A stretch of DNA of 64,000 nucleotides, taken from the NCBI GenBank assembly GCA_043745805.1, contig JAYTSD010000029.1, forward strand, positions 1 to 64,000, in the 5' to 3' direction. The notes under the pieces are model-generated. The model had not been told where the DNA came from and searched no databases. It saw only the letters and a list, made by a program, of their open reading frames with translations. Of the stretch, positions 1 through 64,000 are shown one piece after another. Within the stretch, counting starts at the first letter, position 1; every line of letters starts with the position of its first letter. This DNA is from Fibrobacteria bacterium. Lineage in GTDB: Bacteria; Fibrobacterota; Fibrobacteria; UBA11236. Position numbers and translations under genes: made by a program.

Positions 1-120
1 CAGATGGGAAACGAATAAAACAAGAAATGGACTCTTGGATATGAGTCTAAAACAAGATTACCAACATAAAAAGTGTAAACATTTTTTAGGACTTGACCCC
101 TGTCGTTAAAACCCAATTCT

Positions 121-189
121 CCATGGGCCAACGTTGTGTTCAATGGTGGTGCGGAAATACGAACCGCCGCACGTCGTGTGCGGCGGGAA
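121..189 (+). repeat. attC-like half site plus GC-rich hairpin; inverted copy at ~898-959, direct partial copy at 2293-2319
   Basis: CCATGG-N3-AACGTTGTGTTCAATGG at 121-146 recurs as CCATGG-N4-AACGTTGTGTTCAATGG at 2293-2319; perfect 9-bp hairpin CCGCCGCAC-GTCGT-GTGCGGCGG at 164-186. Confidence 0.6.
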
Positions 190-252
190 TTGCATGTAAA
201 AAAGGCTCGGCCGGAATTAAAAAGGGCACCTTAGTTTGTTCTTGAAAAGAAA

Positions 253-687
253 TTACTTCCTATCGAAGTACCGCCGCATGTGGTCATCATTCAAAACATA
301 AATCCGATCACCGTCCCAATAAACCCACTTTTCACGCGGGAGTGGAACAGAGCAAGTTTGTAAAGAACTAGATCCAATCGAATCCACGGCTAAACAATTT
401 TGGCGATTTATAAGAAGATTGCGATCTACAAGAAGGCTATCGGTTCTCAATGCCCACGTACCTGAAAAACTATCGGACAAAGCATTACCCCACCGATAAC
501 CATAATTTACTTCACCCGATTGGGAAAAAATATAGGTTTCGGTTACAGGAGGATAATCGCTAAACATCCTTTCATTGTGGTATACCCAAGTTCCGGCGAC
601 TCCTTCCTTTTCCCCGCTTAGTAAACACCCCGATAAAAACAATACCACTATAGACAAAATTAAACGTAATTGCATTTGTGTATCCAT
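253..687 (-). CDS. hypothetical lipoprotein, lipocalin-like beta fold possible
   Basis: 144 aa; signal peptide with lipobox LSGC; two GTW motifs (VAGTWVY, FSGTWAL). Confidence 0.7.
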   Translation of the reverse strand: MDTQMQLRLILSIVVLFLSGCLLSGEKEGVAGTWVYHNERMFSDYPPVTETYIFSQSGEVNYGYRWGNALSDSFSGTWALRTDSLLVDRNLLINRQNCLAVDSIGSSSLQTCSVPLPREKWVYWDGDRIYVLNDDHMRRYFDRK

Positions 688-897
688 TCTTCTAAGCTTT
701 TCCTAGCAGTCTATGGTTGGACGATAAAGCAACCAAAAAGGTGACACGTTTTGTTATCAATGAAAAATAGCCCCCCAACTTGGAAACCTTGGATAAAATT
801 GACGCAAAGAGCTCAATTTTTGTCATGCTTGTTGAGAAGACAATTAACGGATTGAATTTGCGCAAGGAAAAAGAAAATAGTCCTTTGAAGTCCCGCG

Positions 898-1010
898 TTC
901 CCTCGCACGTCGTGTGCTCGGCAACAAACGCACCACCACTAAACACTACAGCACCATGGCGCGTCGCTCGCTCGTCAAAAATCATGTTCTTTTGCTCGCT
1001 CGGGGCTTCG
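898..1010. repeat. degenerate attC-like site; inverted repeat of 121-189
   Basis: Reverse complement of 929-949 is GTAGTGTTTAGTGGTGGTGCG vs GTTGTGTTCAATGGTGGTGCG at 133-153 (18/21); shared GCACGTCGTGTGC; followed by CCATGGCGC and duplicated GCTCGCTCG. Confidence 0.5.
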
Positions 1011-1155
1011 CCCAAATGGGTTTTGGGGTGTGGGGATAAGAAGAAATTACGAATTACGGAAGAAAGAAAAGATGCGCACCGGAAAGAGATTTACAATTCA
1101 TGTATCTTTTCGGTACCATGTAGTAATAGCAAAAAAGATTTACTAAAGGATCAAA

Positions 1156-1788
1156 ATGGAAATCGGTGAATTGCCGCGTGATATACAAGAACTCGTTCTT
1201 GGCGAGGTGCGCAACGAAGAAAAATTGATATGGGCAGAACAGCCGGATCCAAATAAATTTATGCTTTCAGAAATACCCTCGATACTTATCGGAATACTAT
1301 TGACAGCATTTGCATTATTTTTATTGCGCGGGACATCCATTATGTTATACCACGCATCTGGATTTGATCAGTTTAAACCGAACGTACCCTTTTTTTTATT
1401 TTTTGCGCTTTTGGGAATACCAGTCGGAATACTAGTACTTCTCTTTGGTTTATTCCTCTTAGCCACTCCATATTTGAAAAAGTTAAGCGCGTTGAAAACC
1501 GTGTATGTTCTCACAAATAAAAGAGCGATTTGTTTCAATAAAATGGGGCTAATCCATCTCAATAAACATTTTAAGGACTACGAAATACTTTCATACTATC
1601 CCGATAAATTGATAAACATGGTGAAAGTTGTACGTAAAAATGGATCAGGGGATTTAATATTTGTGGAAATCCCTATACGAATTCCCGGACCGGACCCTTA
1701 TTTAAGTTTCAGAAAAGTCGGATTTCTATCAATCAAAAATGTGAACAACGTCGAAGACATTATTCGGAAAACACTTTTAGAAAAATAG
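1156..1788 (+). CDS. membrane protein with C-terminal bacterial PH-like domain
   Basis: 210 aa; N-terminal E-K-L-I-W-x-x-x-P, two TM segments, YVLTNKRAI and NGSGDLIF motifs; AAGGA RBS. Confidence 0.75.
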   Translation: MEIGELPRDIQELVLGEVRNEEKLIWAEQPDPNKFMLSEIPSILIGILLTAFALFLLRGTSIMLYHASGFDQFKPNVPFFLFFALLGIPVGILVLLFGLFLLATPYLKKLSALKTVYVLTNKRAICFNKMGLIHLNKHFKDYEILSYYPDKLINMVKVVRKNGSGDLIFVEIPIRIPGPDPYLSFRKVGFLSIKNVNNVEDIIRKTLLEK

Positions 1789-1799
1789 GAAAAGCAAAA

Positions 1800-2183
1800 A
1801 TTAATAAAAAACACATTACCTACGTTTTATTTTTGGGACTGGTTTCCTGTTTTGATTCTGGAAAAGATGTTTATGATGGGTGTCATCCAATCGGAGACGA
1901 GCGTCTTTTTTTTCTCCAGTAGAGTCAAAAAAATTATGGATAGCAGATTGTCTCTACTGGAGAAAAAAAAGACCTCATACAAAATGCGTGCTATATGGGT
2001 TTTATCATTAAAAGAGATGGAGCCATCGTTATCGAATCGGTTCGTTATAGCATGAACATCGATGTCGATTGTTCATTGATGTCAGGGATTTTTAAGAACG
2101 TAATAAGCCTCCCGCCAATCCCTGAAAACTATCCGATTGATAGTACTTGCTTTCGATATGTAGCTGCAGACTCAGCATCCTAA
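1800..2183 (+). pseudogene. disrupted lipoprotein with TonB-C-terminal-like domain
   Basis: One frame reads (ATT)NKKHITYVLFLGLVSC (lipobox) ... GFIIKRDGAIV ... LPPIPENYP, with in-frame TAG at 1920 and 1941; AGGA at 1787-1790. Confidence 0.55.
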
Positions 2184-2256
2184 TCTCCAACTTCAAATTT
2201 AAAGCGCAATAAGAATTGAAGGCCGCTCCCAAAAAAAAGAAACGAGGCCCCCGATC

Positions 2257-2312
2257 GTCCAACATGCGCCATAGCAAAATGGTGTCCCTTCGCCATGGCG
2301 CGAACGTTGTGT
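2257..2312 (+). repeat. attC-like recombination site (56 bp)
   Basis: GTCCAAC (fits RYYYAAC) + GCGCCATAGCAAA ... TTCGCCATGGCGC + GAAC + GTTGTGT; the two arm mismatches become G.T pairs on the bottom strand. Confidence 0.55.
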
Positions 2313-2359
2313 TCAATGGGCCTAGGCATGGATTTATTCAGCCCCATTCTCAATTAATC

Positions 2360-2785
2360 TCAACCCAAATAATTCGCCACCGCCGTGGTTTGAATACCAC
2401 CCCGCGCATTGAATATCCCCTCAATAGTCATTTGCTTAGGCTTACAAGCCTTCACACAATCCGTTAAAAGTTTATTCACCACATGTTCATGGAAAATCCC
2501 GAGCTCACGATAAAAAAGCAAATACTCTTTTAAACTCTTTAATTCCAAACAGGATTTGTGAGGTTGATAACGAATATAAAGCGTTGCATAATCCGGTAAA
2601 CCGGTTTTAGGGCAAATGCAAGTGAATTCAGGAATGGAAATCACAATATCCGTTTTACTGCCGGAATATTGAAATTCCCAACTTTCAATTTCGGGAGTTT
2701 TAAGCTTGGGAATATGTCCCTGCAGACCTTCATAGGTTTTTTCATTAGTTTTTTCCACGGTTTTATTTTTCTTTGAACTTGCCAT
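2360..2785 (-). CDS. queF: NADPH-dependent 7-cyano-7-deazaguanine reductase (unimodular)
   Basis: PEFTCICPKTGLPD catalytic Cys motif, ELKSLKEY QueF motif, RGG near C-terminus. Confidence 0.95.
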   Translation of the reverse strand: MASSKKNKTVEKTNEKTYEGLQGHIPKLKTPEIESWEFQYSGSKTDIVISIPEFTCICPKTGLPDYATLYIRYQPHKSCLELKSLKEYLLFYRELGIFHEHVVNKLLTDCVKACKPKQMTIEGIFNARGGIQTTAVANYLG

Positions 2786-2799
2786 ATTTTCCTCTGTTT

Positions 2800-4098
2800 T
2801 TAAAGATCCGCTAAAGCCACTATGCTTTGTTCGCCGCTACGTAAATTTTTGATTTCAAAAGAACCTGCCGGAGCTTTATCCGAACCATAAAAAATCACTT
2901 TTTGCGCATTGCCTTCATCGGCTTGCGCTAATTGTTTTTTGAATTTTCCACCGCCGAGACTATAGCCCACCTTGCGGCCCTTGTCCCGCAAGGTCTGAGC
3001 AAGCTGCAATAAACCCGCATCCAATTCGCCAAAGGTAATGAGGTAATAATCAATTTCTTCGCGTGATACGGGTAACAAATTCTTTTCTTTAAGTAATTCA
3101 TAAATCACGACATCACCCATACCAAAGCCTACTCCAGACAAAGGACGGCCACCCAAATTCTCGAGCAAATTATCATATCGACCGCCACCTGCAATGGCTC
3201 TTAGGCTTTTAGCCTTGTCATACACTTCAAATACAATACCCGTATAATAAGCTAGGCCGCGCACCACGGATAAATCCAAAGCCACATAATCCGTATAACC
3301 TAGCTCAACTAAACGTGCAAATAATTTTTCCAAATCGGCCAGGCCACTGCTAGCCTCAGATCCTTCTGCAGTCTTAGGTTCCAGACCTTCTCGTCCTATT
3401 TTTTCTACCAATTCATGCAAGCTCGCGCAAGCAAAAAATTCTTCGATCTTCGCGATTTGCTCAGTATTTAAATTTTCTTTCAAAAGCAAATCCACAAAGC
3501 CTTCTGCACTGAGTTTTGCCTTTTTATCTAATGCCGAATACACGGAGTTTTTTTTATCGATGGGCACTTGAATAATATCCAAGAAATCGGAAAGCAATTG
3601 TCGGCTGGAAATGCGCACGGAAAAATCTTGTGCATTTAAACCAAAACCTTTTAACATTTGAATAATAGCGGAAATTAAATCCACCTCGGCCCAAACACTA
3701 TCGCAACCCAAAATATCCATATTGAGTTGAAAAAACTCGCGTAAACGGCCGCGCTGGGCCTTTTCATAACGATATAAACGTGGGATAGAAAACCATTTCA
3801 GCGGCAAACGTAAACTATTGCCTTTTTGATTGACCATACGCGCCAAAGTAGGAGTCATTTCGGGTCGCAAGGCTATCTCTCTCTCACCCTTATCTTTAAA
3901 GTTGTAAAGTTGGGTAACAATTTCGGAACCGGATTTTTCCGTAAACAATTCTAGCGATTCAAAAATGGGTCCTTCGTATTCTTCAAAACCAAAGGCTACG
4001 CAAACCTTTTTCCAAGCGTCGAAAATAAAGTTTTGCTCCCGCATATTTTCCGGATAAAAATCCCGTGTTCCCTTAGGAGCTTGTAGCGTTACACTCAT
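2800..4098 (-). CDS. hisS: histidine--tRNA ligase
   Basis: PKGTRDF, LRPEMT, RYEKAQRGRLREFFQ, VRGLAYYTG, GGGRYD motifs. Confidence 0.97.
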   Translation of the reverse strand: MSVTLQAPKGTRDFYPENMREQNFIFDAWKKVCVAFGFEEYEGPIFESLELFTEKSGSEIVTQLYNFKDKGEREIALRPEMTPTLARMVNQKGNSLRLPLKWFSIPRLYRYEKAQRGRLREFFQLNMDILGCDSVWAEVDLISAIIQMLKGFGLNAQDFSVRISSRQLLSDFLDIIQVPIDKKNSVYSALDKKAKLSAEGFVDLLLKENLNTEQIAKIEEFFACASLHELVEKIGREGLEPKTAEGSEASSGLADLEKLFARLVELGYTDYVALDLSVVRGLAYYTGIVFEVYDKAKSLRAIAGGGRYDNLLENLGGRPLSGVGFGMGDVVIYELLKEKNLLPVSREEIDYYLITFGELDAGLLQLAQTLRDKGRKVGYSLGGGKFKKQLAQADEGNAQKVIFYGSDKAPAGSFEIKNLRSGEQSIVALADL

Positions 4099-4334
4099 GA
4101 ATTCACCTGCATTTTTGGAAATGCAGAAGATAATTTTTAAGCCTTCGCTTTGCCAGCCATAACCCCACTCCGAGCGCGAATAAATAGCCCATCAGAACAG
4201 CGCTTAAAAATGTTTTCTAAGGCCCATTCTTAATGGCTAAAATGCGTGAAAATGGATGGGATATTCCTTGGATTAACCCCTCGAATTAGGTAACTTTAGG
4301 GTCGATTTTTAGGTCTAGTTTTAGCAAGGGTTTA

Positions 4335-5096
4335 ATGAAGATTTTAATCACCAATGATGACGGCGTTTTAAGTCCGGTATTGACTCGCCTAGCTGACATT
4401 TTGAGTGATGAACATGAAGTTATCGTCGCGGCACCTTCCAAAGATCAAAGCGGTATGGCCCAAGCCTTTACACATTATCAAGCGCTTTCCTATAAAACCT
4501 TACAAACTACACCTTATCCTTTTTACGAGATTTTTGGTACGCCTACCGACTGTGTAAAATTCGTGGTTTCACATTTATGCAAAAACGAAAAAATTGATCT
4601 CATTGTTTCGGGTATTAATCTCGGTGAAAATGCGGGCATTTCTGCCATCTATTCTGGCACCGTAGCCGCCGCACGCGAAGGCGCCATGTGGGGCTTGCCA
4701 GCCCTAGCCTTGTCGATTTCACTCACTAATGAAGATTCCATTAATTATTCCATTAATTGGTTAAGACGTTTGCTGCATAATCCAGAATTGTTACCTAATA
4801 ATGGTGGATTACTAAATATTAATTTTCCGGCTTGCGATTCAATCAATATTAAGGGTACCGAAATCACCACCATGAGCACCGTGATGTTTTCGGATAGTTA
4901 TGTCCCTAGCACAAATGAACATGGCCTTGAAGAATTCAAGCTTAAGGGTTATAAACCCAAACATCTTTTTCAATCCGGTAGTGACGATTATGCTTTACGG
5001 AAAAATCGTATTTCTATCACCCCTTTGCAGCTTAGTCAATCGGATATGCATGAGCATAATCGTTTGCGCGAGTTAAAAAATCTTTGGAATTTTTAA
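4335..5096 (+). CDS. surE: 5'/3'-nucleotidase SurE
   Basis: ILITNDDG, GTPTDCV, SGINLGEN, YSGTVAAA motifs. Confidence 0.95.
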   Translation: MKILITNDDGVLSPVLTRLADILSDEHEVIVAAPSKDQSGMAQAFTHYQALSYKTLQTTPYPFYEIFGTPTDCVKFVVSHLCKNEKIDLIVSGINLGENAGISAIYSGTVAAAREGAMWGLPALALSISLTNEDSINYSINWLRRLLHNPELLPNNGGLLNINFPACDSINIKGTEITTMSTVMFSDSYVPSTNEHGLEEFKLKGYKPKHLFQSGSDDYALRKNRISITPLQLSQSDMHEHNRLRELKNLWNF

Positions 5097-5132
5097 AGCG
5101 AAGTAATTTCGCAATTTAGAAAAGGAGAGTCC

Positions 5133-7736
5133 ATGTCCGAGTCATTGCCCACTTCCGACAGAATTATCAATGCGGTAATCGAAGAAGAGATGAAAATGTC
5201 TTATCTCCGATATTCTATGTCGGTGATCGTGTCACGTGCTTTGCCCGATGTGCGAGATGGTTTAAAGCCCGTGCATCGCCGCATTTTGTATGGCATGGAA
5301 AATATTAATCTCACCCATGATAAGCCCTATAAAAAGTCCGCTAATATTGTCGGTGAAGTAATGGGTAAATATCATCCGCATGGCGATTCTTCCATCTACG
5401 AAGCCATTGTGCGTATGACCCAAGATTTTTCTATGCGTTACCCTTTGGTGGATGGACAAGGAAACTTTGGATCGATTGACGGTGATCCCGCTGCGGCCAT
5501 GCGTTATACCGAAGCACGTATGGATCGCTTTGCAGAAATGATGCTGCAAGATTTAGAAAAAAATACAGTTGACTTTGTTCCCAATTATGATACGTCGCTC
5601 ACCGAGCCTACGGTTTTGCCTTCCGCTTTTCCTAATCTTTTGGTGAATGGTTGCACTGGTATTGCCGTAGGTATGGCCACTAATGCGCCACCGCATAATT
5701 TGCGCGAGATTGTGAAAGCCTGCTTAGCTTTATTAGATAATCCCGAATTACCTGATGAAGAACTTTTACAATTTGTACTAGGCCCTGATTTTCCTACCGG
5801 CGCCATAATTTTTGGTCGCAATGGTATTCGTGCCGCTTTGCTCACCGGACGTGGCAAAGTATTGGTACGCGGTAAAACTGAAACTGAAATTAAAGACAAT
5901 CGTACACGCATAATTGTGACGGAAATTCCTTACCAAGTAAACAAAACCCATTTACTTGAAAAAATGGCTTCCTTGGTTCGTGACAAAATCGTGGAAGGCA
6001 TTTCCGATTTGCGCGATGAAAGCGATCGCAATGGAATGCGTATTGTAATTGAATTAAAAAGAGATGCTTATCCCGACATTGTGCTTAATGGGTTGTATAA
6101 ACATACGCAATTGCAAGATACTTTCTCTATTCACAATTTAGCACTGGTTAAAGGTCAGCCACGCACTTTGAATTTGCGTGAAATGATTAATTATTTCTTG
6201 GAACATCGCCATGTTATTGTGGAACGCCGCACGCAATTTGATTTGCAAAAAGCCGAAGAACGCGCCCATATACTTGAAGGTTACCGTATCGCTCTCGATC
6301 ACATTGAAGCGATTATTCAACTCATTCGTGCATCTGCTGATACAGCTACTGCCAGAGCTGGACTCATGGAACGCTTTGGTTTATCCGAAAAACAAAGTGA
6401 CGCCATTTTAGAAATGCGTTTACAAAGATTAACAGGATTAGAACGCGAAAAAATTGAAAATGAATATCGTGATTTATTAGTAGTCATCATTGATTTAAAA
6501 GATATTTTGGCGAATAAACCTCGACGCGCTGCCATTATTGCTCAAGAGTTGCGTGACATTGCCGATAAATTTGGCGATGCCCGTCGTACCCATATCGAAG
6601 ACAACATTGATGATCTCACTTATTTGGATTTAATTGCCAATGAGCCGATGGTGATCACCGTGTCACATACTGGTTACATTAAACGTATCCCTACCGATAC
6701 CTATAAAACCCAAGGACGCGGTGGCAAAGGTATTACTGGAACGGGTCTGAAAGAAGAAGACTTCGTCGAACATTTATTTATTGCATGGGCACATAGCTAC
6801 ATTCTTATTTTCACCAATATGGGTCGCTGTCACTGGTTGAAAGTTTATGAAATACCTGAAGGCTCACGTACTTCTAAGGGTAAAGCTTTAGTGAATTTGA
6901 TCCAATTACAACAGGGCGAACAAGTGAGCGCCTTCATTCCGGTCAAAGATTTTACCGACCCTCGTTCGGTAGTCATGGTGACGGAAAAAGGCGTTATTAA
7001 TAAAATGGCACTTTCGTCATTCTCACGTCCCCGTCAAAATGGAATTAATGCCATTACTTTGGATGATAGTGATAAACTTATTCATGCCTTACTCGCTTCC
7101 GAAAAAGATGATATTATGCTTGGCACCAAAGACGGTCAAGCCAATCGCTTCCCGATGTCCAAATTCCGTCAAACGGGACGCGGCACTCGTGGCGTTCGCG
7201 GCATCACTTTAGAAGAAACCGATTATGTCATAGGCATGGTGGTAATTGAAAAAGGCAATGCCATCTTAACCTTAACCGCCAATGGTTATGGCAAACGCAC
7301 GGATCCTGATGAATATCGTATTACCAATCGCGGTGGCAAAGGTGTACGTAACCTTAAGGTTACAGATAAAACGGGTGTGGCTGTATGCATTGAAACAGTA
7401 CGCGAAGATCAGGATTTACTGGTAATTACTAAAGAAGGCAATATCATTCGTTTAGGGGTTTCCAATATCAATATTATCGGCCGTGATACACAAGGCGTCC
7501 GCGTGATTCGCTTAAATGATTCCGACTTTGTCACCGATGTGGCTATTGTGGAAAAAGAAGATGTTGATCCTTTGAAACTTGAATCCTTAGAGACATCAAA
7601 ATTCGCAGCCGCCGAAGGCGATGCTCCTATAGCCTTACTGGAATCAGATGGTGAAGGCGAAGGTGAAGATCAATTGGAATCGGATAATGCCTCTGAAGAT
7701 ATAATCGATGAAGACGGAGATACCGAAAACCCTTAG
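5133..7736 (+). CDS. gyrA: DNA gyrase subunit A
   Basis: [30 protein letters not shown], GyrA box QGRGGKG, acidic C-terminal tail. Confidence 0.98.
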
Positions 7737-7757
7737 TTTTTATCCCTATTTTATTTT

Positions 7758-7797
7758 AAAGACTTCTTTACACAATGGGTGAAGAGGTCTTTTTTTT
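7758..7797 (+). terminator. intrinsic terminator after gyrA
   Basis: AAAGACTTCTTTAC...GTGAAGAGGTCTTT hairpin followed by a T run. Confidence 0.8.
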
Positions 7798-7890
7798 GTC
7801 AGTCACTTTAATTTAATTGCTTATTATGCTGAAAACCCTTTAGTTAAAATGGGCGTTTTATATGTTAATATTTTGTCATTGAGAGTTTCG

Positions 7891-8880
7891 ATGTTTTCAC
7901 TACGCCGTATTTGCCTGTTACTTCCTTTGCTTTGCACTTCTTTCTCTTGGTCCATTCATTTTCCCGATACTTTAGAATTGCAAAAAACCTTTCAAGTATT
8001 ACAAAGACAAGAGGGGCTTCCCAGTAGGCTTGTGCAAAAAAAATCGGATTCCCTATATTTGTATTTACAATGGAAAGAGGGCGGAATTATTGCCGCACGC
8101 TATGAGCAAAAAGAAGAGTTTTCCCCTTCGCTTTTTAATACGCTTACCGAAGAATACGGACAAGGGGCGACTTGGCATGAAATGGTTTCCGTATTAAACG
8201 TCAACTCTCCGGTTCTTAAGTTTTATCCAGGATTACAGCAGCAATGGAATCTTAAAGGTTACCGTAATGAAAAAGGTTGGTTGGGATCAGGGCTAAAAGG
8301 CCGCGTATTTTATTTAGCCTTTCGCGAAAACTCTCCAAACCCTATACCCGTTATATCAGAAGAGCTCAAGCTAAACCCAACTTTATTTACTTATTTGGAT
8401 TCTGCATCAAATTGGAAACACAAACCATGTAAAGAAATATCTACAGCGTATTGCTTTCAATCCCTCGAAGAAAAACAATTGCAGATTCAATTAAACTCTA
8501 AACTAGCGAATACAATTGATATTTGGATGGAAGGCGTACCTATGTTGGAATTAATTAACAATATTGAACAAGTTACAGCAAAAGAGAAGCCTGCATTGGC
8601 ACAGGATTTATCCACTTTATTACATACCGAAGCGGAGTTTTTTTTGGTGAAAATTTCCCAAGCTTGCCCAGCCCTTTTTAATTGGTCCTCTTATCAATTC
8701 CAAGATTGGAAAGGTGGACAAATTTCGACTAAGGAATGGGAAAATTTTCTACGTAACATAGATGTCAACAAACAAAAAGTCCATGACCTGCGTATTTTAA
8801 ATTTCACTCAACCCACAATTTCCATGGAATTAAATTTTAATCCTAATGGCTTGTATCACTTGAATTTAAAGACCCCGTAA
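7891..8880 (+). CDS. hypothetical exported protein
   Basis: Long ORF (track start 7849); MFSLRRICLLLPLLCTSFSWS at 7891 resembles a signal peptide; no family recognised. Confidence 0.65.
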   Translation: MFSLRRICLLLPLLCTSFSWSIHFPDTLELQKTFQVLQRQEGLPSRLVQKKSDSLYLYLQWKEGGIIAARYEQKEEFSPSLFNTLTEEYGQGATWHEMVSVLNVNSPVLKFYPGLQQQWNLKGYRNEKGWLGSGLKGRVFYLAFRENSPNPIPVISEELKLNPTLFTYLDSASNWKHKPCKEISTAYCFQSLEEKQLQIQLNSKLANTIDIWMEGVPMLELINNIEQVTAKEKPALAQDLSTLLHTEAEFFLVKISQACPALFNWSSYQFQDWKGGQISTKEWENFLRNIDVNKQKVHDLRILNFTQPTISMELNFNPNGLYHLNLKTP

Positions 8881-9046
8881 ACCGGACTAATGTTGTTACC
8901 TGCACTTTGCTTTTAATACCATTTGCCTTTTCGCATGAAGAAAGGTTTTACGGAAATAAACCAATTAAACCTTTTTCCTTAATTAAGCGATTAGTAAGCC
9001 ATTAAAAAACTACCCTCAAAACCACCCCTACATTTCAAAAACTAAA

Positions 9047-9098
9047 TTTAATCGATTATATTTTATTTTAAATCGTTTTTATATCGATTTAAACCGTG
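9047..9098 (+). promoter_or_regulatory. candidate operator: phased 10-mer direct repeats upstream of the carotenoid regulator
   Basis: TTTAATCGAT (9047), TTAAATCGTT (9068), TTATATCGAT (9079), TTAAACCGTG (9089); spacings 21/11/10. Confidence 0.5.
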
Positions 9099-9130
9099 CA
9101 TTTTCAATTAAAAAAGGTTTTATTTATATC

Positions 9131-10087
9131 ATGAACAACGAAGACTCGCTTCTCTTAACCACTTCTCAAGCCGCTCAACTACTTGCTATGCACGAATCTT
9201 CCATTAAACGCTGGAGCAATGAAAGCAAGCTCCGTATCACTAAAACCAAAGGTGGACATAGACGAATCCCTGTTGAAAGCTTGTTATTTTTTGCCCGTGA
9301 AAATGATTTAAAAAGTTTATTACTTCGTTTTCAAAATGACGATGCAAAAGTTGCAGAAGCCGCCTTAGCAGCAAGAGAAAAAGGAGATTTTCAATATTGT
9401 GTAAAATTGGTTTTAAAATGGTGTGATGAAAAACCTGCCCATTATTTATGTTTATTGCTGGATTACCTTAGCAATACTATAGAAATTCCGATTGGAAAAA
9501 TTTTTGATAGGATATTCGCTGTCGTTCTGACGGAAATTGGTCAACGTTGGAAAGACGGGGATTTAACGATTGCCCAAGAACATATTTTGACTCGGCAATT
9601 CTTGGATGCATTGTACCAATACCGTAACACTTATATTGATTCTGAAAAAAGTGAACTGAAGTTACCTAAGGCAATCATAGGATGTGCAGAAGGCGGGCAA
9701 CATGAATTGGCAGCGATGTTTGCCAGAGTATTGGTTGAAAGACAAAGCATTTCCGTATTGTATCTGGGACCCAATGTACCTTTCGAAGAATTTGCTTTAC
9801 TCCAATTAAAACAAAAATCATCTTTAATCTGTATATCCTTTGTTCCTCCCCTTTCAACCAATGATGCAAGGCGATGCCTAATCATTCTATCGCAGTTTTA
9901 CAGCTCAGAAGCCCCTTATCATTTGGCTTTAGGGGGAAAGGATTTGGATCCTATGCTTTTGGAAAAAGGAGTGTGGCCTTTTCAATCTTTAAAAATACTT
10001 TCCTCCTTAGAAAGTTTTGAACGATGGGTAACTTCCACTTTCGAAACTAAACTACTCTCCACTCCAGTAATACCTTCCCCTAAATAA
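9131..10087 (+). CDS. CarH/LitR-like cobalamin-binding transcriptional regulator
   Basis: N-terminal MerR/excisionase-type wHTH (TTSQAAQLL..SSIKRW..TKGGHRRI); W-x9-EH (WKDGDLTIAQEH); B12 Rossmann domain (GQHEL, YLGPNVP, LALGG); first gene of the crt operon. Confidence 0.85.
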   Translation: MNNEDSLLLTTSQAAQLLAMHESSIKRWSNESKLRITKTKGGHRRIPVESLLFFARENDLKSLLLRFQNDDAKVAEAALAAREKGDFQYCVKLVLKWCDEKPAHYLCLLLDYLSNTIEIPIGKIFDRIFAVVLTEIGQRWKDGDLTIAQEHILTRQFLDALYQYRNTYIDSEKSELKLPKAIIGCAEGGQHELAAMFARVLVERQSISVLYLGPNVPFEEFALLQLKQKSSLICISFVPPLSTNDARRCLIILSQFYSSEAPYHLALGGKDLDPMLLEKGVWPFQSLKILSSLESFERWVTSTFETKLLSTPVIPSPK

Positions 10088-10099
10088 AGCGGTATAATT

Positions 10100-11080
10100 A
10101 TGCTTTTTGATTCTTCCCAATTGACTTTAAAACAAGCAAAGGCCGAAAAAATTAGCGCCAATAATTATACTGTTTTGCCGCAATGGGTGAAACAATTTCC
10201 AGAATTAAAAACTATTAATGCATTAGAATATCTCTCACAGAATAGTCAAAGCTTTCGTTTTGCCGCAAGACTTTTACCCACTCCTAGATTGAAAGAAATC
10301 GCCGGGATTTATTCTTATTGCCGCTTCACAGACGATTTGGTTGATCGCCAAAGTCATTTACCCGTTACCGTATTAAAAAATATTCTTGAGGATTGGAAAA
10401 CGTTATCGTATCAAGCTCATAGCGGAAAACCTACCGGCATAATGCTTATTGATCAAGTTCTCATTGATATGGGTCGTAAAAATATTCCTTTTTTTTATGT
10501 CGAAGAACTGCTCGCCGGAATGCAAATGGACTTGGTAAAAAAATCGTACCGGGATATGGGTGAATTAAAACTTTACACTTTCCGCGTTGCAGGAGTAATT
10601 GGTCAATGGTTAACGGAATGGTGCGGAATAAACGATCCAGTAGTTTTACAACGCGCCGCTGATTTAGGTCATGCCATGCAAATAACCAATATACTCCGTG
10701 ATGTCGGTGAAGATTGGAGGCAAGGTCGATTATACTTGCCAGAACAATTATTAGCTAAACATAAACTTGATGCGCATGCTATAGAAGCCTTGACTTTGAA
10801 TTCTAAATTGATACCCCATAAATATCATGAGTTATTGGAAGAATTAATGTCGCAAGCAGAATATCATTATCAATTAGCTTTTTCAGCGATTCCAGAGTTA
10901 CCTGCATTTTTTAGAAAACCCGCCCTACTCGCAGGTTATATTTACCGAGGAATACATGGCGCCTTACGACGCAATAACTATGACAATTTAAATTGTCGCG
11001 CCATTACTTCTCGATCTCGGAAATTGGCTTTGGCCTTTCTGGCCTATGTGCATCTTCAATCGTTGAAGACAAAAGCATAA
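10100..11080 (+). CDS. crtB: phytoene synthase
   Basis: SQSF, YCRFTDDLVD, QITNILRDVGED, GRLYLP motifs; crt context. Confidence 0.92.
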   Translation: MLFDSSQLTLKQAKAEKISANNYTVLPQWVKQFPELKTINALEYLSQNSQSFRFAARLLPTPRLKEIAGIYSYCRFTDDLVDRQSHLPVTVLKNILEDWKTLSYQAHSGKPTGIMLIDQVLIDMGRKNIPFFYVEELLAGMQMDLVKKSYRDMGELKLYTFRVAGVIGQWLTEWCGINDPVVLQRAADLGHAMQITNILRDVGEDWRQGRLYLPEQLLAKHKLDAHAIEALTLNSKLIPHKYHELLEELMSQAEYHYQLAFSAIPELPAFFRKPALLAGYIYRGIHGALRRNNYDNLNCRAITSRSRKLALAFLAYVHLQSLKTKA

Positions 11081-11084
11081 ATCC

Positions 11085-11804
11085 ATGCGTAGATATTTAT
11101 CGATATTACTTCTATCATTAGCATATTGTAATTTATTAGCAGGTGATAATACTTCTAGTCCAAAAAGTTTACCGGAACAACAAAATATATTTGCTGAAGG
11201 GGTGAGAGAATTAAAACAAATCGAGGATAGTCTTAAAATTTATCCAAATAATGTGAATTTCCATTTAGATAGATTACGCGTACTTTATGTTCTTGGGGTA
11301 AAAGAAAAAGAGTATTTAGAAAAAGGTAAACAAGAATGGAAATATTTATCAACTGATACTTCTCCCTTTCTCTCCAAATCTTCCGTTCTACTGCTAGCCT
11401 ATGAGGGCGCATTAGTTTCCTTAGAATCAAAGCATGCGCTTTGGCCTCCACATCCTAGCAAAATGCAACTTATCAAACCAGGTTTACAAAAACTTGATTC
11501 TGCTGTGAAACTAAATCCCCAGCAAGCTGAGATTCGCTACTTAAGACTGATGACTTGTTATTATTTACCATTTTTTTTAGGGCGAAAAGAAAGTGTAAGA
11601 GAAGACTTTTCTATGCTCGCAAATACATTGCCAGAAAGTCGTAAACTCTTTCCTTCCCGCTGGGTTATTAATATTTCTCAGTTTGTATTAAAACATGGAA
11701 ACTTAACCTTAACAGAAAAAATTACTTTAGCAAATTGTTTAACTCTTGCTCAAGCTGAACAAGATAAATTCAGCCGTAACTTACCAGAGATTAAACATGA
11801 TTAA
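11085..11804 (+). CDS. exported helical (TPR-like) hypothetical protein in the carotenoid operon
   Basis: Signal peptide; LDSAVKLNPQQAEIRYLRL..LPFFLG segment; tightly coupled to neighbours. Confidence 0.7.
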   Translation: MRRYLSILLLSLAYCNLLAGDNTSSPKSLPEQQNIFAEGVRELKQIEDSLKIYPNNVNFHLDRLRVLYVLGVKEKEYLEKGKQEWKYLSTDTSPFLSKSSVLLLAYEGALVSLESKHALWPPHPSKMQLIKPGLQKLDSAVKLNPQQAEIRYLRLMTCYYLPFFLGRKESVREDFSMLANTLPESRKLFPSRWVINISQFVLKHGNLTLTEKITLANCLTLAQAEQDKFSRNLPEIKHD

Positions 11805-12501
11805 GGACAAGCCAAAACTGCATTTTTCTCCTTGGTTGAGCCGTGGTTTTGAAATGGTTTTCGATATTTGGATGAAGTTCAAAATTGGGGATCTTTATTT
11901 TAAAGGGTTAGATCAAAATATTCCCTTACATCAACCCATTCTTATGTTTGCAAATCATTGTAGTAATTGGGATGGTTTTTTATTGAGGGCCGTACAAAAA
12001 CGATTAGCGCCGAATGCCCCGCTTTATAGCATAATGTTGGAAGAAGAGCTACAGCGCTATCCCGTGTTTCGTAAGCTCGGGGGTATTGGAATAAATCCAC
12101 AAAATGGATCTTATATTCGTTTTGCCCTAAGTGCTTTAAAAGAAGAATGCGAAAAAAAGAATCTATTTTTCCTCAGTTATTTTCCACAGGGAAAAATTTG
12201 GCCCGCATATAAAAGACCATTGGGATTTAATCCGGGCATTAGTTTATTCGCCGAAATATTAGCACCTATTACTTTATTACCCATAGCTATCCACATGGAG
12301 CCGATGGGGAAACTCTCACCCAGTTATTTTATTTCCATAGGTAAACCCATTTTGATTGAGTATAGACCTTTGATTAATGACCTTCAAAACATTATTGAAG
12401 ATCAACTCAATGAAATTCAATCTACGCTTTGTGAATACGGAGAGAAACTATCGCCATTATTTCAAAGCAAAAGCGAAATTTTTACTGAGAAAAATAAATG
12501 A
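11797..12501 (+). CDS. PlsC-family acyltransferase, CruD-like carotenoid glycoside acyltransferase
   Basis: NHCSNWDG (NHxxxxD) and FPQG motifs; adjacent to a GT2 gene in the crt operon; ATG at 11797 overlaps the upstream stop. Confidence 0.8.
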   Translation: MIKDKPKLHFSPWLSRGFEMVFDIWMKFKIGDLYFKGLDQNIPLHQPILMFANHCSNWDGFLLRAVQKRLAPNAPLYSIMLEEELQRYPVFRKLGGIGINPQNGSYIRFALSALKEECEKKNLFFLSYFPQGKIWPAYKRPLGFNPGISLFAEILAPITLLPIAIHMEPMGKLSPSYFISIGKPILIEYRPLINDLQNIIEDQLNEIQSTLCEYGEKLSPLFQSKSEIFTEKNK

Positions 12502-13652
12502 CCAACATAACTATGATACAAGTACTTTGGGGATTTTCCATCCTATTACTCAGCTTAATGTTATTGGGTGTTTTATACAATTCTCTTACTGCGCCGCGTT
12601 TAGAAAAAGGCGGAGTTCCCCATTTCTACCCTCTTGTTAGCCTATTAATTCCTGCGCGGAATGAAGAAAATAATTTGCGGATTTTATTACCGCTTTTAGA
12701 AAAACTGGACTATCCTGCCTTAGAAGTTTTAATTCTCGATGACAATTCGCAAGATGCAACTGCAAGTATACTCGCAAATAATTCGATTCCAAACTTAAAA
12801 GTACTTTCCGGAAAATCTATACCTGAGGGTTGGCTGGGTAAAAATTGGGCTTGTCAACAATTAGCAAATGCCGCACAAGGAGAGATATTAATTTTTTGTG
12901 ATGCCGATGTACGTATTGGTGAAAAAGCTATTGAGCAAACTATTGCTTGGATGGAAAAATTAAAACTGGATGCCTTAACTTGTTTACCCCATCAAATTCA
13001 AGGGAGTTGGGCGGAAAAGTCTGTACTACCTGTACTATTGCTAGTCCCTGTATTAGGATTTTTTCCTATCGCCCAGATTTATAAACGTCGTTCGGTAAAT
13101 GTATCGGTGGGCTGTGGACAATGGTTTGCTTTTAAAACCACAAGCTATATTGCAATGGGCCAACATGCTAGTGTTAAGTATGAAGTAGTAGAAGATATAG
13201 CTTTAGGCAAAAGGGTAAAAATTTGTGGATTACGTTTAGGGGCCATGCTTTCAAGTAAGCAATTACAAGTACGTATGTACAACAACGTTAAAGAATTATG
13301 GGAAGGTTTTGGAAAAAATCTTTTTGTAGTGATCGGAAAAAATCCTTTAACCCCTTTTTTAATTTTAATTCCCTTTACGCTGATCAATATTTTACCCTGG
13401 GCTATGGTTTTAATGGGGCAATGCCAATGGCTTTGGCCTTTAAGTTTATTAATAATTATTCGCATTTGGGTGGCTAAAATATTTGGCGAAAAAAAAGTTT
13501 TTAATATTTTATGGCAACCCGTAGGAGCGCTACTCATTCCTATTATCGGAGCTAAATCTTGGATAGGGTATCATCGCAATCAATTAGTTTGGAAAGGGCG
13601 GGTTTTAGATTTAAAGCCAAAAAATAAGCCCGTTAAAGGAAAAATGATATGA
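12498..13652 (+). CDS. GT2 glycosyltransferase, CruC/CrtQ-like carotenoid glucosyltransferase
   Basis: LIPARNEE, DDNSQD, GWLGKNWAC, DAD, VVEDIALG, C-terminal WKGR. Confidence 0.88.
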   Translation: MTNITMIQVLWGFSILLLSLMLLGVLYNSLTAPRLEKGGVPHFYPLVSLLIPARNEENNLRILLPLLEKLDYPALEVLILDDNSQDATASILANNSIPNLKVLSGKSIPEGWLGKNWACQQLANAAQGEILIFCDADVRIGEKAIEQTIAWMEKLKLDALTCLPHQIQGSWAEKSVLPVLLLVPVLGFFPIAQIYKRRSVNVSVGCGQWFAFKTTSYIAMGQHASVKYEVVEDIALGKRVKICGLRLGAMLSSKQLQVRMYNNVKELWEGFGKNLFVVIGKNPLTPFLILIPFTLINILPWAMVLMGQCQWLWPLSLLIIIRIWVAKIFGEKKVFNILWQPVGALLIPIIGAKSWIGYHRNQLVWKGRVLDLKPKNKPVKGKMI

Positions 13653-15190
13653 CAGCAGTTTTGCAAAAACCCCACTCTCAACCAAAAGCGGTTGTTATCG
13701 GATCAGGATTCGGCGGATTGGCAGCCGCGATACGTTTACAGTCACGTGGCTTTCAAGTTACTCTTTTAGAAAAACGGGAACATACCGGTGGTCGCGCCTA
13801 TCGCTTAGAAATGCAGGGTTATACTTTTGACATGGGCCCAAGTCTTATCACCATGCCTTCGCTTTTAGAAAAACTTTTTGTGGCAGCAGGCACTACCTTT
13901 GCCCAAGCTGTCCCTACCCTTGCGCTCGATCCTTATTACCGAATTTATTTTCATGACAAAACCTTTCTAGACTATTCCGGTGATCGTGAAAAAATGATGG
14001 AACAAATGCGCGTCTTTAATCCTAAAGATGCGGCTAATTACGATATCTTTATGCGCGCCATAAAACCTATTTATGAAGCCGTCATCGATAAAGGTTTAGG
14101 TGCCACTCCTTTTGACAATTGGAAAACCATGGCCCGCTTTGTGCCTACGGTAATGCGCTTAAGTGCGTGGAAACCTGTTACCCTTTTTGTGGCTAAATAT
14201 TTCAAAGATTTTCGCAATCGATTTGCTTTCAGCTTTCATCCCTTATACATAGGAGGAAATCCTTTTCGTGCTCCTTCGGTGTATTTAATGATTCCTTTTT
14301 TGGAGAGAAAAGAAGGAGTATGGTATGCGCCTGGTGGCATGTATAGTGTTATCCAAGCTTTAGAAAAAGCCTTTGTGAATATGGGAGGGGTAGTTAAAAC
14401 CAATCACGCCGTCACAGAAATTGTTACCGAAGGTCGCCATGCCCAAGGAGTAAAAGTAAGTAATAATAATAGTACGGTATCCTTTCCTGCAGAACTTATA
14501 GTAAGCAATGCCGACATTACTCACACTTATAGCAAACTTTTGCAAAAAATGTCACGCAAAAAATGGACAGATAAAAAACTTTCTGGCATCGCGCAAACTA
14601 TGAGTTGTTTTTTAATTTTTGTAGGGTTACGTAAACGTTATCCAGAACTAAAACATCATACTCTTATTTTATCCGAACGCTACAAGGGTTTGATTCAAGA
14701 TATTTTTGATCACAAAACCTTGCCGGATGATTTCAGTTTATACTTGCATGCTCCGACACGAACCGATGATAGCATGGCTCCTCCTAACTGCGAAAGTCTT
14801 TTTATTCTTGCGCCCGTTGCTAATTTGGCATCGGGCTTAGATTGGGAAAAAATCAAAACCTCTTATACAGATAAAATTTTGACTTTTCTTGAAGAGTGGG
14901 GATTAAAAGATTTGCACGCCAATATTGAATGTCAAAAGCTTTTTACACCCAATGATTTTTCTCATGAACTCAATGCTACTTTAGGCAATGCCTTTGGTAT
15001 TGAACCAAAACTTTTACAAACCGGCTATTTTAGACCGCATAATCGCAGCGAAGAATTGGATAATCTCTTTTTAGTAGGTGCGGGTACTCATCCAGGAGCG
15101 GGTGTACCAGGGGTGTTACTGTCTGCCGAAGCCACAGAAAACTCCATTATACAACATTTTCCCCATTTAATGAGAGCAAGTAATCCATGA
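13649..15190 (+). CDS. crtI: phytoene desaturase
   Basis: GSGFGGL FAD motif, FDMGPS, RPHN, LVGAGTHPGAGVPGVLLSA. Confidence 0.93.
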   Translation: MTAVLQKPHSQPKAVVIGSGFGGLAAAIRLQSRGFQVTLLEKREHTGGRAYRLEMQGYTFDMGPSLITMPSLLEKLFVAAGTTFAQAVPTLALDPYYRIYFHDKTFLDYSGDREKMMEQMRVFNPKDAANYDIFMRAIKPIYEAVIDKGLGATPFDNWKTMARFVPTVMRLSAWKPVTLFVAKYFKDFRNRFAFSFHPLYIGGNPFRAPSVYLMIPFLERKEGVWYAPGGMYSVIQALEKAFVNMGGVVKTNHAVTEIVTEGRHAQGVKVSNNNSTVSFPAELIVSNADITHTYSKLLQKMSRKKWTDKKLSGIAQTMSCFLIFVGLRKRYPELKHHTLILSERYKGLIQDIFDHKTLPDDFSLYLHAPTRTDDSMAPPNCESLFILAPVANLASGLDWEKIKTSYTDKILTFLEEWGLKDLHANIECQKLFTPNDFSHELNATLGNAFGIEPKLLQTGYFRPHNRSEELDNLFLVGAGTHPGAGVPGVLLSAEATENSIIQHFPHLMRASNP

Positions 15191-15861
15191 ATTATTTGTA
15201 TTTAGAATTGAATTTAATCAGCATTGCCTTTCCTTTGCTTTTTTCTTTCTTTCCTAAAACATATTTTCGAGGGGAATGGAAATATGTATTTCCGGCTATC
15301 CTATTAACCGCCATTCCTTTTTGCATTTGGGACAATATTTTTACCTCGCTGGGATTTTGGGGATTTAATCCAAAATATATTGGCACAATTAAGCTTGCCC
15401 ATTTACCATTCGAAGAAGTTTTATTCTTTCTTGCTATCCCCTATAGCTGTCTTTTCATTTATTTTTTGATTAGAAGAGGCAATCCAAAGTTACCCATAGC
15501 ATTACCTAAAATTTTAGGATTGATTTCCTTCATATTACTTTGCATCGCTCTATGGCATCTTTTAAATTGGTATGCCTCCATTACCTTACTTTTAGCGTCT
15601 ATTCTTATTGGGTATCATGCTTGGAAGCGTCATGCCTATATGCCCGCTTTTATAATCGCTTATGGATATTCTCTAATCCCTTTTGCTTTAGTCAATGGTA
15701 TTCTCACTGGATTGCCGGTAGTATGGTATAACAATGATGTGAATTTGAAAATTCGTATTGGAAGTATTCCCGTAGAAGATTTTATTTATAGCCTGCTTTT
15801 ATTACTCCTCAATGTTACCCTATATGAAGCCATTAAAAAATGGCGCACAAGAATAATTTAA
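15187..15861 (+). CDS. membrane-bound lycopene cyclase (fused CrtYc/CrtYd type)
   Basis: Two repeats ending LPFEEVLFF and IPVEDFIY; WD and NG motifs; hydrophobic. Confidence 0.85.
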   Translation: MNYLYLELNLISIAFPLLFSFFPKTYFRGEWKYVFPAILLTAIPFCIWDNIFTSLGFWGFNPKYIGTIKLAHLPFEEVLFFLAIPYSCLFIYFLIRRGNPKLPIALPKILGLISFILLCIALWHLLNWYASITLLLASILIGYHAWKRHAYMPAFIIAYGYSLIPFALVNGILTGLPVVWYNNDVNLKIRIGSIPVEDFIYSLLLLLLNVTLYEAIKKWRTRII

Positions 15862-15862
15862 T

Positions 15863-16348
15863 ATGCTGTATGCGACCCTCATTATAATCGTCTTTATAAG
15901 TATGGAAGGAATCTCTTGGTTTATGCATAAATATATTATGCATGGCTTTTTATGGTATCTACATGCTTCCCATCACGAGTCACGTCCTGCAACAAAGCAT
16001 AAAAGCTGGCAGCATAATGATTGGTTTGGGATCTTTTTTAGTTTACTCTCGGTTGGCCTATTTTATTTCGGTATAAAAAACTCATGGTTGTTTGCTGTAG
16101 GAATTGGCATTACTCTTTATGGTATGTGTTACCTATTGGTACATGATGTTTGGATACATGGTCGCTTCCATAACTCCCGGACTTTCATCCCCAAAAATGC
16201 TTATGCTCGAAGAATATTGCGTGCTCATCGATTGCATCATGGCCGAAGAACAAAAGAAGCTGGTCTTGCTTTTGGATTTTTATATGCGTCTCAACGCTAT
16301 GAATATTCAGCGAAAACACGAAGAGACGATATTCAAACTAACGACTAA
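15863..16348 (+). CDS. crtZ: beta-carotene hydroxylase (non-heme di-iron)
   Basis: HKYIMHG, HASHH, HDVWIHGR, HRLHH histidine boxes; FGFL. Confidence 0.9.
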   Translation: MLYATLIIIVFISMEGISWFMHKYIMHGFLWYLHASHHESRPATKHKSWQHNDWFGIFFSLLSVGLFYFGIKNSWLFAVGIGITLYGMCYLLVHDVWIHGRFHNSRTFIPKNAYARRILRAHRLHHGRRTKEAGLAFGFLYASQRYEYSAKTRRDDIQTND

Positions 16349-17882
16349 AAGTACCGGCTGATTCTAAAGCTAAAGGTCGTCTATCCATTACAATATTTTT
16401 CTTCGGTGCCGCCAGCGATCCGCGATCCACAACATAGGGCTTACTAGCGATATGATGAAATCTGTCGGCTTGCACCGGAATGTCACCAATAAAAATATGC
16501 GCCGCACAATAGCTTAAATCATGGAAACCAAAATCCACAGAGTAAATAGGATACAGTTTGGAGTATTGATTATTGTCAAAGGAAAGTAAGGAGACATCAC
16601 CCGGCACCGACACATGTACGGCTTTTAACCATAAATAATATTGATGGGCAAAATAATCATTGGGAGCAATAATGGCGGTTACCTTATCTTTACGAATTAA
16701 ATCCAATAAAGAAGGAATGTGTTGCTCTAAACTTCTCGCAGCACTCCATTCCCCACGTGGCTCCTCTCCAGCTTTACGTAAAGTATCTACATAATGCAAA
16801 AATGCCTCGGGTCCTTCCCATGGCTTGGGAAACCATATCGATTCTTTTTGTTCGGTCACGACCATAGATAAATTGGGATGTTCCTTTTCCATAATCTGAC
16901 GGAACATTTCTATGCGATGGGCAATCCAAGGCTGTGCCTCCGATTGTAAATAAGGAAAGCCAATTTTTTTATGTCCTAATTGTTCCAGCGTATTGAGCAT
17001 CATACGTACCGCAAAAGCTTCATCTTTATAACAGCGATAAAAATGTTTACCGCCTTTAATGGCTTTGTAATCCACTTTTTTTCCAAAGCAATCAATATCT
17101 AACCATACGACGGGTTTTTGAAATTGCCCCAACCAACTAATCCATTCCTTTAAGGGTTGGGTTTCAATTTTTTCAAATAAGCAAAGCGTTCCCATATAAC
17201 GGCTGCCTAATTCCTGAATGGTTGTGCGTACATGCTCGGCTTTTTGCGAAACAAATTCCGATTGCGTTGGACCGGTCATCACCAACTCGGTTTTAATTCC
17301 CATGCGCTCAATTTCCAAATAGAAGTTTTGTAAAAATTTACTGGGATGATCTTCATGATAATCCTTGTACCACACTTTAAAATCAGGAACCAACATGAGA
17401 ATAACGGGAGCAAGCCTTGGCGTTTGGGTAACCGAGGAGGTACTGCCAGGTCCAACAATCCATGCTTTTCCACGCTTCCAAACCAATTTATCCTTCTCTA
17501 ATTTTTTTAAAGCGCTACACACCGTCACGGGAGATAAATGTTCACTAATACTGTAATAATTTGTTTTAGGTAAAACTTGGCCGATACGATAAGTACCTTC
17601 CAAAATTCTTCCTTTAATTTTTTCGAAAAGTTTATTTACTGAATTGGGATAGGGATTGGATTCCCTTGGATTTTCGGCATTCAAAACGGAGGTGACTAAA
17701 ATGCCTTTACCCGGAAAGCTTTGCAAAAGCCCTTGATTCGAAAGTAGGCGTATTGCCTTACCCATGGTCACCTTAGAGACGCGATACTGTTCCGCTAAGT
17801 CCTGTAATGGGGGCAAACGTTGCCCCTCTAAGCCTTCAATTCGAATCTTAACTTTGTCAGCAATTTGTTCATGCAATTTCAC
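16338..17882 (-). CDS. transcriptional regulator with two GntR-type wHTH domains and a LacI-type ligand-binding domain
   Basis: GQRLP..LAEQYRVSKVTMGKA..L..PGKG, then GTYRIGQVLP..LSPVTVCSAL..L; C-terminal VPGDVSLLSFDN. Confidence 0.8.
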   Translation of the reverse strand: MKLHEQIADKVKIRIEGLEGQRLPPLQDLAEQYRVSKVTMGKAIRLLSNQGLLQSFPGKGILVTSVLNAENPRESNPYPNSVNKLFEKIKGRILEGTYRIGQVLPKTNYYSISEHLSPVTVCSALKKLEKDKLVWKRGKAWIVGPGSTSSVTQTPRLAPVILMLVPDFKVWYKDYHEDHPSKFLQNFYLEIERMGIKTELVMTGPTQSEFVSQKAEHVRTTIQELGSRYMGTLCLFEKIETQPLKEWISWLGQFQKPVVWLDIDCFGKKVDYKAIKGGKHFYRCYKDEAFAVRMMLNTLEQLGHKKIGFPYLQSEAQPWIAHRIEMFRQIMEKEHPNLSMVVTEQKESIWFPKPWEGPEAFLHYVDTLRKAGEEPRGEWSAARSLEQHIPSLLDLIRKDKVTAIIAPNDYFAHQYYLWLKAVHVSVPGDVSLLSFDNNQYSKLYPIYSVDFGFHDLSYCAAHIFIGDIPVQADRFHHIASKPYVVDRGSLAAPKKNIVMDRRPLALESAGTFSR

Positions 17883-18016
17883 ATTAGCCTCCTGGACTAC
17901 GCCTTTTCCCCTAGTTTCAGGGAAGGTGACACAAGTAGTCTAACTCCATAATGAATTTTGTAGTTGCGACCGTGGGCAAATTCCGTGGGCATTCATTTCC
18001 ACACCTAAGGGTTTTC

Positions 18017-18081
18017 TTGACGTTTGGTGGAAAGTATTGTTAAATTAAAACCTATAATTTCAATAGGTTTAATAGGAATTA
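18017..18081 (+). promoter_or_regulatory. sigma70-like promoter and Rrf2 (CymR/IscR-like) box upstream of the sulfate ABC operon
   Basis: TTGACG at 18017; TGnTAAATT at 18038-18046; inverted repeat AAACCTAT-N7-ATAGGTTT plus extra ATAGGAATT. Confidence 0.55.
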
Positions 18082-18123
18082 AAAACAAGGGTTAAAGTAG
18101 AGGCGTAAATCCTCTTGTATACT

Positions 18124-19158
18124 ATGAAAAAAATTATTGCTACAGGATTATTTTTAGGCCTGTTTATTTGGTTGACTTGGGGTATTCTAAATCAGCCCGC
18201 TTATTTATTACATGTTTCATTTGATCCCACGCGCGAACTTTTTCAAGATGTCAATCAAAGCTTTACACAAAATTATGCTTTATCTCATCATGAAAAAATC
18301 GAAATTCGGCAAAGTCATGCCGGCTCAGGTAAACAAGCACGATCGGTAATAGAAGGTTTGCCTGCGGATATTGTGTCTTTGGCTTTGGCTGGTGATATTG
18401 ATGCTATTGCTAAAAGTGGACGCTTGCCCAAGGACTGGCAAAATCAGCTGCCGCATCATTCTTGCGCTTATACTTCGGTCATTGTATTTCTGGTGCGCAA
18501 AGGAAATCCTAAGCAAATTAAAACCTGGGATGATTTAGGCAAAGCCAATGTAGAAGTAGTAACACCCAATCCCAAAACCTCGGGTGGAGCGCGTTGGAAT
18601 TTTCTCGCAGCTTGGGGAGCCGAATTAGCCTCAGGAAAAAATGATATCGAAGCTAGAATTGCCGTAGAAAAAATTTATGGTAATGTACAAGTTCTGGATC
18701 CTGGAGCTCGCGCCGCCATCGCGACATTCATCAAAAGACGTGGTGATGCTTTAATTACTTGGGAAAGTGATGCCCGATTGGCCGCACAAGAAAACCCACA
18801 AGCCGGTTTAGAAATTATTTATCCGCCTATTACCATTTTGGCAGAACCTAGTTTAGCCTTAGTTAATCAAAATGCTGAAAGACGACAGCATAAAAAATTA
18901 GCTGAAGATTATTTACAATATCTATACACACCTGAAGCACAAAGTCTTATTGCTAAACATAGCTTTCGCCCCGTGAACGATTCTATCGCTCGTCTTTTTA
19001 AAGAACAATTTCCGGTTATTAAAACATTTACCTTGGATCAATATTTCGGCAATTGGACTCTTGCGCAAAAAAGATTTTTTGCTGAAGGCGGAGTTTTCGA
19101 TTCCATTCCTTTGGGTGTTAACCATTCTTCGTCAAAATCGCTGAATACCAAAATATGA
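18124..19158 (+). CDS. sbp: sulfate ABC transporter substrate-binding protein
   Basis: VSFDPTRELF, SHAGSGKQAR, PNPKTSGGARW. Confidence 0.93.
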   Translation: MKKIIATGLFLGLFIWLTWGILNQPAYLLHVSFDPTRELFQDVNQSFTQNYALSHHEKIEIRQSHAGSGKQARSVIEGLPADIVSLALAGDIDAIAKSGRLPKDWQNQLPHHSCAYTSVIVFLVRKGNPKQIKTWDDLGKANVEVVTPNPKTSGGARWNFLAAWGAELASGKNDIEARIAVEKIYGNVQVLDPGARAAIATFIKRRGDALITWESDARLAAQENPQAGLEIIYPPITILAEPSLALVNQNAERRQHKKLAEDYLQYLYTPEAQSLIAKHSFRPVNDSIARLFKEQFPVIKTFTLDQYFGNWTLAQKRFFAEGGVFDSIPLGVNHSSSKSLNTKI

Positions 19159-19973
19159 AAAGCAGAACTTCCCTTATACCTGGCTTTAGACTTACTTTAG
19201 GATTTAATCTCTTTTATATTGGCTTACTTATTCTGTTACCCATTGCGGCCTTATTACTCAAAGCAACGCATATACCATGGGTTACCTTTTGGTCAACGGT
19301 TTCCAGCCCCCGAGCCTTGGCCGCTTATCGACTCACCTTTACCACGTCCTTTGCCGCTGCAATCATTAGTGGGGTAACCGGTTTTTTAATTGCTTGGGTA
19401 CTTATACGTTACCCCTTTCCTGGACGTAAGTTTTTGGATGCCATAATTGATTTTCCTTTTGCATTGCCAACGGCCGTGGCCGGATTAACCTTTGCCGATT
19501 TATACTCTCCACAAGGTTGGATGGGGAAAGGCTTAAGTCACTTAGGGATTACCGTAACTTATACGCCTCTAGGCATTATTTTGGTTTTGGTTTTTGTAGG
19601 CTTACCTTTTGTGGTTCGTAGTTTAGAGCCGGTATTGATGGATATGGAAGCCGAGTTCGAAGAAGCTGCCGCTAGCTTAGGCGCAAATCGTTGGCAAGCC
19701 TTTAGATATATCATTTGGCCCACCCTTTTTCCCGCTTGGATTACTGGCCTGGCGTTAGCATTTGCACGTTCCGTGGGAGAATACGGATCCGTAGTGTTTA
19801 TCGCTGGTAATTTACCGATGAAAACCGAAATTGCGCCCTTACTTATTATGGCGCGACTGGAACAATTCGACTATGCTGGCGCTACAGCCATAGCCACCGT
19901 GGTATTATTCGTTTCTTTCGCTTTATTATTTTTGTTGAACTCCTTAGAAAAATGGAGAACACGAAGTGCCTAA
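19155..19973 (+). CDS. cysT: sulfate ABC permease CysT/CysU
   Basis: DFPFALPTAVAG, EEAAASLGA, GEYGSV. Confidence 0.93.
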   Translation: MKSRTSLIPGFRLTLGFNLFYIGLLILLPIAALLLKATHIPWVTFWSTVSSPRALAAYRLTFTTSFAAAIISGVTGFLIAWVLIRYPFPGRKFLDAIIDFPFALPTAVAGLTFADLYSPQGWMGKGLSHLGITVTYTPLGIILVLVFVGLPFVVRSLEPVLMDMEAEFEEAAASLGANRWQAFRYIIWPTLFPAWITGLALAFARSVGEYGSVVFIAGNLPMKTEIAPLLIMARLEQFDYAGATAIATVVLFVSFALLFLLNSLEKWRTRSA

Positions 19974-20880
19974 ATCTATCCCAGCCGTCTCAAAAAATGC
20001 AATGCCCAAGTCACTAAATGGGAATGCCTCTCATGCAAGAGTGCAAAACGATTCGGTCCTCACTCGACGAATTGGTATTACTCTGGCATTACTGTTGATT
20101 ATCAGCTTAATTCTGTTACCTCTTATTAATGTGCTTTTTCATGCCTTCTCCAAAGGCATAGGCTATTATTTCACGTCCTTACAACATCCCGATACTTGGT
20201 CAGCCATTCGCCTTACTTTATTTACGGCGATGATTTCCGTAACCGCCAATATGTTGGCAGGTGTCAGCATTGCCTGGTGCACCACTAAATTTTCTTTTCG
20301 AGGCAAAGCTCTATTACTCACCGTTTTGGATTTACCCTTTTCCATATCGCCCGTAGTAACGGGATTATTATTTGTGCTTTTATTTGGAGCGCATGGTTGG
20401 TTTGGACCCTTTTTCGATAGGCATAATTTGCAAATAATCTTTGCCATACCCGGTATCGTACTGGTTACCACTTTTACCACCTTTCCCTTTGTGGCACGTG
20501 AACTCATTCCGGTAATGGAATCACAAGGCATAGAGCAAGAAGAAGCCGCATTAATACTCGGTGCCAATGGTTGGGAAACCTTTTGGTATGTTACCCTTCC
20601 GAATATACGCTGGGGGTTATTATATGGCGTTATTTTATGTAATGCCCGCGCCATGGGTGAATTTGGAGCAGTTTCGGTAGTGGCAGGAAGTATCACGGGA
20701 GTTACGGATACTTTGCCCTTACGGGTAGAAAAACTTTATAATGAATATAATGAAGCGGGTGCCTTTGCGGTAGCTTCCATACTGGCTTTATTAGCCATTG
20801 TAACCTTGATTATAAAAACCATTTTAGAAAAGAAAACCCATAGCAATGCGGAGTTAAATCTAGCGCCCATGGAGGAATAA
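19966..20880 (+). CDS. cysW: sulfate ABC permease CysW
   Basis: DLPFSISPV, PFVARELIP, ARAMGEFGAVSVV. Confidence 0.93.
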   Translation: MPKSIPAVSKNAMPKSLNGNASHARVQNDSVLTRRIGITLALLLIISLILLPLINVLFHAFSKGIGYYFTSLQHPDTWSAIRLTLFTAMISVTANMLAGVSIAWCTTKFSFRGKALLLTVLDLPFSISPVVTGLLFVLLFGAHGWFGPFFDRHNLQIIFAIPGIVLVTTFTTFPFVARELIPVMESQGIEQEEAALILGANGWETFWYVTLPNIRWGLLYGVILCNARAMGEFGAVSVVAGSITGVTDTLPLRVEKLYNEYNEAGAFAVASILALLAIVTLIIKTILEKKTHSNAELNLAPMEE

Positions 20881-21936
20881 ATGAGCATTTCCATTCAACA
20901 TATACATAAAAAATTTGGGCAATTCCAAGCCTTAAATGACGTACATTTTGATATTCCCGATGGTGAGCTTGTCGCTCTGTTAGGCCCTTCAGGTTGCGGC
21001 AAAACTACTTTGTTACGCATGATTTCGGGATTAGATAACCCCGATTCGGGAGAAATTTTATTCAGTGGTCAAGATGCGATCAATGTATCTGTACAAAATC
21101 GACAAGTCGGCTTTGTATTCCAGCATTACGCCTTGTTTAAACATATGAATGTCCGGGAAAATATTGGTTTTTCATTAATGATTCAAAAACGTCCGAAAAA
21201 AGAAATTGCCCAACGTGTGGATGAACTTTTGGAATTAATTCAATTGGGTGGCTTAGCGGATCGCTATCCTTCGCAACTCTCCGGTGGACAAAAACAGCGG
21301 GTCGCTTTGGCGCGTGCTTTAGCCGCTCGGCCTAAAGTACTTTTACTCGATGAACCCTTTGGAGCCTTGGATGCCAAGGTGCGCCAAGATTTACGTCGTT
21401 GGCTACGTAACCTGCATGATGAATTAAAAATGACTAGTGTATTTGTAACTCACGATCAAGAAGAAGCTTTTGAAGTTTCGGATCGAGTGGTGATTATGAA
21501 TAAAGGAAAGGTGGAACAAATTGGCACACCCGATGATATTTTTCATAATCCGGTGAATGAATTTGTGATGAACTTTTTGGGAAATGTAAATATTTTTCAT
21601 AGTCGCGTGGAACAAGGAAAAATTTATTTAGGAAGTTCCGAAATTTCGGTATCTGCAACCAATCCTTCCGCCATTCCTTCCACCAAGGCTTATGTACGTC
21701 CCCATGCTTTAAGTATTCATCGCGAATCTTCAGACAACAATGCTTTGCAAGGCAAGGTCACGCATATGCGCCATGTCGGCTTAGCGGTAAAGGTGACGGT
21801 ACTCAATACCGAAGGTCAAGAGATTCAAGTAGAACTTAGCCAAGATGAATTTAAAGCCTTAGCTTTGAACAAAGGGGAAACTGTATTTGTTACCCCTAAG
21901 GAAATTAAAGTGTTTAGTAGTGACTACTCAATTTGA
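20881..21936 (+). CDS. cysA: sulfate ABC ATP-binding protein
   Basis: [34 protein letters not shown]-terminal TOBE-like domain. Confidence 0.94.
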
Positions 21937-21959
21937 TTTCGATTTAATAAATTAAAACT

Positions 21960-22520
21960 ATGTCAGAAAATATTTTAATTCTTCCGGGTATAGGTGGCTC
22001 AGGGCCTGATCATTGGCAAACGTATTGGGAACTTTCTCATCCTCAATTTAAAAGAGTGCAACAAAGAGACTGGGATAACCCTCTTTGCCAAGAGTGGAAA
22101 GAGCTTTTAGAAAAAACTATAAGCCAAAATCCAGGTAACATCCATAATACCGTATTGATAGCCCATAGCTTGGCTTGTTTATTAGTAGCACATTGGGCAG
22201 CAACCACTAAACATAAAATTCGTGGCGCTTTATTAGTGGCTCCACCGGATCCTCAAAGCGCTATCTTTCCTATGGAGGCGATTAGCTTCGCACCCACACC
22301 TTTACAGCGTTTGCCTTTTTCAAGTCGCCTGATTGCAAGCACTAATGATCCCTATGGAACATTGAATTATGCAAACAACTGCGCAGAGGCTTGGGGAAGC
22401 CATTTTGTGAATATCGGTGATTTAGGACATATTAATTCAGCGAGTCATTTGGAAAATTGGGAAACGGGTTTAATACAATTAGCATCATTACTCCGCGATA
22501 CGGAAAACCTTTCGTCATAA
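21960..22520 (+). CDS. RBBP9/YdeN-family alpha/beta hydrolase
   Basis: PG..GSGPDHWQ, AHSLAC, STNDP, GHIN. Confidence 0.88.
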   Translation: MSENILILPGIGGSGPDHWQTYWELSHPQFKRVQQRDWDNPLCQEWKELLEKTISQNPGNIHNTVLIAHSLACLLVAHWAATTKHKIRGALLVAPPDPQSAIFPMEAISFAPTPLQRLPFSSRLIASTNDPYGTLNYANNCAEAWGSHFVNIGDLGHINSASHLENWETGLIQLASLLRDTENLSS

Positions 22521-22547
22521 TCCGCTTCAACAATTACATTTGTTTAC

Positions 22548-22841
22548 ATGTACGATAAACTCTCTTTAGTCTTATGCATTTTCTTTGGAATACTTTGGCT
22601 GCGTCAACGTGCGCGTCAAATTGATATGGCCGCTCGTAAAAATGAAATTTTATTTGGTGTGTATCCGCTGATACTTATTTTAGCCCTTGGCGAAAAATAT
22701 ATTTTCGATAATTATGTGCCTGAAACTTGGTGGAAAGTTCCCCTGCAATGCGTATTACTTTTAGCTTCCTTTGCCGCTATTGGCTTTGGCATTTTGCGAG
22801 ACAAGCTCGCTTCCACCGAAGCCACAGGCTCGAAAGCTTAG
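22548..22841 (+). CDS. small membrane protein
   Basis: 97 aa, three hydrophobic segments. Confidence 0.6.
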   Translation: MYDKLSLVLCIFFGILWLRQRARQIDMAARKNEILFGVYPLILILALGEKYIFDNYVPETWWKVPLQCVLLLASFAAIGFGILRDKLASTEATGSKA

Positions 22842-23944
22842 TTCACTTTACTTTTTCCCTTTGCTTTATTTAATTTAGTTGGAGATGATTTTTTCTTGCT
22901 ACTGCTTAATGCTTTGTGCGCACGTAAAATCATTTGCTCCGTCAACTCCCAACCAATGCAATTGTCGGTAACCGAAACACCATAACGCAATTTCGATAAA
23001 TCGGCAGGAATTTTTTGACTGCCTTCAAAAAGATGGCTTTCTACCATCAACCCCATTAAGGATTTATTACCCGCTAGGCGCTGTTCAATAATACTGTCCC
23101 AAACAGCCTCTTGCAATTCATGTTTTTTTTGTGTGTTACCATGGCTGCAATCCACTACCAGTCTGCTTTCCAAGCCAGAGGCGGAAACTTGTTGAGTAGC
23201 TTCGGCAATACTATTCACATCGTAATTAGGATTAACCCGTCCACCGCGTAATACCACATGGCCGTACGGATTTCCTTTGGTTTTCACAATGCAAGTTTGA
23301 CCCTCGGCATCCAACCCTAAAAAGCTATGCGAGCTACGCGCCGATTGCATTGCATCTACAGCTACTTGCACATTGCCATCGGTACCATTTTTAAATCCGA
23401 CCGGCATAGATAATCCACTGGCCATTTGACGATGCGTTTGAGATTCAGTCGTACGCGCTCCAATAGCTGCCCAAGTAATAAGATCGGCAATATATTGAGG
23501 AACTACCGGATCCAATAATTCCGTAGCCGCAGGTAAACCCAAATGATTAATTTTAATTAATAGATCGCGCGCTAATTGCAATCCCTTGGAAATATCGCAC
23601 TTATCATTTAAATCGGGATCGCTGATAAATCCGCGCCAGCCCACCGTGGTGCGTGGCTTTTCAAAATATACGCGCATGAGCACTACTAATTTGTCTTGCA
23701 CCTTATCGCTCAATGCTTTCAACTTTTGCGCATATTCCCAAGCCGCAGTGGGCTCATGAATGGAGCAAGGTCCAATAATTAAAAGCAAGCGCGGGTCTTC
23801 ACCACGTAGTATAGCTTGCACCGCTTCGCGGCCTTCTACCACGGTACGATTGGCTTTGGCGGTTACGGGAAATTTCGCCTTAAGTTGCTTAGGAGAGATT
23901 AGAGGCTGTAAGGCAGCGATATTTAAGTTTTCAGTTTTTTTCAT
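22838..23944 (-). CDS. DAHP synthase, class I-alpha (AroF/G/H type)
   Basis: GPCSIH, RVYFEKPRT, AIGARTTESQ, GFKNGT, DCSHGN. Confidence 0.95.
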   Translation of the reverse strand: MKKTENLNIAALQPLISPKQLKAKFPVTAKANRTVVEGREAVQAILRGEDPRLLLIIGPCSIHEPTAAWEYAQKLKALSDKVQDKLVVLMRVYFEKPRTTVGWRGFISDPDLNDKCDISKGLQLARDLLIKINHLGLPAATELLDPVVPQYIADLITWAAIGARTTESQTHRQMASGLSMPVGFKNGTDGNVQVAVDAMQSARSSHSFLGLDAEGQTCIVKTKGNPYGHVVLRGGRVNPNYDVNSIAEATQQVSASGLESRLVVDCSHGNTQKKHELQEAVWDSIIEQRLAGNKSLMGLMVESHLFEGSQKIPADLSKLRYGVSVTDNCIGWELTEQMILRAHKALSSSKKKSSPTKLNKAKGKSKVN

Positions 23945-24023
23945 GGTGGGGAAAGGTAATTATATACCCATTTCTAAGCGCACAAACTGACGATAAAATA
24001 TTAAATTGACCCCGATTCCTCGG

Positions 24024-24113
24024 GGAAGGGTGGCCGAGCGGTTGAAGGCGTCAGTCTCGAAAACTGATTTATGGGCAACTGTAACGTGGGTTCAAATCCC
24101 ACCCCTTCCGCCA
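24024..24113 (+). tRNA. tRNA-Ser (anticodon CGA)
   Basis: Acceptor GGAAGGG/CCCTTCC-G-CCA; anticodon arm TCAGT-CT-CGA-AA-ACTGA; long variable arm; T-loop TTCAAAT. Confidence 0.95.
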
Positions 24114-24173
24114 GAGGAAAAAAGAATATCCATCTCCTAAAAACCGTTTCCGTATTAAATCAGACTATCCTTG

Positions 24174-24202
24174 GATTTTGTCTAAAAATTTTAGACAAAA
24201 TC
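24174..24202. repeat. perfect 14-bp inverted repeat downstream of the tRNA
   Basis: GATTTTGTCTAAAA-A-TTTTAGACAAAATC. Confidence 0.85.
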
Positions 24203-24220
24203 TAGCCGAAAATACTAAAG

Positions 24221-24263
24221 TCCCATAATCCCACTTGCCCACTTTCTTGCTTAATGATATACT
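24221..24263 (+). promoter_or_regulatory. TA operon promoter with tandem 8-bp repeats over the -35
   Basis: TTGCCC-N17-TATACT with extended TG; TCCCATAA/TCCCACTT/GCCCACTT at 24221-24244. Confidence 0.65.
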
Positions 24264-24295
24264 AGAAGTAGCTTGAAAATAAAGGATTAACACAA

Positions 24296-24577
24296 ATGGC
24301 ATTATTACAAGTGGATACCAAAAATCGTATTGCTCTCGGAAAGCTATTGAGAGGTCGAGAAGTCAGTGCCTTCGATGCCACCGTAAAGCCCTCAGGACAA
24401 ATTATTTTAACACCTATGGTTATTGTTCCCGAACACTGGATTTATAAGAACAAAACGGCGCTTGATTCATTACAACGCGGCTTAGCTGATGCCTCCGCAG
24501 GGAAAAGTCGCTCTCTCACTGAGATTCGCAAAAGACTGAAGATTAAAGCTTCTAAACCTTCCAAGACAAAGGATTAA
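24296..24577 (+). CDS. putative antitoxin, AbrB/MazE-like N-terminus
   Basis: VDTKNRIALGK..GQIILTP..WIYKN..SLQRGLADASAG; AAGGA RBS; precedes a small basic gene. Confidence 0.7.
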   Translation: MALLQVDTKNRIALGKLLRGREVSAFDATVKPSGQIILTPMVIVPEHWIYKNKTALDSLQRGLADASAGKSRSLTEIRKRLKIKASKPSKTKD

Positions 24578-24583
24578 TACCCA

Positions 24584-24877
24584 TTGGAATTTGATATTCT
24601 TTTATCCCAAAAAGCGGAACGAAATTATGCTTCTTTACAATCACCTGTAAAGAAAAATATTTTAAAAGCAATTAATAAAACTCTGGATTTGATGTCATCC
24701 AATTTACGTTATAGTTCATTGCACACTCATGAATTTCATGAATTAAAAGGACCTGATGGTGAAAAAATTTGGGAAAGCTATGCCCAAAACAATACGCCAG
24801 GCGCCTATCAAATGTTTTGGTATTATGGTCCAGAAAAAGGCAAAATCACCATTGCCACTATTATTCCTCGTCCATAA
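24584..24877 (+). CDS. putative RelE/ParE-superfamily toxin
   Basis: 97 aa; A..Y..L...VKK..KT.DLM, SLHTH, GEKIWESY, PGAYQMFWYYGP; TTG start. Confidence 0.65.
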   Translation: MEFDILLSQKAERNYASLQSPVKKNILKAINKTLDLMSSNLRYSSLHTHEFHELKGPDGEKIWESYAQNNTPGAYQMFWYYGPEKGKITIATIIPRP

Positions 24878-24929
24878 TGATTCCGTGCTGTTGCGAATGA
24901 TGAGATAAAAGAAGCTAAATTTACTTCCC

Positions 24930-25121
24930 ATGGACCTCCTAAAAACTCATTCCATTCAATGCCCCTATTGCTGGGAAAAAATTAAAATCGAAGTGGATTG
25001 CTCCGCCGAATCTCAAGAATATGTTGAAGATTGTCATGTTTGTTGTCAGCCTATAGCCATATCGGTAACGGTGAACGACGGTAAAATCTCTCGCATAAGC
25101 GCCGCGAGAGAAAATTATTAG
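24930..25121 (+). CDS. CPXCG-motif cysteine-rich protein
   Basis: CPYC...QEYVEDCHVCCQPI. Confidence 0.85.
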   Translation: MDLLKTHSIQCPYCWEKIKIEVDCSAESQEYVEDCHVCCQPIAISVTVNDGKISRISAARENY

Positions 25122-25164
25122 GTCTTCGCTTTCAACCTAAAGATTAGGGAGAAAATCTTCCCTT

Positions 25165-25341
25165 TCATGCATTTTCAGGCCCATCGGCAAGCCCCTGAGA
25201 ACTAGCATGGTTTTTAATTTCACTCAGCTCTTCTTTACGGCCGTCTAATTTTTCTTTTAAATGTTTTGCGGGATAATCATTTGGATGTAAAGGCTTAACA
25301 TCATCTAAAGTCACTTCATTGGTTTTTTTGCTATCACTCAT
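25165..25341 (-). CDS. small hypothetical protein, 58 aa (not in the ORF track)
   Basis: AGGAG RBS; MSDSKKTNEVTLDDVKPLHPNDYPAKHLKEKLDGRKEELSEIKNHASSQGLADGPENA*; hairpin at 25146-25163 after the stop. Confidence 0.6.
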   Translation of the reverse strand: MSDSKKTNEVTLDDVKPLHPNDYPAKHLKEKLDGRKEELSEIKNHASSQGLADGPENA

Positions 25342-25548
25342 AAAAACTCCTAGGTTTGGACAGAAAGTTGCCCATGATTAAAAGAGGTTATTCGCGGTGA
25401 ATCGCAACATTTATTTCTTCTCATTCAAGCCGCTACAAATCGGACTGGAAATTTGACAATAAAACGCCGTTCTGAATTGGATTACCGCGAATTATTACTT
25501 ATTTCCATAGAATGGGTTTTTGGAATACTAGTAATTTGAAGATTAGGA

Positions 25549-28500
25549 ATGGCCGTGGGCCTTTGGGTTAAAAGAATTTTCCTAGCAGGAATGCTGCTTT
25601 TTGTGCTCGGTGGCCTTGCTTTTTATGCAGCTGGCCGCTTTGCCATAGCTCATTATTTACGCAAACCAATTGTAGTGGGCGAGGGTAACATTCATGTTAT
25701 GGGTGCTACATTGGGCTGGTCCTTAGATTTTTCCGTCGACTCCATTGTTTATGAAAGCCCCACTTTCTTAGCGAGCAGCCAACAATGCGCCTTACATGCA
25801 GATCTTTTTAGAAGTTTTTTGCATTTCGCACCTGCTATTACGCTTAATGTTAATGCATTGCAAATTGATTTGCTTCCCGATACGCTTACGAAACCAAAAA
25901 AACCTTTTCCCGATTCAATCCCATTCCCCTCCTTTAAAATTCCGGTTGCGGCAAAGATAAGTGTGGAGAAATTTATTTTGCGGGATAGCTTGGGAGAAAT
26001 GATTCGACTCTCCAAAGTTACGGTAACTAATCCAAATCCTAAAGCTGTGAATCTAGAAATCAAAGAAATTCAATCTCGATTTTCGAAAAGCCTGTTATTT
26101 TCCCTGCAAAGCGAAAACAATTGGATAAATGATTCGGTAATAGCTTCAATACGAATTCAACAAGGTTCCGATCAAATTCAACTGCAAGGTCATGCTCCCA
26201 AATCCAACTTACTTTTAGCCATAGCCGATTTACAAGTAAAAATTTTATCTTCACAACCATATAATGCAGTATTTTTACCAAACACAAAACTACCAATTTT
26301 AAAACATCTTGATTTCACCTTTTCCGGGCAACGTAACCTTGGATATATTTTTCATAGCAAGTTAAAAACGGAAATCGATCATCTGCCCTCTTCCTCCGGC
26401 TATCAGTTAAGTCCGCAAAAAGTTATGTTCACTTTACAATTCAATGAGAGGCTTGGAAATTGGCTGCTTAAAAGCCAGGGCAAGCAAGGCGAAGATCTGT
26501 TATTCAAAGGTCATTTTGATATTATGTCCAAAGACTCTTTGCGCGATGTTGCTTATTTGAGTCGTTATATTCAAGCTACAGCCATAGGTCATGTGCATGG
26601 CGTCGCTTTAAAAGTGGGCGGACATGCCTTCACGGGCTCTATAGATTTTCAAGCGCCCTATCTCTCCTCTAAAGCCCTACAAGCCAATGTTATCACCGGC
26701 GATAGTTCAAGAATTACTGTCAACCTTAATAAAGCGTCTAGTGGTTGGAAAGGTGAATTTTCGGTTTTGATTTCGCCCCAAGAACGCTGGGCGCGCGCCT
26801 TCGTGGATAGTAACGTGGATTTTCAAAAAATCTTTGTTCAGGGGCATACGCAACAAAATCAAATTGACGCCTTTTCAGATATTTATGCTTTAAAAGCCTA
26901 TGGTACTATGGCAGATTCCATTCACCTCGTTCATCACTATCAAAAATCAAAGTATGAACTTTACCCATCGACTTGGACTTTAGGAAAGGTAACATGGAAG
27001 TTAAGTGGATTAATTCAACTCGATAAACGAAATAAGCCTATGCAACTCAAAATAGCAAATGCTGAATATGGTTCCATAGAAGCCTCCATCCCTGCACCGA
27101 ATGAATTTGCTGTACATAGTCAAAATCTATCGCTTGAGCAATTACCTTATGGAATATTACAACATTTGGATTCTTTATTCTTAACTGATTCACGTTTAAA
27201 TTTGGATTTTGCCTGGAATAAAAAAACCTCAGTGGGACATTTAGAAACTGATTTACAAGCCCAGTACAAAAAACAAAAGGTAGCCGCTTTAATCAGTGCA
27301 AATTGGGATAAAGAATTGCTGCATATCCCGCAAGTAAAAGCCGTCCTAGAAGGCATGGCCCTGCAAGGTGATGCGGATTTAGTCTTACATGAAAAACCTT
27401 TTTATGCACTATATAAAATTCATTACCCCAACGATGTTCAACATATTAGCATTGCAGCGAATCATTTTAATATCGCTAAAGCGATGCAAGTGGCTATGGT
27501 CAAACCTCCTTTACGCAATGGTGAGGTGGATGGCAAGTTTACCTATAGTTATGAAAAGGGATTTGTGGGAGGTTATGAATTCAGCAATATCCAAATGGCC
27601 GATTCGCTTCCCGCGACTTTACGCAAATTATCCTTGCAAGGAGATGGCGACACCTTAAGTATCAATGCAGTTACCGTATCCGATAAGGAACCTCTATTAC
27701 GCGATTCTCTGCAATTAGCGCTAACCGGTGTTTTGGCCGATTCGCAATCCTTGCAATTAAAAGCTATAGCGGGAGGAAGCTTGTTTTTAAACTTTCAGGG
27801 AGGCATGCATGCTTTCAAAGATTTACAAGGTCATTTGCAAGTTACAGGAAAAATTCCCCTACCGGGAAATTCTGGAGAACTGCGCGACTTACAGATAAGC
27901 GCTTATGCGAGTTTACCCTTTAAAGCTGCCATGGTTAATTTATTACTGGATGCAGATATTTTGCAAACGCGATATCTATTGCCCGGCTTAGACACGCAAT
28001 CGATTTCTGCTCCTCTACATATCCGGCAAGGTCAGCTAAATGTGCCCATTATAAGTGCTAAAGGCTTAGGTGGAGAATTAAAAGGAAATCTTAATTATCA
28101 ATTAATTGGTAAGCATATTATGAGTGCACATGTGGAAGGCTCAAGCTTTAGCGCAAAAATTGGCGATCTTGAACGTATTCGTATTCGAGATTTTAAAGCG
28201 GATGCAAATTCCGATTCTAGCGAACTTACCTTTCAAAGTTATATAGGTTCCGGTTCGGCGGAACATGTAAAACCTCCCCTGCGCGTCGCTGGGGATTTTT
28301 CCCGAATGCAAATTTTTTATACTGCACCGCTGGGCAGCTCAGACAATAAAAGCAAAATCGATTATTCCGAAGCGCCTATTCCCTATTTGCAAGTGAGAGC
28401 AACACTCGATAGCTCCATTCTACATTATCGGTTACGTAGTTTAGAAACTCTACAAAACTTATTTAAGCAAACACCCGAAGTTGCCACTTCTAAACGCCTG

Positions 28501-29541
28501 GTAAAAAGGGCTTCCAAACCCTTGCAGTTGGATCTCAATTTAGAAACTTCAGGAACGGGAAATCATGTAGAAACCGACGTGTTACGGTTTAATTATGTAG
28601 GTGATATCTCTATAGCCGGCATTTATCCTTATACCTTGATGCAGGGCCGAATTACTGGGCTAAAAGGAGAATTAGGAACAAAGGATCAAGCATTTACCAT
28701 CAAAAATTTTGAACTCAAATGGCTTAATGTACCCATAGACGAAGGGGAATTGCAATTAGAAGCACAAAAATCTTTGGCAAAAACTTGCGAAGTCAGTATG
28801 CAAGATTCTTGTAAGGTCATTACTCGATTGACTGGAAATTTAAATGATTTAAAATTTGCCTATGATAGCGATTGCCAAGGTGCCTATGGCGCTGGTGCAG
28901 AAATCTCTGCTTTAATTTATTCCGTGAGACGTGGATGTTACTCCCCTTTGTTTTCCAGCGGAGGCAGTGTATCGTATCAAGAAGCTGCCTATGGATTATT
29001 AGAACCCTTAGCCAGTTCTTATCTCACTAAAGCAGCCAATAAACTTTCGGGAAATTGGATTTCCAATGCGCAAGTCAGCGGCTTAGGAGCTTTGGCAACA
29101 GATAAAAAAATGATTAGCGATTCTACGCATAGTGGTTCATCCACTTCGGCAGCCTCAGCAGGTAATAGCGCGGTTGCCATTGAAATTTTAAGCAAGGAGT
29201 TTTGGCGTTTACGCATGCGTGCGCGTTATGCCTATACCCCTGACAAAGCAGAAAATACTAATCCGGGTAATTATCGCTTGGCTTTAGAATGGCGTCCCCC
29301 ACCACTATGGCTCATTAATGATCAAGAATGGAAAAAAAAGATCAAAAATAATATAAGCGTTGAAGCCGCTATATTTACTGATCCCGATCGGCTCCAGCAA
29401 GAAGCACAAAACAATTTGCGTAAGCGATTGAGTTTAAATTACAATTATAATTTTTGGGGCACGCATGGCTCCGTTCATGCTAAGAAGTCCTCTCAAATTA
29501 AATCACCAGCCATCGATAGCTCGTTAGAAAAAAAACCATGA
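25549..29541 (+). CDS. TamB/AsmA-like large periplasmic protein
   Basis: 1330 aa; N-terminal TM anchor; beta-rich; C-terminal PLQLDLNL..G.I..G.L pattern; coupled to an Omp85 gene. Confidence 0.7.
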   Translation: MAVGLWVKRIFLAGMLLFVLGGLAFYAAGRFAIAHYLRKPIVVGEGNIHVMGATLGWSLDFSVDSIVYESPTFLASSQQCALHADLFRSFLHFAPAITLNVNALQIDLLPDTLTKPKKPFPDSIPFPSFKIPVAAKISVEKFILRDSLGEMIRLSKVTVTNPNPKAVNLEIKEIQSRFSKSLLFSLQSENNWINDSVIASIRIQQGSDQIQLQGHAPKSNLLLAIADLQVKILSSQPYNAVFLPNTKLPILKHLDFTFSGQRNLGYIFHSKLKTEIDHLPSSSGYQLSPQKVMFTLQFNERLGNWLLKSQGKQGEDLLFKGHFDIMSKDSLRDVAYLSRYIQATAIGHVHGVALKVGGHAFTGSIDFQAPYLSSKALQANVITGDSSRITVNLNKASSGWKGEFSVLISPQERWARAFVDSNVDFQKIFVQGHTQQNQIDAFSDIYALKAYGTMADSIHLVHHYQKSKYELYPSTWTLGKVTWKLSGLIQLDKRNKPMQLKIANAEYGSIEASIPAPNEFAVHSQNLSLEQLPYGILQHLDSLFLTDSRLNLDFAWNKKTSVGHLETDLQAQYKKQKVAALISANWDKELLHIPQVKAVLEGMALQGDADLVLHEKPFYALYKIHYPNDVQHISIAANHFNIAKAMQVAMVKPPLRNGEVDGKFTYSYEKGFVGGYEFSNIQMADSLPATLRKLSLQGDGDTLSINAVTVSDKEPLLRDSLQLALTGVLADSQSLQLKAIAGGSLFLNFQGGMHAFKDLQGHLQVTGKIPLPGNSGELRDLQISAYASLPFKAAMVNLLLDADILQTRYLLPGLDTQSISAPLHIRQGQLNVPIISAKGLGGELKGNLNYQLIGKHIMSAHVEGSSFSAKIGDLERIRIRDFKADANSDSSELTFQSYIGSGSAEHVKPPLRVAGDFSRMQIFYTAPLGSSDNKSKIDYSEAPIPYLQVRATLDSSILHYRLRSLETLQNLFKQTPEVATSKRLVKRASKPLQLDLNLETSGTGNHVETDVLRFNYVGDISIAGIYPYTLMQGRITGLKGELGTKDQAFTIKNFELKWLNVPIDEGELQLEAQKSLAKTCEVSMQDSCKVITRLTGNLNDLKFAYDSDCQGAYGAGAEISALIYSVRRGCYSPLFSSGGSVSYQEAAYGLLEPLASSYLTKAANKLSGNWISNAQVSGLGALATDKKMISDSTHSGSSTSAASAGNSAVAIEILSKEFWRLRMRARYAYTPDKAENTNPGNYRLALEWRPPPLWLINDQEWKKKIKNNISVEAAIFTDPDRLQQEAQNNLRKRLSLNYNYNFWGTHGSVHAKKSSQIKSPAIDSSLEKKP

Positions 29542-31502
29542 AGGTGAATATCACAACAAAAAAATATTTATGCCCATTACGTGTGGCTTGGTATTTAGCC
29601 TTATTTTTTTGCTTAGTCCAATTTTCACGAGCCGAAGTCATTGTCACGTTTACGGGCAATCATTTTTATCGCAATACACAACTCTTAGAATTGTTATCTC
29701 CCGATCCCGAAACCTATACACCCGAAGGTCTGCACACTTGGGAAGATGATGCGCATTTATATATCAATGATCTCTATCGCAAAAATGGTTTTTTCGATGT
29801 GGAGATCACGCTTAAACTTCAACCCACTAAAGACAAGCCAAAAGATTGGGATGCCGCTATTAATATTAATGAGGGGGAACGTTATCATTTTGACAAAGTG
29901 CAAGTTTCTGAACGAGATAGTCTTAAAGTAAAAAGCGGCACACCCTCAACTAACTTGTCAGTCAACATCGATTTGCAAGACCTCAAAGTAAAAACGGGGA
30001 ATATCTATTTTGATGAAAAAATATTCCAAGATAGGCGTTTTCTGATACGCGAATATGGGAATGCCGGATTTATCCGCGCTAAAGTTTATTACAAAACTAC
30101 ACTTAAACCTGAAACCCATGCTATAAAGGTTGATTATTTCGTTGAACCGGCGTATCCCATTGTCTTTGATACGCTTTATGTACGTAACTTACGCGCTTCT
30201 CCTGATGATAACCTAAAAGGTTTGACCAAAAATTCTCTGCTGGCTTCACTTTTTCCTTATCACAGGGGAGACACAGTACGTATTGCTCAAAATGATAGGC
30301 TTATAGAAAAATTACAATATGCCGGAACCTTTAATTATGTAAGGATCAAGGATAGTCTGCTTCCAGGACCCGAGCATCATAGCGCCATCTATCTTTTTGC
30401 CGAAGAACATACGCCAGGTAATATTCACTCCTCGGCTTTTTACGAAACACAATATGGACCGGGTGTATCTTTGGATTTGCGCCATAGTAACGTTGCAGGT
30501 ACTCTAAAAGAATTGCGAGGCGGTTCCTCGGTAGCTGTGGACAAACAGAACTCATATCTAGGCTTTGGTTCCCCACTTACTTTGGGTTTATTGGTACGTT
30601 TCGACGAGGACTTAGATTTCAATTGGCTACAAGACCAACCCGTGCATAAAAAAGAAGGTCTTTGGGGTGGCGATTTTGAAGCCACCAATAGTATGCGGCT
30701 TACTTGGCCTTGGTCTTATTGGTTGCGCCTAGTCACCAATGCCGAATTAAAATCCCAAAGCCGTATGCTCAGTGAAAGCGATAGAGAACGATCCTTGGAT
30801 TTAAACTTTATTCAAACGAGCTTCTTTACTTTTGTGAATCAATCCTTAGATCCAACCCGTGGCTTGCGCTATGCTTTAAGCTGGGGTAATGGCGGACATT
30901 TTATTGAAAATAGTCAATTTTATTTATCCAAGCATCGCCACAATTGGTTAGAATTACAGTCCTCATATTATTACTACTTTCATTCACTTCCCCAAATAAA
31001 ATTTGCCATGCGTTTAAATGGAGGACGTTTTTTTGGAGAAGGAGAAACTAATTCAGATCGATTTTATTTAGGCGGTGGCCGCAATGTACGCAGCTATGCT
31101 TATCAAGCTTTATGTCCCGATACCTTGCTCGTTCCCAGCCCTAATGATTCTACACAAAACGTAACCGTTTGCTCCGATAAAAACTTAACCGCCGCCTATT
31201 TTCTCAGCTCCTATGAGTTACGTTTTGCCCCCTTTGATTTCCGCTATATACGCGCACTTGGCCCCTTACGCTTTTTAAAGCCTTTGGAAATTGTCCCTTT
31301 TTATGATTTTGGAAAAGTATGGAATGTCGAGAAAGGTTTTTCTTGGTCTTCCCAACAACATGGCCAAGGCTATGCCTATGGCTGGGGATTACGTTATCCG
31401 TTACTGGGTGTTTTTAATTTACGTTTCGATTTGGCCTATGGTGCTCCGGGCAATGGCTACTGGCCGGATCAATGGGTAGTTGATTTGGCGCAGGCTTTTT
31501 GA
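29538..31502 (+). CDS. Omp85-family (TamA/BamA-like) outer membrane protein
   Basis: POTRA-like motifs (FTGN, LYRKNGFF, INEGERY, YGNAGF); RFYLGGGRNVRSY; FYDFGKVW; C-terminal LAQAF. Confidence 0.85.
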   Translation: MKVNITTKKYLCPLRVAWYLALFFCLVQFSRAEVIVTFTGNHFYRNTQLLELLSPDPETYTPEGLHTWEDDAHLYINDLYRKNGFFDVEITLKLQPTKDKPKDWDAAININEGERYHFDKVQVSERDSLKVKSGTPSTNLSVNIDLQDLKVKTGNIYFDEKIFQDRRFLIREYGNAGFIRAKVYYKTTLKPETHAIKVDYFVEPAYPIVFDTLYVRNLRASPDDNLKGLTKNSLLASLFPYHRGDTVRIAQNDRLIEKLQYAGTFNYVRIKDSLLPGPEHHSAIYLFAEEHTPGNIHSSAFYETQYGPGVSLDLRHSNVAGTLKELRGGSSVAVDKQNSYLGFGSPLTLGLLVRFDEDLDFNWLQDQPVHKKEGLWGGDFEATNSMRLTWPWSYWLRLVTNAELKSQSRMLSESDRERSLDLNFIQTSFFTFVNQSLDPTRGLRYALSWGNGGHFIENSQFYLSKHRHNWLELQSSYYYYFHSLPQIKFAMRLNGGRFFGEGETNSDRFYLGGGRNVRSYAYQALCPDTLLVPSPNDSTQNVTVCSDKNLTAAYFLSSYELRFAPFDFRYIRALGPLRFLKPLEIVPFYDFGKVWNVEKGFSWSSQQHGQGYAYGWGLRYPLLGVFNLRFDLAYGAPGNGYWPDQWVVDLAQAF

Positions 31503-31505
31503 AGT

Positions 31506-32126
31506 TTATTCTTTCAAAGTAGTCATGTATAATTTATTGATGCGAATATAATCTATTACTTGGATGCATAAATCTTGCTTTACGATTTCAAAATTACCAT
31601 TCATCAGAGCTTTACGAATTTCAGTTGAAGAACATCCTGGAATATTATCCGCTTCCTTTAAATAAAGATGCGGTGGCTTTTTATACCATACATCATTTTG
31701 AACTAAGGGTTCCCCTTTGCGTGGAATGACAACTACATTACATTCTGCTATTAATTTTTCGGATTGTTTCCATTTATGAAAGCTTTTTGCATTATCCTCG
31801 CCAATGATCAGGGAGAATTTAATGTTTAAAAACTCTGGATCAGATTGTAAACGCTGAATCAATTCATAAGTTGAACCTTGCATTTTATTTTTAATTTCAT
31901 AATCGCATACCGTTATACCCTTTTCATCCTGTACAGCTAAGCGACACATTTCCAAACGATCTTGTGTAGAAACCATTTCCTTTGCGTAAATATGTTTGTA
32001 ACATGGAAGTAACCATACTTCATCAAACAAATTAGTTTCGTTCAACACCCAATGTGCCACCTGTACATGACCTTTATGAATAGGATTAAATGCCCCACCG
32101 TATAACGCCACTTTAGTGATTTTCAT
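31506..32126 (-). CDS. nadD: nicotinate-nucleotide adenylyltransferase
   Basis: GGAFNPIHKGH, IIGEDN, SSTEIR. Confidence 0.92.
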   Translation of the reverse strand: MKITKVALYGGAFNPIHKGHVQVAHWVLNETNLFDEVWLLPCYKHIYAKEMVSTQDRLEMCRLAVQDEKGITVCDYEIKNKMQGSTYELIQRLQSDPEFLNIKFSLIIGEDNAKSFHKWKQSEKLIAECNVVVIPRKGEPLVQNDVWYKKPPHLYLKEADNIPGCSSTEIRKALMNGNFEIVKQDLCIQVIDYIRINKLYMTTLKE

Positions 32127-32156
32127 TATTTTTTCGAATCCAAAGGTAAGATACCA

Positions 32157-32834
32157 CTACTTCCCTTTTTTCTTAAAAACCGCCTGCATAAGCTTACACA
32201 TATTCCCTGGGAAATTTTTACAAATGTCCTCAAAGGGCTTACCCTTATCCTTCTGCCAGAGAGTACTGAATTTATCATCAATAGGCTGCAATAGTTTTAT
32301 GCAAAGCTGAATATCGTCCACAGGAATATCCTGTAAGAGAATGTTACCCACTTTGGCGAATTGTTCATAACAGGCAAAAAGAACTTTTTCACCTTTGGGG
32401 GTTATACTTAATCTTTTTGAGCGCTTATCTTGCACATCCTCTTTTTCTTTGACATAACCCATTTTTATGAGATCATCTAAAATCGCTAAACCGGTGGAAA
32501 GCTCTTGAATGTTACAGTAAATCACTTCCGTTTTACGCGGATCTTTCATTTGAAAGATATAATTCAAAAAATAAAATTCTTCCAAACGCTTCGCACCTGT
32601 ATCCTTCATGGCCGAATCCATATACACCGAACTTATTTTCATAATTCGTCCCATTAGTTTTAGCAGGACTAAATCCGGACTGGGAGGAATCATTTGTCCT
32701 CCAAAGAGTTTGGAGTTATTTGATTGTTCTCGATTTTGAAGCAGGTAGGCGCTACAGAAGTCCTCTAGGCTGGCTTTAGGGTTTTTGCCCTCAAATTCCG
32801 CCCAATGATTCAATAATTCGACTGTTTTATTCAT
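32157..32834 (-). CDS. MarR-family regulator
   Basis: D..DKRSKRLSITPKG wing motif. Confidence 0.85.
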   Translation of the reverse strand: MNKTVELLNHWAEFEGKNPKASLEDFCSAYLLQNREQSNNSKLFGGQMIPPSPDLVLLKLMGRIMKISSVYMDSAMKDTGAKRLEEFYFLNYIFQMKDPRKTEVIYCNIQELSTGLAILDDLIKMGYVKEKEDVQDKRSKRLSITPKGEKVLFACYEQFAKVGNILLQDIPVDDIQLCIKLLQPIDDKFSTLWQKDKGKPFEDICKNFPGNMCKLMQAVFKKKGK

Positions 32835-33280
32835 TTATAGCCTTTGCATGCCTTTTTAACACCGTTGCAATATATAAAATGCCCGAATAGTTGCCAGTTA
32901 CATCGGTTTAGATATAGTTTTATTATTATAACATCAGAACAGATATAAAAAACATGATTCTTTTAACCCCACAATTTAATCGGACGTTTTAACATGCCGT
33001 TGCTAATGCTTAAACTTTTATTTGTCATTACCTCCTTAAGCTTGCAAGCTAAGTATTCTCCATTATACACTACGCCAACTCCTATTGCAGAGGATTCACT
33101 CACTACACATAAATTGCACAGCGCCAATATTGCAAAAGAAGATTCAAACGCTAAATTAAATTTGGCAAATTTTTATTGCGCTTCCGATTCTGGACAGAAA
33201 AAATAATGCGAAAATATTTCTGTTACATTTCGATACAATCTATTGCGGCAATGTTTACAACCAGAAAGCATATTTTTTAA

Positions 33281-33841
33281 ATGAATTTATTCCCCGTCCA
33301 TCCTGAAAAATTAAAGCAATTGATTTTGCATATTTGTCGTTTGTACAAAGCAAACTCGGCTTTTAACTTAGCGGATCTCGGGAATATTTTATTCTATGCC
33401 GATTTTAACCATTTCAAAAACTATGGGTTCCCAATTACCGGACAAGCCTATATCAAACAGCTCGATGGCTTTGCACCCACTAGACTGCTGTCACTATGCC
33501 AACAAATGCATACGCAAAAAAAAATCAATTTAAGCTCCTTGCAAACGGCAAGTTTTTCGGCGGTTAAAATTAAGGCTTATACTAATGCAGCTTTAAATTT
33601 ATTCGATGGACAAGAAATTGCTTTGGTAGATGAAATCATTTTTCATTTTCACAAACAAAAATTTATTACGCCACTTTCGCCTCACTATATTGCAGGCACG
33701 GAGCTTATTCATCTGCAAGAAGACATCCCTTATTATTTGGCTTTGATCGAAAACAAACGTTTTCACCCTAATGCCTATGAAGCCAAATACGCAGAACAAT
33801 TAAAAACATTAGCGCATCAATCGAGGGTTTTAACATTATGA
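33281..33841 (+). CDS. Panacea/SocA (DUF4065)-like antitoxin domain protein
   Basis: KLKQLILHI..LGNILFYADF..YGFPITG..Y....GFAP. Confidence 0.7.
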   Translation: MNLFPVHPEKLKQLILHICRLYKANSAFNLADLGNILFYADFNHFKNYGFPITGQAYIKQLDGFAPTRLLSLCQQMHTQKKINLSSLQTASFSAVKIKAYTNAALNLFDGQEIALVDEIIFHFHKQKFITPLSPHYIAGTELIHLQEDIPYYLALIENKRFHPNAYEAKYAEQLKTLAHQSRVLTL

Positions 33842-34137
33842 AATGGAATGTATTAGCCTTACCCAAATTTAATGCGCAATTCGAATTGATAAAATCAAAA
33901 ATCAGAAGGGCCGATGAGTTTATGGAAGGGGCGAAATGGATTTTGGAACGTGATGCTTTGCGAGGGGTAACCGTTTGTGAAAACCCGCCGGTATTTGCTT
34001 TGGGAATCAATGCCATGGCGGAAAAGACAGCAATATCCGTATACTATACGGTGTCCTTCCAAAATGTTTATTTACTCTCTATTGCTACGTCCTCGGTTAA
34101 AATGAATTCTAAAGGTCGTATACCGAGTGAGCTTTAG
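33838..34137 (+). CDS. small protein, possible RelE/ParE-like toxin
   Basis: 99 aa; ATGA overlap with upstream gene; W.V...PKF..., ISVYYTV...VYLLSI. Confidence 0.55.
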   Translation: MKWNVLALPKFNAQFELIKSKIRRADEFMEGAKWILERDALRGVTVCENPPVFALGINAMAEKTAISVYYTVSFQNVYLLSIATSSVKMNSKGRIPSEL

Positions 34138-35336
34138 CCAAATTCGGCTTCACCTGAGGATTTTGTTTTGGATTCACTTTTTAGGCGCATAGGTAACAAA
34201 TACGAAGCTCCAGGCAAACCTCTCCAATCAAAGGGTTTGTGAGGCAACGCTAAGCTATAACGCAAACGCGGAAAATCTGCGAGCAACCATTGTACAAACC
34301 AAGCCATGATATACGAACATCCCGTAACCATAATGATGCGAAAAAACAAATCGAATAAAGACACTTCCCAAAAAGCAAACTCAACCCATCGTAAAAAATG
34401 CGTGTGAACTAAATATACAAAAAAGGTATACGGCGCTAAATGCGTAAAGATGAATTGAAAATTTTTATTCGCATAAATGGTTTGCTCTAACCATGGCTTG
34501 ATTTTTAAAAAAACTAACAAAGATGCGGCACAATAAAGCATAATAGACCAACGATTGCAATGATCAATATTCCAAAGCTCTTTACCATAAGCGAGATTAA
34601 TTTGCACTTCCGCATTGATAAGCGCAAAACAAAACAACCAAAAAAGCCAAGCTTGCTTAGGGCTATAACTCTCTACAATTTTTTCAATCCATTCTTGATT
34701 CCAAGCCACAAACATTCCTGCATAACAAAAGAACCAATGTAAGATGAGCCAGTTAGGATGAAAGTGTAGAGGCGATATTCCTAGGGCATCAGCAAAGGTT
34801 TCGCTTGGAGCCATCAACAATAAATGCAAACCTAAAAATAAAACAAAACATGATTTGGATTTTGCTAAGCGATAAACCCAAGGGAAGATCATATACAACT
34901 GAAATAAGACTATGAGGAAATAATATTGATAATCAAAGCCTTCGAAAAAAACGAAACGTAACACATCGGTTAAGCTGCCAAGAGCATTATTTTTCCAAGG
35001 CAAGCCCAAGACATAATCTACATGACGAAAGCTGGTTATAGCCGTCCACATTAAGAAGGGAACAAATATTTTTAATAAGCGTTTTCGATAATACTGATTT
35101 ACATCTAAAGGCTTGGAGCTACCGACATATTTAGCGGTTAATCCAAAACCTGAGAGAAATAGAAAAAGTGGGACCGTGAAACGTGAAAGTTGATCGAGAT
35201 AAGTCGTGAAATAATTTAAACTCCAAAGTGTTTGATTCTTGGCATATTGTTCCACCCAATAATGTACGCTATGCACAACGATCACCGCAATGCTTGCAAT
35301 AACGCGTAAAAAATCTCCATCTTTTTTGGTGACCAT
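34134..35336 (-). CDS. acyltransferase-3 (OafA-like) membrane O-acyltransferase
   Basis: DFLRVIA...VH, RFTVPLFLFLSGF, KRLLKI, YFL...QLY, FFVYLVH. Confidence 0.88.
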   Translation of the reverse strand: MVTKKDGDFLRVIASIAVIVVHSVHYWVEQYAKNQTLWSLNYFTTYLDQLSRFTVPLFLFLSGFGLTAKYVGSSKPLDVNQYYRKRLLKIFVPFLMWTAITSFRHVDYVLGLPWKNNALGSLTDVLRFVFFEGFDYQYYFLIVLFQLYMIFPWVYRLAKSKSCFVLFLGLHLLLMAPSETFADALGISPLHFHPNWLILHWFFCYAGMFVAWNQEWIEKIVESYSPKQAWLFWLFCFALINAEVQINLAYGKELWNIDHCNRWSIMLYCAASLLVFLKIKPWLEQTIYANKNFQFIFTHLAPYTFFVYLVHTHFLRWVEFAFWEVSLFDLFFRIIMVTGCSYIMAWFVQWLLADFPRLRYSLALPHKPFDWRGLPGASYLLPMRLKSESKTKSSGEAEFG

Positions 35337-35512
35337 TAATTCTCACTCCAAAGGTTCTTTATCCTAAGCGATAAATCCTTAGCACTATAATTTTGACCAA
35401 GGGAAGGAGAAATTTACCACTTCATGAAGAGTTTGTAAATCAAAGTTTGGCGTAAAAGTTTTTTAATTTCAGTCCAAGCATTGCCTTTGAAAGGAGGTGT
35501 TTTATGATTTTT

Positions 35513-37939
35513 TTAGTGTGGAGCGAGCGCTTTCCCGTTTATCCAAACACGATAGAATTGACCAGGTATAGTTGGTATGCTTTGATGTTTTAGCGACTCG
35601 AATTGGCCTGCATCCAATACAGACTCAAAAACCACATTGGAGCGCCCCAAACCATCTAAACGAATCACTTTCACTGCTTTAGGTTGCGACCAATCATTTG
35701 GCAATAAAAACATTTGCTTTCCCATTTTCCAAAAATTATTGCTAACCGTTGGTCTTACAGCAACCGGATGAGCTTCCGTAACAGTCATGTTAACGCGCGC
35801 GCGCAAGGTAGTTGTACCCAAAGCTTTAAATCGCAGATTAAAACTTCCACGCTGTGTATCTTTGGGTGTCCAAATTAATTTGCGACTGCTGGCATCAAAA
35901 GTCAAACCCTCCATTACCATGGGTGAGGCATAAATATAATTCGCCGCAAGGGCAGGGTTACTCAATCCCACGTTGTATTCGATTTTTTCATCGGATTTCC
36001 AATTAATGTGAGTGGAGTCCTGAACCACCAAATTAGGAAGTGTTTGCAAATAAAAATCCAAACCTTTAGCCATATTCAAACGTCCACCGGTAATCGTTTT
36101 ATTGGCATAAGCCGGAACTTGCGTGATACCTTCTAAAGCTTTAGCCCTTGTCCAAGTAATGCCCATTCTATCACAAGCTAATTTATGTAAAGCCACATAA
36201 GCTGTAACCAAAGGCGCAGCAACAGAAGTACCCGAGACAGTAACATAATTGACAGTAGAAGCCAAAGCCGGATCACTCACTTTAATACTAAGGCCATCTA
36301 TTTTTAAAGCTCTGCCGGTTACCGAAATATTATTGTTCAACACGGTACGAAAACGAAGTAATATTTTACTTCCTTTATAAGCCTCCAAAGAATAGGAAAG
36401 CATGCGCGCAGGCATGATTTTACTGGTCAGCGCTGCAACCACTTGCCAAGTTGCATTGGGTACATCTTGGCTGGCTTCTACTACTACGTTATCATAAGTG
36501 TTGGCAGGCGTATATTCTACTTGGAAGTATAATGTCGTTCCTTCTTGATTCGTTAAATCAATACTCTTAGCCATGGTCATAGTGGTGTTTTTTCCCGACT
36601 TCCAAATAATACATTGAGGAGGATCGATAGGATTATCCAAGCTCAATGCAAAGTCTCCGGGATTGGAAAAAACCCATTTGGATAAATCTTCATTGAACCA
36701 ATCGGACCATAAAATTTTGCGGGCCGGAATATCCGCAGTGGCCACCATTTCGCCTGGAGCAGCTAAATGCACTACATTTTTTCCATAATTTGAAAAGCCA
36801 CTTAAAGTGTCCGCAGGTGTGAAAGCCGCTACCACTATGGTATTTTCATAGTTATAAGAAATTGGGGCGGGAGTATTGGTGTTAATGTCTAAGCCATTAT
36901 TACCTGCGGCCACGATGATGGGAATATTTTTATTTCGCGCTGCGGCAAAGGCATTACGCATAGCAAGAATATCACCGTTACCTCCAATGCTAAAATTAAT
37001 AGCCATAGCCCCATTATTCACCGCATATTGAATGCCTCGGGCAATGGCCGCTTGATCGCCATGCCCGCCCGCATCCAAAACCCTCACCGGCATAATTTTC
37101 ACTTCCGCTAAAACCCCAGTCATTCCCTCTTCATTATCAAAATTAGCGGCAATGACAGAGCTTACTACAGTGCCATGAGCCTGATAATCTTGGGGATTAT
37201 TATCATTATCCACAAAATCCCAGCCTAAAGAATCATCGATATATCCATTCCCATCATCATCAATACCAGGCTTTCCAAGCGATTCGGCTTTATTAATCCA
37301 ATGATGACCTTTTAATTCCGGATGATTAAAATCGATTCCTGCGTCGATAACCGCAATGACTAAAGTATCAGCACCAGAAAACTTATCCCATACTGGCTCC
37401 ACATTAATATCCGCGCCTGCCACAGGTTTAAAGCCCATAAAAGCTCCGCCAGGAAACGTTTCTCCAGGGTTATGCAAGGCCCATTGCGGACTTTTCGCAT
37501 ACATCGAATCATTGGGAACATAACTGGCAAATGCGGTAGGAATAGCCTGTAAACTTAGGCCATGTTGTTTGTGAAAATAGTCCGCCAACAAGTTGGCTAT
37601 GCTTTGACTGGGGGGATTTTTTTTTCCGCCTAAAACGCGACGGGCAAAACTTGGAGAAACCACTATTCTAGAACCCTTTAGTGACCAATCCCCAACTTGG
37701 CCATTTTCTGCTTGCATGCTTTTTCTAAAAAGCGTTTTGTCTTGCGAAGCCAAAGCCTCGAATTGTAAAGGTAAGAAGCGAGCCGAATATTCGATATCAG
37801 GCTTTTGCAAAGCCTTCTGTGCCGCAGTAAGATTTACTTGCGAGGATTTGGCTTCACTGAGCTTTGAAGTAATAGTTAAGGTGTAAAAAAAACATACTAC
37901 TGCGAATAAACTAGGCAAAAATTTACGATTAAAAGTCAT
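35513..37939 (-). CDS. secreted S8 subtilisin-like protease with inserted beta-sandwich and C-terminal Ig-like domains
   Basis: Triad VIDAG / HGT / SGTSVA; DDDGNGYIDD Ca loop; AAGN; FSNYG; LAAPG. Confidence 0.9.
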   Translation of the reverse strand: MTFNRKFLPSLFAVVCFFYTLTITSKLSEAKSSQVNLTAAQKALQKPDIEYSARFLPLQFEALASQDKTLFRKSMQAENGQVGDWSLKGSRIVVSPSFARRVLGGKKNPPSQSIANLLADYFHKQHGLSLQAIPTAFASYVPNDSMYAKSPQWALHNPGETFPGGAFMGFKPVAGADINVEPVWDKFSGADTLVIAVIDAGIDFNHPELKGHHWINKAESLGKPGIDDDGNGYIDDSLGWDFVDNDNNPQDYQAHGTVVSSVIAANFDNEEGMTGVLAEVKIMPVRVLDAGGHGDQAAIARGIQYAVNNGAMAINFSIGGNGDILAMRNAFAAARNKNIPIIVAAGNNGLDINTNTPAPISYNYENTIVVAAFTPADTLSGFSNYGKNVVHLAAPGEMVATADIPARKILWSDWFNEDLSKWVFSNPGDFALSLDNPIDPPQCIIWKSGKNTTMTMAKSIDLTNQEGTTLYFQVEYTPANTYDNVVVEASQDVPNATWQVVAALTSKIMPARMLSYSLEAYKGSKILLRFRTVLNNNISVTGRALKIDGLSIKVSDPALASTVNYVTVSGTSVAAPLVTAYVALHKLACDRMGITWTRAKALEGITQVPAYANKTITGGRLNMAKGLDFYLQTLPNLVVQDSTHINWKSDEKIEYNVGLSNPALAANYIYASPMVMEGLTFDASSRKLIWTPKDTQRGSFNLRFKALGTTTLRARVNMTVTEAHPVAVRPTVSNNFWKMGKQMFLLPNDWSQPKAVKVIRLDGLGRSNVVFESVLDAGQFESLKHQSIPTIPGQFYRVWINGKALAPH

Positions 37940-38174
37940 GCACTAAGTATAAGGGATAAGCCTCAAATAAGCTTTTTGTTTATCCGTCATTTTTATAGAA
38001 AATAGGGGAAAACTTTATTTTTTTCGCTTAAGTTGTACCCAATAAGGCAAGTCATTTCCATTTAATATCTTTTGAATAAAATAATTCGCCTGAAAAACCT
38101 TAAATTTGTACAAATTCGACACTTATGACCTCATATTTTCGATTACATTAATTGCAAACTTAAGGGGGTAGTAA

Positions 38175-38894
38175 ATGATAAAAGCGAATTTTCTTCGTTA
38201 TGGATTAATAGCCGTGATAAGTATCGCAATAGGTTGTTCTTCGACTAGTCAAATTCACCCTAAAATCCCGAAAACAGATGATTTATTGGAGCTACTAACT
38301 GGCTTTGGAGAATCGCTGTCAAAAAAGAATTTCACTTTAGCGGCTGAGTATTTGACTCCTGAAGATCGAAATTTATTGATGGATTCGGAAGGCAATGTTC
38401 CCGAAGATAAACAAAAACTTTTATTGGCCTTGCCCTTACAAAAACTTATTCGTCATCCTTCGGTTCATGTGGAGAATGGGCACATTGCCGGCATCTATGC
38501 TTTATTGCCTAATACTAAAAGCACTGGCACAAGCGATGCCGCTGCAGCACCTACCGAAGATTATTCCGGAATAAGTGAAGCCGCAGTTACACCTACTCCT
38601 GAAGTCGCCGCAGAAACTTCCGAAGAAACCCCACAAGAAGGCAACAATATTGGGAGCAATGCCGAGCTACAGGCAGCCACGAAAAAGTTCTTTTCCGCCT
38701 TGCAAAAGAAAAGCTGGACTTCAGCCTTAGCACTTTTAAATGAAGATGAGAGAAAGTTTTTAACCGATGATAAAGGTCGTATTAAAGAAAGCTCCAAGCA
38801 AAGATTATCCCAACTTGATCCCAAGAAAAGTGAGGGCTTAACTTTGCAAGACGGAAAAATCACCGGCATAACCTTGCTGTTACCTGCGGATTAA
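38175..38894 (+). CDS. lipoprotein with an internally duplicated domain
   Basis: Lipobox AIGC; two ~75-aa repeats separated by an A/T/P/E-rich linker. Confidence 0.75.
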   Translation: MIKANFLRYGLIAVISIAIGCSSTSQIHPKIPKTDDLLELLTGFGESLSKKNFTLAAEYLTPEDRNLLMDSEGNVPEDKQKLLLALPLQKLIRHPSVHVENGHIAGIYALLPNTKSTGTSDAAAAPTEDYSGISEAAVTPTPEVAAETSEETPQEGNNIGSNAELQAATKKFFSALQKKSWTSALALLNEDERKFLTDDKGRIKESSKQRLSQLDPKKSEGLTLQDGKITGITLLLPAD

Positions 38895-38913
38895 AAAATA
38901 TTTTTATTTATGG

Positions 38914-38938
38914 AGGAATGATTTGAAATATCATTCCT
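38914..38938. terminator. hairpin between convergent genes
   Basis: AGGAATGAT-N7-ATCATTCCT. Confidence 0.5.
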
Positions 38939-39654
38939 TATAGATTTTCACTTGCGTTTATCACCAAATTAGCTCCGTTCACATGAGGTGATGCCTCCAA
39001 TAAATAGGCCACCGCGTCGGCAACTTCTTCTGGCATTAGGAGTTTTTTCAAGGGATGTTTTTCAATTAGCATTTCCATCACTCGCTCGTCAATCTCTTCC
39101 GTCAAGGCTGTTTTCATTAGTGAAGGGGAAACCGTATTGGCAGTAATTCCCAAAGCTGCATTTTCAAACGCCCAGGATTTGCTCAAAGATTGCAAATAGG
39201 CTTTGGCTGCTACATACTCAGATAATCCCAAGGGCGGCTGATTAATTAAATAAGATGTTAGTATTGTAACAATTCTTCCAAATTTGGCTGCTCGAAATTG
39301 TTTAATGACCGCTTGAGTGATTTGAATTACTGGCAGAACATTATGAGTAAATCCAGAAGTAAATACTTCCCTATCAAATTTATGAAAAGGCTTTCGAGTT
39401 AATCCAGTAAAAGCATTATGAATCAGGCCTTGTAATTCGAAGGAGGGGATTTCCGCACATAAAGCCGCTACGGATTTCGCATCAGTGAAGTCACAATATA
39501 CAGTGCTTAAATTGGAAAATTCATTCTGCAAGAGCAGAGCAGTATGTTCAGAACCATGATAAGTTAAAATGATTCGATGAGTGGGATCTTGCAGCAGTTT
39601 TCTAGTTAATGCCAAACCCAATCCAGAAGCGCCACCCGTCAAAAGTATATTCAT
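38938..39654 (-). CDS. SDR-family oxidoreductase (FabG-like)
   Basis: TGGASGLG, HNA, YVAAK, NTVSP. Confidence 0.88.
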   Translation of the reverse strand: MNILLTGGASGLGLALTRKLLQDPTHRIILTYHGSEHTALLLQNEFSNLSTVYCDFTDAKSVAALCAEIPSFELQGLIHNAFTGLTRKPFHKFDREVFTSGFTHNVLPVIQITQAVIKQFRAAKFGRIVTILTSYLINQPPLGLSEYVAAKAYLQSLSKSWAFENAALGITANTVSPSLMKTALTEEIDERVMEMLIEKHPLKKLLMPEEVADAVAYLLEASPHVNGANLVINASENL

Positions 39655-40043
39655 GGCAATAACCCCACACTGACTTTGCCTTTAGCTAAACGCTTCCCAT
39701 GCGAATCCTTGAATTCAAATAAAAATTCCCAAACACCAACAGATTCAAAAAAACCATCCACTACGGCATTCAGAATTATTGGTTCCGCCAAATAAACGGG
39801 TTTAAGATATTTTATCTCCTGTGAATGAATAATCACATTTTTAATTGGCAAGCCTTCGCCTACAAAATAGGACAAGAATCCACCAAGAATATTTCCATGC
39901 ATCACCTTTCCAGCGAAGCCTTTGGATCTAGCATAATCGTCGTCCACATGTAGCGGATTTCGATCGGCAAAAGTATCGATGAATTTTTTGTGTAAGTTGG
40001 CATCCACTAAAAACTCTTGGATAAAAGAATCACCTTGCTTCAT
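39651..40043 (-). CDS. MaoC-like hot-dog dehydratase
   Basis: DRNPLHVD..A...GF...VMHG; YLKPVY. Confidence 0.88.
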   Translation of the reverse strand: MKQGDSFIQEFLVDANLHKKFIDTFADRNPLHVDDDYARSKGFAGKVMHGNILGGFLSYFVGEGLPIKNVIIHSQEIKYLKPVYLAEPIILNAVVDGFFESVGVWEFLFEFKDSHGKRLAKGKVSVGLLP

Positions 40044-40285
40044 ACCGGAATTTTCATCGCAATAATTTTACACATGTCACCCACATTTTTGAATCCTTGA
40101 ATTTCGCTTGCCATAAATCGGATTTTGAAATGTTTTTCGATTTCTACCACTAGTTGAATATGTGCTAGAGAGTCCCATTCTTCATAATCCGCGGCAGTTG
40201 TACCGCTATGCAAAACAATATCCTTACGATCCAATACATCAATAAAAATATCTTTAACCTGTAGCATAATTTCGGGAATGCCCAT
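40040..40285 (-). CDS. acyl carrier protein
   Basis: 81 aa; WDSLAHIQL phosphopantetheine site. Confidence 0.9.
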   Translation of the reverse strand: MGIPEIMLQVKDIFIDVLDRKDIVLHSGTTAADYEEWDSLAHIQLVVEIEKHFKIRFMASEIQGFKNVGDMCKIIAMKIPV

Positions 40286-40286
40286 T

Positions 40287-41999
40287 TTATACCTCTTTGA
40301 TAAAATTTATTTTAGGAATAAAGTCGCTTAACTGAAGTGTCCAAAGTAGCTTGTCTTTAACAAAACCAAGATCGGCATAAAAATCTTTTACCATTCCATT
40401 CTTCGCTGTAGGAATGTATTCTCCGGATAGATGCGTGCAGCCGGCTGCTTGAGCAAGGTTAGCCAAATGATTCAGTACAAAAGTTTCCATTCCGCGTTTG
40501 AGAACACGACAACTCATAAACCAACTATGAATAAAAGCCTCATTTTTATCGATTCGCAAAATACCTACGCTAACTAATCCATAATCTCCAAACTTATCTT
40601 TAAGCGTGAAGGCGGCAGTTCGGTAGTCTAATGATTCTGCCAAATTTTTTGCTTCCTCTTCCGTAAAGCGAATAGTGCGAAGATTAAATTGATTCGACCG
40701 TTGACTCAACTGTGCAATACGGGGAAGATTAAAAACGCGGAAAGTTTCAACAGTAGCCTCCAAATTTAGACCTTGCAAATAATCTTCTTCCGTAATCGCA
40801 GTAACCTGCAAATTCTTTCGCGAGATTTCTTCCTGATAGAATTGCGTACGAGACCGGTCTTCAGCGGTAAACGATGAGGACTCAAACAAATTTAAATTCT
40901 CTAAGTAACTTATGTATTCAGACGGGTCCTCTGGCAATTCCGGAACGGTAACTTCGGGAAGAAGTTGACGCACTAGATTTCGTTCAAATGGACTATCATC
41001 CAAAAATACCATCGAGTCAAAACTCAAATTTAAATTCTCTTGAATACGACGAATATTCTCTGCCTTATTCTCCCAGTTAGCCACAAAAACGGCTATGTCT
41101 TCTAACTTTAGGAGCATGTCAGGGTGGTGTAAGAATGGCTCTCTCGCAACGATCTCATCATTTTTGCTGCATATGGCTAGGATTATTCCCCGAGCCCGCA
41201 AATCGCAAACCCAAGCTTGAAATTGCGTAAAAGCTTTTCCAACCCCTAAGTTACCCATCTGAATTTTTTCCAATCCATCTTCCCCGATAATGCCGCCCCA
41301 CAGTGTATTATCTAAATCAAGAATCAGAACCTTTTTCGCTCCTCCCTCCATCGCCATAATAATTGAAACTAAGTTACGTGCTAAATCGGGGAGAAAATCT
41401 GGAGCGAAAGCCATATCTGCATGAATATAATATCGCGGAGATTGACAAAACAAGCTTCCCTTAGATCCTTGCAAAGAAGCCACGTCATTGACATAAATGC
41501 CTTCGGTATTCCGTGCGGCATCCATAATTCCCAGGTTTATTTTTCGGAGCTGATAGAGAAAAGAGAGATCTGTTTTATTTGCAAAATTTCCAAAAACAGA
41601 ATCCCCACTTTCGGGAAAATTACTTTGTAGGATACGCGCTTGGGTATGCAGAGTCAAAGCCTGCCATAAGGTCTGCATGAAATCTAAATAGGTTTCAGCA
41701 AAGCCACTGCGTGCTTCTTGGGGCGTTGCCATAAATCTAGCTTTCAATTTTTGAATGCAAGGAAGTAATACGGCATAGTCGGCGGCAAATTGATGAAAGT
41801 CTGATCGCGAATCCAAAATTTGCATTTGGGTTTGATCGTAAGCTTCGAATATTTCGAAAGAGAATCCCAATCCATGGCCATAACCACGAAGGGCTTTTCC
41901 CAGCAACTGAGTAGAGCTATCGGCCAACAGAGCGACCTTTCGAATCCGGAGACCGGAAAAATCCTTCTTAAGATTTTTAACCAATAAGTTCAGTTCCAA
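40287..41999 (-). CDS. FkbH-like glyceryl transferase/phosphatase (HAD-IIIC)
   Basis: DLDNTLWGG, CSKN, FLDDSPFER, RSNQFNL, DKFGDYG, MSCRV; likely TTG start at 41999 with GGAG RBS (track start 42092). Confidence 0.9.
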   Translation of the reverse strand: MELNLLVKNLKKDFSGLRIRKVALLADSSTQLLGKALRGYGHGLGFSFEIFEAYDQTQMQILDSRSDFHQFAADYAVLLPCIQKLKARFMATPQEARSGFAETYLDFMQTLWQALTLHTQARILQSNFPESGDSVFGNFANKTDLSFLYQLRKINLGIMDAARNTEGIYVNDVASLQGSKGSLFCQSPRYYIHADMAFAPDFLPDLARNLVSIIMAMEGGAKKVLILDLDNTLWGGIIGEDGLEKIQMGNLGVGKAFTQFQAWVCDLRARGIILAICSKNDEIVAREPFLHHPDMLLKLEDIAVFVANWENKAENIRRIQENLNLSFDSMVFLDDSPFERNLVRQLLPEVTVPELPEDPSEYISYLENLNLFESSSFTAEDRSRTQFYQEEISRKNLQVTAITEEDYLQGLNLEATVETFRVFNLPRIAQLSQRSNQFNLRTIRFTEEEAKNLAESLDYRTAAFTLKDKFGDYGLVSVGILRIDKNEAFIHSWFMSCRVLKRGMETFVLNHLANLAQAAGCTHLSGEYIPTAKNGMVKDFYADLGFVKDKLLWTLQLSDFIPKINFIKEV

Positions 42000-42191
42000 A
42001 ACGGCTCCAAGAGGCGGGGAGAAACGGTAACTCGCAAACTCCCATGGAATGCTGATGGATTCTAACATTTCCGCGTTTCCATTTCTACACATTCCTGCTA
42101 TTCAGGAATTTTTTCCAAGTCTTTTCGAATTAGGTTGCTCATAGGATTTTCAATTGATAGAATGTGAAGCAATGCCTAAGATGGAAAGTCC

Positions 42192-43478
42192 ATGAGAATA
42201 CCCCACACGCCCATTGGAAACGCCAAGGTTACCTCAAAAAATACTCGCGTTCTCTCTAAAACTATTGTCATGAATCAAGGCGATCCAGTCTTAAATCAGG
42301 AATCCATGGAGCTCTTAATTCAGTCCATTTTAAATATTCCTAACCTTACCTCTTCTGAAATACCCTTGATTGAATTCTTGCAAACAAATACTCAATTCCT
42401 AGCCTCGCATCAATCCGTCTCTATGGGAATTGCCGAGTACGTCATGAAAAAATCGAGCGCTAACGTCGATAGCCAAAACCAATTGAGAGTTCTTGAAACC
42501 ATACGTCAGCATGATCAAGAGACTTCCGAAAATTTCATGGCATACTATCCAACAGGAAAAGAAAATACCCAAGGAGTTTTTTGGCCCGATCCAACCTTAA
42601 AACGCGGGGCCCGAAATATCTTTAATGAAATTCCCGCAGCGAAAAAATTTAAGATCATCGATAAGCAAACACCTATCGGATCTGGCGGCTGCTGTTATCA
42701 AATGTGGATTGCCTATAATCTCCAAGCAGAAAATTTCAATTATGTTGTTACAGAACCTGATCCGAATGCCCAAAATGGCCTAAGTCCAGCCTCCGCACGC
42801 TGGGGCATACTTTTCAATTCAGCCACCTACAAACAATTGTTGGAAAAAACCTTTGAAAACTTAATGTTACCTAGACTCCTCTGGAGTACCCAAAGCAAGG
42901 GTAAAACACTTTATTGTGATCCATTCCGTGAGGATGTGAACTTCGAATCCATCGAAGAATATGAAGAAAATTATTATCGACACACTGAACTTGCTCGAAA
43001 AGCCATGATGAAAATGAAAGTATTCGTTATGACCTTGGGGATGAATGAAGTGTGGTATTTGCGTGCAGGAGGAGCCGCTTTATCGCGATGCCCATGGGGC
43101 CTTTCTTCCTCTCTGCTAGAAAAACGCACTTTAACCGTTGAGGAAAATATTGCCAATCTTCAGGGTATGTTAAACGTGTGGCGCAAGTATAATCCCGATA
43201 TCAAAATTATCGTAGCGGTATCACCTGTTCCCGAACATGCAACCTTTCTAGCGGAAACTCAACATGTGATTTGCGCTAATTCTTTAGGTAAATCTATTCT
43301 CCGAATTGCCGCGCAAGAGTTTTGTGATCATAATGAAGGTGTTTATTATTATCCGGTCTATGAATCGGTAATGCACTGTACCGAAAAACCTTGGGATGAT
43401 GATCAAAGACATGTTTCCACCGAAGGAAAAGATAAAGGTGCGGCATTATTCCACCATATGTTTGTAAAAGAAGAGTAG
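42192..43478 (+). CDS. GSCFA-family (SGNH-like) protein
   Basis: IGSGGCCY at the GSCFA position, ASARWG..FN, FVMTLGMNEVW, VAVSPVP, KSILR, YYPVYE, DQRHV. Confidence 0.8.
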   Translation: MRIPHTPIGNAKVTSKNTRVLSKTIVMNQGDPVLNQESMELLIQSILNIPNLTSSEIPLIEFLQTNTQFLASHQSVSMGIAEYVMKKSSANVDSQNQLRVLETIRQHDQETSENFMAYYPTGKENTQGVFWPDPTLKRGARNIFNEIPAAKKFKIIDKQTPIGSGGCCYQMWIAYNLQAENFNYVVTEPDPNAQNGLSPASARWGILFNSATYKQLLEKTFENLMLPRLLWSTQSKGKTLYCDPFREDVNFESIEEYEENYYRHTELARKAMMKMKVFVMTLGMNEVWYLRAGGAALSRCPWGLSSSLLEKRTLTVEENIANLQGMLNVWRKYNPDIKIIVAVSPVPEHATFLAETQHVICANSLGKSILRIAAQEFCDHNEGVYYYPVYESVMHCTEKPWDDDQRHVSTEGKDKGAALFHHMFVKEE

Positions 43479-43505
43479 TGGTTTTACTCTTATCGACTTG
43501 ATAAC

Positions 43506-44657
43506 CTATTTCGAACTAAATAAAACAATCAACAATAAAGCTGCACCAGCCATGCCTCCAACGGTCCACCACAAAAATTGATTGGCTTTTTTGGAAACGG
43601 GTTCTTCTTCATTGCCTTCTTCATCAAAATTGGTTTTGGGTGCGGGTTCAGCGGCTTTGGAGCCGCCGAGTAATGGTAAAGTCATGGCATACGTTAAAGC
43701 GTCATTTTTTTTCACGACAAATGATTTGCAAAGGTTTTGATAACCAGGGCTTGATCCGCAAACTTCATGCTTGCCCGGATTTAAAGGGAAGCGAGGCGTA
43801 TTACTTCCCATGGTCGTGCCATCGATAGTGATAAGGGCGCCGGTAGGAATTAGGGAAAGATTAAGCCAAGCGGCTTCTTGCTCTTGCAGAGCGCGTGCGA
43901 AATCACCTAAACCGGGACTCAATAATTTATCATAGGCTTTAGCGAATACTTTTTTAAGATTAGTGCTGGTGCCGCTTTCTAAATCGTATAAAGTAGCGGT
44001 TAAAGTAAAATTCGTATCAATTTGATCTAAGCTTACGGTTAAAATTTTATCGGTTGTTAACCGCGAGGCTACGTCCAAAATGCATTCTTTATTTTCACAT
44101 TTTTCCGAAGTAACGCGCTTCTTTTCCAAAGTTTCCTCAACTGCATTTCTGTCTAAGGTGTGAAAAATGGGTAAAGATTGTAGTTCGGCAATTAGTTGTC
44201 GAGTGAGTCCTGCCTGATCTTCGGGGCGCAATGCCTTACCATAAATATCCATTACGGCTAAACTTGGGATTAAAGCTTTGCCTCCCTTTTGGGCTTGTAC
44301 TTCTTTTTTGATTTTTTTGAAATGTACTAATTGACTATTACTCGCATAGGTATCATGAATAGAGGCAAAAGGATCTAATTCGAAAAGACGGAAAAATAAT
44401 TTGTCTGCTTCAGCAATTTTCTTGGGATTTGACGAACAAATCACACCTAAATTTTTAAAGATGTAGACACTGTCTTGAAAGGTTAAATCCTTTTGTTTCT
44501 TTAAATAACTACGCAGAATCTTTTCTGCTTTACCGACCTCCCCTTCGGATAAATTATTATCAACTAATTTACGATCCACCACCTGTGCAGAAACCAAACA
44601 GGCAGAGCCAAGCAAACAAAGTAAAGCGAGCGAAGAAAGCCAAAGTAGTTTTTTCAT
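43506..44657 (-). CDS. exported TPR-like + CsgG/FlgO-like + PEGA domain protein
   Basis: Signal peptide; LAVMD..LDR...C...C..V; S.PTGALITIDG..G..P..LNPGKH...PGY; C-terminal WW-TM. Confidence 0.7.
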   Translation of the reverse strand: MKKLLWLSSLALLCLLGSACLVSAQVVDRKLVDNNLSEGEVGKAEKILRSYLKKQKDLTFQDSVYIFKNLGVICSSNPKKIAEADKLFFRLFELDPFASIHDTYASNSQLVHFKKIKKEVQAQKGGKALIPSLAVMDIYGKALRPEDQAGLTRQLIAELQSLPIFHTLDRNAVEETLEKKRVTSEKCENKECILDVASRLTTDKILTVSLDQIDTNFTLTATLYDLESGTSTNLKKVFAKAYDKLLSPGLGDFARALQEQEAAWLNLSLIPTGALITIDGTTMGSNTPRFPLNPGKHEVCGSSPGYQNLCKSFVVKKNDALTYAMTLPLLGGSKAAEPAPKTNFDEEGNEEEPVSKKANQFLWWTVGGMAGAALLLIVLFSSK

Positions 44658-44771
44658 AATTTATTTCTCCCGAAACAAAAATCGTCTCAAAATGTCGAGG
44701 TATATAGTAATTTTTCACTCTGAGAATGTCCAACACTCAGGTTGAGAAACTCTTTAAAAAAACGAGTCTTT

Positions 44772-45704
44772 ATGCTAAAAATGCTTATTTCATTTTCAAT
44801 CCTTGTGCTTTCCTTTACGCTTGCTTTTTCTGCGCCCATGACCATAAAACCCAGCAATGCTTTTCTCGATTATTGGAAAAGTGGGTTAGCTGAAATCTCC
44901 TCATATCAAGTTAAAACTGAAAGGTATGGAGAAATGCGGGAGGGGCAGGAAGTCATGATTTTTGTGTACGAAGAAATCAATGCGGATACACGCATTAAAG
45001 TGGAAAGCGACAAAACGCCTGTGAGCAAGCAGGTTCCGGTATTAAAACTCAATCATGTTTTAAAATTTAATACTGGCATTTATGATTATTCAGTATTAAC
45101 TTCGGTGTTTACCGGACTCGCTGGCCAAAGTGTAAAACGTCCCTTTGATCCCCAAAAAATTTCGCTGACGGCACAAGAATGGTGTGGTCATGTTTATCAT
45201 AGTGTAGAGCCGCATAAAAGTGGAATCGTCTCGGAAATACATTCTTATTTCGAAAAAGAAGGTAACACGAAAATAACTCTGCCTTTTCCAGTGGGAACAC
45301 TTTATTATGAAGATGAATTTCCCATTTTATTTCGTGAACTCGATGGGGAGTTTTTAAAAACTGGAGAAAATCTTAAGTCTACAGTATTGCCAAGTTTATG
45401 GCTGACGCGTAAAAGACATCAACCCTTAACTTTGGCCAAAGCAGAAATTCACAAAGAAAAAACAACTTTACCGCTCCAAAACAAAAATTGGGAATGCTTC
45501 AAATGGACAGTGGAATTATCGGGAATTAAAACGGAGTATTGGATAGAAAAAGATTTTCCGCACAAGGTTTTAGCTTGGAAAAATTCAGTGGGTGAAAGTG
45601 GTGAGTTGATTAATAGTCTGCGTAAAACCTATTGGGCATTAAATCACAATAAAGATTTAGGGTTGCGCAAAGAGCTGGGCTTGCATTATGGTTTAGGTGA
45701 CTAA
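44772..45704 (+). CDS. conserved-looking exported hypothetical protein
   Basis: Signal peptide; FLDYW.SG.AE..RYGE, VLKLN..FNTGIYDY, QEWCG, SYFE.EG, YW..N. Confidence 0.7.
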   Translation: MLKMLISFSILVLSFTLAFSAPMTIKPSNAFLDYWKSGLAEISSYQVKTERYGEMREGQEVMIFVYEEINADTRIKVESDKTPVSKQVPVLKLNHVLKFNTGIYDYSVLTSVFTGLAGQSVKRPFDPQKISLTAQEWCGHVYHSVEPHKSGIVSEIHSYFEKEGNTKITLPFPVGTLYYEDEFPILFRELDGEFLKTGENLKSTVLPSLWLTRKRHQPLTLAKAEIHKEKTTLPLQNKNWECFKWTVELSGIKTEYWIEKDFPHKVLAWKNSVGESGELINSLRKTYWALNHNKDLGLRKELGLHYGLGD

Positions 45705-45737
45705 GCGCCACCGTTTTTTTTTGTAAAAGCTTCTGCC

Positions 45738-46598
45738 CTATACTATATCCATGAGCACAGGATCCGCAATAATCGATGTCACTGCCGCTGTGCTTTTGGC
45801 CTTGACATGACTGCGAATTTTTTCGGGCGAAAGATCGAATAATTCAAAACATAGGGCATACAAATCTAAAGCGCCAATCGAAGCCGGCGCATATTCAAAA
45901 ATACTCAGGCCTTCTTTTGCCGCTTCCGCCAGTTGAATGGTTAACCTTACTTTTTGATCCGCTACGCGACCTGGATAGGCTTGTAAAATTTCTTTGCAAA
46001 TAGTTTGATGTAATTGCGTATTCGCACGGAACATATTGATCACTATTTTATAAAGCTGCGAGGTAGTGGTCATTTTATCTAGCATGGGGATTAAGTCTTG
46101 TAATCCTTGCAAAGCATAGGGTTCCGCTTGAATAGGTACAATCACCGCTGTGGTCGCATACAGTGCCATGCGCGTTAACCAGTTCACCGCCGGAGGGCAA
46201 TCAATTAATATAAAATCATACTCTTCGCCCATACCTTCCATTTCAGCTAATAATGCTTTCAATCGGCTAGGCTCACGAATCGCTTTGCCATCGAGAATGG
46301 GTAAATCTTCTAGGCCAGTACTACCGGGAATAAGATCGAGATTTTCATAGCCAGTGGAAATAATTGCTTCCGCCATGGGAATGCGGCGCATCAATACTTT
46401 AGAAATATCGGGAAAGGGGTTACCCTCCGCATCCTTATCCACATTACCCAATAAATGCTTGGTTAAATTAGCCTGTCCATCCAAATCAATTAATAAAGTT
46501 TTGTATTGGGAAAAGGCCAGAGCATGCGCGCAGTTTAAGGTGAAAGTGGTTTTTCCTACTCCACCCTTTTTGGACAAAAAAGCAAATGATTTAGTCAT
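45738..46598 (-). CDS. ParA/Soj-family ATPase (orphan)
   Basis: KGGVGKTT, IDLDGQANLT, IDCPP, EA...G.SIFEY.P. Confidence 0.9.
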   Translation of the reverse strand: MTKSFAFLSKKGGVGKTTFTLNCAHALAFSQYKTLLIDLDGQANLTKHLLGNVDKDAEGNPFPDISKVLMRRIPMAEAIISTGYENLDLIPGSTGLEDLPILDGKAIREPSRLKALLAEMEGMGEEYDFILIDCPPAVNWLTRMALYATTAVIVPIQAEPYALQGLQDLIPMLDKMTTTSQLYKIVINMFRANTQLHQTICKEILQAYPGRVADQKVRLTIQLAEAAKEGLSIFEYAPASIGALDLYALCFELFDLSPEKIRSHVKAKSTAAVTSIIADPVLMDIV

Positions 46599-46776
46599 TG
46601 AATAAGAATAAAATTTCATACGCTGGAAAACAAGCAAAAGTCAATTTGCAGAATGCTCCAAAATAGAAGCGAAGCATGCAAGCCATTGATACAATTAGTA
46701 TTAGCTGTGCTAAACTATTTTTTACTCGAAAAGGATTTTTTTTATTCGTCGGCTTTGATTTAAGGTATCCCCATAG

Positions 46777-48090
46777 TTACGTGTCAATCACGTCAATGGG
46801 AGCGCCTAAACTCCGGAATTTCTCCACAATTCTATCATAGCCACGCTCTATATAACGCACATTGGTCAATTCCGTAACACCCTCAGCAAGTACTGCCGCC
46901 ACCAAATAAGAAAAGCCTGCACGTAAATCGGGAATATCAATTTTAGCTCCGCGTAAGGGTGTAGGCCCCATAATGACGGCAGAATGCTTATGACCCAAAT
47001 GGCGGAAACGACAGGGTTCCCCACCCAAACATTCATTGAACAATTGAATACGCGCACCCATCGCATTCAATGCATCGGTATAACCAAAACGATTTTCATA
47101 TACGGTTTCATGAATAACGGAAATGCCTTCGGCCTGCGTTAATAAAATCACCAAAGGTTGCTGCCAATCGGTCATTAAACCCGGATGCACATTGGTTTCA
47201 GCGGCAATGGGTTTAAGTTTGGAATGTTGGCCATGAAAACGAATGCCATTTTCTTCAATATCAAATTCACCGCCGGCGCGGCGTAACCAATTCAAAAAAG
47301 TGAGCAGATGTTTTTGATCCGCTCCTTTAATTAAAACATTGCCTTTAGTCGCAATGGCTGATACGGCAAAGGAAGCGGCTTCAATGCGATCATTAATCAC
47401 CGTATGCTGCGCAGGACGTAAGCATTCAACCCCTTGAATGACCCAAGTTCTATCGGTTTCCTGCGTGATAATAGCACCCATGCTTTGTAAAAATAAAGCG
47501 AGATCTACTATCTCCGGTTCAATCGCCGCATTTTTAATCACAGTAGTGCCTTGCGCCACAGTAGCGGCCATCATAATATTTTCCGTAGCACCTACGCTGG
47601 GAAAGGGCAAAGTGATTTTAGTACCCGTTAAATGCTTGGCCTTAAAATGAAACGCATTATCGCGATATTCCGCTTTAGCCCCTAAGGCTTCTAAGCCTTG
47701 CAAATGAAAGTCAATCGGACGAGGCCCAATATCACAGCCTCCCATTACCGGAATCACTGCATGCCCAAATCGATGGAGTAACACGCCTGCTAACAGGATT
47801 GGAATTCGGTTCAATCCCGAATATTCAGTGGGAACTTCGGGGGTTTGTAAATGCGTGGCATCAATTTCTAGTATGCCTTCATCCGTCTTATGCACTATAG
47901 AACAACCCAAGGAACAAAGAATTTGCCTGGTTATATCAACGTCGCCAATATCGGGAACATTTTTTAAAATGGATTTACCTGGAGCCATTAAACTAGCTAC
48001 CATTTGCTTGGTTACAGCATTTTTAGCGCCGCGAATTTGTACTTCACCTTGGAGGCATTTGCCTCCTTCAATTCTAAATTTTCTTGTCAT
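46777..48090 (-). CDS. murA: UDP-N-acetylglucosamine 1-carboxyvinyltransferase
   Basis: GAKNA, GGCDIGPRPIDFH, SVGATEN, AAIEPEI, DRIEA, DLRAG, IERGY. Confidence 0.96.
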   Translation of the reverse strand: MTRKFRIEGGKCLQGEVQIRGAKNAVTKQMVASLMAPGKSILKNVPDIGDVDITRQILCSLGCSIVHKTDEGILEIDATHLQTPEVPTEYSGLNRIPILLAGVLLHRFGHAVIPVMGGCDIGPRPIDFHLQGLEALGAKAEYRDNAFHFKAKHLTGTKITLPFPSVGATENIMMAATVAQGTTVIKNAAIEPEIVDLALFLQSMGAIITQETDRTWVIQGVECLRPAQHTVINDRIEAASFAVSAIATKGNVLIKGADQKHLLTFLNWLRRAGGEFDIEENGIRFHGQHSKLKPIAAETNVHPGLMTDWQQPLVILLTQAEGISVIHETVYENRFGYTDALNAMGARIQLFNECLGGEPCRFRHLGHKHSAVIMGPTPLRGAKIDIPDLRAGFSYLVAAVLAEGVTELTNVRYIERGYDRIVEKFRSLGAPIDVIDT

Positions 48091-48220
48091 GGCAATAATT
48101 TACTTAAACTCCTCTTTTCTGTTTTCAAGTTCTTCAAGAGAAACAAAACAAGCTCAAAAAAAATGCCCAAAATTTTTAGTTATTTTTTGCTGCCACCTGC
48201 ATAATTAAGCAGGAGGTATT

Positions 48221-48400
48221 ATGAGCAGTATAGCAAGCATTCCCAATTTACCCGAAAACGCCCCCAATCAGGACGTGGCATTAATCATGTTGAAAAAATC
48301 ACAAGACAGTGCAAAAGACACCGGTAACGCTTTGATTGCGGCCTTGCCGAAGCCACCATCCCCTCGGGGTATGGGCCAAAATCTTGATCTGTCCGCCTAA
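48221..48400 (+). CDS. YjfB-like small 'putative motility' protein, 59 aa (not in the ORF track)
   Basis: AGGAGG RBS; MSSIASIPNLPENAPNQDVALIMLKKSQDSAKDTGNALIAALPKPPSPRGMGQNLDLSA* shows the LKK..D......L...G.N.D pattern. Confidence 0.75.
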   Translation: MSSIASIPNLPENAPNQDVALIMLKKSQDSAKDTGNALIAALPKPPSPRGMGQNLDLSA

Positions 48401-48412
48401 ACTCTTGACCAA

Positions 48413-49657
48413 TTAATCCGTGGAAATTGGTACAGGCCCAAGTTTTTCCCAAACATAAACTAGACCCAATGCTAGAATGGGAACTAGAGGGAAAACTTGC
48501 CTTGGAATAGCGCTCAAGAGGGATAAGCCCGTTAAGCTAATTCCTGCAAAAAAGGTCAAAGCCATCATTTCTGCGGATACTTTATGGCGGGCAATAATTA
48601 CGCGGCAAACGCCAAAAAACCACATGAAAAATATAGCAGCGTAGATTAAACTACGATTTCCAGTTGTGAGATCGGTATCCGCATTTGGATAGTTTGAAAT
48701 GGGATATCCAAACACCATGCGATTAATATTTGCTCTCCAATTTTGGAAATATTTTTGCGGGTGATTCTTTATATTTTTTTTTGCCACCTGTTTAAAGCGG
48801 GCATCTCTCTCTAAACAATTCATAGTGGATAATTCCTTAAATAAGGGCTGTAACTCGCAAAAAAAATCTGGGTAACCGATAACGGCATCAAAGTTTAACC
48901 AGTCTCCTAAATATTTTTTTTCAGGTAACGTCATGCAATACACTTGCTGTCCTCCTGAATTTCCCCAATAAAATATTTTGCCAGTTAATTTGTAAGTGTA
49001 TCCAAGATAAGGAAGACAGATCAGTAAACCAAGTAATTGCGCGATAGCAAAACGCCGAAAGGCTATCCTCTTTAACACCATTCCTATAAACCCCATAAGC
49101 AGGAATCCGAATAATAAAGTATAGCCGAAAAAAACTTTGGTTAAGGCTAAATAACCTAGGTAAAAAGATAAGGTCAAAAAATGTTGAATCCAATTTGGAG
49201 AGGCTGATAAATCTTTTTTACAAACTTTTATCCCATGAAAACAAATGCCGGAAACTAAAAATACCGATAAACACTCCGGCATTATAAATTCCATTAAGGA
49301 ACCATGAAGGCATAAATATATTCCTAGAACAAAAGCAAAAATCAAAGCTTTTCGTGGGGTAACATAAATAGCCGATGCCAAGCCAAAATAATATGCTGCT
49401 CCATAAAGCAAAAATGCATTTAAGATTTTTGCCCAAAACCAAGGAATATGCAACAATGCAAAGGGATATAATAAAAATGGATAACCCGGCCCATTCCACA
49501 AATACAAACTTTCGGTGGAAGCATAAAAACCATGAGTTAAATTTTGGGCACAAATTATATAAGTTCCCTCATCCCATTGAAAACCAGTTTTCGAGTGCCA
49601 GCAAACAAAAATGAGATAAATCACTAAAAGAGGTAAAAGCTTAAATGCCATTTTCAT
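48413..49657 (-). CDS. GT-C fold membrane glycosyltransferase (ArnT/PMT-like)
   Basis: WDE..Y...A.NL..G, GPGYP; multiple TM segments; C-terminal PR...P. Confidence 0.75.
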   Translation of the reverse strand: MKMAFKLLPLLVIYLIFVCWHSKTGFQWDEGTYIICAQNLTHGFYASTESLYLWNGPGYPFLLYPFALLHIPWFWAKILNAFLLYGAAYYFGLASAIYVTPRKALIFAFVLGIYLCLHGSLMEFIMPECLSVFLVSGICFHGIKVCKKDLSASPNWIQHFLTLSFYLGYLALTKVFFGYTLLFGFLLMGFIGMVLKRIAFRRFAIAQLLGLLICLPYLGYTYKLTGKIFYWGNSGGQQVYCMTLPEKKYLGDWLNFDAVIGYPDFFCELQPLFKELSTMNCLERDARFKQVAKKNIKNHPQKYFQNWRANINRMVFGYPISNYPNADTDLTTGNRSLIYAAIFFMWFFGVCRVIIARHKVSAEMMALTFFAGISLTGLSLLSAIPRQVFPLVPILALGLVYVWEKLGPVPISTD

Positions 49658-49799
49658 ATTTCTTCATTTTACTTTACAGAGCTGTCTAATTTGTAGACAA
49701 ATTTTTTGCAAGCAGTCCATTTTACGTCAAAAACCACATTTCATTTCGGTAAACTCTTGGCCCAATATTTGATTAATACTAACCCAAAAGGAGTGCTGT

Positions 49800-50588
49800 A
49801 TGTTTAAAGCCTTTCTCATTCGTGGATTATTAGTTTGCTTAGCTTTGGAACTCAGTGCCTGTATGGTTCTCGTAGAGGCTCCCGAAAACCCCATTATAAT
49901 TATCACCGAATCACGACATGTGGGAGCCTTTTCCAGCATTGAAATGCATAGTGACTTACCCTTAGAAATTCAAAAAGGTAATGAATACGCTATTTACTTA
50001 ACCTCCGATGAGAGTCTGTTGGCTTATTTTTCCACCCGTAACGTATATGGTACGCTTATTTTAAATGAACCAGCTGGCTATAATATTCCTGCCTCCTCGC
50101 ATTGGGTGGTTGTCACTCCCGATTTACAAAAGGTAACGCAACAAGGCTGGGGCCTCATTACCCTGCCTAGCCAAGTCGATTTTCCCAATCTTTCCTTGGA
50201 AATGAATGGGGCAGGAAAAATTCGTTTTGAGGGAACCGCAGGCCGATTGGCCGCAGAAATTAATGGTTCAGGGAATATTGAATTGTCAGGCTATTGTGAT
50301 TTCTTTCAAGGCGATGCGAATGGATCGGGGCATGTGTTGGGGGCTAATTTATTAACGCCCGAAGCCGATTTACAATCCAGAGGTTCGGGAGATATTCTTA
50401 TTGGGTTAGATCATCAAGCTCATTTAAAATTGCAGCTGTCGGGTTCGGGACAAGTAGAATGGTGGGGTGACCCAGCGGTGGTAAAATACGCGGTATCGGG
50501 TTCTGGCAAAATAGTTGAACATAGAGAAACCTTGTTCAAAAAATCCGCCATGAACAATTCACCTAAGTTAACGCATCGGTTACTGTAA
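49800..50588 (+). CDS. lipoprotein with DUF2807 (GIN) beta-helix repeats
   Basis: Lipobox LSAC; repeated xxGSGx(I/V) units; W.GDP.V...VSGSG. Confidence 0.85.
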   Translation: MFKAFLIRGLLVCLALELSACMVLVEAPENPIIIITESRHVGAFSSIEMHSDLPLEIQKGNEYAIYLTSDESLLAYFSTRNVYGTLILNEPAGYNIPASSHWVVVTPDLQKVTQQGWGLITLPSQVDFPNLSLEMNGAGKIRFEGTAGRLAAEINGSGNIELSGYCDFFQGDANGSGHVLGANLLTPEADLQSRGSGDILIGLDHQAHLKLQLSGSGQVEWWGDPAVVKYAVSGSGKIVEHRETLFKKSAMNNSPKLTHRLL

Positions 50589-50607
50589 AGTAATATTCTT
50601 GACCACA

Positions 50608-50638
50608 AAAAAAGCTCGAGCTATGCTCGAGCTTTTTT
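50608..50638. terminator. bidirectional intrinsic terminator
   Basis: AAAAAAGCTCGAGC-TAT-GCTCGAGCTTTTTT between convergent genes. Confidence 0.88.
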
Positions 50639-50660
50639 GGATAATAAATAGAGTTAATGC

Positions 50661-51095
50661 TTATTTGTCTGCTTTTTCGATTTTATCGCGCTTTTCTTGT
50701 TTGTCTTTTTTTAATTCCTTTTTATCGGAACGTTCATCCTTCTCATCTTTTTTTAAATCTGCGCGATCCACTTTCAAATTGCGTTCATCTTCCTTAACTT
50801 CTTTTTTTTCATTTTTGATTTCTGCTTTGTCGGCAGCAATTTCATTTTTGTTTTCGGACTTATCATCCTTAAGCTCTTTTTCGGCCTTCTTCAAATCCAT
50901 ACGGTTTTTTTTATGGCTTTTTTTGTCCTTTTTAATTTCCGCTTTATCCGCGTTTACTTGCTGCTTATCGGCTTTGACCTCAGACTTATCTGCACTGACT
51001 TCAGCATTCTCGAGAATTGGTTTGTTACCCTGTGCAAAGCTCAAGTTCATAGCGATCGCCACTGCGGCAGTTGAAAGTAATAGCTTGTATTTCAT
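50661..51095 (-). CDS. secreted highly charged heptad-repeat protein
   Basis: Signal peptide ending SFA; repeated (E/D)-h-x-x-D-K-x units; AAGGAG RBS. Confidence 0.8.
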   Translation of the reverse strand: MKYKLLLSTAAVAIAMNLSFAQGNKPILENAEVSADKSEVKADKQQVNADKAEIKKDKKSHKKNRMDLKKAEKELKDDKSENKNEIAADKAEIKNEKKEVKEDERNLKVDRADLKKDEKDERSDKKELKKDKQEKRDKIEKADK

Positions 51096-51259
51096 ATAGT
51101 CTCCTTCAAGTCGAGATGATCCCCGACTTTTAGTTTTAATTACTATTTAAAGAAGCAATTAAGAAAGAAGAATCGATTAAAAATGAAAATTAATCTCTCT
51201 CCTTTCTTCCGACCACCGCTAAACCAATTATGAGCGGTCCCCATTTCAAGTATTTGCTT

Positions 51260-51763
51260 TTAAGCTGATTTTGGCTTCGTATCGACTCCGTGCCAGTTAT
51301 TCGAAGTACCAATATGCGATACACCCGAAGCTTTGACTTGCAAAAATAATTGCATGCGATAACCCACCAACCATTTCAATGGCGAGTTCAAAAGGGCCAT
51401 CGCTTTATTGTCCACTTTGCCCCAAGGAAAGGTTACATCTTCCTTGCTTAAGACCGCTTCATCGGCAATAGCAAAATCAGCTTTTAAGCCTTCCATCTGG
51501 GCATTGATAATGTCAATAAAATCTTCGCTTTGCATAGTTTTGGCTCTTTCCGAACCGATTTGAAAAAGGGAAAAGTCATTGGTAATAATTCCATGGACAG
51601 CAGCCTGAGGCGTGTAGGAGAGATAACGCAATAGATCTAAAATGGAACGTTGTTCCGTGGTAAATTTAAAATCCAACCCACCTTCAGGAATTTTAGCGTA
51701 CAAGTGTTTGATGACTTCATATTCATGTAACATGGAGTTTAAAATGGCGTTTTTATTTAACAT
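51260..51763 (-). CDS. DinB-like helical-bundle protein
   Basis: IP...LDFK....RS..DLL.Y; YRMQLFL..K..G. Confidence 0.65.
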   Translation of the reverse strand: MLNKNAILNSMLHEYEVIKHLYAKIPEGGLDFKFTTEQRSILDLLRYLSYTPQAAVHGIITNDFSLFQIGSERAKTMQSEDFIDIINAQMEGLKADFAIADEAVLSKEDVTFPWGKVDNKAMALLNSPLKWLVGYRMQLFLQVKASGVSHIGTSNNWHGVDTKPKSA

Positions 51764-51786
51764 GGAATGACCTTTTTAAGAGTGAA

Positions 51787-52374
51787 TTATTTTTTGGAAG
51801 GTAAAATTTTTGATGCCAAAGAATCAACTTTGGGAGTTGTTATTTCTGGCTTTGCCAGTCCTATTATGCCACAAGCTATACGTGCTCCCGAGGCTCCAGC
51901 AGGTTGGGAAGTATAATCGTCCGCTTTTTCATGGACTACAATACTCCGCCCTGCAATATTTATTGCGCCTAAAATAGCAAAGCTATTGCTGGTAAAAGCT
52001 ATTTTTGCATTTCCTTGTGCATCCGCAGTAATATTAGGCAAATCCCCAGCATGATGCATTTCGTGTCCTTCGGGATGGCCATGTTTTTTGGTTTCTTTCG
52101 GATCGAAATGAGGGCCGGGTGCATCAGGATCAATACAATCTCCAAAGGTATGCACATGCATGGCATAGACAGCGCTTGGTTTTAAGCCATGCATTTCACC
52201 AGATATAATAACCGAGGAATCTTTCTGTAGGAAATCGATTTGACCCACTATTGCGGGGTCCTTAAATCCTTTTAGGGATGATTTTGCTTTAACTGTAATA
52301 TCTGCCCAAGTTGATTGAGAAAAAATCAATGAGGTAACGGCCATAATACGTAAGATTTTAATTTGCTTAAACAT
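51787..52374 (-). CDS. sodC: periplasmic Cu/Zn superoxide dismutase
   Basis: Signal peptide; HVH, GPHFDP..HG, HAGDLPN, VVH...DD, GARIACG. Confidence 0.92.
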   Translation of the reverse strand: MFKQIKILRIMAVTSLIFSQSTWADITVKAKSSLKGFKDPAIVGQIDFLQKDSSVIISGEMHGLKPSAVYAMHVHTFGDCIDPDAPGPHFDPKETKKHGHPEGHEMHHAGDLPNITADAQGNAKIAFTSNSFAILGAINIAGRSIVVHEKADDYTSQPAGASGARIACGIIGLAKPEITTPKVDSLASKILPSKK

Positions 52375-52442
52375 ATTTAACTCCTAAAAAAAATGGAGGT
52401 CATAATATAACCCTTTTTTAACTGAGCCCAAAAACTTTTTCA

Positions 52443-53684
52443 CTAGAGTGAAGTTCTAGGCTTTTTGAAGCCTAATTTGACTGCAAAAAATAAACTTAAA
52501 AGTAATGACAATACGGATATGACTCCGACCATCCCATAATGCAATAAAGGCCCTTGCGAAGTTTTAACTAAAATCAATCCCGAAAAATAAGCGGCAAAAC
52601 CTGAGGCAAATTGTTGCAAAGAAGAATTCATACTCATAAATCCTCCACGCGCCTTGGCTTCTACGGCACTCGCAGCCATTGCCATGCCAGGAACAAAACG
52701 CCCTGAAACTAAAACCATAAAAAAGGTGGTTACCGTAATCGCCACGAACAAAGGCACTTGCGGCAATAGTGTAAGTAATAACATGGGAAATGCAGAAAAT
52801 AAAGTTACCCAAGTAAATACTTTCAAGAGTCCAAATTTATCACTTAATTTTCCAATCCAAGGCATGGAGAAAAAGGTAAAGAATCCTCCGCAGGTATAAA
52901 TCCAAGGGAGCTGATGTTCTGTTAAACCCACATTGGCGACCATATAGGGACTGATATAAGGAATGATGGAGAATCCAGCATAAGTCATGGTTATAGTTAA
53001 TCCAAAAGCCATCCAGTGACGTGGTTGCGACAATAAATATTTCATTTCCGCAACGGGATTTTTTTCGACCTTATTCAAATGCTCAATCATAGGAGGTAAG
53101 TAACATGCCGTAATTATTAATACAACCACACTTACGGCCGCGAGAACAAAAAAAGGCATGTGCCAACCATAATGATTAGCTAACAATAAACCGAGTGGCA
53201 CACCTAAAATAGAAGCAATTGAAAAAGCCATCATCACCAAACCCATCGCTTTACCGCGCCTTTCAAAAGGAATGGCATCGCCCACCATCGCTAAAACTGT
53301 GGATCCCGTTACCCCTCCAAATCCACCCGCAATAATTCTTGCTAAAGTTAAGGTGCCATAAGTAGGCGCTAAGGCGCAAGCTAAAGTTCCCAATCCAAAT
53401 CCGGTATATAATATCAGTAATACTTTTTTACGATCAAAGCGATCCAAAAAAAAGGCCGCCAACAAGCCACAAGCACCCGCACTAAAAGTATAAGCGGAGA
53501 CCATTAAGCCAAATTGTTTGGTAGAAATATTAAATAAGCGAATAAATTGTGGGCCCAAAGGCATCATGATCATAAAATCCACAATATGTGTGAATTGAAT
53601 GAAGGCCAATAAAAACAAGAAGAACATTTCTCTTTTAGGCGAAAGAGGGAAACTCGAAGTAGTTGATTTATTAATAGAAAGCAT
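52443..53684 (-). CDS. MFS transporter
   Basis: ~12 TM; DRFDRK and LSDKFG loops; ERRG.AMG. Confidence 0.9.
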   Translation of the reverse strand: MLSINKSTTSSFPLSPKREMFFLFLLAFIQFTHIVDFMIMMPLGPQFIRLFNISTKQFGLMVSAYTFSAGACGLLAAFFLDRFDRKKVLLILYTGFGLGTLACALAPTYGTLTLARIIAGGFGGVTGSTVLAMVGDAIPFERRGKAMGLVMMAFSIASILGVPLGLLLANHYGWHMPFFVLAAVSVVVLIITACYLPPMIEHLNKVEKNPVAEMKYLLSQPRHWMAFGLTITMTYAGFSIIPYISPYMVANVGLTEHQLPWIYTCGGFFTFFSMPWIGKLSDKFGLLKVFTWVTLFSAFPMLLLTLLPQVPLFVAITVTTFFMVLVSGRFVPGMAMAASAVEAKARGGFMSMNSSLQQFASGFAAYFSGLILVKTSQGPLLHYGMVGVISVLSLLLSLFFAVKLGFKKPRTSL

Positions 53685-53797
53685 ATAAGTTTCTCGAACT
53701 CAGTTTTGTTAAATCATTAATTATGTGGAAAAAAGTATGCAAAAAAAGACGACCAAGCGATCGTCCTTTGAGCCTCTCAAAAATTTGAGAATTAGTT

Positions 53798-54412
53798 TTA
53801 TTTTTTCTTCTCAGGCGCTTTATATACACCTTCAAAAGAAAGTACGACATCCACCATGTCACCTACTACTAATCCGCCATTATCCATTATTTTACCAAAA
53901 TTCAAACCGAAATCTTTGCGATTTAATTTTCCACTCGCGGAAAAAGCAGCTCTTTCATTCCCCCAACCATCATTAGCTAATATTCCGCCACCTTTTACCG
54001 TGAGGATTATTTCTTTGGTGACTCCATGCATAGTGAGGTCGCCTACCAATTCGCAAGTGCTGTCTTTATCGGATACTTTACGAACCTCTTTGCTCGCATA
54101 CTTGAGTTCAGGAAATTTTGCAACTTCAAAAAAATCTGGACCTTTTAAATGTTCATCGCGTTTATCGTTTCCGCTGTTAATACTTGCAGCATCAATAACA
54201 GCCGAACCTTTAGTGGCTTTTACATTTTTAGCATCGACAATAAATGATCCGGAGAATTTCAAGAAATGTCCGGTTACCGTGCTGATTCCTAAATGTTTAA
54301 CTTTGAAAATAATTTCACTATGTGCCGCATCGATAGTGAATTCAGAAGCGGAAGCAGAAGTCCAAATGGAAAGCGCTAAGCCCAATGATATGCCGTATTT
54401 TAATAAACGCAT
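53798..54412 (-). CDS. YceI-family polyisoprenoid-binding protein
   Basis: IDAAHS..F.V.H.G, RDEHL...DFF, GDLTMHGVT, RKDFGL. Confidence 0.92.
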   Translation of the reverse strand: MRLLKYGISLGLALSIWTSASASEFTIDAAHSEIIFKVKHLGISTVTGHFLKFSGSFIVDAKNVKATKGSAVIDAASINSGNDKRDEHLKGPDFFEVAKFPELKYASKEVRKVSDKDSTCELVGDLTMHGVTKEIILTVKGGGILANDGWGNERAAFSASGKLNRKDFGLNFGKIMDNGGLVVGDMVDVVLSFEGVYKAPEKKK

Positions 54413-54532
54413 GTATTTCTCCTTAGAAATGAGTAAAATAGATCTGCACTTAATATATTCGTTTTAACGAATATTGTCAAGTTGAAGTATTATGGTTCTG
54501 AGGTTTATGGACTAAAAATGCCAATTTAAGGA

Positions 54533-55300
54533 TTAAAATTCCAATTCGATCCCAACCGGACAGTGATCCGAGCCCTGCACATCTGGCATAATAAAAGCAT
54601 TCTTCACATTACTTTTAAGATTTTCGCTCACTAAGAAATAATCGATACGCCAACCAATATTTCTTGCCCTAGCGCCAGTTTTCATGTCCCACCAGGAATA
54701 ATTTCCACCTTCTGAATTAAACAAACGAAAAGTATCCAAAAATCCTTGTCCTAAAAATGACCCCACCCATTCTCTTTCCATAGGCATGAATCCCGAGGTT
54801 TTTGCATTTTCTTTAGGACGAGCCAAATCAATTTCCATATGCGCCGTGTTCACATCGCCACAAATCACAATTTTTTTACCCTTATTTTTTAATTCCATAA
54901 CGTAACTTGTAAAATACGCATAAAAATCCATCTTATATTGCAGGCGCTCGGGACCAGAGCCTCCATTGGGATAATAAATATTAAAAAGGATAAAATCTTT
55001 ATACTCCACAATTAAAGTACGACCTTCATTATCAAATTGCGGATCCCCCATGCCATAAGAGACATTCATAGGTTTCTCTTTGCTGAAAACGGCCACTCCA
55101 CTATAACCTTTACGTTGAGCAGAACAAAAATAATGGTGGTATCCCGAAACCGTAGCGAGCTCTTTCGTGATTTGATCGAGTTGGGCTTTGGTTTCTTGTA
55201 AACAAAGAATATCTGGACTTTCTTTATGTAACCAATCCGCAAAACCTTTTTTAAATACCGCACGTATTCCGTTTACATTCCATGAAAGCACTCTTAACAT
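54533..55300 (-). CDS. xth: exodeoxyribonuclease III / AP endonuclease
   Basis: SWNVNGIRA, LQETK, GYSGV, GDVNTAH, GWRIDY, SDHCP. Confidence 0.95.
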   Translation of the reverse strand: MLRVLSWNVNGIRAVFKKGFADWLHKESPDILCLQETKAQLDQITKELATVSGYHHYFCSAQRKGYSGVAVFSKEKPMNVSYGMGDPQFDNEGRTLIVEYKDFILFNIYYPNGGSGPERLQYKMDFYAYFTSYVMELKNKGKKIVICGDVNTAHMEIDLARPKENAKTSGFMPMEREWVGSFLGQGFLDTFRLFNSEGGNYSWWDMKTGARARNIGWRIDYFLVSENLKSNVKNAFIMPDVQGSDHCPVGIELEF

Positions 55301-55330
55301 TTATAACTCCCTGATTTCTTACGTAAATAA

Positions 55331-55375
55331 TTTACCTAAGAATTAACCTAAGATTAACCTAAGATTAACCTAAAG
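55331..55375. repeat. 11-bp tandem repeat (~4 units) upstream of xth
   Basis: TTTACCTAAGAA / TTAACCTAAGA / TTAACCTAAGA / TTAACCTAAAG. Confidence 0.85.
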
Positions 55376-55443
55376 CAGAAAAAATAATAAGAAGCAGCGC
55401 GGATAGGATGAAAAGGGATTGCGGATATTATTTAGGGAGAAAT

Positions 55444-57420
55444 TTAACCCACTAACATATTGTCATTTAAGCCGGCATCGGCAAATTTTAACAATTGAAT
55501 AATAAAGGTAGTACCAACATTTTCACGACTTTCCACCGTAATAAGGCCTTTATGGTCCTGAATAATGCCATAACTAATTGAAAGCCCTAAACCGGTACCC
55601 ATGCTTTTGGTGCTAAAAAAAGGTTCGAAAATTTTTTCCAAATTTTCAGAAGAAATTCCAATGCCAGTGTCGCTTATGCGAATTTCTACGCCGTTACCGG
55701 TTTGCTGAATACGTAAATCTAAAACGCGTTTACTTCTGTCGGTCCCTTCCATCGCATGCATCGCATTAATAAAAAGATTAATTAATACTTGTTTTAATTG
55801 GTTTTTATTGCCTAAAACCCGTGACTCCAAATTATCAAAACGTAATTGCACATCAATATGGCCAGAAATAATTTGATGGTGTAATAAAGCCACCACATCT
55901 TTAATAATTTCCGAAAGGGAAACCGGAGACATGGGGCTTTCAGTTTTACCTTGTCGAGAAAAATCCAAAAGATTTTTAACAATATCCCGTATACGCAAAA
56001 TCTCTTCGAGAATTAAATTCAATTCTCCTTTTAATTTATTGTCCTCCGTCATCATCAAGCCCATTTGGAGTCGACCTAGCATGATTTGCAAAGGATTATT
56101 TATTTCATGTGCTACACCACCCGCCAACTGTCCTAGGGCTGCCATTTTTCCAGAATGCACCAGTTGCCATTGCATATGGGTAAGATTTTGATTGGCACTT
56201 AATAAGGAATCATACAGGTTAATATTTTCAGCTACCATTTTTGCTTGTGATAAAATAGCCTGTAATAAATTTTGTAATATGGGAACTCGTTCAATATCTT
56301 CAGCAGAAAGCCCTATCCATAGGGAAAGTTTTTGCGAATCTTCCCAGGCAAGGGAGTGAATCCATAAACCCTCACATCCAAAAAAAGCTTGGGTATGCGG
56401 ATAATGGTTTTTAAGATCTTCACCCATCAGAAAAAAACTAGGCTGAGCTTCATTGATGAGTTTTTGTGTTTCATCTAGGCGTATAAAAGCTTCCGAAGAT
56501 ACCGTTACATCTAGAGTCACTACTTCGGATTTATTGACACCTTGAAAAAGAATTAATAACGGTGAAAGCTTTAATTCATTTTTTAGGACCAATAAAAATT
56601 CATGAAAAAAATTGAGGCGATGAGTTTCGCGTAATGATTTAGCTTCATCAGGCTTAAATGCATTTAGGAGTACATCTTCCTTTAATTTATTTACGGAAGT
56701 AAAAAGTTTTAATTCATTTATCTTTTCTTGCATTTGTCGACGATGTAAACAATTAAGCAAAGCTATGGATGCATGACTGGATAATACCCAAATCAAATTC
56801 ATCATTTCAGGAGTAATATTTTCTTCTTTTACTGTGCTGGCAATCCAAATAAACCCATGGGAACTTTCCTGATTGGGTAAAGGCACAATGGCAAAATCTC
56901 CGGCTTCCATTTCATCAAAACTGGGAATTAAGCAAACGCGCTTTTCTTGTAAAGCCCAATCAATAATGCCCTCCTCCCAATGCTGGTCGAATATCTTTTG
57001 CAAAGCAGGAGTAAAATGACTGGATAATAAGGGATGCCGAGAAATACTTTTTCCTTCTAATAAAAAAATGGCGCAGCCACGTGTAGGTAGTACTTCACTC
57101 AATAAAAAAAGTAAATGGTGAAGGATATCCTTTAAATCGGAAGAGGAAGAAATAACCCGACACAATTCTAATACCTTTTGTAACTCACTTAAAGAACTTT
57201 TAAACTGTTCCTTTTCCAACTTAACGGAAGAGAGCGATACATTAGTATTTTGTATTAATTGATCTTGATCCTGACGAATAATATTCCATTGCGAATAGCG
57301 CGACGAAAGCTCTCGCACTAAAGCCGCTACCTCCCCGGTTTGAATGCGCAAGGTACTGACATTACAATCCTTCGCAATGCCTAAACGTAAAGTTTCTAAG
57401 TCCGCTAATAACTTATTCAT
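55444..57420 (-). CDS. soluble GAF-domain sensor histidine kinase (NtrB-like)
   Basis: LGQLAGGVAHEINNPL, QVLINLFINA, DTGIGI, IFEPFFSTK..GTGLGL; no clear TM; start 57420 preferred over 57459. Confidence 0.88.
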   Translation of the reverse strand: MNKLLADLETLRLGIAKDCNVSTLRIQTGEVAALVRELSSRYSQWNIIRQDQDQLIQNTNVSLSSVKLEKEQFKSSLSELQKVLELCRVISSSSDLKDILHHLLFLLSEVLPTRGCAIFLLEGKSISRHPLLSSHFTPALQKIFDQHWEEGIIDWALQEKRVCLIPSFDEMEAGDFAIVPLPNQESSHGFIWIASTVKEENITPEMMNLIWVLSSHASIALLNCLHRRQMQEKINELKLFTSVNKLKEDVLLNAFKPDEAKSLRETHRLNFFHEFLLVLKNELKLSPLLILFQGVNKSEVVTLDVTVSSEAFIRLDETQKLINEAQPSFFLMGEDLKNHYPHTQAFFGCEGLWIHSLAWEDSQKLSLWIGLSAEDIERVPILQNLLQAILSQAKMVAENINLYDSLLSANQNLTHMQWQLVHSGKMAALGQLAGGVAHEINNPLQIMLGRLQMGLMMTEDNKLKGELNLILEEILRIRDIVKNLLDFSRQGKTESPMSPVSLSEIIKDVVALLHHQIISGHIDVQLRFDNLESRVLGNKNQLKQVLINLFINAMHAMEGTDRSKRVLDLRIQQTGNGVEIRISDTGIGISSENLEKIFEPFFSTKSMGTGLGLSISYGIIQDHKGLITVESRENVGTTFIIQLLKFADAGLNDNMLVG

Positions 57421-58327
57421 GCGTACCCGAAAAAATGCTATTCGCTTTAGCGTATTCATTTTCTACTTGTGGTAAATATTGCAATAAGGATTCGGGCGTT
57501 AACCCAAAAGCGCCATAGGCTAATTCATAAATAGATGCAGGAATTTCACCCATTTCTTTGCTTCCACTTTTTCCTAAATTCGCTCTATGTGCTAGAAAAT
57601 TACCAAGATAAACGAGCAAAGGTAACTCCATATGCTTGGGACAAAATTCAGGATGTTCATGAAATTTTATCGCTTCTACTAAATGCAAGGGTAAATTCCA
57701 ACGCTCCGCCAACCAAGCACCAACTTCGGCATGATCCACGCCTAAAATTTTTCGTTCAGCTTCCGCTAATGAGTGATTTTTTTCATGTACTAAACTTTGT
57801 ATTTCAGCAAATTCTTTAGCCAAATATTGATTCAAAATGATTTTGCCTAAATCATGTAATAAGCCCGCTACAAAAGCTTCTCCAGCTAAACGATAACAAG
57901 TTTCGCGCGCCAATACACGCGTTGCAGCTCCTACTGCTATTGCATGTTGCCAAAACAAACTAATATCAAAATATTTACTACTTCCATCGGCTCGAAACAA
58001 AGTCAGCACTGAAAGACTGAGTCCCATTTCTTTTACTTTTTCAAAGCCTAATACCACAATGGCTAATTTCACGGTAGAAATTTCTCTGGGAAATCCATAA
58101 AATGCAGAATTGGCCATTTTCAAAATTTTAGCAGTTAGAACTTGATCCTGCATAATCGCCGAAGACAATTGCCCCGCCGAAGTTTTAGGGTTGTCTACGA
58201 GTTCTAAAATCTTGGAGGTTACGGTAGGTAAAGTCGGCAAGGAAATTAAAGAATCTGTTATTTTTTTAACGCGTTGCGCAGATTGAACGGCATCTACCCG
58301 ATCCATTGAAATGTCCTGACGTGACAT
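57413..58327 (-). CDS. HDOD-domain protein
   Basis: LPTLP, DQVLTAKILKMANSAFYG, AGLLHDLGK, DHAEVG.WLAERWNLP. Confidence 0.92.
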   Translation of the reverse strand: MSRQDISMDRVDAVQSAQRVKKITDSLISLPTLPTVTSKILELVDNPKTSAGQLSSAIMQDQVLTAKILKMANSAFYGFPREISTVKLAIVVLGFEKVKEMGLSLSVLTLFRADGSSKYFDISLFWQHAIAVGAATRVLARETCYRLAGEAFVAGLLHDLGKIILNQYLAKEFAEIQSLVHEKNHSLAEAERKILGVDHAEVGAWLAERWNLPLHLVEAIKFHEHPEFCPKHMELPLLVYLGNFLAHRANLGKSGSKEMGEIPASIYELAYGAFGLTPESLLQYLPQVENEYAKANSIFSGTHE

Positions 58328-58346
58328 ATGTGTTACCTAAAACGAG

Positions 58347-59111
58347 TTATGCGTTAATTTTTTGTACTAGCTTGCCCTTAAGCTTAAGCATAGCTTTACT
58401 ATGAATTTGGGAAACTCTCGACTCAGTTAAGTTCAAAACTTCCCCAATTTCCTTCAATGTCAATTCTTCATAATGATAAAGAGCCACCACCAAGCGTTCT
58501 TTTTCAGGTAACTGAGAAATAGTTTCCTTAAGAATTCTTTTTACTTCCTTGAAACCCAATTCCTTCAAAGGATTCACCCCTTGCGGATCTTCAATGGTAT
58601 CGATAAGCATTAGTGATTTATTTTCATCGCCTCTATCCGGCATGGCTTCTTCCAATGACAAAATAGCCGCCGGAGCCACATCGCTTAACATTTCTTCGAA
58701 CTCCTCCGAAGTAATATTTAGATGCTGCGCCACTTCATCATCATAGGGCATACGCCCTAATTCATTTTCCAATTTCGCATAGGCTTTTTGTAATACTCTT
58801 GATTTTTGCCGAACCGAACGTGGCACCCAATCTAAAGCGCGTAATTCATCGAGTATAGCTCCTCGCACTTTATGCGAAGCAAAGGTTTCAAATTTTAATC
58901 CCCGCTCAGGTTCAAAACTTTCCACCGCTTTTACTAATCCTAAAATTCCTGAACTAATTAAATCATCTAGCTCCACCGAGCTGGGGAGATTTGAAGCGAT
59001 ACGTTGTGCAATGAATTTAACCATGCCTGCATACTCAACTAGTAATTTATCTTTGCAAACTTTATTACCGGTTTCACGATATTGAGTCCACAGGTCAATC
59101 AAATCAATCAT
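58347..59111 (-). CDS. fliA: FliA/WhiG-family sigma-28 factor
   Basis: DDLIS.G..GL, RGAILDELR.LDWVPRS, LTLKEIG..L..TESRVSQIH. Confidence 0.95.
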   Translation of the reverse strand: MIDLIDLWTQYRETGNKVCKDKLLVEYAGMVKFIAQRIASNLPSSVELDDLISSGILGLVKAVESFEPERGLKFETFASHKVRGAILDELRALDWVPRSVRQKSRVLQKAYAKLENELGRMPYDDEVAQHLNITSEEFEEMLSDVAPAAILSLEEAMPDRGDENKSLMLIDTIEDPQGVNPLKELGFKEVKRILKETISQLPEKERLVVALYHYEELTLKEIGEVLNLTESRVSQIHSKAMLKLKGKLVQKINA

Positions 59112-59285
59112 GAACTTTTATCCCATGACTAAAGCCAAGATTTGATCTGGCATGGATATTAAAATAAATCTTGAGCAAGTTGTCACACACCTTTTCATTA
59201 TCTCCTTTTTTATTGACTAACACCACTATTTTCCCCATTTCAGTGATGAAATAAACCACAAAAGCAGCCTCATTTAGGGCTAGAT

Positions 59286-59615
59286 TTAGGTTTTTGCATT
59301 ATTCTTTTTGGAATTCTCTTTGGATTCAGGAATTTCATTTTCGCTAGGTTCAATGAAATGATAAAGAAATCCCCCTTCTTCACGTGTGGCTTTAGATTCT
59401 AAAGCCGAAGCAACGATAGACTTTACTAAAGTGTCGCTTAAAATGATGAAAAAAATCCAGCCAAGGGCTGAAGCAATGCAGCCTTTAACTAAAGCCACTA
59501 ATAGGGATTCGAAATTCCATGTTTCGGAAAACAAAATCGACATAAAAAACACTAAGAAAAAAAGTAATAGTAATACTACTTTAGTAATTGATTTGCTGAT
59601 TTTTTGAGTTTGCAT
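59286..59615 (-). CDS. two-TM membrane hypothetical protein in the flagellar operon
   Basis: 109 aa; two hydrophobic helices and a charged tail; between flhF and fliA. Confidence 0.7.
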   Translation of the reverse strand: MQTQKISKSITKVVLLLLFFLVFFMSILFSETWNFESLLVALVKGCIASALGWIFFIILSDTLVKSIVASALESKATREEGGFLYHFIEPSENEIPESKENSKKNNAKT

Positions 59616-59631
59616 ACAACTTACTTCACTC

Positions 59632-61005
59632 TCAATTTATGGTGGAGGTTGCCCATTGTGTAGCGACCATATTTTCCATAAATAACACCGAGGAAAATGT
59701 TTCAGGCTCGGCCTTTTTTAAATGCGCCGAAAGATCTTGGCCATTGCAAACATAAGAGACCGGGATTTTTGAATGCACGGTAAGATTATATAAGTTACCT
59801 AAACTGATACATTCATCCAGTTTAGTAAAAATCAAACGCGAAGTTCCTAAAGGTCTAAAGTCTTCAATGGTTCGAGCTAATTCCTTTCCACGAGTATGCG
59901 CGCAAAGCGTGAGATGAATTTCATGCGGCTGAGTTTTTTGAATCAAATTTTGTAAATCTTGCAAAAGATCTTTATGTGCAGGACCACGTCCCCCGGTATC
60001 AATAAGAATGTATTCACAATCTTTTAATTTTCTCAAGCCTTGTATAATATCTTCATCATTAAATAAGGTTAACATCGGTATCCCTGCGGAATGGGCAAAA
60101 ACTTTTAACTGTTCTGCCGCACCCATGCGATAAGCATCCGCTGATAAAATTCCAACTTTTTTTCCTTTTTCAAAACGCAACTGCACTGCGAGCTTAATTA
60201 AAGTGGTCGTTTTACCTACACCCGTAGGCCCCACTAACATTATTTTATATGGCGTTTTTAAATTGTGCTTGGATAAATTCGACGCCCCATTTAATGCCGT
60301 TCCATCCTGAGCACCTGTATAGGCATTTAAAGGCAATACGGGAATTTGTTGCGCCATAAATTTAATTAAAAGCTCGTGACATTTTTCCAAATTCTTTCCC
60401 TGCCAAGGAGGTAACACAGAAGCTAACTTGTCAATTAATGCGAGGGCTAAATCTTTATCAATATCCATTTCCAACAAACTATCCAATACCGTTTGAAAAG
60501 CACCGAGTGACTCTGGCGCAATGACGGAAGCGCTTTCACGAGCAGGGCGTAATAAATCCACTGCAGTAACCATGTTTTTAATCTCATCGCGCAACATTTT
60601 TAGTTCTCGTGTAGGTAACTCCACACTTTGTCGAACTTCTTTAAATTCAGTTTTCATAGTCTCTAACCATTTTGCCATTTCTGTATCTGGCTTCACGTTA
60701 TTGGCCTTGGTATTTAAAATCGGTTCGATTTTTTTATCCATAGGTTGTCCATTACTGTCGAAGCGACGAAGGCTTCCTCTCCAATCATAAGTGCTAGGAG
60801 GTGTTTGCGGTTTTTCGGGCATTGGTGGCTTCGCATAGAGTGACTCTTCTAAACCTGCAGTAACCTCTATCATCTCCCAAATTTTGCCTAAATTTTTCTT
60901 TTGCACTTTTTTCGATTTTAAAATAATCGCTTCGGGACCTAATTCTTCCTTAATGCGCTGCAGCACTTCCTGCATGGTGTCAGCCTGATATGTTTTCATT
61001 TTCAT
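59632..61005 (-). CDS. flhF: flagellar SRP-family GTPase
   Basis: KEELGPEAIIL N-terminus; GPTGVGKTTT, DAYR.GA.EQL, DTGGR, TKLDE. Confidence 0.93.
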   Translation of the reverse strand: MKMKTYQADTMQEVLQRIKEELGPEAIILKSKKVQKKNLGKIWEMIEVTAGLEESLYAKPPMPEKPQTPPSTYDWRGSLRRFDSNGQPMDKKIEPILNTKANNVKPDTEMAKWLETMKTEFKEVRQSVELPTRELKMLRDEIKNMVTAVDLLRPARESASVIAPESLGAFQTVLDSLLEMDIDKDLALALIDKLASVLPPWQGKNLEKCHELLIKFMAQQIPVLPLNAYTGAQDGTALNGASNLSKHNLKTPYKIMLVGPTGVGKTTTLIKLAVQLRFEKGKKVGILSADAYRMGAAEQLKVFAHSAGIPMLTLFNDEDIIQGLRKLKDCEYILIDTGGRGPAHKDLLQDLQNLIQKTQPHEIHLTLCAHTRGKELARTIEDFRPLGTSRLIFTKLDECISLGNLYNLTVHSKIPVSYVCNGQDLSAHLKKAEPETFSSVLFMENMVATQWATSTIN

Positions 61006-63082
61006 AAATCACTACCGTTCCTATTGCTTTTACATTGATTCCTGATACAATTTCACTATATGAGATAATCGCTAAATTTGGGAAAGATCCCTCTAAAATT
61101 CTTCTCAATTGAAAACGAATTCCTGGCGAACAAATCAAAACCGGAGGTTGATTATTCGCTACCATTTTCTCCACAATGGGCGCTAAACGTCCCACCATTT
61201 TGCCTACCATTTCAGGTCGAATCACTAAACGAGGTCCCCTATCTGTATTTTGCAAGGACGCTTCTAAAGTCTGTTCTAACTTGGGTTCAAGGCTTATCAC
61301 TTGAATTTGTCCTGTACTATCTTTATACATTTTACAAATTTGGCGAGCTAATCCTTGACGACATTGTTCCGTTAAATAGGATTCCGATTTATTAATTTTT
61401 GCCCCATTAGACATGGCTTCTAATAAGGATCCTAAATCGCGAATGGAAACTTTTTCGCCCAATAAATTAAAGAGTACTTTTTGTACTTCTCCAATATTGA
61501 GTAATCCCGGAATCAATTCCTCCACCACCGCAGAATTTACTGACTTCACATTATCGACCAGTGCTTTCACATCTTGGCGAGTTAAAATTTCACCGGCATG
61601 GGTGCGAATGACTTCAGTTAAATGTGTGGCTATTACCGCTGGCAATTCCACAACTGTGTAACCTGCAATATCTGCCGCTTCTTTTTGACTCGGTGTAATC
61701 CATAGTGCAGGTAACCCAAATGCAGGCTCCAACGTAGGTATAGCGGCAATCTTTTGGCTGGTTCCCCCAGGGTCCATAGCTAAAAAGCAACCTGGCATTA
61801 ATTCCCCATGCCCAACATCCACACTTTTAATTTTTATCACATATTGATTGGCTCTTAATTGAATATTATCGCGAATGCGAATAGGCGGTACTATGATTCC
61901 AATTTCCGTAGCACATTGTCGACGTAACATGGTAATACGTTCTAATAAATCACCACCTTGATTAATATCCACTAAGGAAATTAAACCATAACCGATTTCC
62001 AATTCCATTTGATCCACTTGCAAATAGGATTCAATTTTATCAGTATCTTGATTTTCATCTTTTTCAACTTTTTGTTTCGCTTGTTTACTCTCTTCTAAAA
62101 CCTTGTTTGCTTTTTGACGCTTAGACATTAAACCAAGTCCACCCACTGCCGCCGACAAGAGAATAAAAGGTAAAGTTGGCATGCCCGGAATAAGTCCTAG
62201 GAAGCCCAAGAAACCGGCTGCGGTATAAAGTGATTTTACACTTTGTCCTAATTGCCCAATCACTTCATTGCCTAAATTTTGTTTGGATGCCGCACGCGCC
62301 ACAATAATACCCGATGCGGTGGAAATCATCAGTGCCGGCATTTGGGTAACCAATCCGTCACCGATGGTTAATTGAGTATAATTCACTAAAGCTTGTTTAA
62401 AACTCATATCCTTCATGGTCATGCCGACAATAAAACCACCCACTACATTCACTACGGTAATTACAATACTCGCTACTGCATCACCGCGCACAAATTTACT
62501 CGCACCATCCATGGCGCCATAAAAATCAGCTTCTCTACCGATATTCTTACGGCGCTCTTTGGCTTCGGATTCAGTAATAATTCCGGCATTGAGATCGGAA
62601 TCCACCGCCATTTGTTTACCTGGCATGGCATCCAACGTAAAGCGTGCTGCCACTTCAGCAATTCGACCCGCACCTTTGGTAATCACTACAAATTGAATAA
62701 TCACGAGAATAATAAATATGATAGTTCCGACTACCATATTACCGCTGGTTACAAAAGTACCGAAGGCGTGAATCACCGCGCCGGCTTCCCCATCCGCTAG
62801 GATTAAACGGGTCGTGGCAATATTTAAACCAATGCGAAATAAAGTGAGTATGAGTAATAATCCAGGGAATACCGATAAATCCAAAACATTTTCAATATAA
62901 AGTGAGATCAACATAATGAGTACTGCAATGGCAATCATCACCGTGAGTAAAATATCGAGTAAAATTGTAGGTAAGGGAATAATCATCATGCACATAATGC
63001 CGATAAGCAAAAGTGCTATAAGCAAATCTTTTTGATGCAGGAATTGTGTTTTAAAAGTTAAAGTACCACCTTTAGTATTCAC
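60980..63082 (-). CDS. flhA: flagellar export gate protein
   Basis: RIAEVAARFTLDAMPGKQMA.D.DL, FYGAMDGASKFVRGDA, IRIRDN. Confidence 0.97.
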   Translation of the reverse strand: MNTKGGTLTFKTQFLHQKDLLIALLLIGIMCMMIIPLPTILLDILLTVMIAIAVLIMLISLYIENVLDLSVFPGLLLILTLFRIGLNIATTRLILADGEAGAVIHAFGTFVTSGNMVVGTIIFIILVIIQFVVITKGAGRIAEVAARFTLDAMPGKQMAVDSDLNAGIITESEAKERRKNIGREADFYGAMDGASKFVRGDAVASIVITVVNVVGGFIVGMTMKDMSFKQALVNYTQLTIGDGLVTQMPALMISTASGIIVARAASKQNLGNEVIGQLGQSVKSLYTAAGFLGFLGLIPGMPTLPFILLSAAVGGLGLMSKRQKANKVLEESKQAKQKVEKDENQDTDKIESYLQVDQMELEIGYGLISLVDINQGGDLLERITMLRRQCATEIGIIVPPIRIRDNIQLRANQYVIKIKSVDVGHGELMPGCFLAMDPGGTSQKIAAIPTLEPAFGLPALWITPSQKEAADIAGYTVVELPAVIATHLTEVIRTHAGEILTRQDVKALVDNVKSVNSAVVEELIPGLLNIGEVQKVLFNLLGEKVSIRDLGSLLEAMSNGAKINKSESYLTEQCRQGLARQICKMYKDSTGQIQVISLEPKLEQTLEASLQNTDRGPRLVIRPEMVGKMVGRLAPIVEKMVANNQPPVLICSPGIRFQLRRILEGSFPNLAIISYSEIVSGINVKAIGTVVIYENENISG

Positions 63083-63103
63083 GAAATTAATTTGCCCTTA
63101 CGC

Positions 63104-63130
63104 TAAAGTTTTCCAAAAATCTTCCGATAA
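63104..63130 (+). promoter_or_regulatory. sigma28 (FliA)-type promoter oriented antisense to flhB/flhA
   Basis: TAAAGTTT-N11-TCCGATAA vs consensus TAAAGTTT-N11-GCCGATAA (15/16). Confidence 0.7.
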
Positions 63131-63161
63131 ATAGAAGGGAAGATTTCAACTTATGCAATAC

Positions 63162-63178
63162 AGCAAATCACGGGCCTG
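63162..63178 (-). promoter_or_regulatory. sigma54-type -24/-12 promoter pointing into flhA
   Basis: Minus strand CAGGCCCGTGATTTGCT; GG-N10-GC; 2 mismatches to YTGGCACG-N4-TTGCW. Confidence 0.55.
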
Positions 63179-63223
63179 CTGTAAAGTTATGGCAACAGTT
63201 CAATTTTTAGCTTAAATGTGAAC

Positions 63224-64000
63224 TTATTTTTGGTTTTTAAGGCCATAGACATAGGCCAAAATTTCCGCCATTGCGGCAAAGAATTCCGCAGGAATGTCCT
63301 CACCTACTTCGGCAAAATCATACAGGCTTCGTGCTAAAGGCTTATCTTCTACAATCGGAATATCATTCTCACGCGCGACATTACGAATACGTTCCGCAAT
63401 TAAACGCTTTCCCTTAGCAAGCACTCTGGGAGCAGTGTCCACACCTTGTTCATAACGAATGGCTAAAGCAATAAATGTAGGATTAGTAATAATTACGGTG
63501 GCGCGCGGTACTTCTTTCATCATCATGTTTTTAAACATCTGTTGGCGCAAAGCACGGATTTTTCCCTTTATCGCGGGATCGCCGTCGGAAGAACGCGCCT
63601 CGTCTTTAACTTCTTGTTTAGACATACGCAAGTCTTTCATAAACTTCTTTTTTAAATAAATAATATCCGCTATACCTATCACTAATAAAGTTAAAGTGGA
63701 TTTCCAGATAATTTCATAACTCACATCGAATAACATTTTAATGATTTGCGATAAACTTTGATCCGCTAAAATTAAGTATTCATGAAAATGACTCATCATT
63801 ACGGAATAAGCCACAAAGCCTACCACAAACATTTTTAAAACACTTTTTAATAATTCCACTAAGGTTTGCGGAGAAAACATTTTTTTTAAACCACTAAATC
63901 CAAAGATCCTTCCAAAATGTGGCCCTAAAGATTCCAAGCTCCACATGAATCCTACTTGGGCAAAATTGGAAATCATTCCCACTATCAGTAAAGTGCCCAC
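63224..64000 (-). CDS. flhB: flagellar export switch protein (5' part outside the window)
   Basis: LRMSKQEVKDE...DGDP.IK, TNPT, APRVLAKG, PLARSLY, AEILAYVY. Confidence 0.95.
   Translation of the reverse strand: MGTLLIVGMISNFAQVGFMWSLESLGPHFGRIFGFSGLKKMFSPQTLVELLKSVLKMFVVGFVAYSVMMSHFHEYLILADQSLSQIIKMLFDVSYEIIWKSTLTLLVIGIADIIYLKKKFMKDLRMSKQEVKDEARSSDGDPAIKGKIRALRQQMFKNMMMKEVPRATVIITNPTFIALAIRYEQGVDTAPRVLAKGKRLIAERIRNVARENDIPIVEDKPLARSLYDFAEVGEDIPAEFFAAMAEILAYVYGLKNQK

Follow-up and report, generated by a model that had tools for sequence, protein, structure and literature searches.

The spacer between the flagellar export genes flhB and flhA of an uncultured Fibrobacterota bacterium carries two promoter motifs that face each other, a sigma-54 motif reading into flhA and, on the opposite strand, a sigma-28 (FliA) motif reading back toward flhB. 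Both motifs are kept in every genome of the family in which this spacer is assembled, and judging from this conservation the two promoters are very probably real and functionally linked. For their joint function, we give an even chance to the reading that FliA-driven antisense transcription interferes with sigma-54-dependent and read-through transcription of flhA-flhF-fliA, which would constitute a negative feedback.

Locus and gene order

The window, that is, the whole stretch of 64,000 nt that was analysed, is C29:1-64000 of a genome of 3.95 Mb in 50 contigs with 40% GC. The sequencing runs found to contain the stretch are four DNA runs of one sediment study (sediment metagenomes), with no RNA run among those listed. 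According to Pfam matches and ORF lists, the minus strand carries in order fliK-flgD-flgE-flbD-fliL-fliM-fliN/Y-fliO-fliP-fliQ-fliR-flhB and then a 141-bp spacer, followed by flhA, flhF, a 109-aa ORF, a 174-bp gap, fliA, an HDOD protein and a GAF histidine kinase. The hook-basal-body and export operon ends with flhB, and within the 16-gene run only the 174-bp gap ahead of fliA is larger than the spacer. The genes and the spacer are located as follows.

63224 to beyond 64000, minus strand: 3' part of flhB (Pfam), last gene of the 12-gene fliK-flhB run
63083-63223: flhB-flhA spacer, 141 bp, interrupting the tightly packed 16-gene run on the minus strand (ORF lists)
60980-63082, minus strand: flhA (FHIPEP; Pfam), first gene past the sigma-54 promoter motif
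59632-61005, minus strand: flhF, overlapping the end of flhA (Pfam; TIGR03499, 179.8 bits, cut-off 174.15)
59286-59615, minus strand: 109-aa ORF, without a match in Pfam or NCBIfam and with two stretches that look hydrophobic by eye
58347-59111, minus strand: fliA (sigma-28), 174 bp downstream of the 109-aa ORF (Pfam, synteny)

The product of fliA matches the FliA/WhiG model TIGR02479 at 269.6 bits (cut-off 189.6), and in the 15 genomes with both genes on one contig these share a strand, with fliA 1.75-2.4 kb downstream of flhA. An earlier note, made from the letters of the window and a list of their open reading frames, had placed fliA downstream in the same run, and these matches bear it out. 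The gene rpoN, on which the sigma-54 half of that note's proposal depends, is encoded at C8:351468-351941. In addition, the genome holds 15 strong Sigma54_activat matches, which represent enhancer-binding proteins, and encodes FlgM (PF04316, 36.5 bits, cut-off 25).

In many other bacteria, flhG/fleN takes the position at which the 109-aa ORF sits here. At this locus, flhG/fleN was not found in the 520 bp between flhF and fliA (59112-59631). Since the flhA-fliA distance is similar in relatives, flhG/fleN is probably absent from the flhF-fliA interval throughout the family.

Directly downstream of fliA, at 55444-58327 on the minus strand, lie the genes of an HDOD-domain protein and a GAF-HisKA-HATPase histidine kinase, which overlap each other by 47 bp. 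The two may belong to the same transcription unit as fliA and have a role in motility signalling.

Two promoter motifs in the spacer

The two motifs and the gap between them are listed below. FliA promoters consist of a TAAAGTTT-like -35 element and a GCCGATAA-like -10 element with 11-12 bp between them, and start positions were predicted from the textbook spacing rules for sigma-28 and sigma-54; both starts are rule-of-thumb predictions.

63104-63130, plus strand: sigma-28 (FliA) promoter motif, antisense to the flagellar genes, predicted start ~63137
63131-63161: gap between the promoters, 31 bp, containing both predicted starts; predicted 5' ends overlap by ~15 nt
63162-63177, minus strand: sigma-54 promoter motif for flhA, AGGCCCGTGATTTGCT, predicted start ~63151

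The sigma-28 motif is made up of the -35 element TAAAGTTT (63104-63111), an 11-nt spacer and the -10 element TCCGATAA (63123-63130), and it agrees with the E. coli FliA consensus at 15 of 16 positions. The sigma-54 motif lies ~80 bp upstream of the flhA start and reads into flhA, with its GG at 63176-63175 and its GC at 63164-63163 in GG-N10-GC spacing. The sequence thus agrees with the earlier note on the 15/16 match and on its direction against the operon, and the distance of about 30 bp between the motifs given there measures 31 bp. For the sigma-54 motif the note was right about presence, strand and direction, but the coordinates are 63177-63162 and not 63162-63178.

By itself, the sigma-28 motif exceeds chance. 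A consensus scan of the window returned three matches at up to three mismatches (1.66 expected), of which the spacer motif is the sole one-mismatch match, and the whole 3.95-Mb genome has five sites with at most one mismatch, including the spacer site and one flagellin promoter. The flagellin genes of the family carry the same kind of motif. Sigma-28-like motifs with at most three mismatches stand 36-87 bp upstream of 11 of the 27 flagellin-family genes in five genomes, among them the CCGATGA -10 element and the 12-bp spacer variants that are typical of the relatives' flhB-flhA spacers; for the remaining 16 genes the best match has no fewer than four mismatches. We also built a weight matrix from the spacer motifs of 15 relatives, with the window's own site excluded. 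In this genome the matrix ranks a flagellin promoter first, a site at C4:45132 second, another flagellin promoter third and the spacer site fourth. A scan for consensus promoters and terminators gave no terminators and only one sigma-70-like site.

The second-ranking site (C4:45132-45158 on the plus strand of this genome, G000; 25.5 bits) is close to the beginning of a 250-aa ORF that matches no Pfam family. Weaker matches to the sigma-28 matrix are found upstream of a type VI VipA gene (C22:11814) and of a secretin gene (C12:21477).

The sigma-54 motif alone is not above chance against the generic consensus. The window has 93 matches at up to three mismatches against 76.9 expected, and the spacer motif is one of 11 two-mismatch sites, none being better. 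It is credible because it is conserved and suitably positioned. With a matrix built from the other sites, the window's site scores 16.8 bits, a value that six sites in the genome reach, itself included. No further site of this matrix was found in the 30-kb flagellar region (C29:50000-80834), and the strongest matches elsewhere stand before the genes of an ATP-grasp protein and an MFS transporter, neither of them flagellar, so the matrix lends no independent support to a flagellar sigma-54 regulon.

Conservation across the family

The family sample (f1) comprises 32 genomes, 19 of them with FlhA; contig breaks fall inside flhA in two of the 19. The remaining 17 genomes with an assembled spacer represent six genera: g1 (this genome), g2, g3 (11 genomes), g4, g5 (two genomes) and g6. 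All 17 have both motifs, the sigma-28 motif always antisense and the sigma-54 motif always on the gene strand, and the pair that the earlier note had described in one genome therefore holds, in presence and strand, for the family. In the relatives the sigma-28 motif has one to three mismatches and a 12-bp spacer, while the sigma-54 motif is kept throughout as xGGCCCg-N4-TTTGCT.

This conservation stands against a strongly diverged background. FlhA is 71-80% identical across the family, the GC content of the spacers ranges from 33 to 67%, their lengths vary widely, and between genera they are hard to align, with nothing shared outside the promoter cores. Dinucleotide shuffles of each spacer equalled the observed sigma-28 match in only 0-10 of 2000 trials; this test took 13 of the 16 spacers then known (all except L031, L032 and L034). 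In an alignment of the flhA leader from the sigma-54 motif to flhA (13 loci), the sole invariant columns spell ATCGG and AACTT, which complement the sigma-28 -10 and -35 cores and enclose an unconstrained stretch. Fixed cores with a free spacer are the signature of a promoter and not that of an RNA fold or a single binding site. Since the genomes share descent, the argument is one of conservation against a diverged background and not of 17 independent events. On this basis, the conservation of the motifs in diverged spacers makes both promoters very probably real. The g3 row L009 (genome G021) has the same spacer as the public record L036, and no conclusion rests on G021. A sense-strand sigma-28 promoter for flhA was also considered and rejected, the best sense matches having 5-8 mismatches.

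In the neighbouring family f2 (three loci), a canonical TGGCAYA-N4-TTGCT motif is found upstream of flhA and the antisense sigma-28 motif is absent. The sigma-54 promoter at flhA is thus the older element, and the sigma-28 promoter is specific to the family f1. Neither the sigma-54 motif nor the antisense sigma-28 motif was found at flhA in families f3 and f4. At the f2 loci (L018, L020 and L021), flhA is detached from flhB and follows a non-flagellar gene, with the near-consensus sigma-54 motif ~50 bp upstream of the flhA start.

Two further observations were made in the family sample. In genus g4, 11 of 12 genomes (2.0-2.7 Mb) show no FlhA or FliA matches, and the single 3.8-Mb genome has FlhA, FliA and the promoter pair, which suggests that flagella were lost within this genus. 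Besides, the loci L027, L028 and L029 (genomes G017 and G009) hold a second FlhB/FlhA pair, ~35% identical over the full length to the flagellar FlhA, with ~1 kb and two small ORFs between its genes, so that some g3 genomes seem to have a further type III export system.

Geometry of the promoter pair

By motif geometry, the promoters are face to face in 15 of the 17 genomes. In 14 of these 15 the sigma-54 16-mer ends 25-32 bp from the edge of the sigma-28 -10 element, and in the other 50 bp from it; the predicted 5' ends overlap by 9-16 nt, and by 34 nt in the outlier. In 13 of 14 loci, 52-69 nt separate the sigma-28 -35 element from FlhA residue 17. By comparison, the stretch between the flhB stop and the sigma-54 motif is variable, at 25 to 160 bp.

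The two genomes of genus g5, which are closely related, have the promoters back to back, with the sigma-28 motif upstream of the sigma-54 motif and firing away from it. In a quick FlhA tree, g5 is sister to g1, g2, g4 and three g3 rows (support 98); only this placement was used, and seven misplaced rows, which are spurious longer ORFs from GC-rich loci, were ignored. The earlier note had proposed that each polymerase would cross the promoter of the other. The predicted geometry agrees with this in 15 of the 17 genomes but not in g5, so head-on interference at the sigma-54 promoter cannot be a function shared by the whole family. What all 17 have in common is predicted sigma-28 transcription that passes over the DNA upstream of the sigma-54 promoter and enters the 3' end of flhB.

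Possible products of the antisense promoter

This shared direction is also what would be expected if the sigma-28 promoter serves to make a cis-antisense RNA against the flhB 3' end and the flhB-flhA junction, the position of the sigma-54 promoter being secondary. Such an RNA would pair with long fliK-flhB or read-through transcripts and alter their stability or translation. The back-to-back genus g5 fits as well as the others, the densely packed 12-gene run that flhB closes is read toward the spacer, and the long SigB-dependent mogR leader of Listeria, which runs over flagellar export genes according to the available text of PMC7154746, offers a precedent. However, a pure antisense RNA has no need of the sigma-54/sigma-28 distance that is constrained in 14 of the 15 face-to-face genomes. 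Moreover, no structure supported by covariation was found in the 11 alignable loci (genera g3 and g6), where the predicted fold of the antisense RNA has 26 pairs with a single compensatory one and a covariation term of -0.04 kcal/mol. We regard this explanation as unlikely, although it deserves to be kept in mind.

The same fold speaks against a discrete, sigma-28-dependent small RNA of ~65-105 nt that would be encoded in the spacer and act in trans. In its favour is a run of T residues at a similar distance from the promoter in several genera, which in the window is the following feature.

63203-63207, plus strand: T-run, an A-tract on the sense strand, ~27-31 bp upstream of the sigma-54 -24 element

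The window's T-run is at about +73 from the sigma-28 -10 element, and T-runs recur at +68 to +74 in 8 of the 12 face-to-face loci of g1, g3 and g6; in the window a second hairpin with a T-run follows at +93, at the flhB stop. Sigma-28-dependent small RNAs are described for E. coli and Campylobacter in the text available from PMC11187230 and PMC10578931. Against this, the hairpins ahead of the T-runs do not exceed shuffled sequences in stability (z from -1.2 to +1.4), a search for T-runs found none in g2, g4 and one g5 locus, an Rfam search of 13 loci was negative at E up to 1, and the genera share no sequence outside the promoter cores. A terminator after the sigma-28 promoter is thus not supported, since the T-runs recur but their hairpins match shuffles; the 63203-63207 tract could be a terminator tract or a DNA-bending A-tract. 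A trans-acting small RNA appears to us improbable on this evidence. A small protein gene was rejected, as the 20-aa ORF of the window has no counterpart elsewhere, and no conserved ORF was found downstream of the sigma-28 promoter, where frame, length and sequence differ across 16 loci.

The conserved letters might instead function on the sense strand, where they would form an RNA element or bind a protein in the 5' leader of flhA and look like a sigma-28 promoter only in the reverse reading. The motif does fill most of the predicted leader of ~69 nt, its distance from FlhA residue 17 is limited as given above, and a 10-bp stem overlaps it in the window. Yet the window fold that contains this stem is unremarkable (z -0.53; the other single-sequence fold, +0.21), the consensus structure of the sense flhA leader has no predicted pairs, and invariance is confined to the two promoter cores, which keep a fixed distance across a free spacer. 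In g5, furthermore, the motif is upstream of the sigma-54 promoter and so outside the leader, and it equals the flagellin promoters of the same genomes. We consider a sense-strand role very unlikely. Finally, a fortuitous or pervasive promoter with no function is the least credible explanation: non-functional FliA promoters are common in E. coli according to the available text of 10.1101/188474, but that work used lack of conservation as a criterion against function, and the site described here is kept in 17 of 17 genomes and six genera while spacer sequence, length and GC content diverge.

Conserved elements next to the promoters

Upstream of the sigma-54 motif, the end of flhB contains an element with constrained synonymous sites.

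63254-63286, minus strand: 33-nt element in the flhB 3' end, GAATTCTTTGCCGCnGTnGCGGAAATTTTGGCC

It comprises an imperfect dyad, TTTGCCGC-N4-GCGGAAA, followed by TTTTGG, and is predicted as an invariant hairpin. Across 15 loci, the codons are strongly biased (GAA in 13 of 14 and 14 of 15, TTT in 14 of 15, ATT in 13 of 15, TTG in 12 of 15), unlike the rest of flhB, where codons are mixed or GC-rich. The outgroup locus L017 retains the dyad through a paired change. This element could be an activator site, a 3' stem of the mRNA or part of the antisense RNA.

In g3 and g6 (L003-L009, L012, L031, L032 and L034), the interval that separates the flhB stop from the sigma-54 motif contains a conserved block of ~35 nt, CCAAAACAAaCCGGTTTAAGGATtGCGcGAAGCTT on the gene strand, with two short palindromes. 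The block is located ~60-90 bp upstream of the sigma-54 motif, and only a faint trace of it can be discerned in the window. Its role could be to bind an activator or to bend the DNA, or it could again be part of the antisense RNA. As candidate activator sites, neither the flhB dyad nor the ~35-nt block recurs elsewhere in the genome; the dyad is unique there and was rejected as a repeated binding site.

A possible feedback by transcriptional interference

We return to the reading to which we gave an even chance, namely interference by FliA-driven antisense transcription. In this arrangement, the sigma-54 promoter on the gene strand would drive flhA, flhF and the 109-aa ORF, and probably fliA, and the sigma-28 promoter lies on the opposite strand ~30 bp past the sigma-54 -12 element. 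Sigma-28 polymerase would start ~9-16 bp downstream of the sigma-54 start and transcribe back over the sigma-54 promoter and the presumed activator region into the 3' end of flhB. The release of FliA from FlgM would then turn on antisense transcription and lower sigma-54-dependent as well as read-through transcription of flhA-flhF-fliA, in that the two promoters compete and the sigma-54 closed complex is dislodged while it waits, which amounts to transcriptional interference. As a by-product, RNA antisense to the last part of the fliK-flhB operon would be made. The late stage would thereby exert negative feedback on the middle stage, with the export gate, flagellum placement and sigma-28 itself as its targets.

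Since the predicted starts are so close together, the two polymerases could not hold their promoters in open form at the same time. According to the available text of PMC5001618, convergent promoters at short range favour 'sitting duck' interference, and a sigma-28 polymerase that runs into a waiting sigma-54 closed complex would be such a case. From the sequence it is plausible that both promoters fire, that they start at the predicted positions and that one interferes with the other. Given the 174-bp gap ahead of fliA, this gene may have its own promoter, which would weaken the part of the proposal that concerns autoregulation.

A more specific version, which we hold only tentatively and think somewhat doubtful, is that late sigma-28 shuts the sigma-54 promoter of its own operon head-on, into the closed complex and the enhancer region, and needs no dedicated repressor for this. 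It would combine negative autoregulation with a late-to-middle shut-off in a lineage that lacks flhG/fleN between flhF and fliA.

Comparison with known systems

A sigma-54-dependent PflhA at the head of flhA-flhF-fleN-fliA is well known in Pseudomonas. For P. putida, the available text of 10.1101/2021.08.29.457346 describes PflhA as sigma-54- and FleQ-dependent, with transcripts that span fourteen coding regions. The Fibrobacterota locus resembles PflhA of Pseudomonas and Vibrio (sigma-54/FleQ) in that a sigma-54 promoter before flhA heads an operon with flhF and fliA. It differs in the opposing sigma-28 promoter, in having no flhG/fleN between flhF and fliA, and in belonging to another phylum.

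Intragenic and antisense FliA promoters are reported for E. coli and Salmonella, for example one that yields an RNA inside hypD (PMC4183435; Fitzgerald et al.). Non-canonical FliA promoters are frequent in E. coli, but in the available text of 10.1101/188474 and PMC4183435 most of them lack conservation and are regarded as unlikely to be of importance. The site described here shares with them its non-canonical, antisense position; unlike them, it is intergenic, conserved family-wide and faces the promoter of an operon that contains fliA.

In geometry, the pair is comparable to phage 186 pR/pL and lambda PR/PRE, which are also face to face within a few tens of bp and for which, going by the part of PMC5001618 available, sitting-duck interference, occlusion and collision would be the applicable mechanisms. 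In contrast to the phage pairs, two alternative sigma factors from successive tiers of one cascade are involved here, and the sensitive promoter would be a sigma-54 closed complex.

The long 5' UTR of Listeria monocytogenes mogR (an excludon) is SigB-dependent, extends antisense into flagellar export genes and lowers motility (PMC7154746, as far as its text was available). Like this RNA, the predicted Fibrobacterota transcript depends on an alternative sigma factor and is antisense to export-apparatus genes; the Listeria transcript encodes the repressor MogR, whereas here the sigma factor is the late flagellar one and no conserved ORF follows. Other FliA-dependent RNAs, CJnc170/FlmR of C. jejuni and UTR-derived sRNAs of E. 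coli, feed back on flagellar synthesis according to the available text of PMC11187230 and PMC10578931. Those are defined RNAs that base-pair in trans, unlike the present case, which shows no conserved RNA sequence or structure and no supported terminator.

Among the parts of the literature available, no description of opposed sigma-28 and sigma-54 promoters at flhA was found, and supplementary start-site tables could hold cases. Judged by titles and the openings of abstracts, no studies of flagellar regulation in Fibrobacterota were found either.

Significance

Flagellar hierarchies are the textbook case of ordered gene expression. To our knowledge, the shut-off of earlier flagellar stages by a late one has been worked out for only a handful of model species, in which proteins bring it about. 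If the interference reading is true, the spacer would be a minimal feedback device made of DNA only, and well suited for testing how interference acts on a sigma-54 closed complex. The conservation of the sigma-28 site indicates that a non-canonical FliA promoter can be under long-term selection, unlike the mostly non-conserved ones of enterobacteria. The promoter pair also gives a first handle on flagellar regulation in Fibrobacterota.
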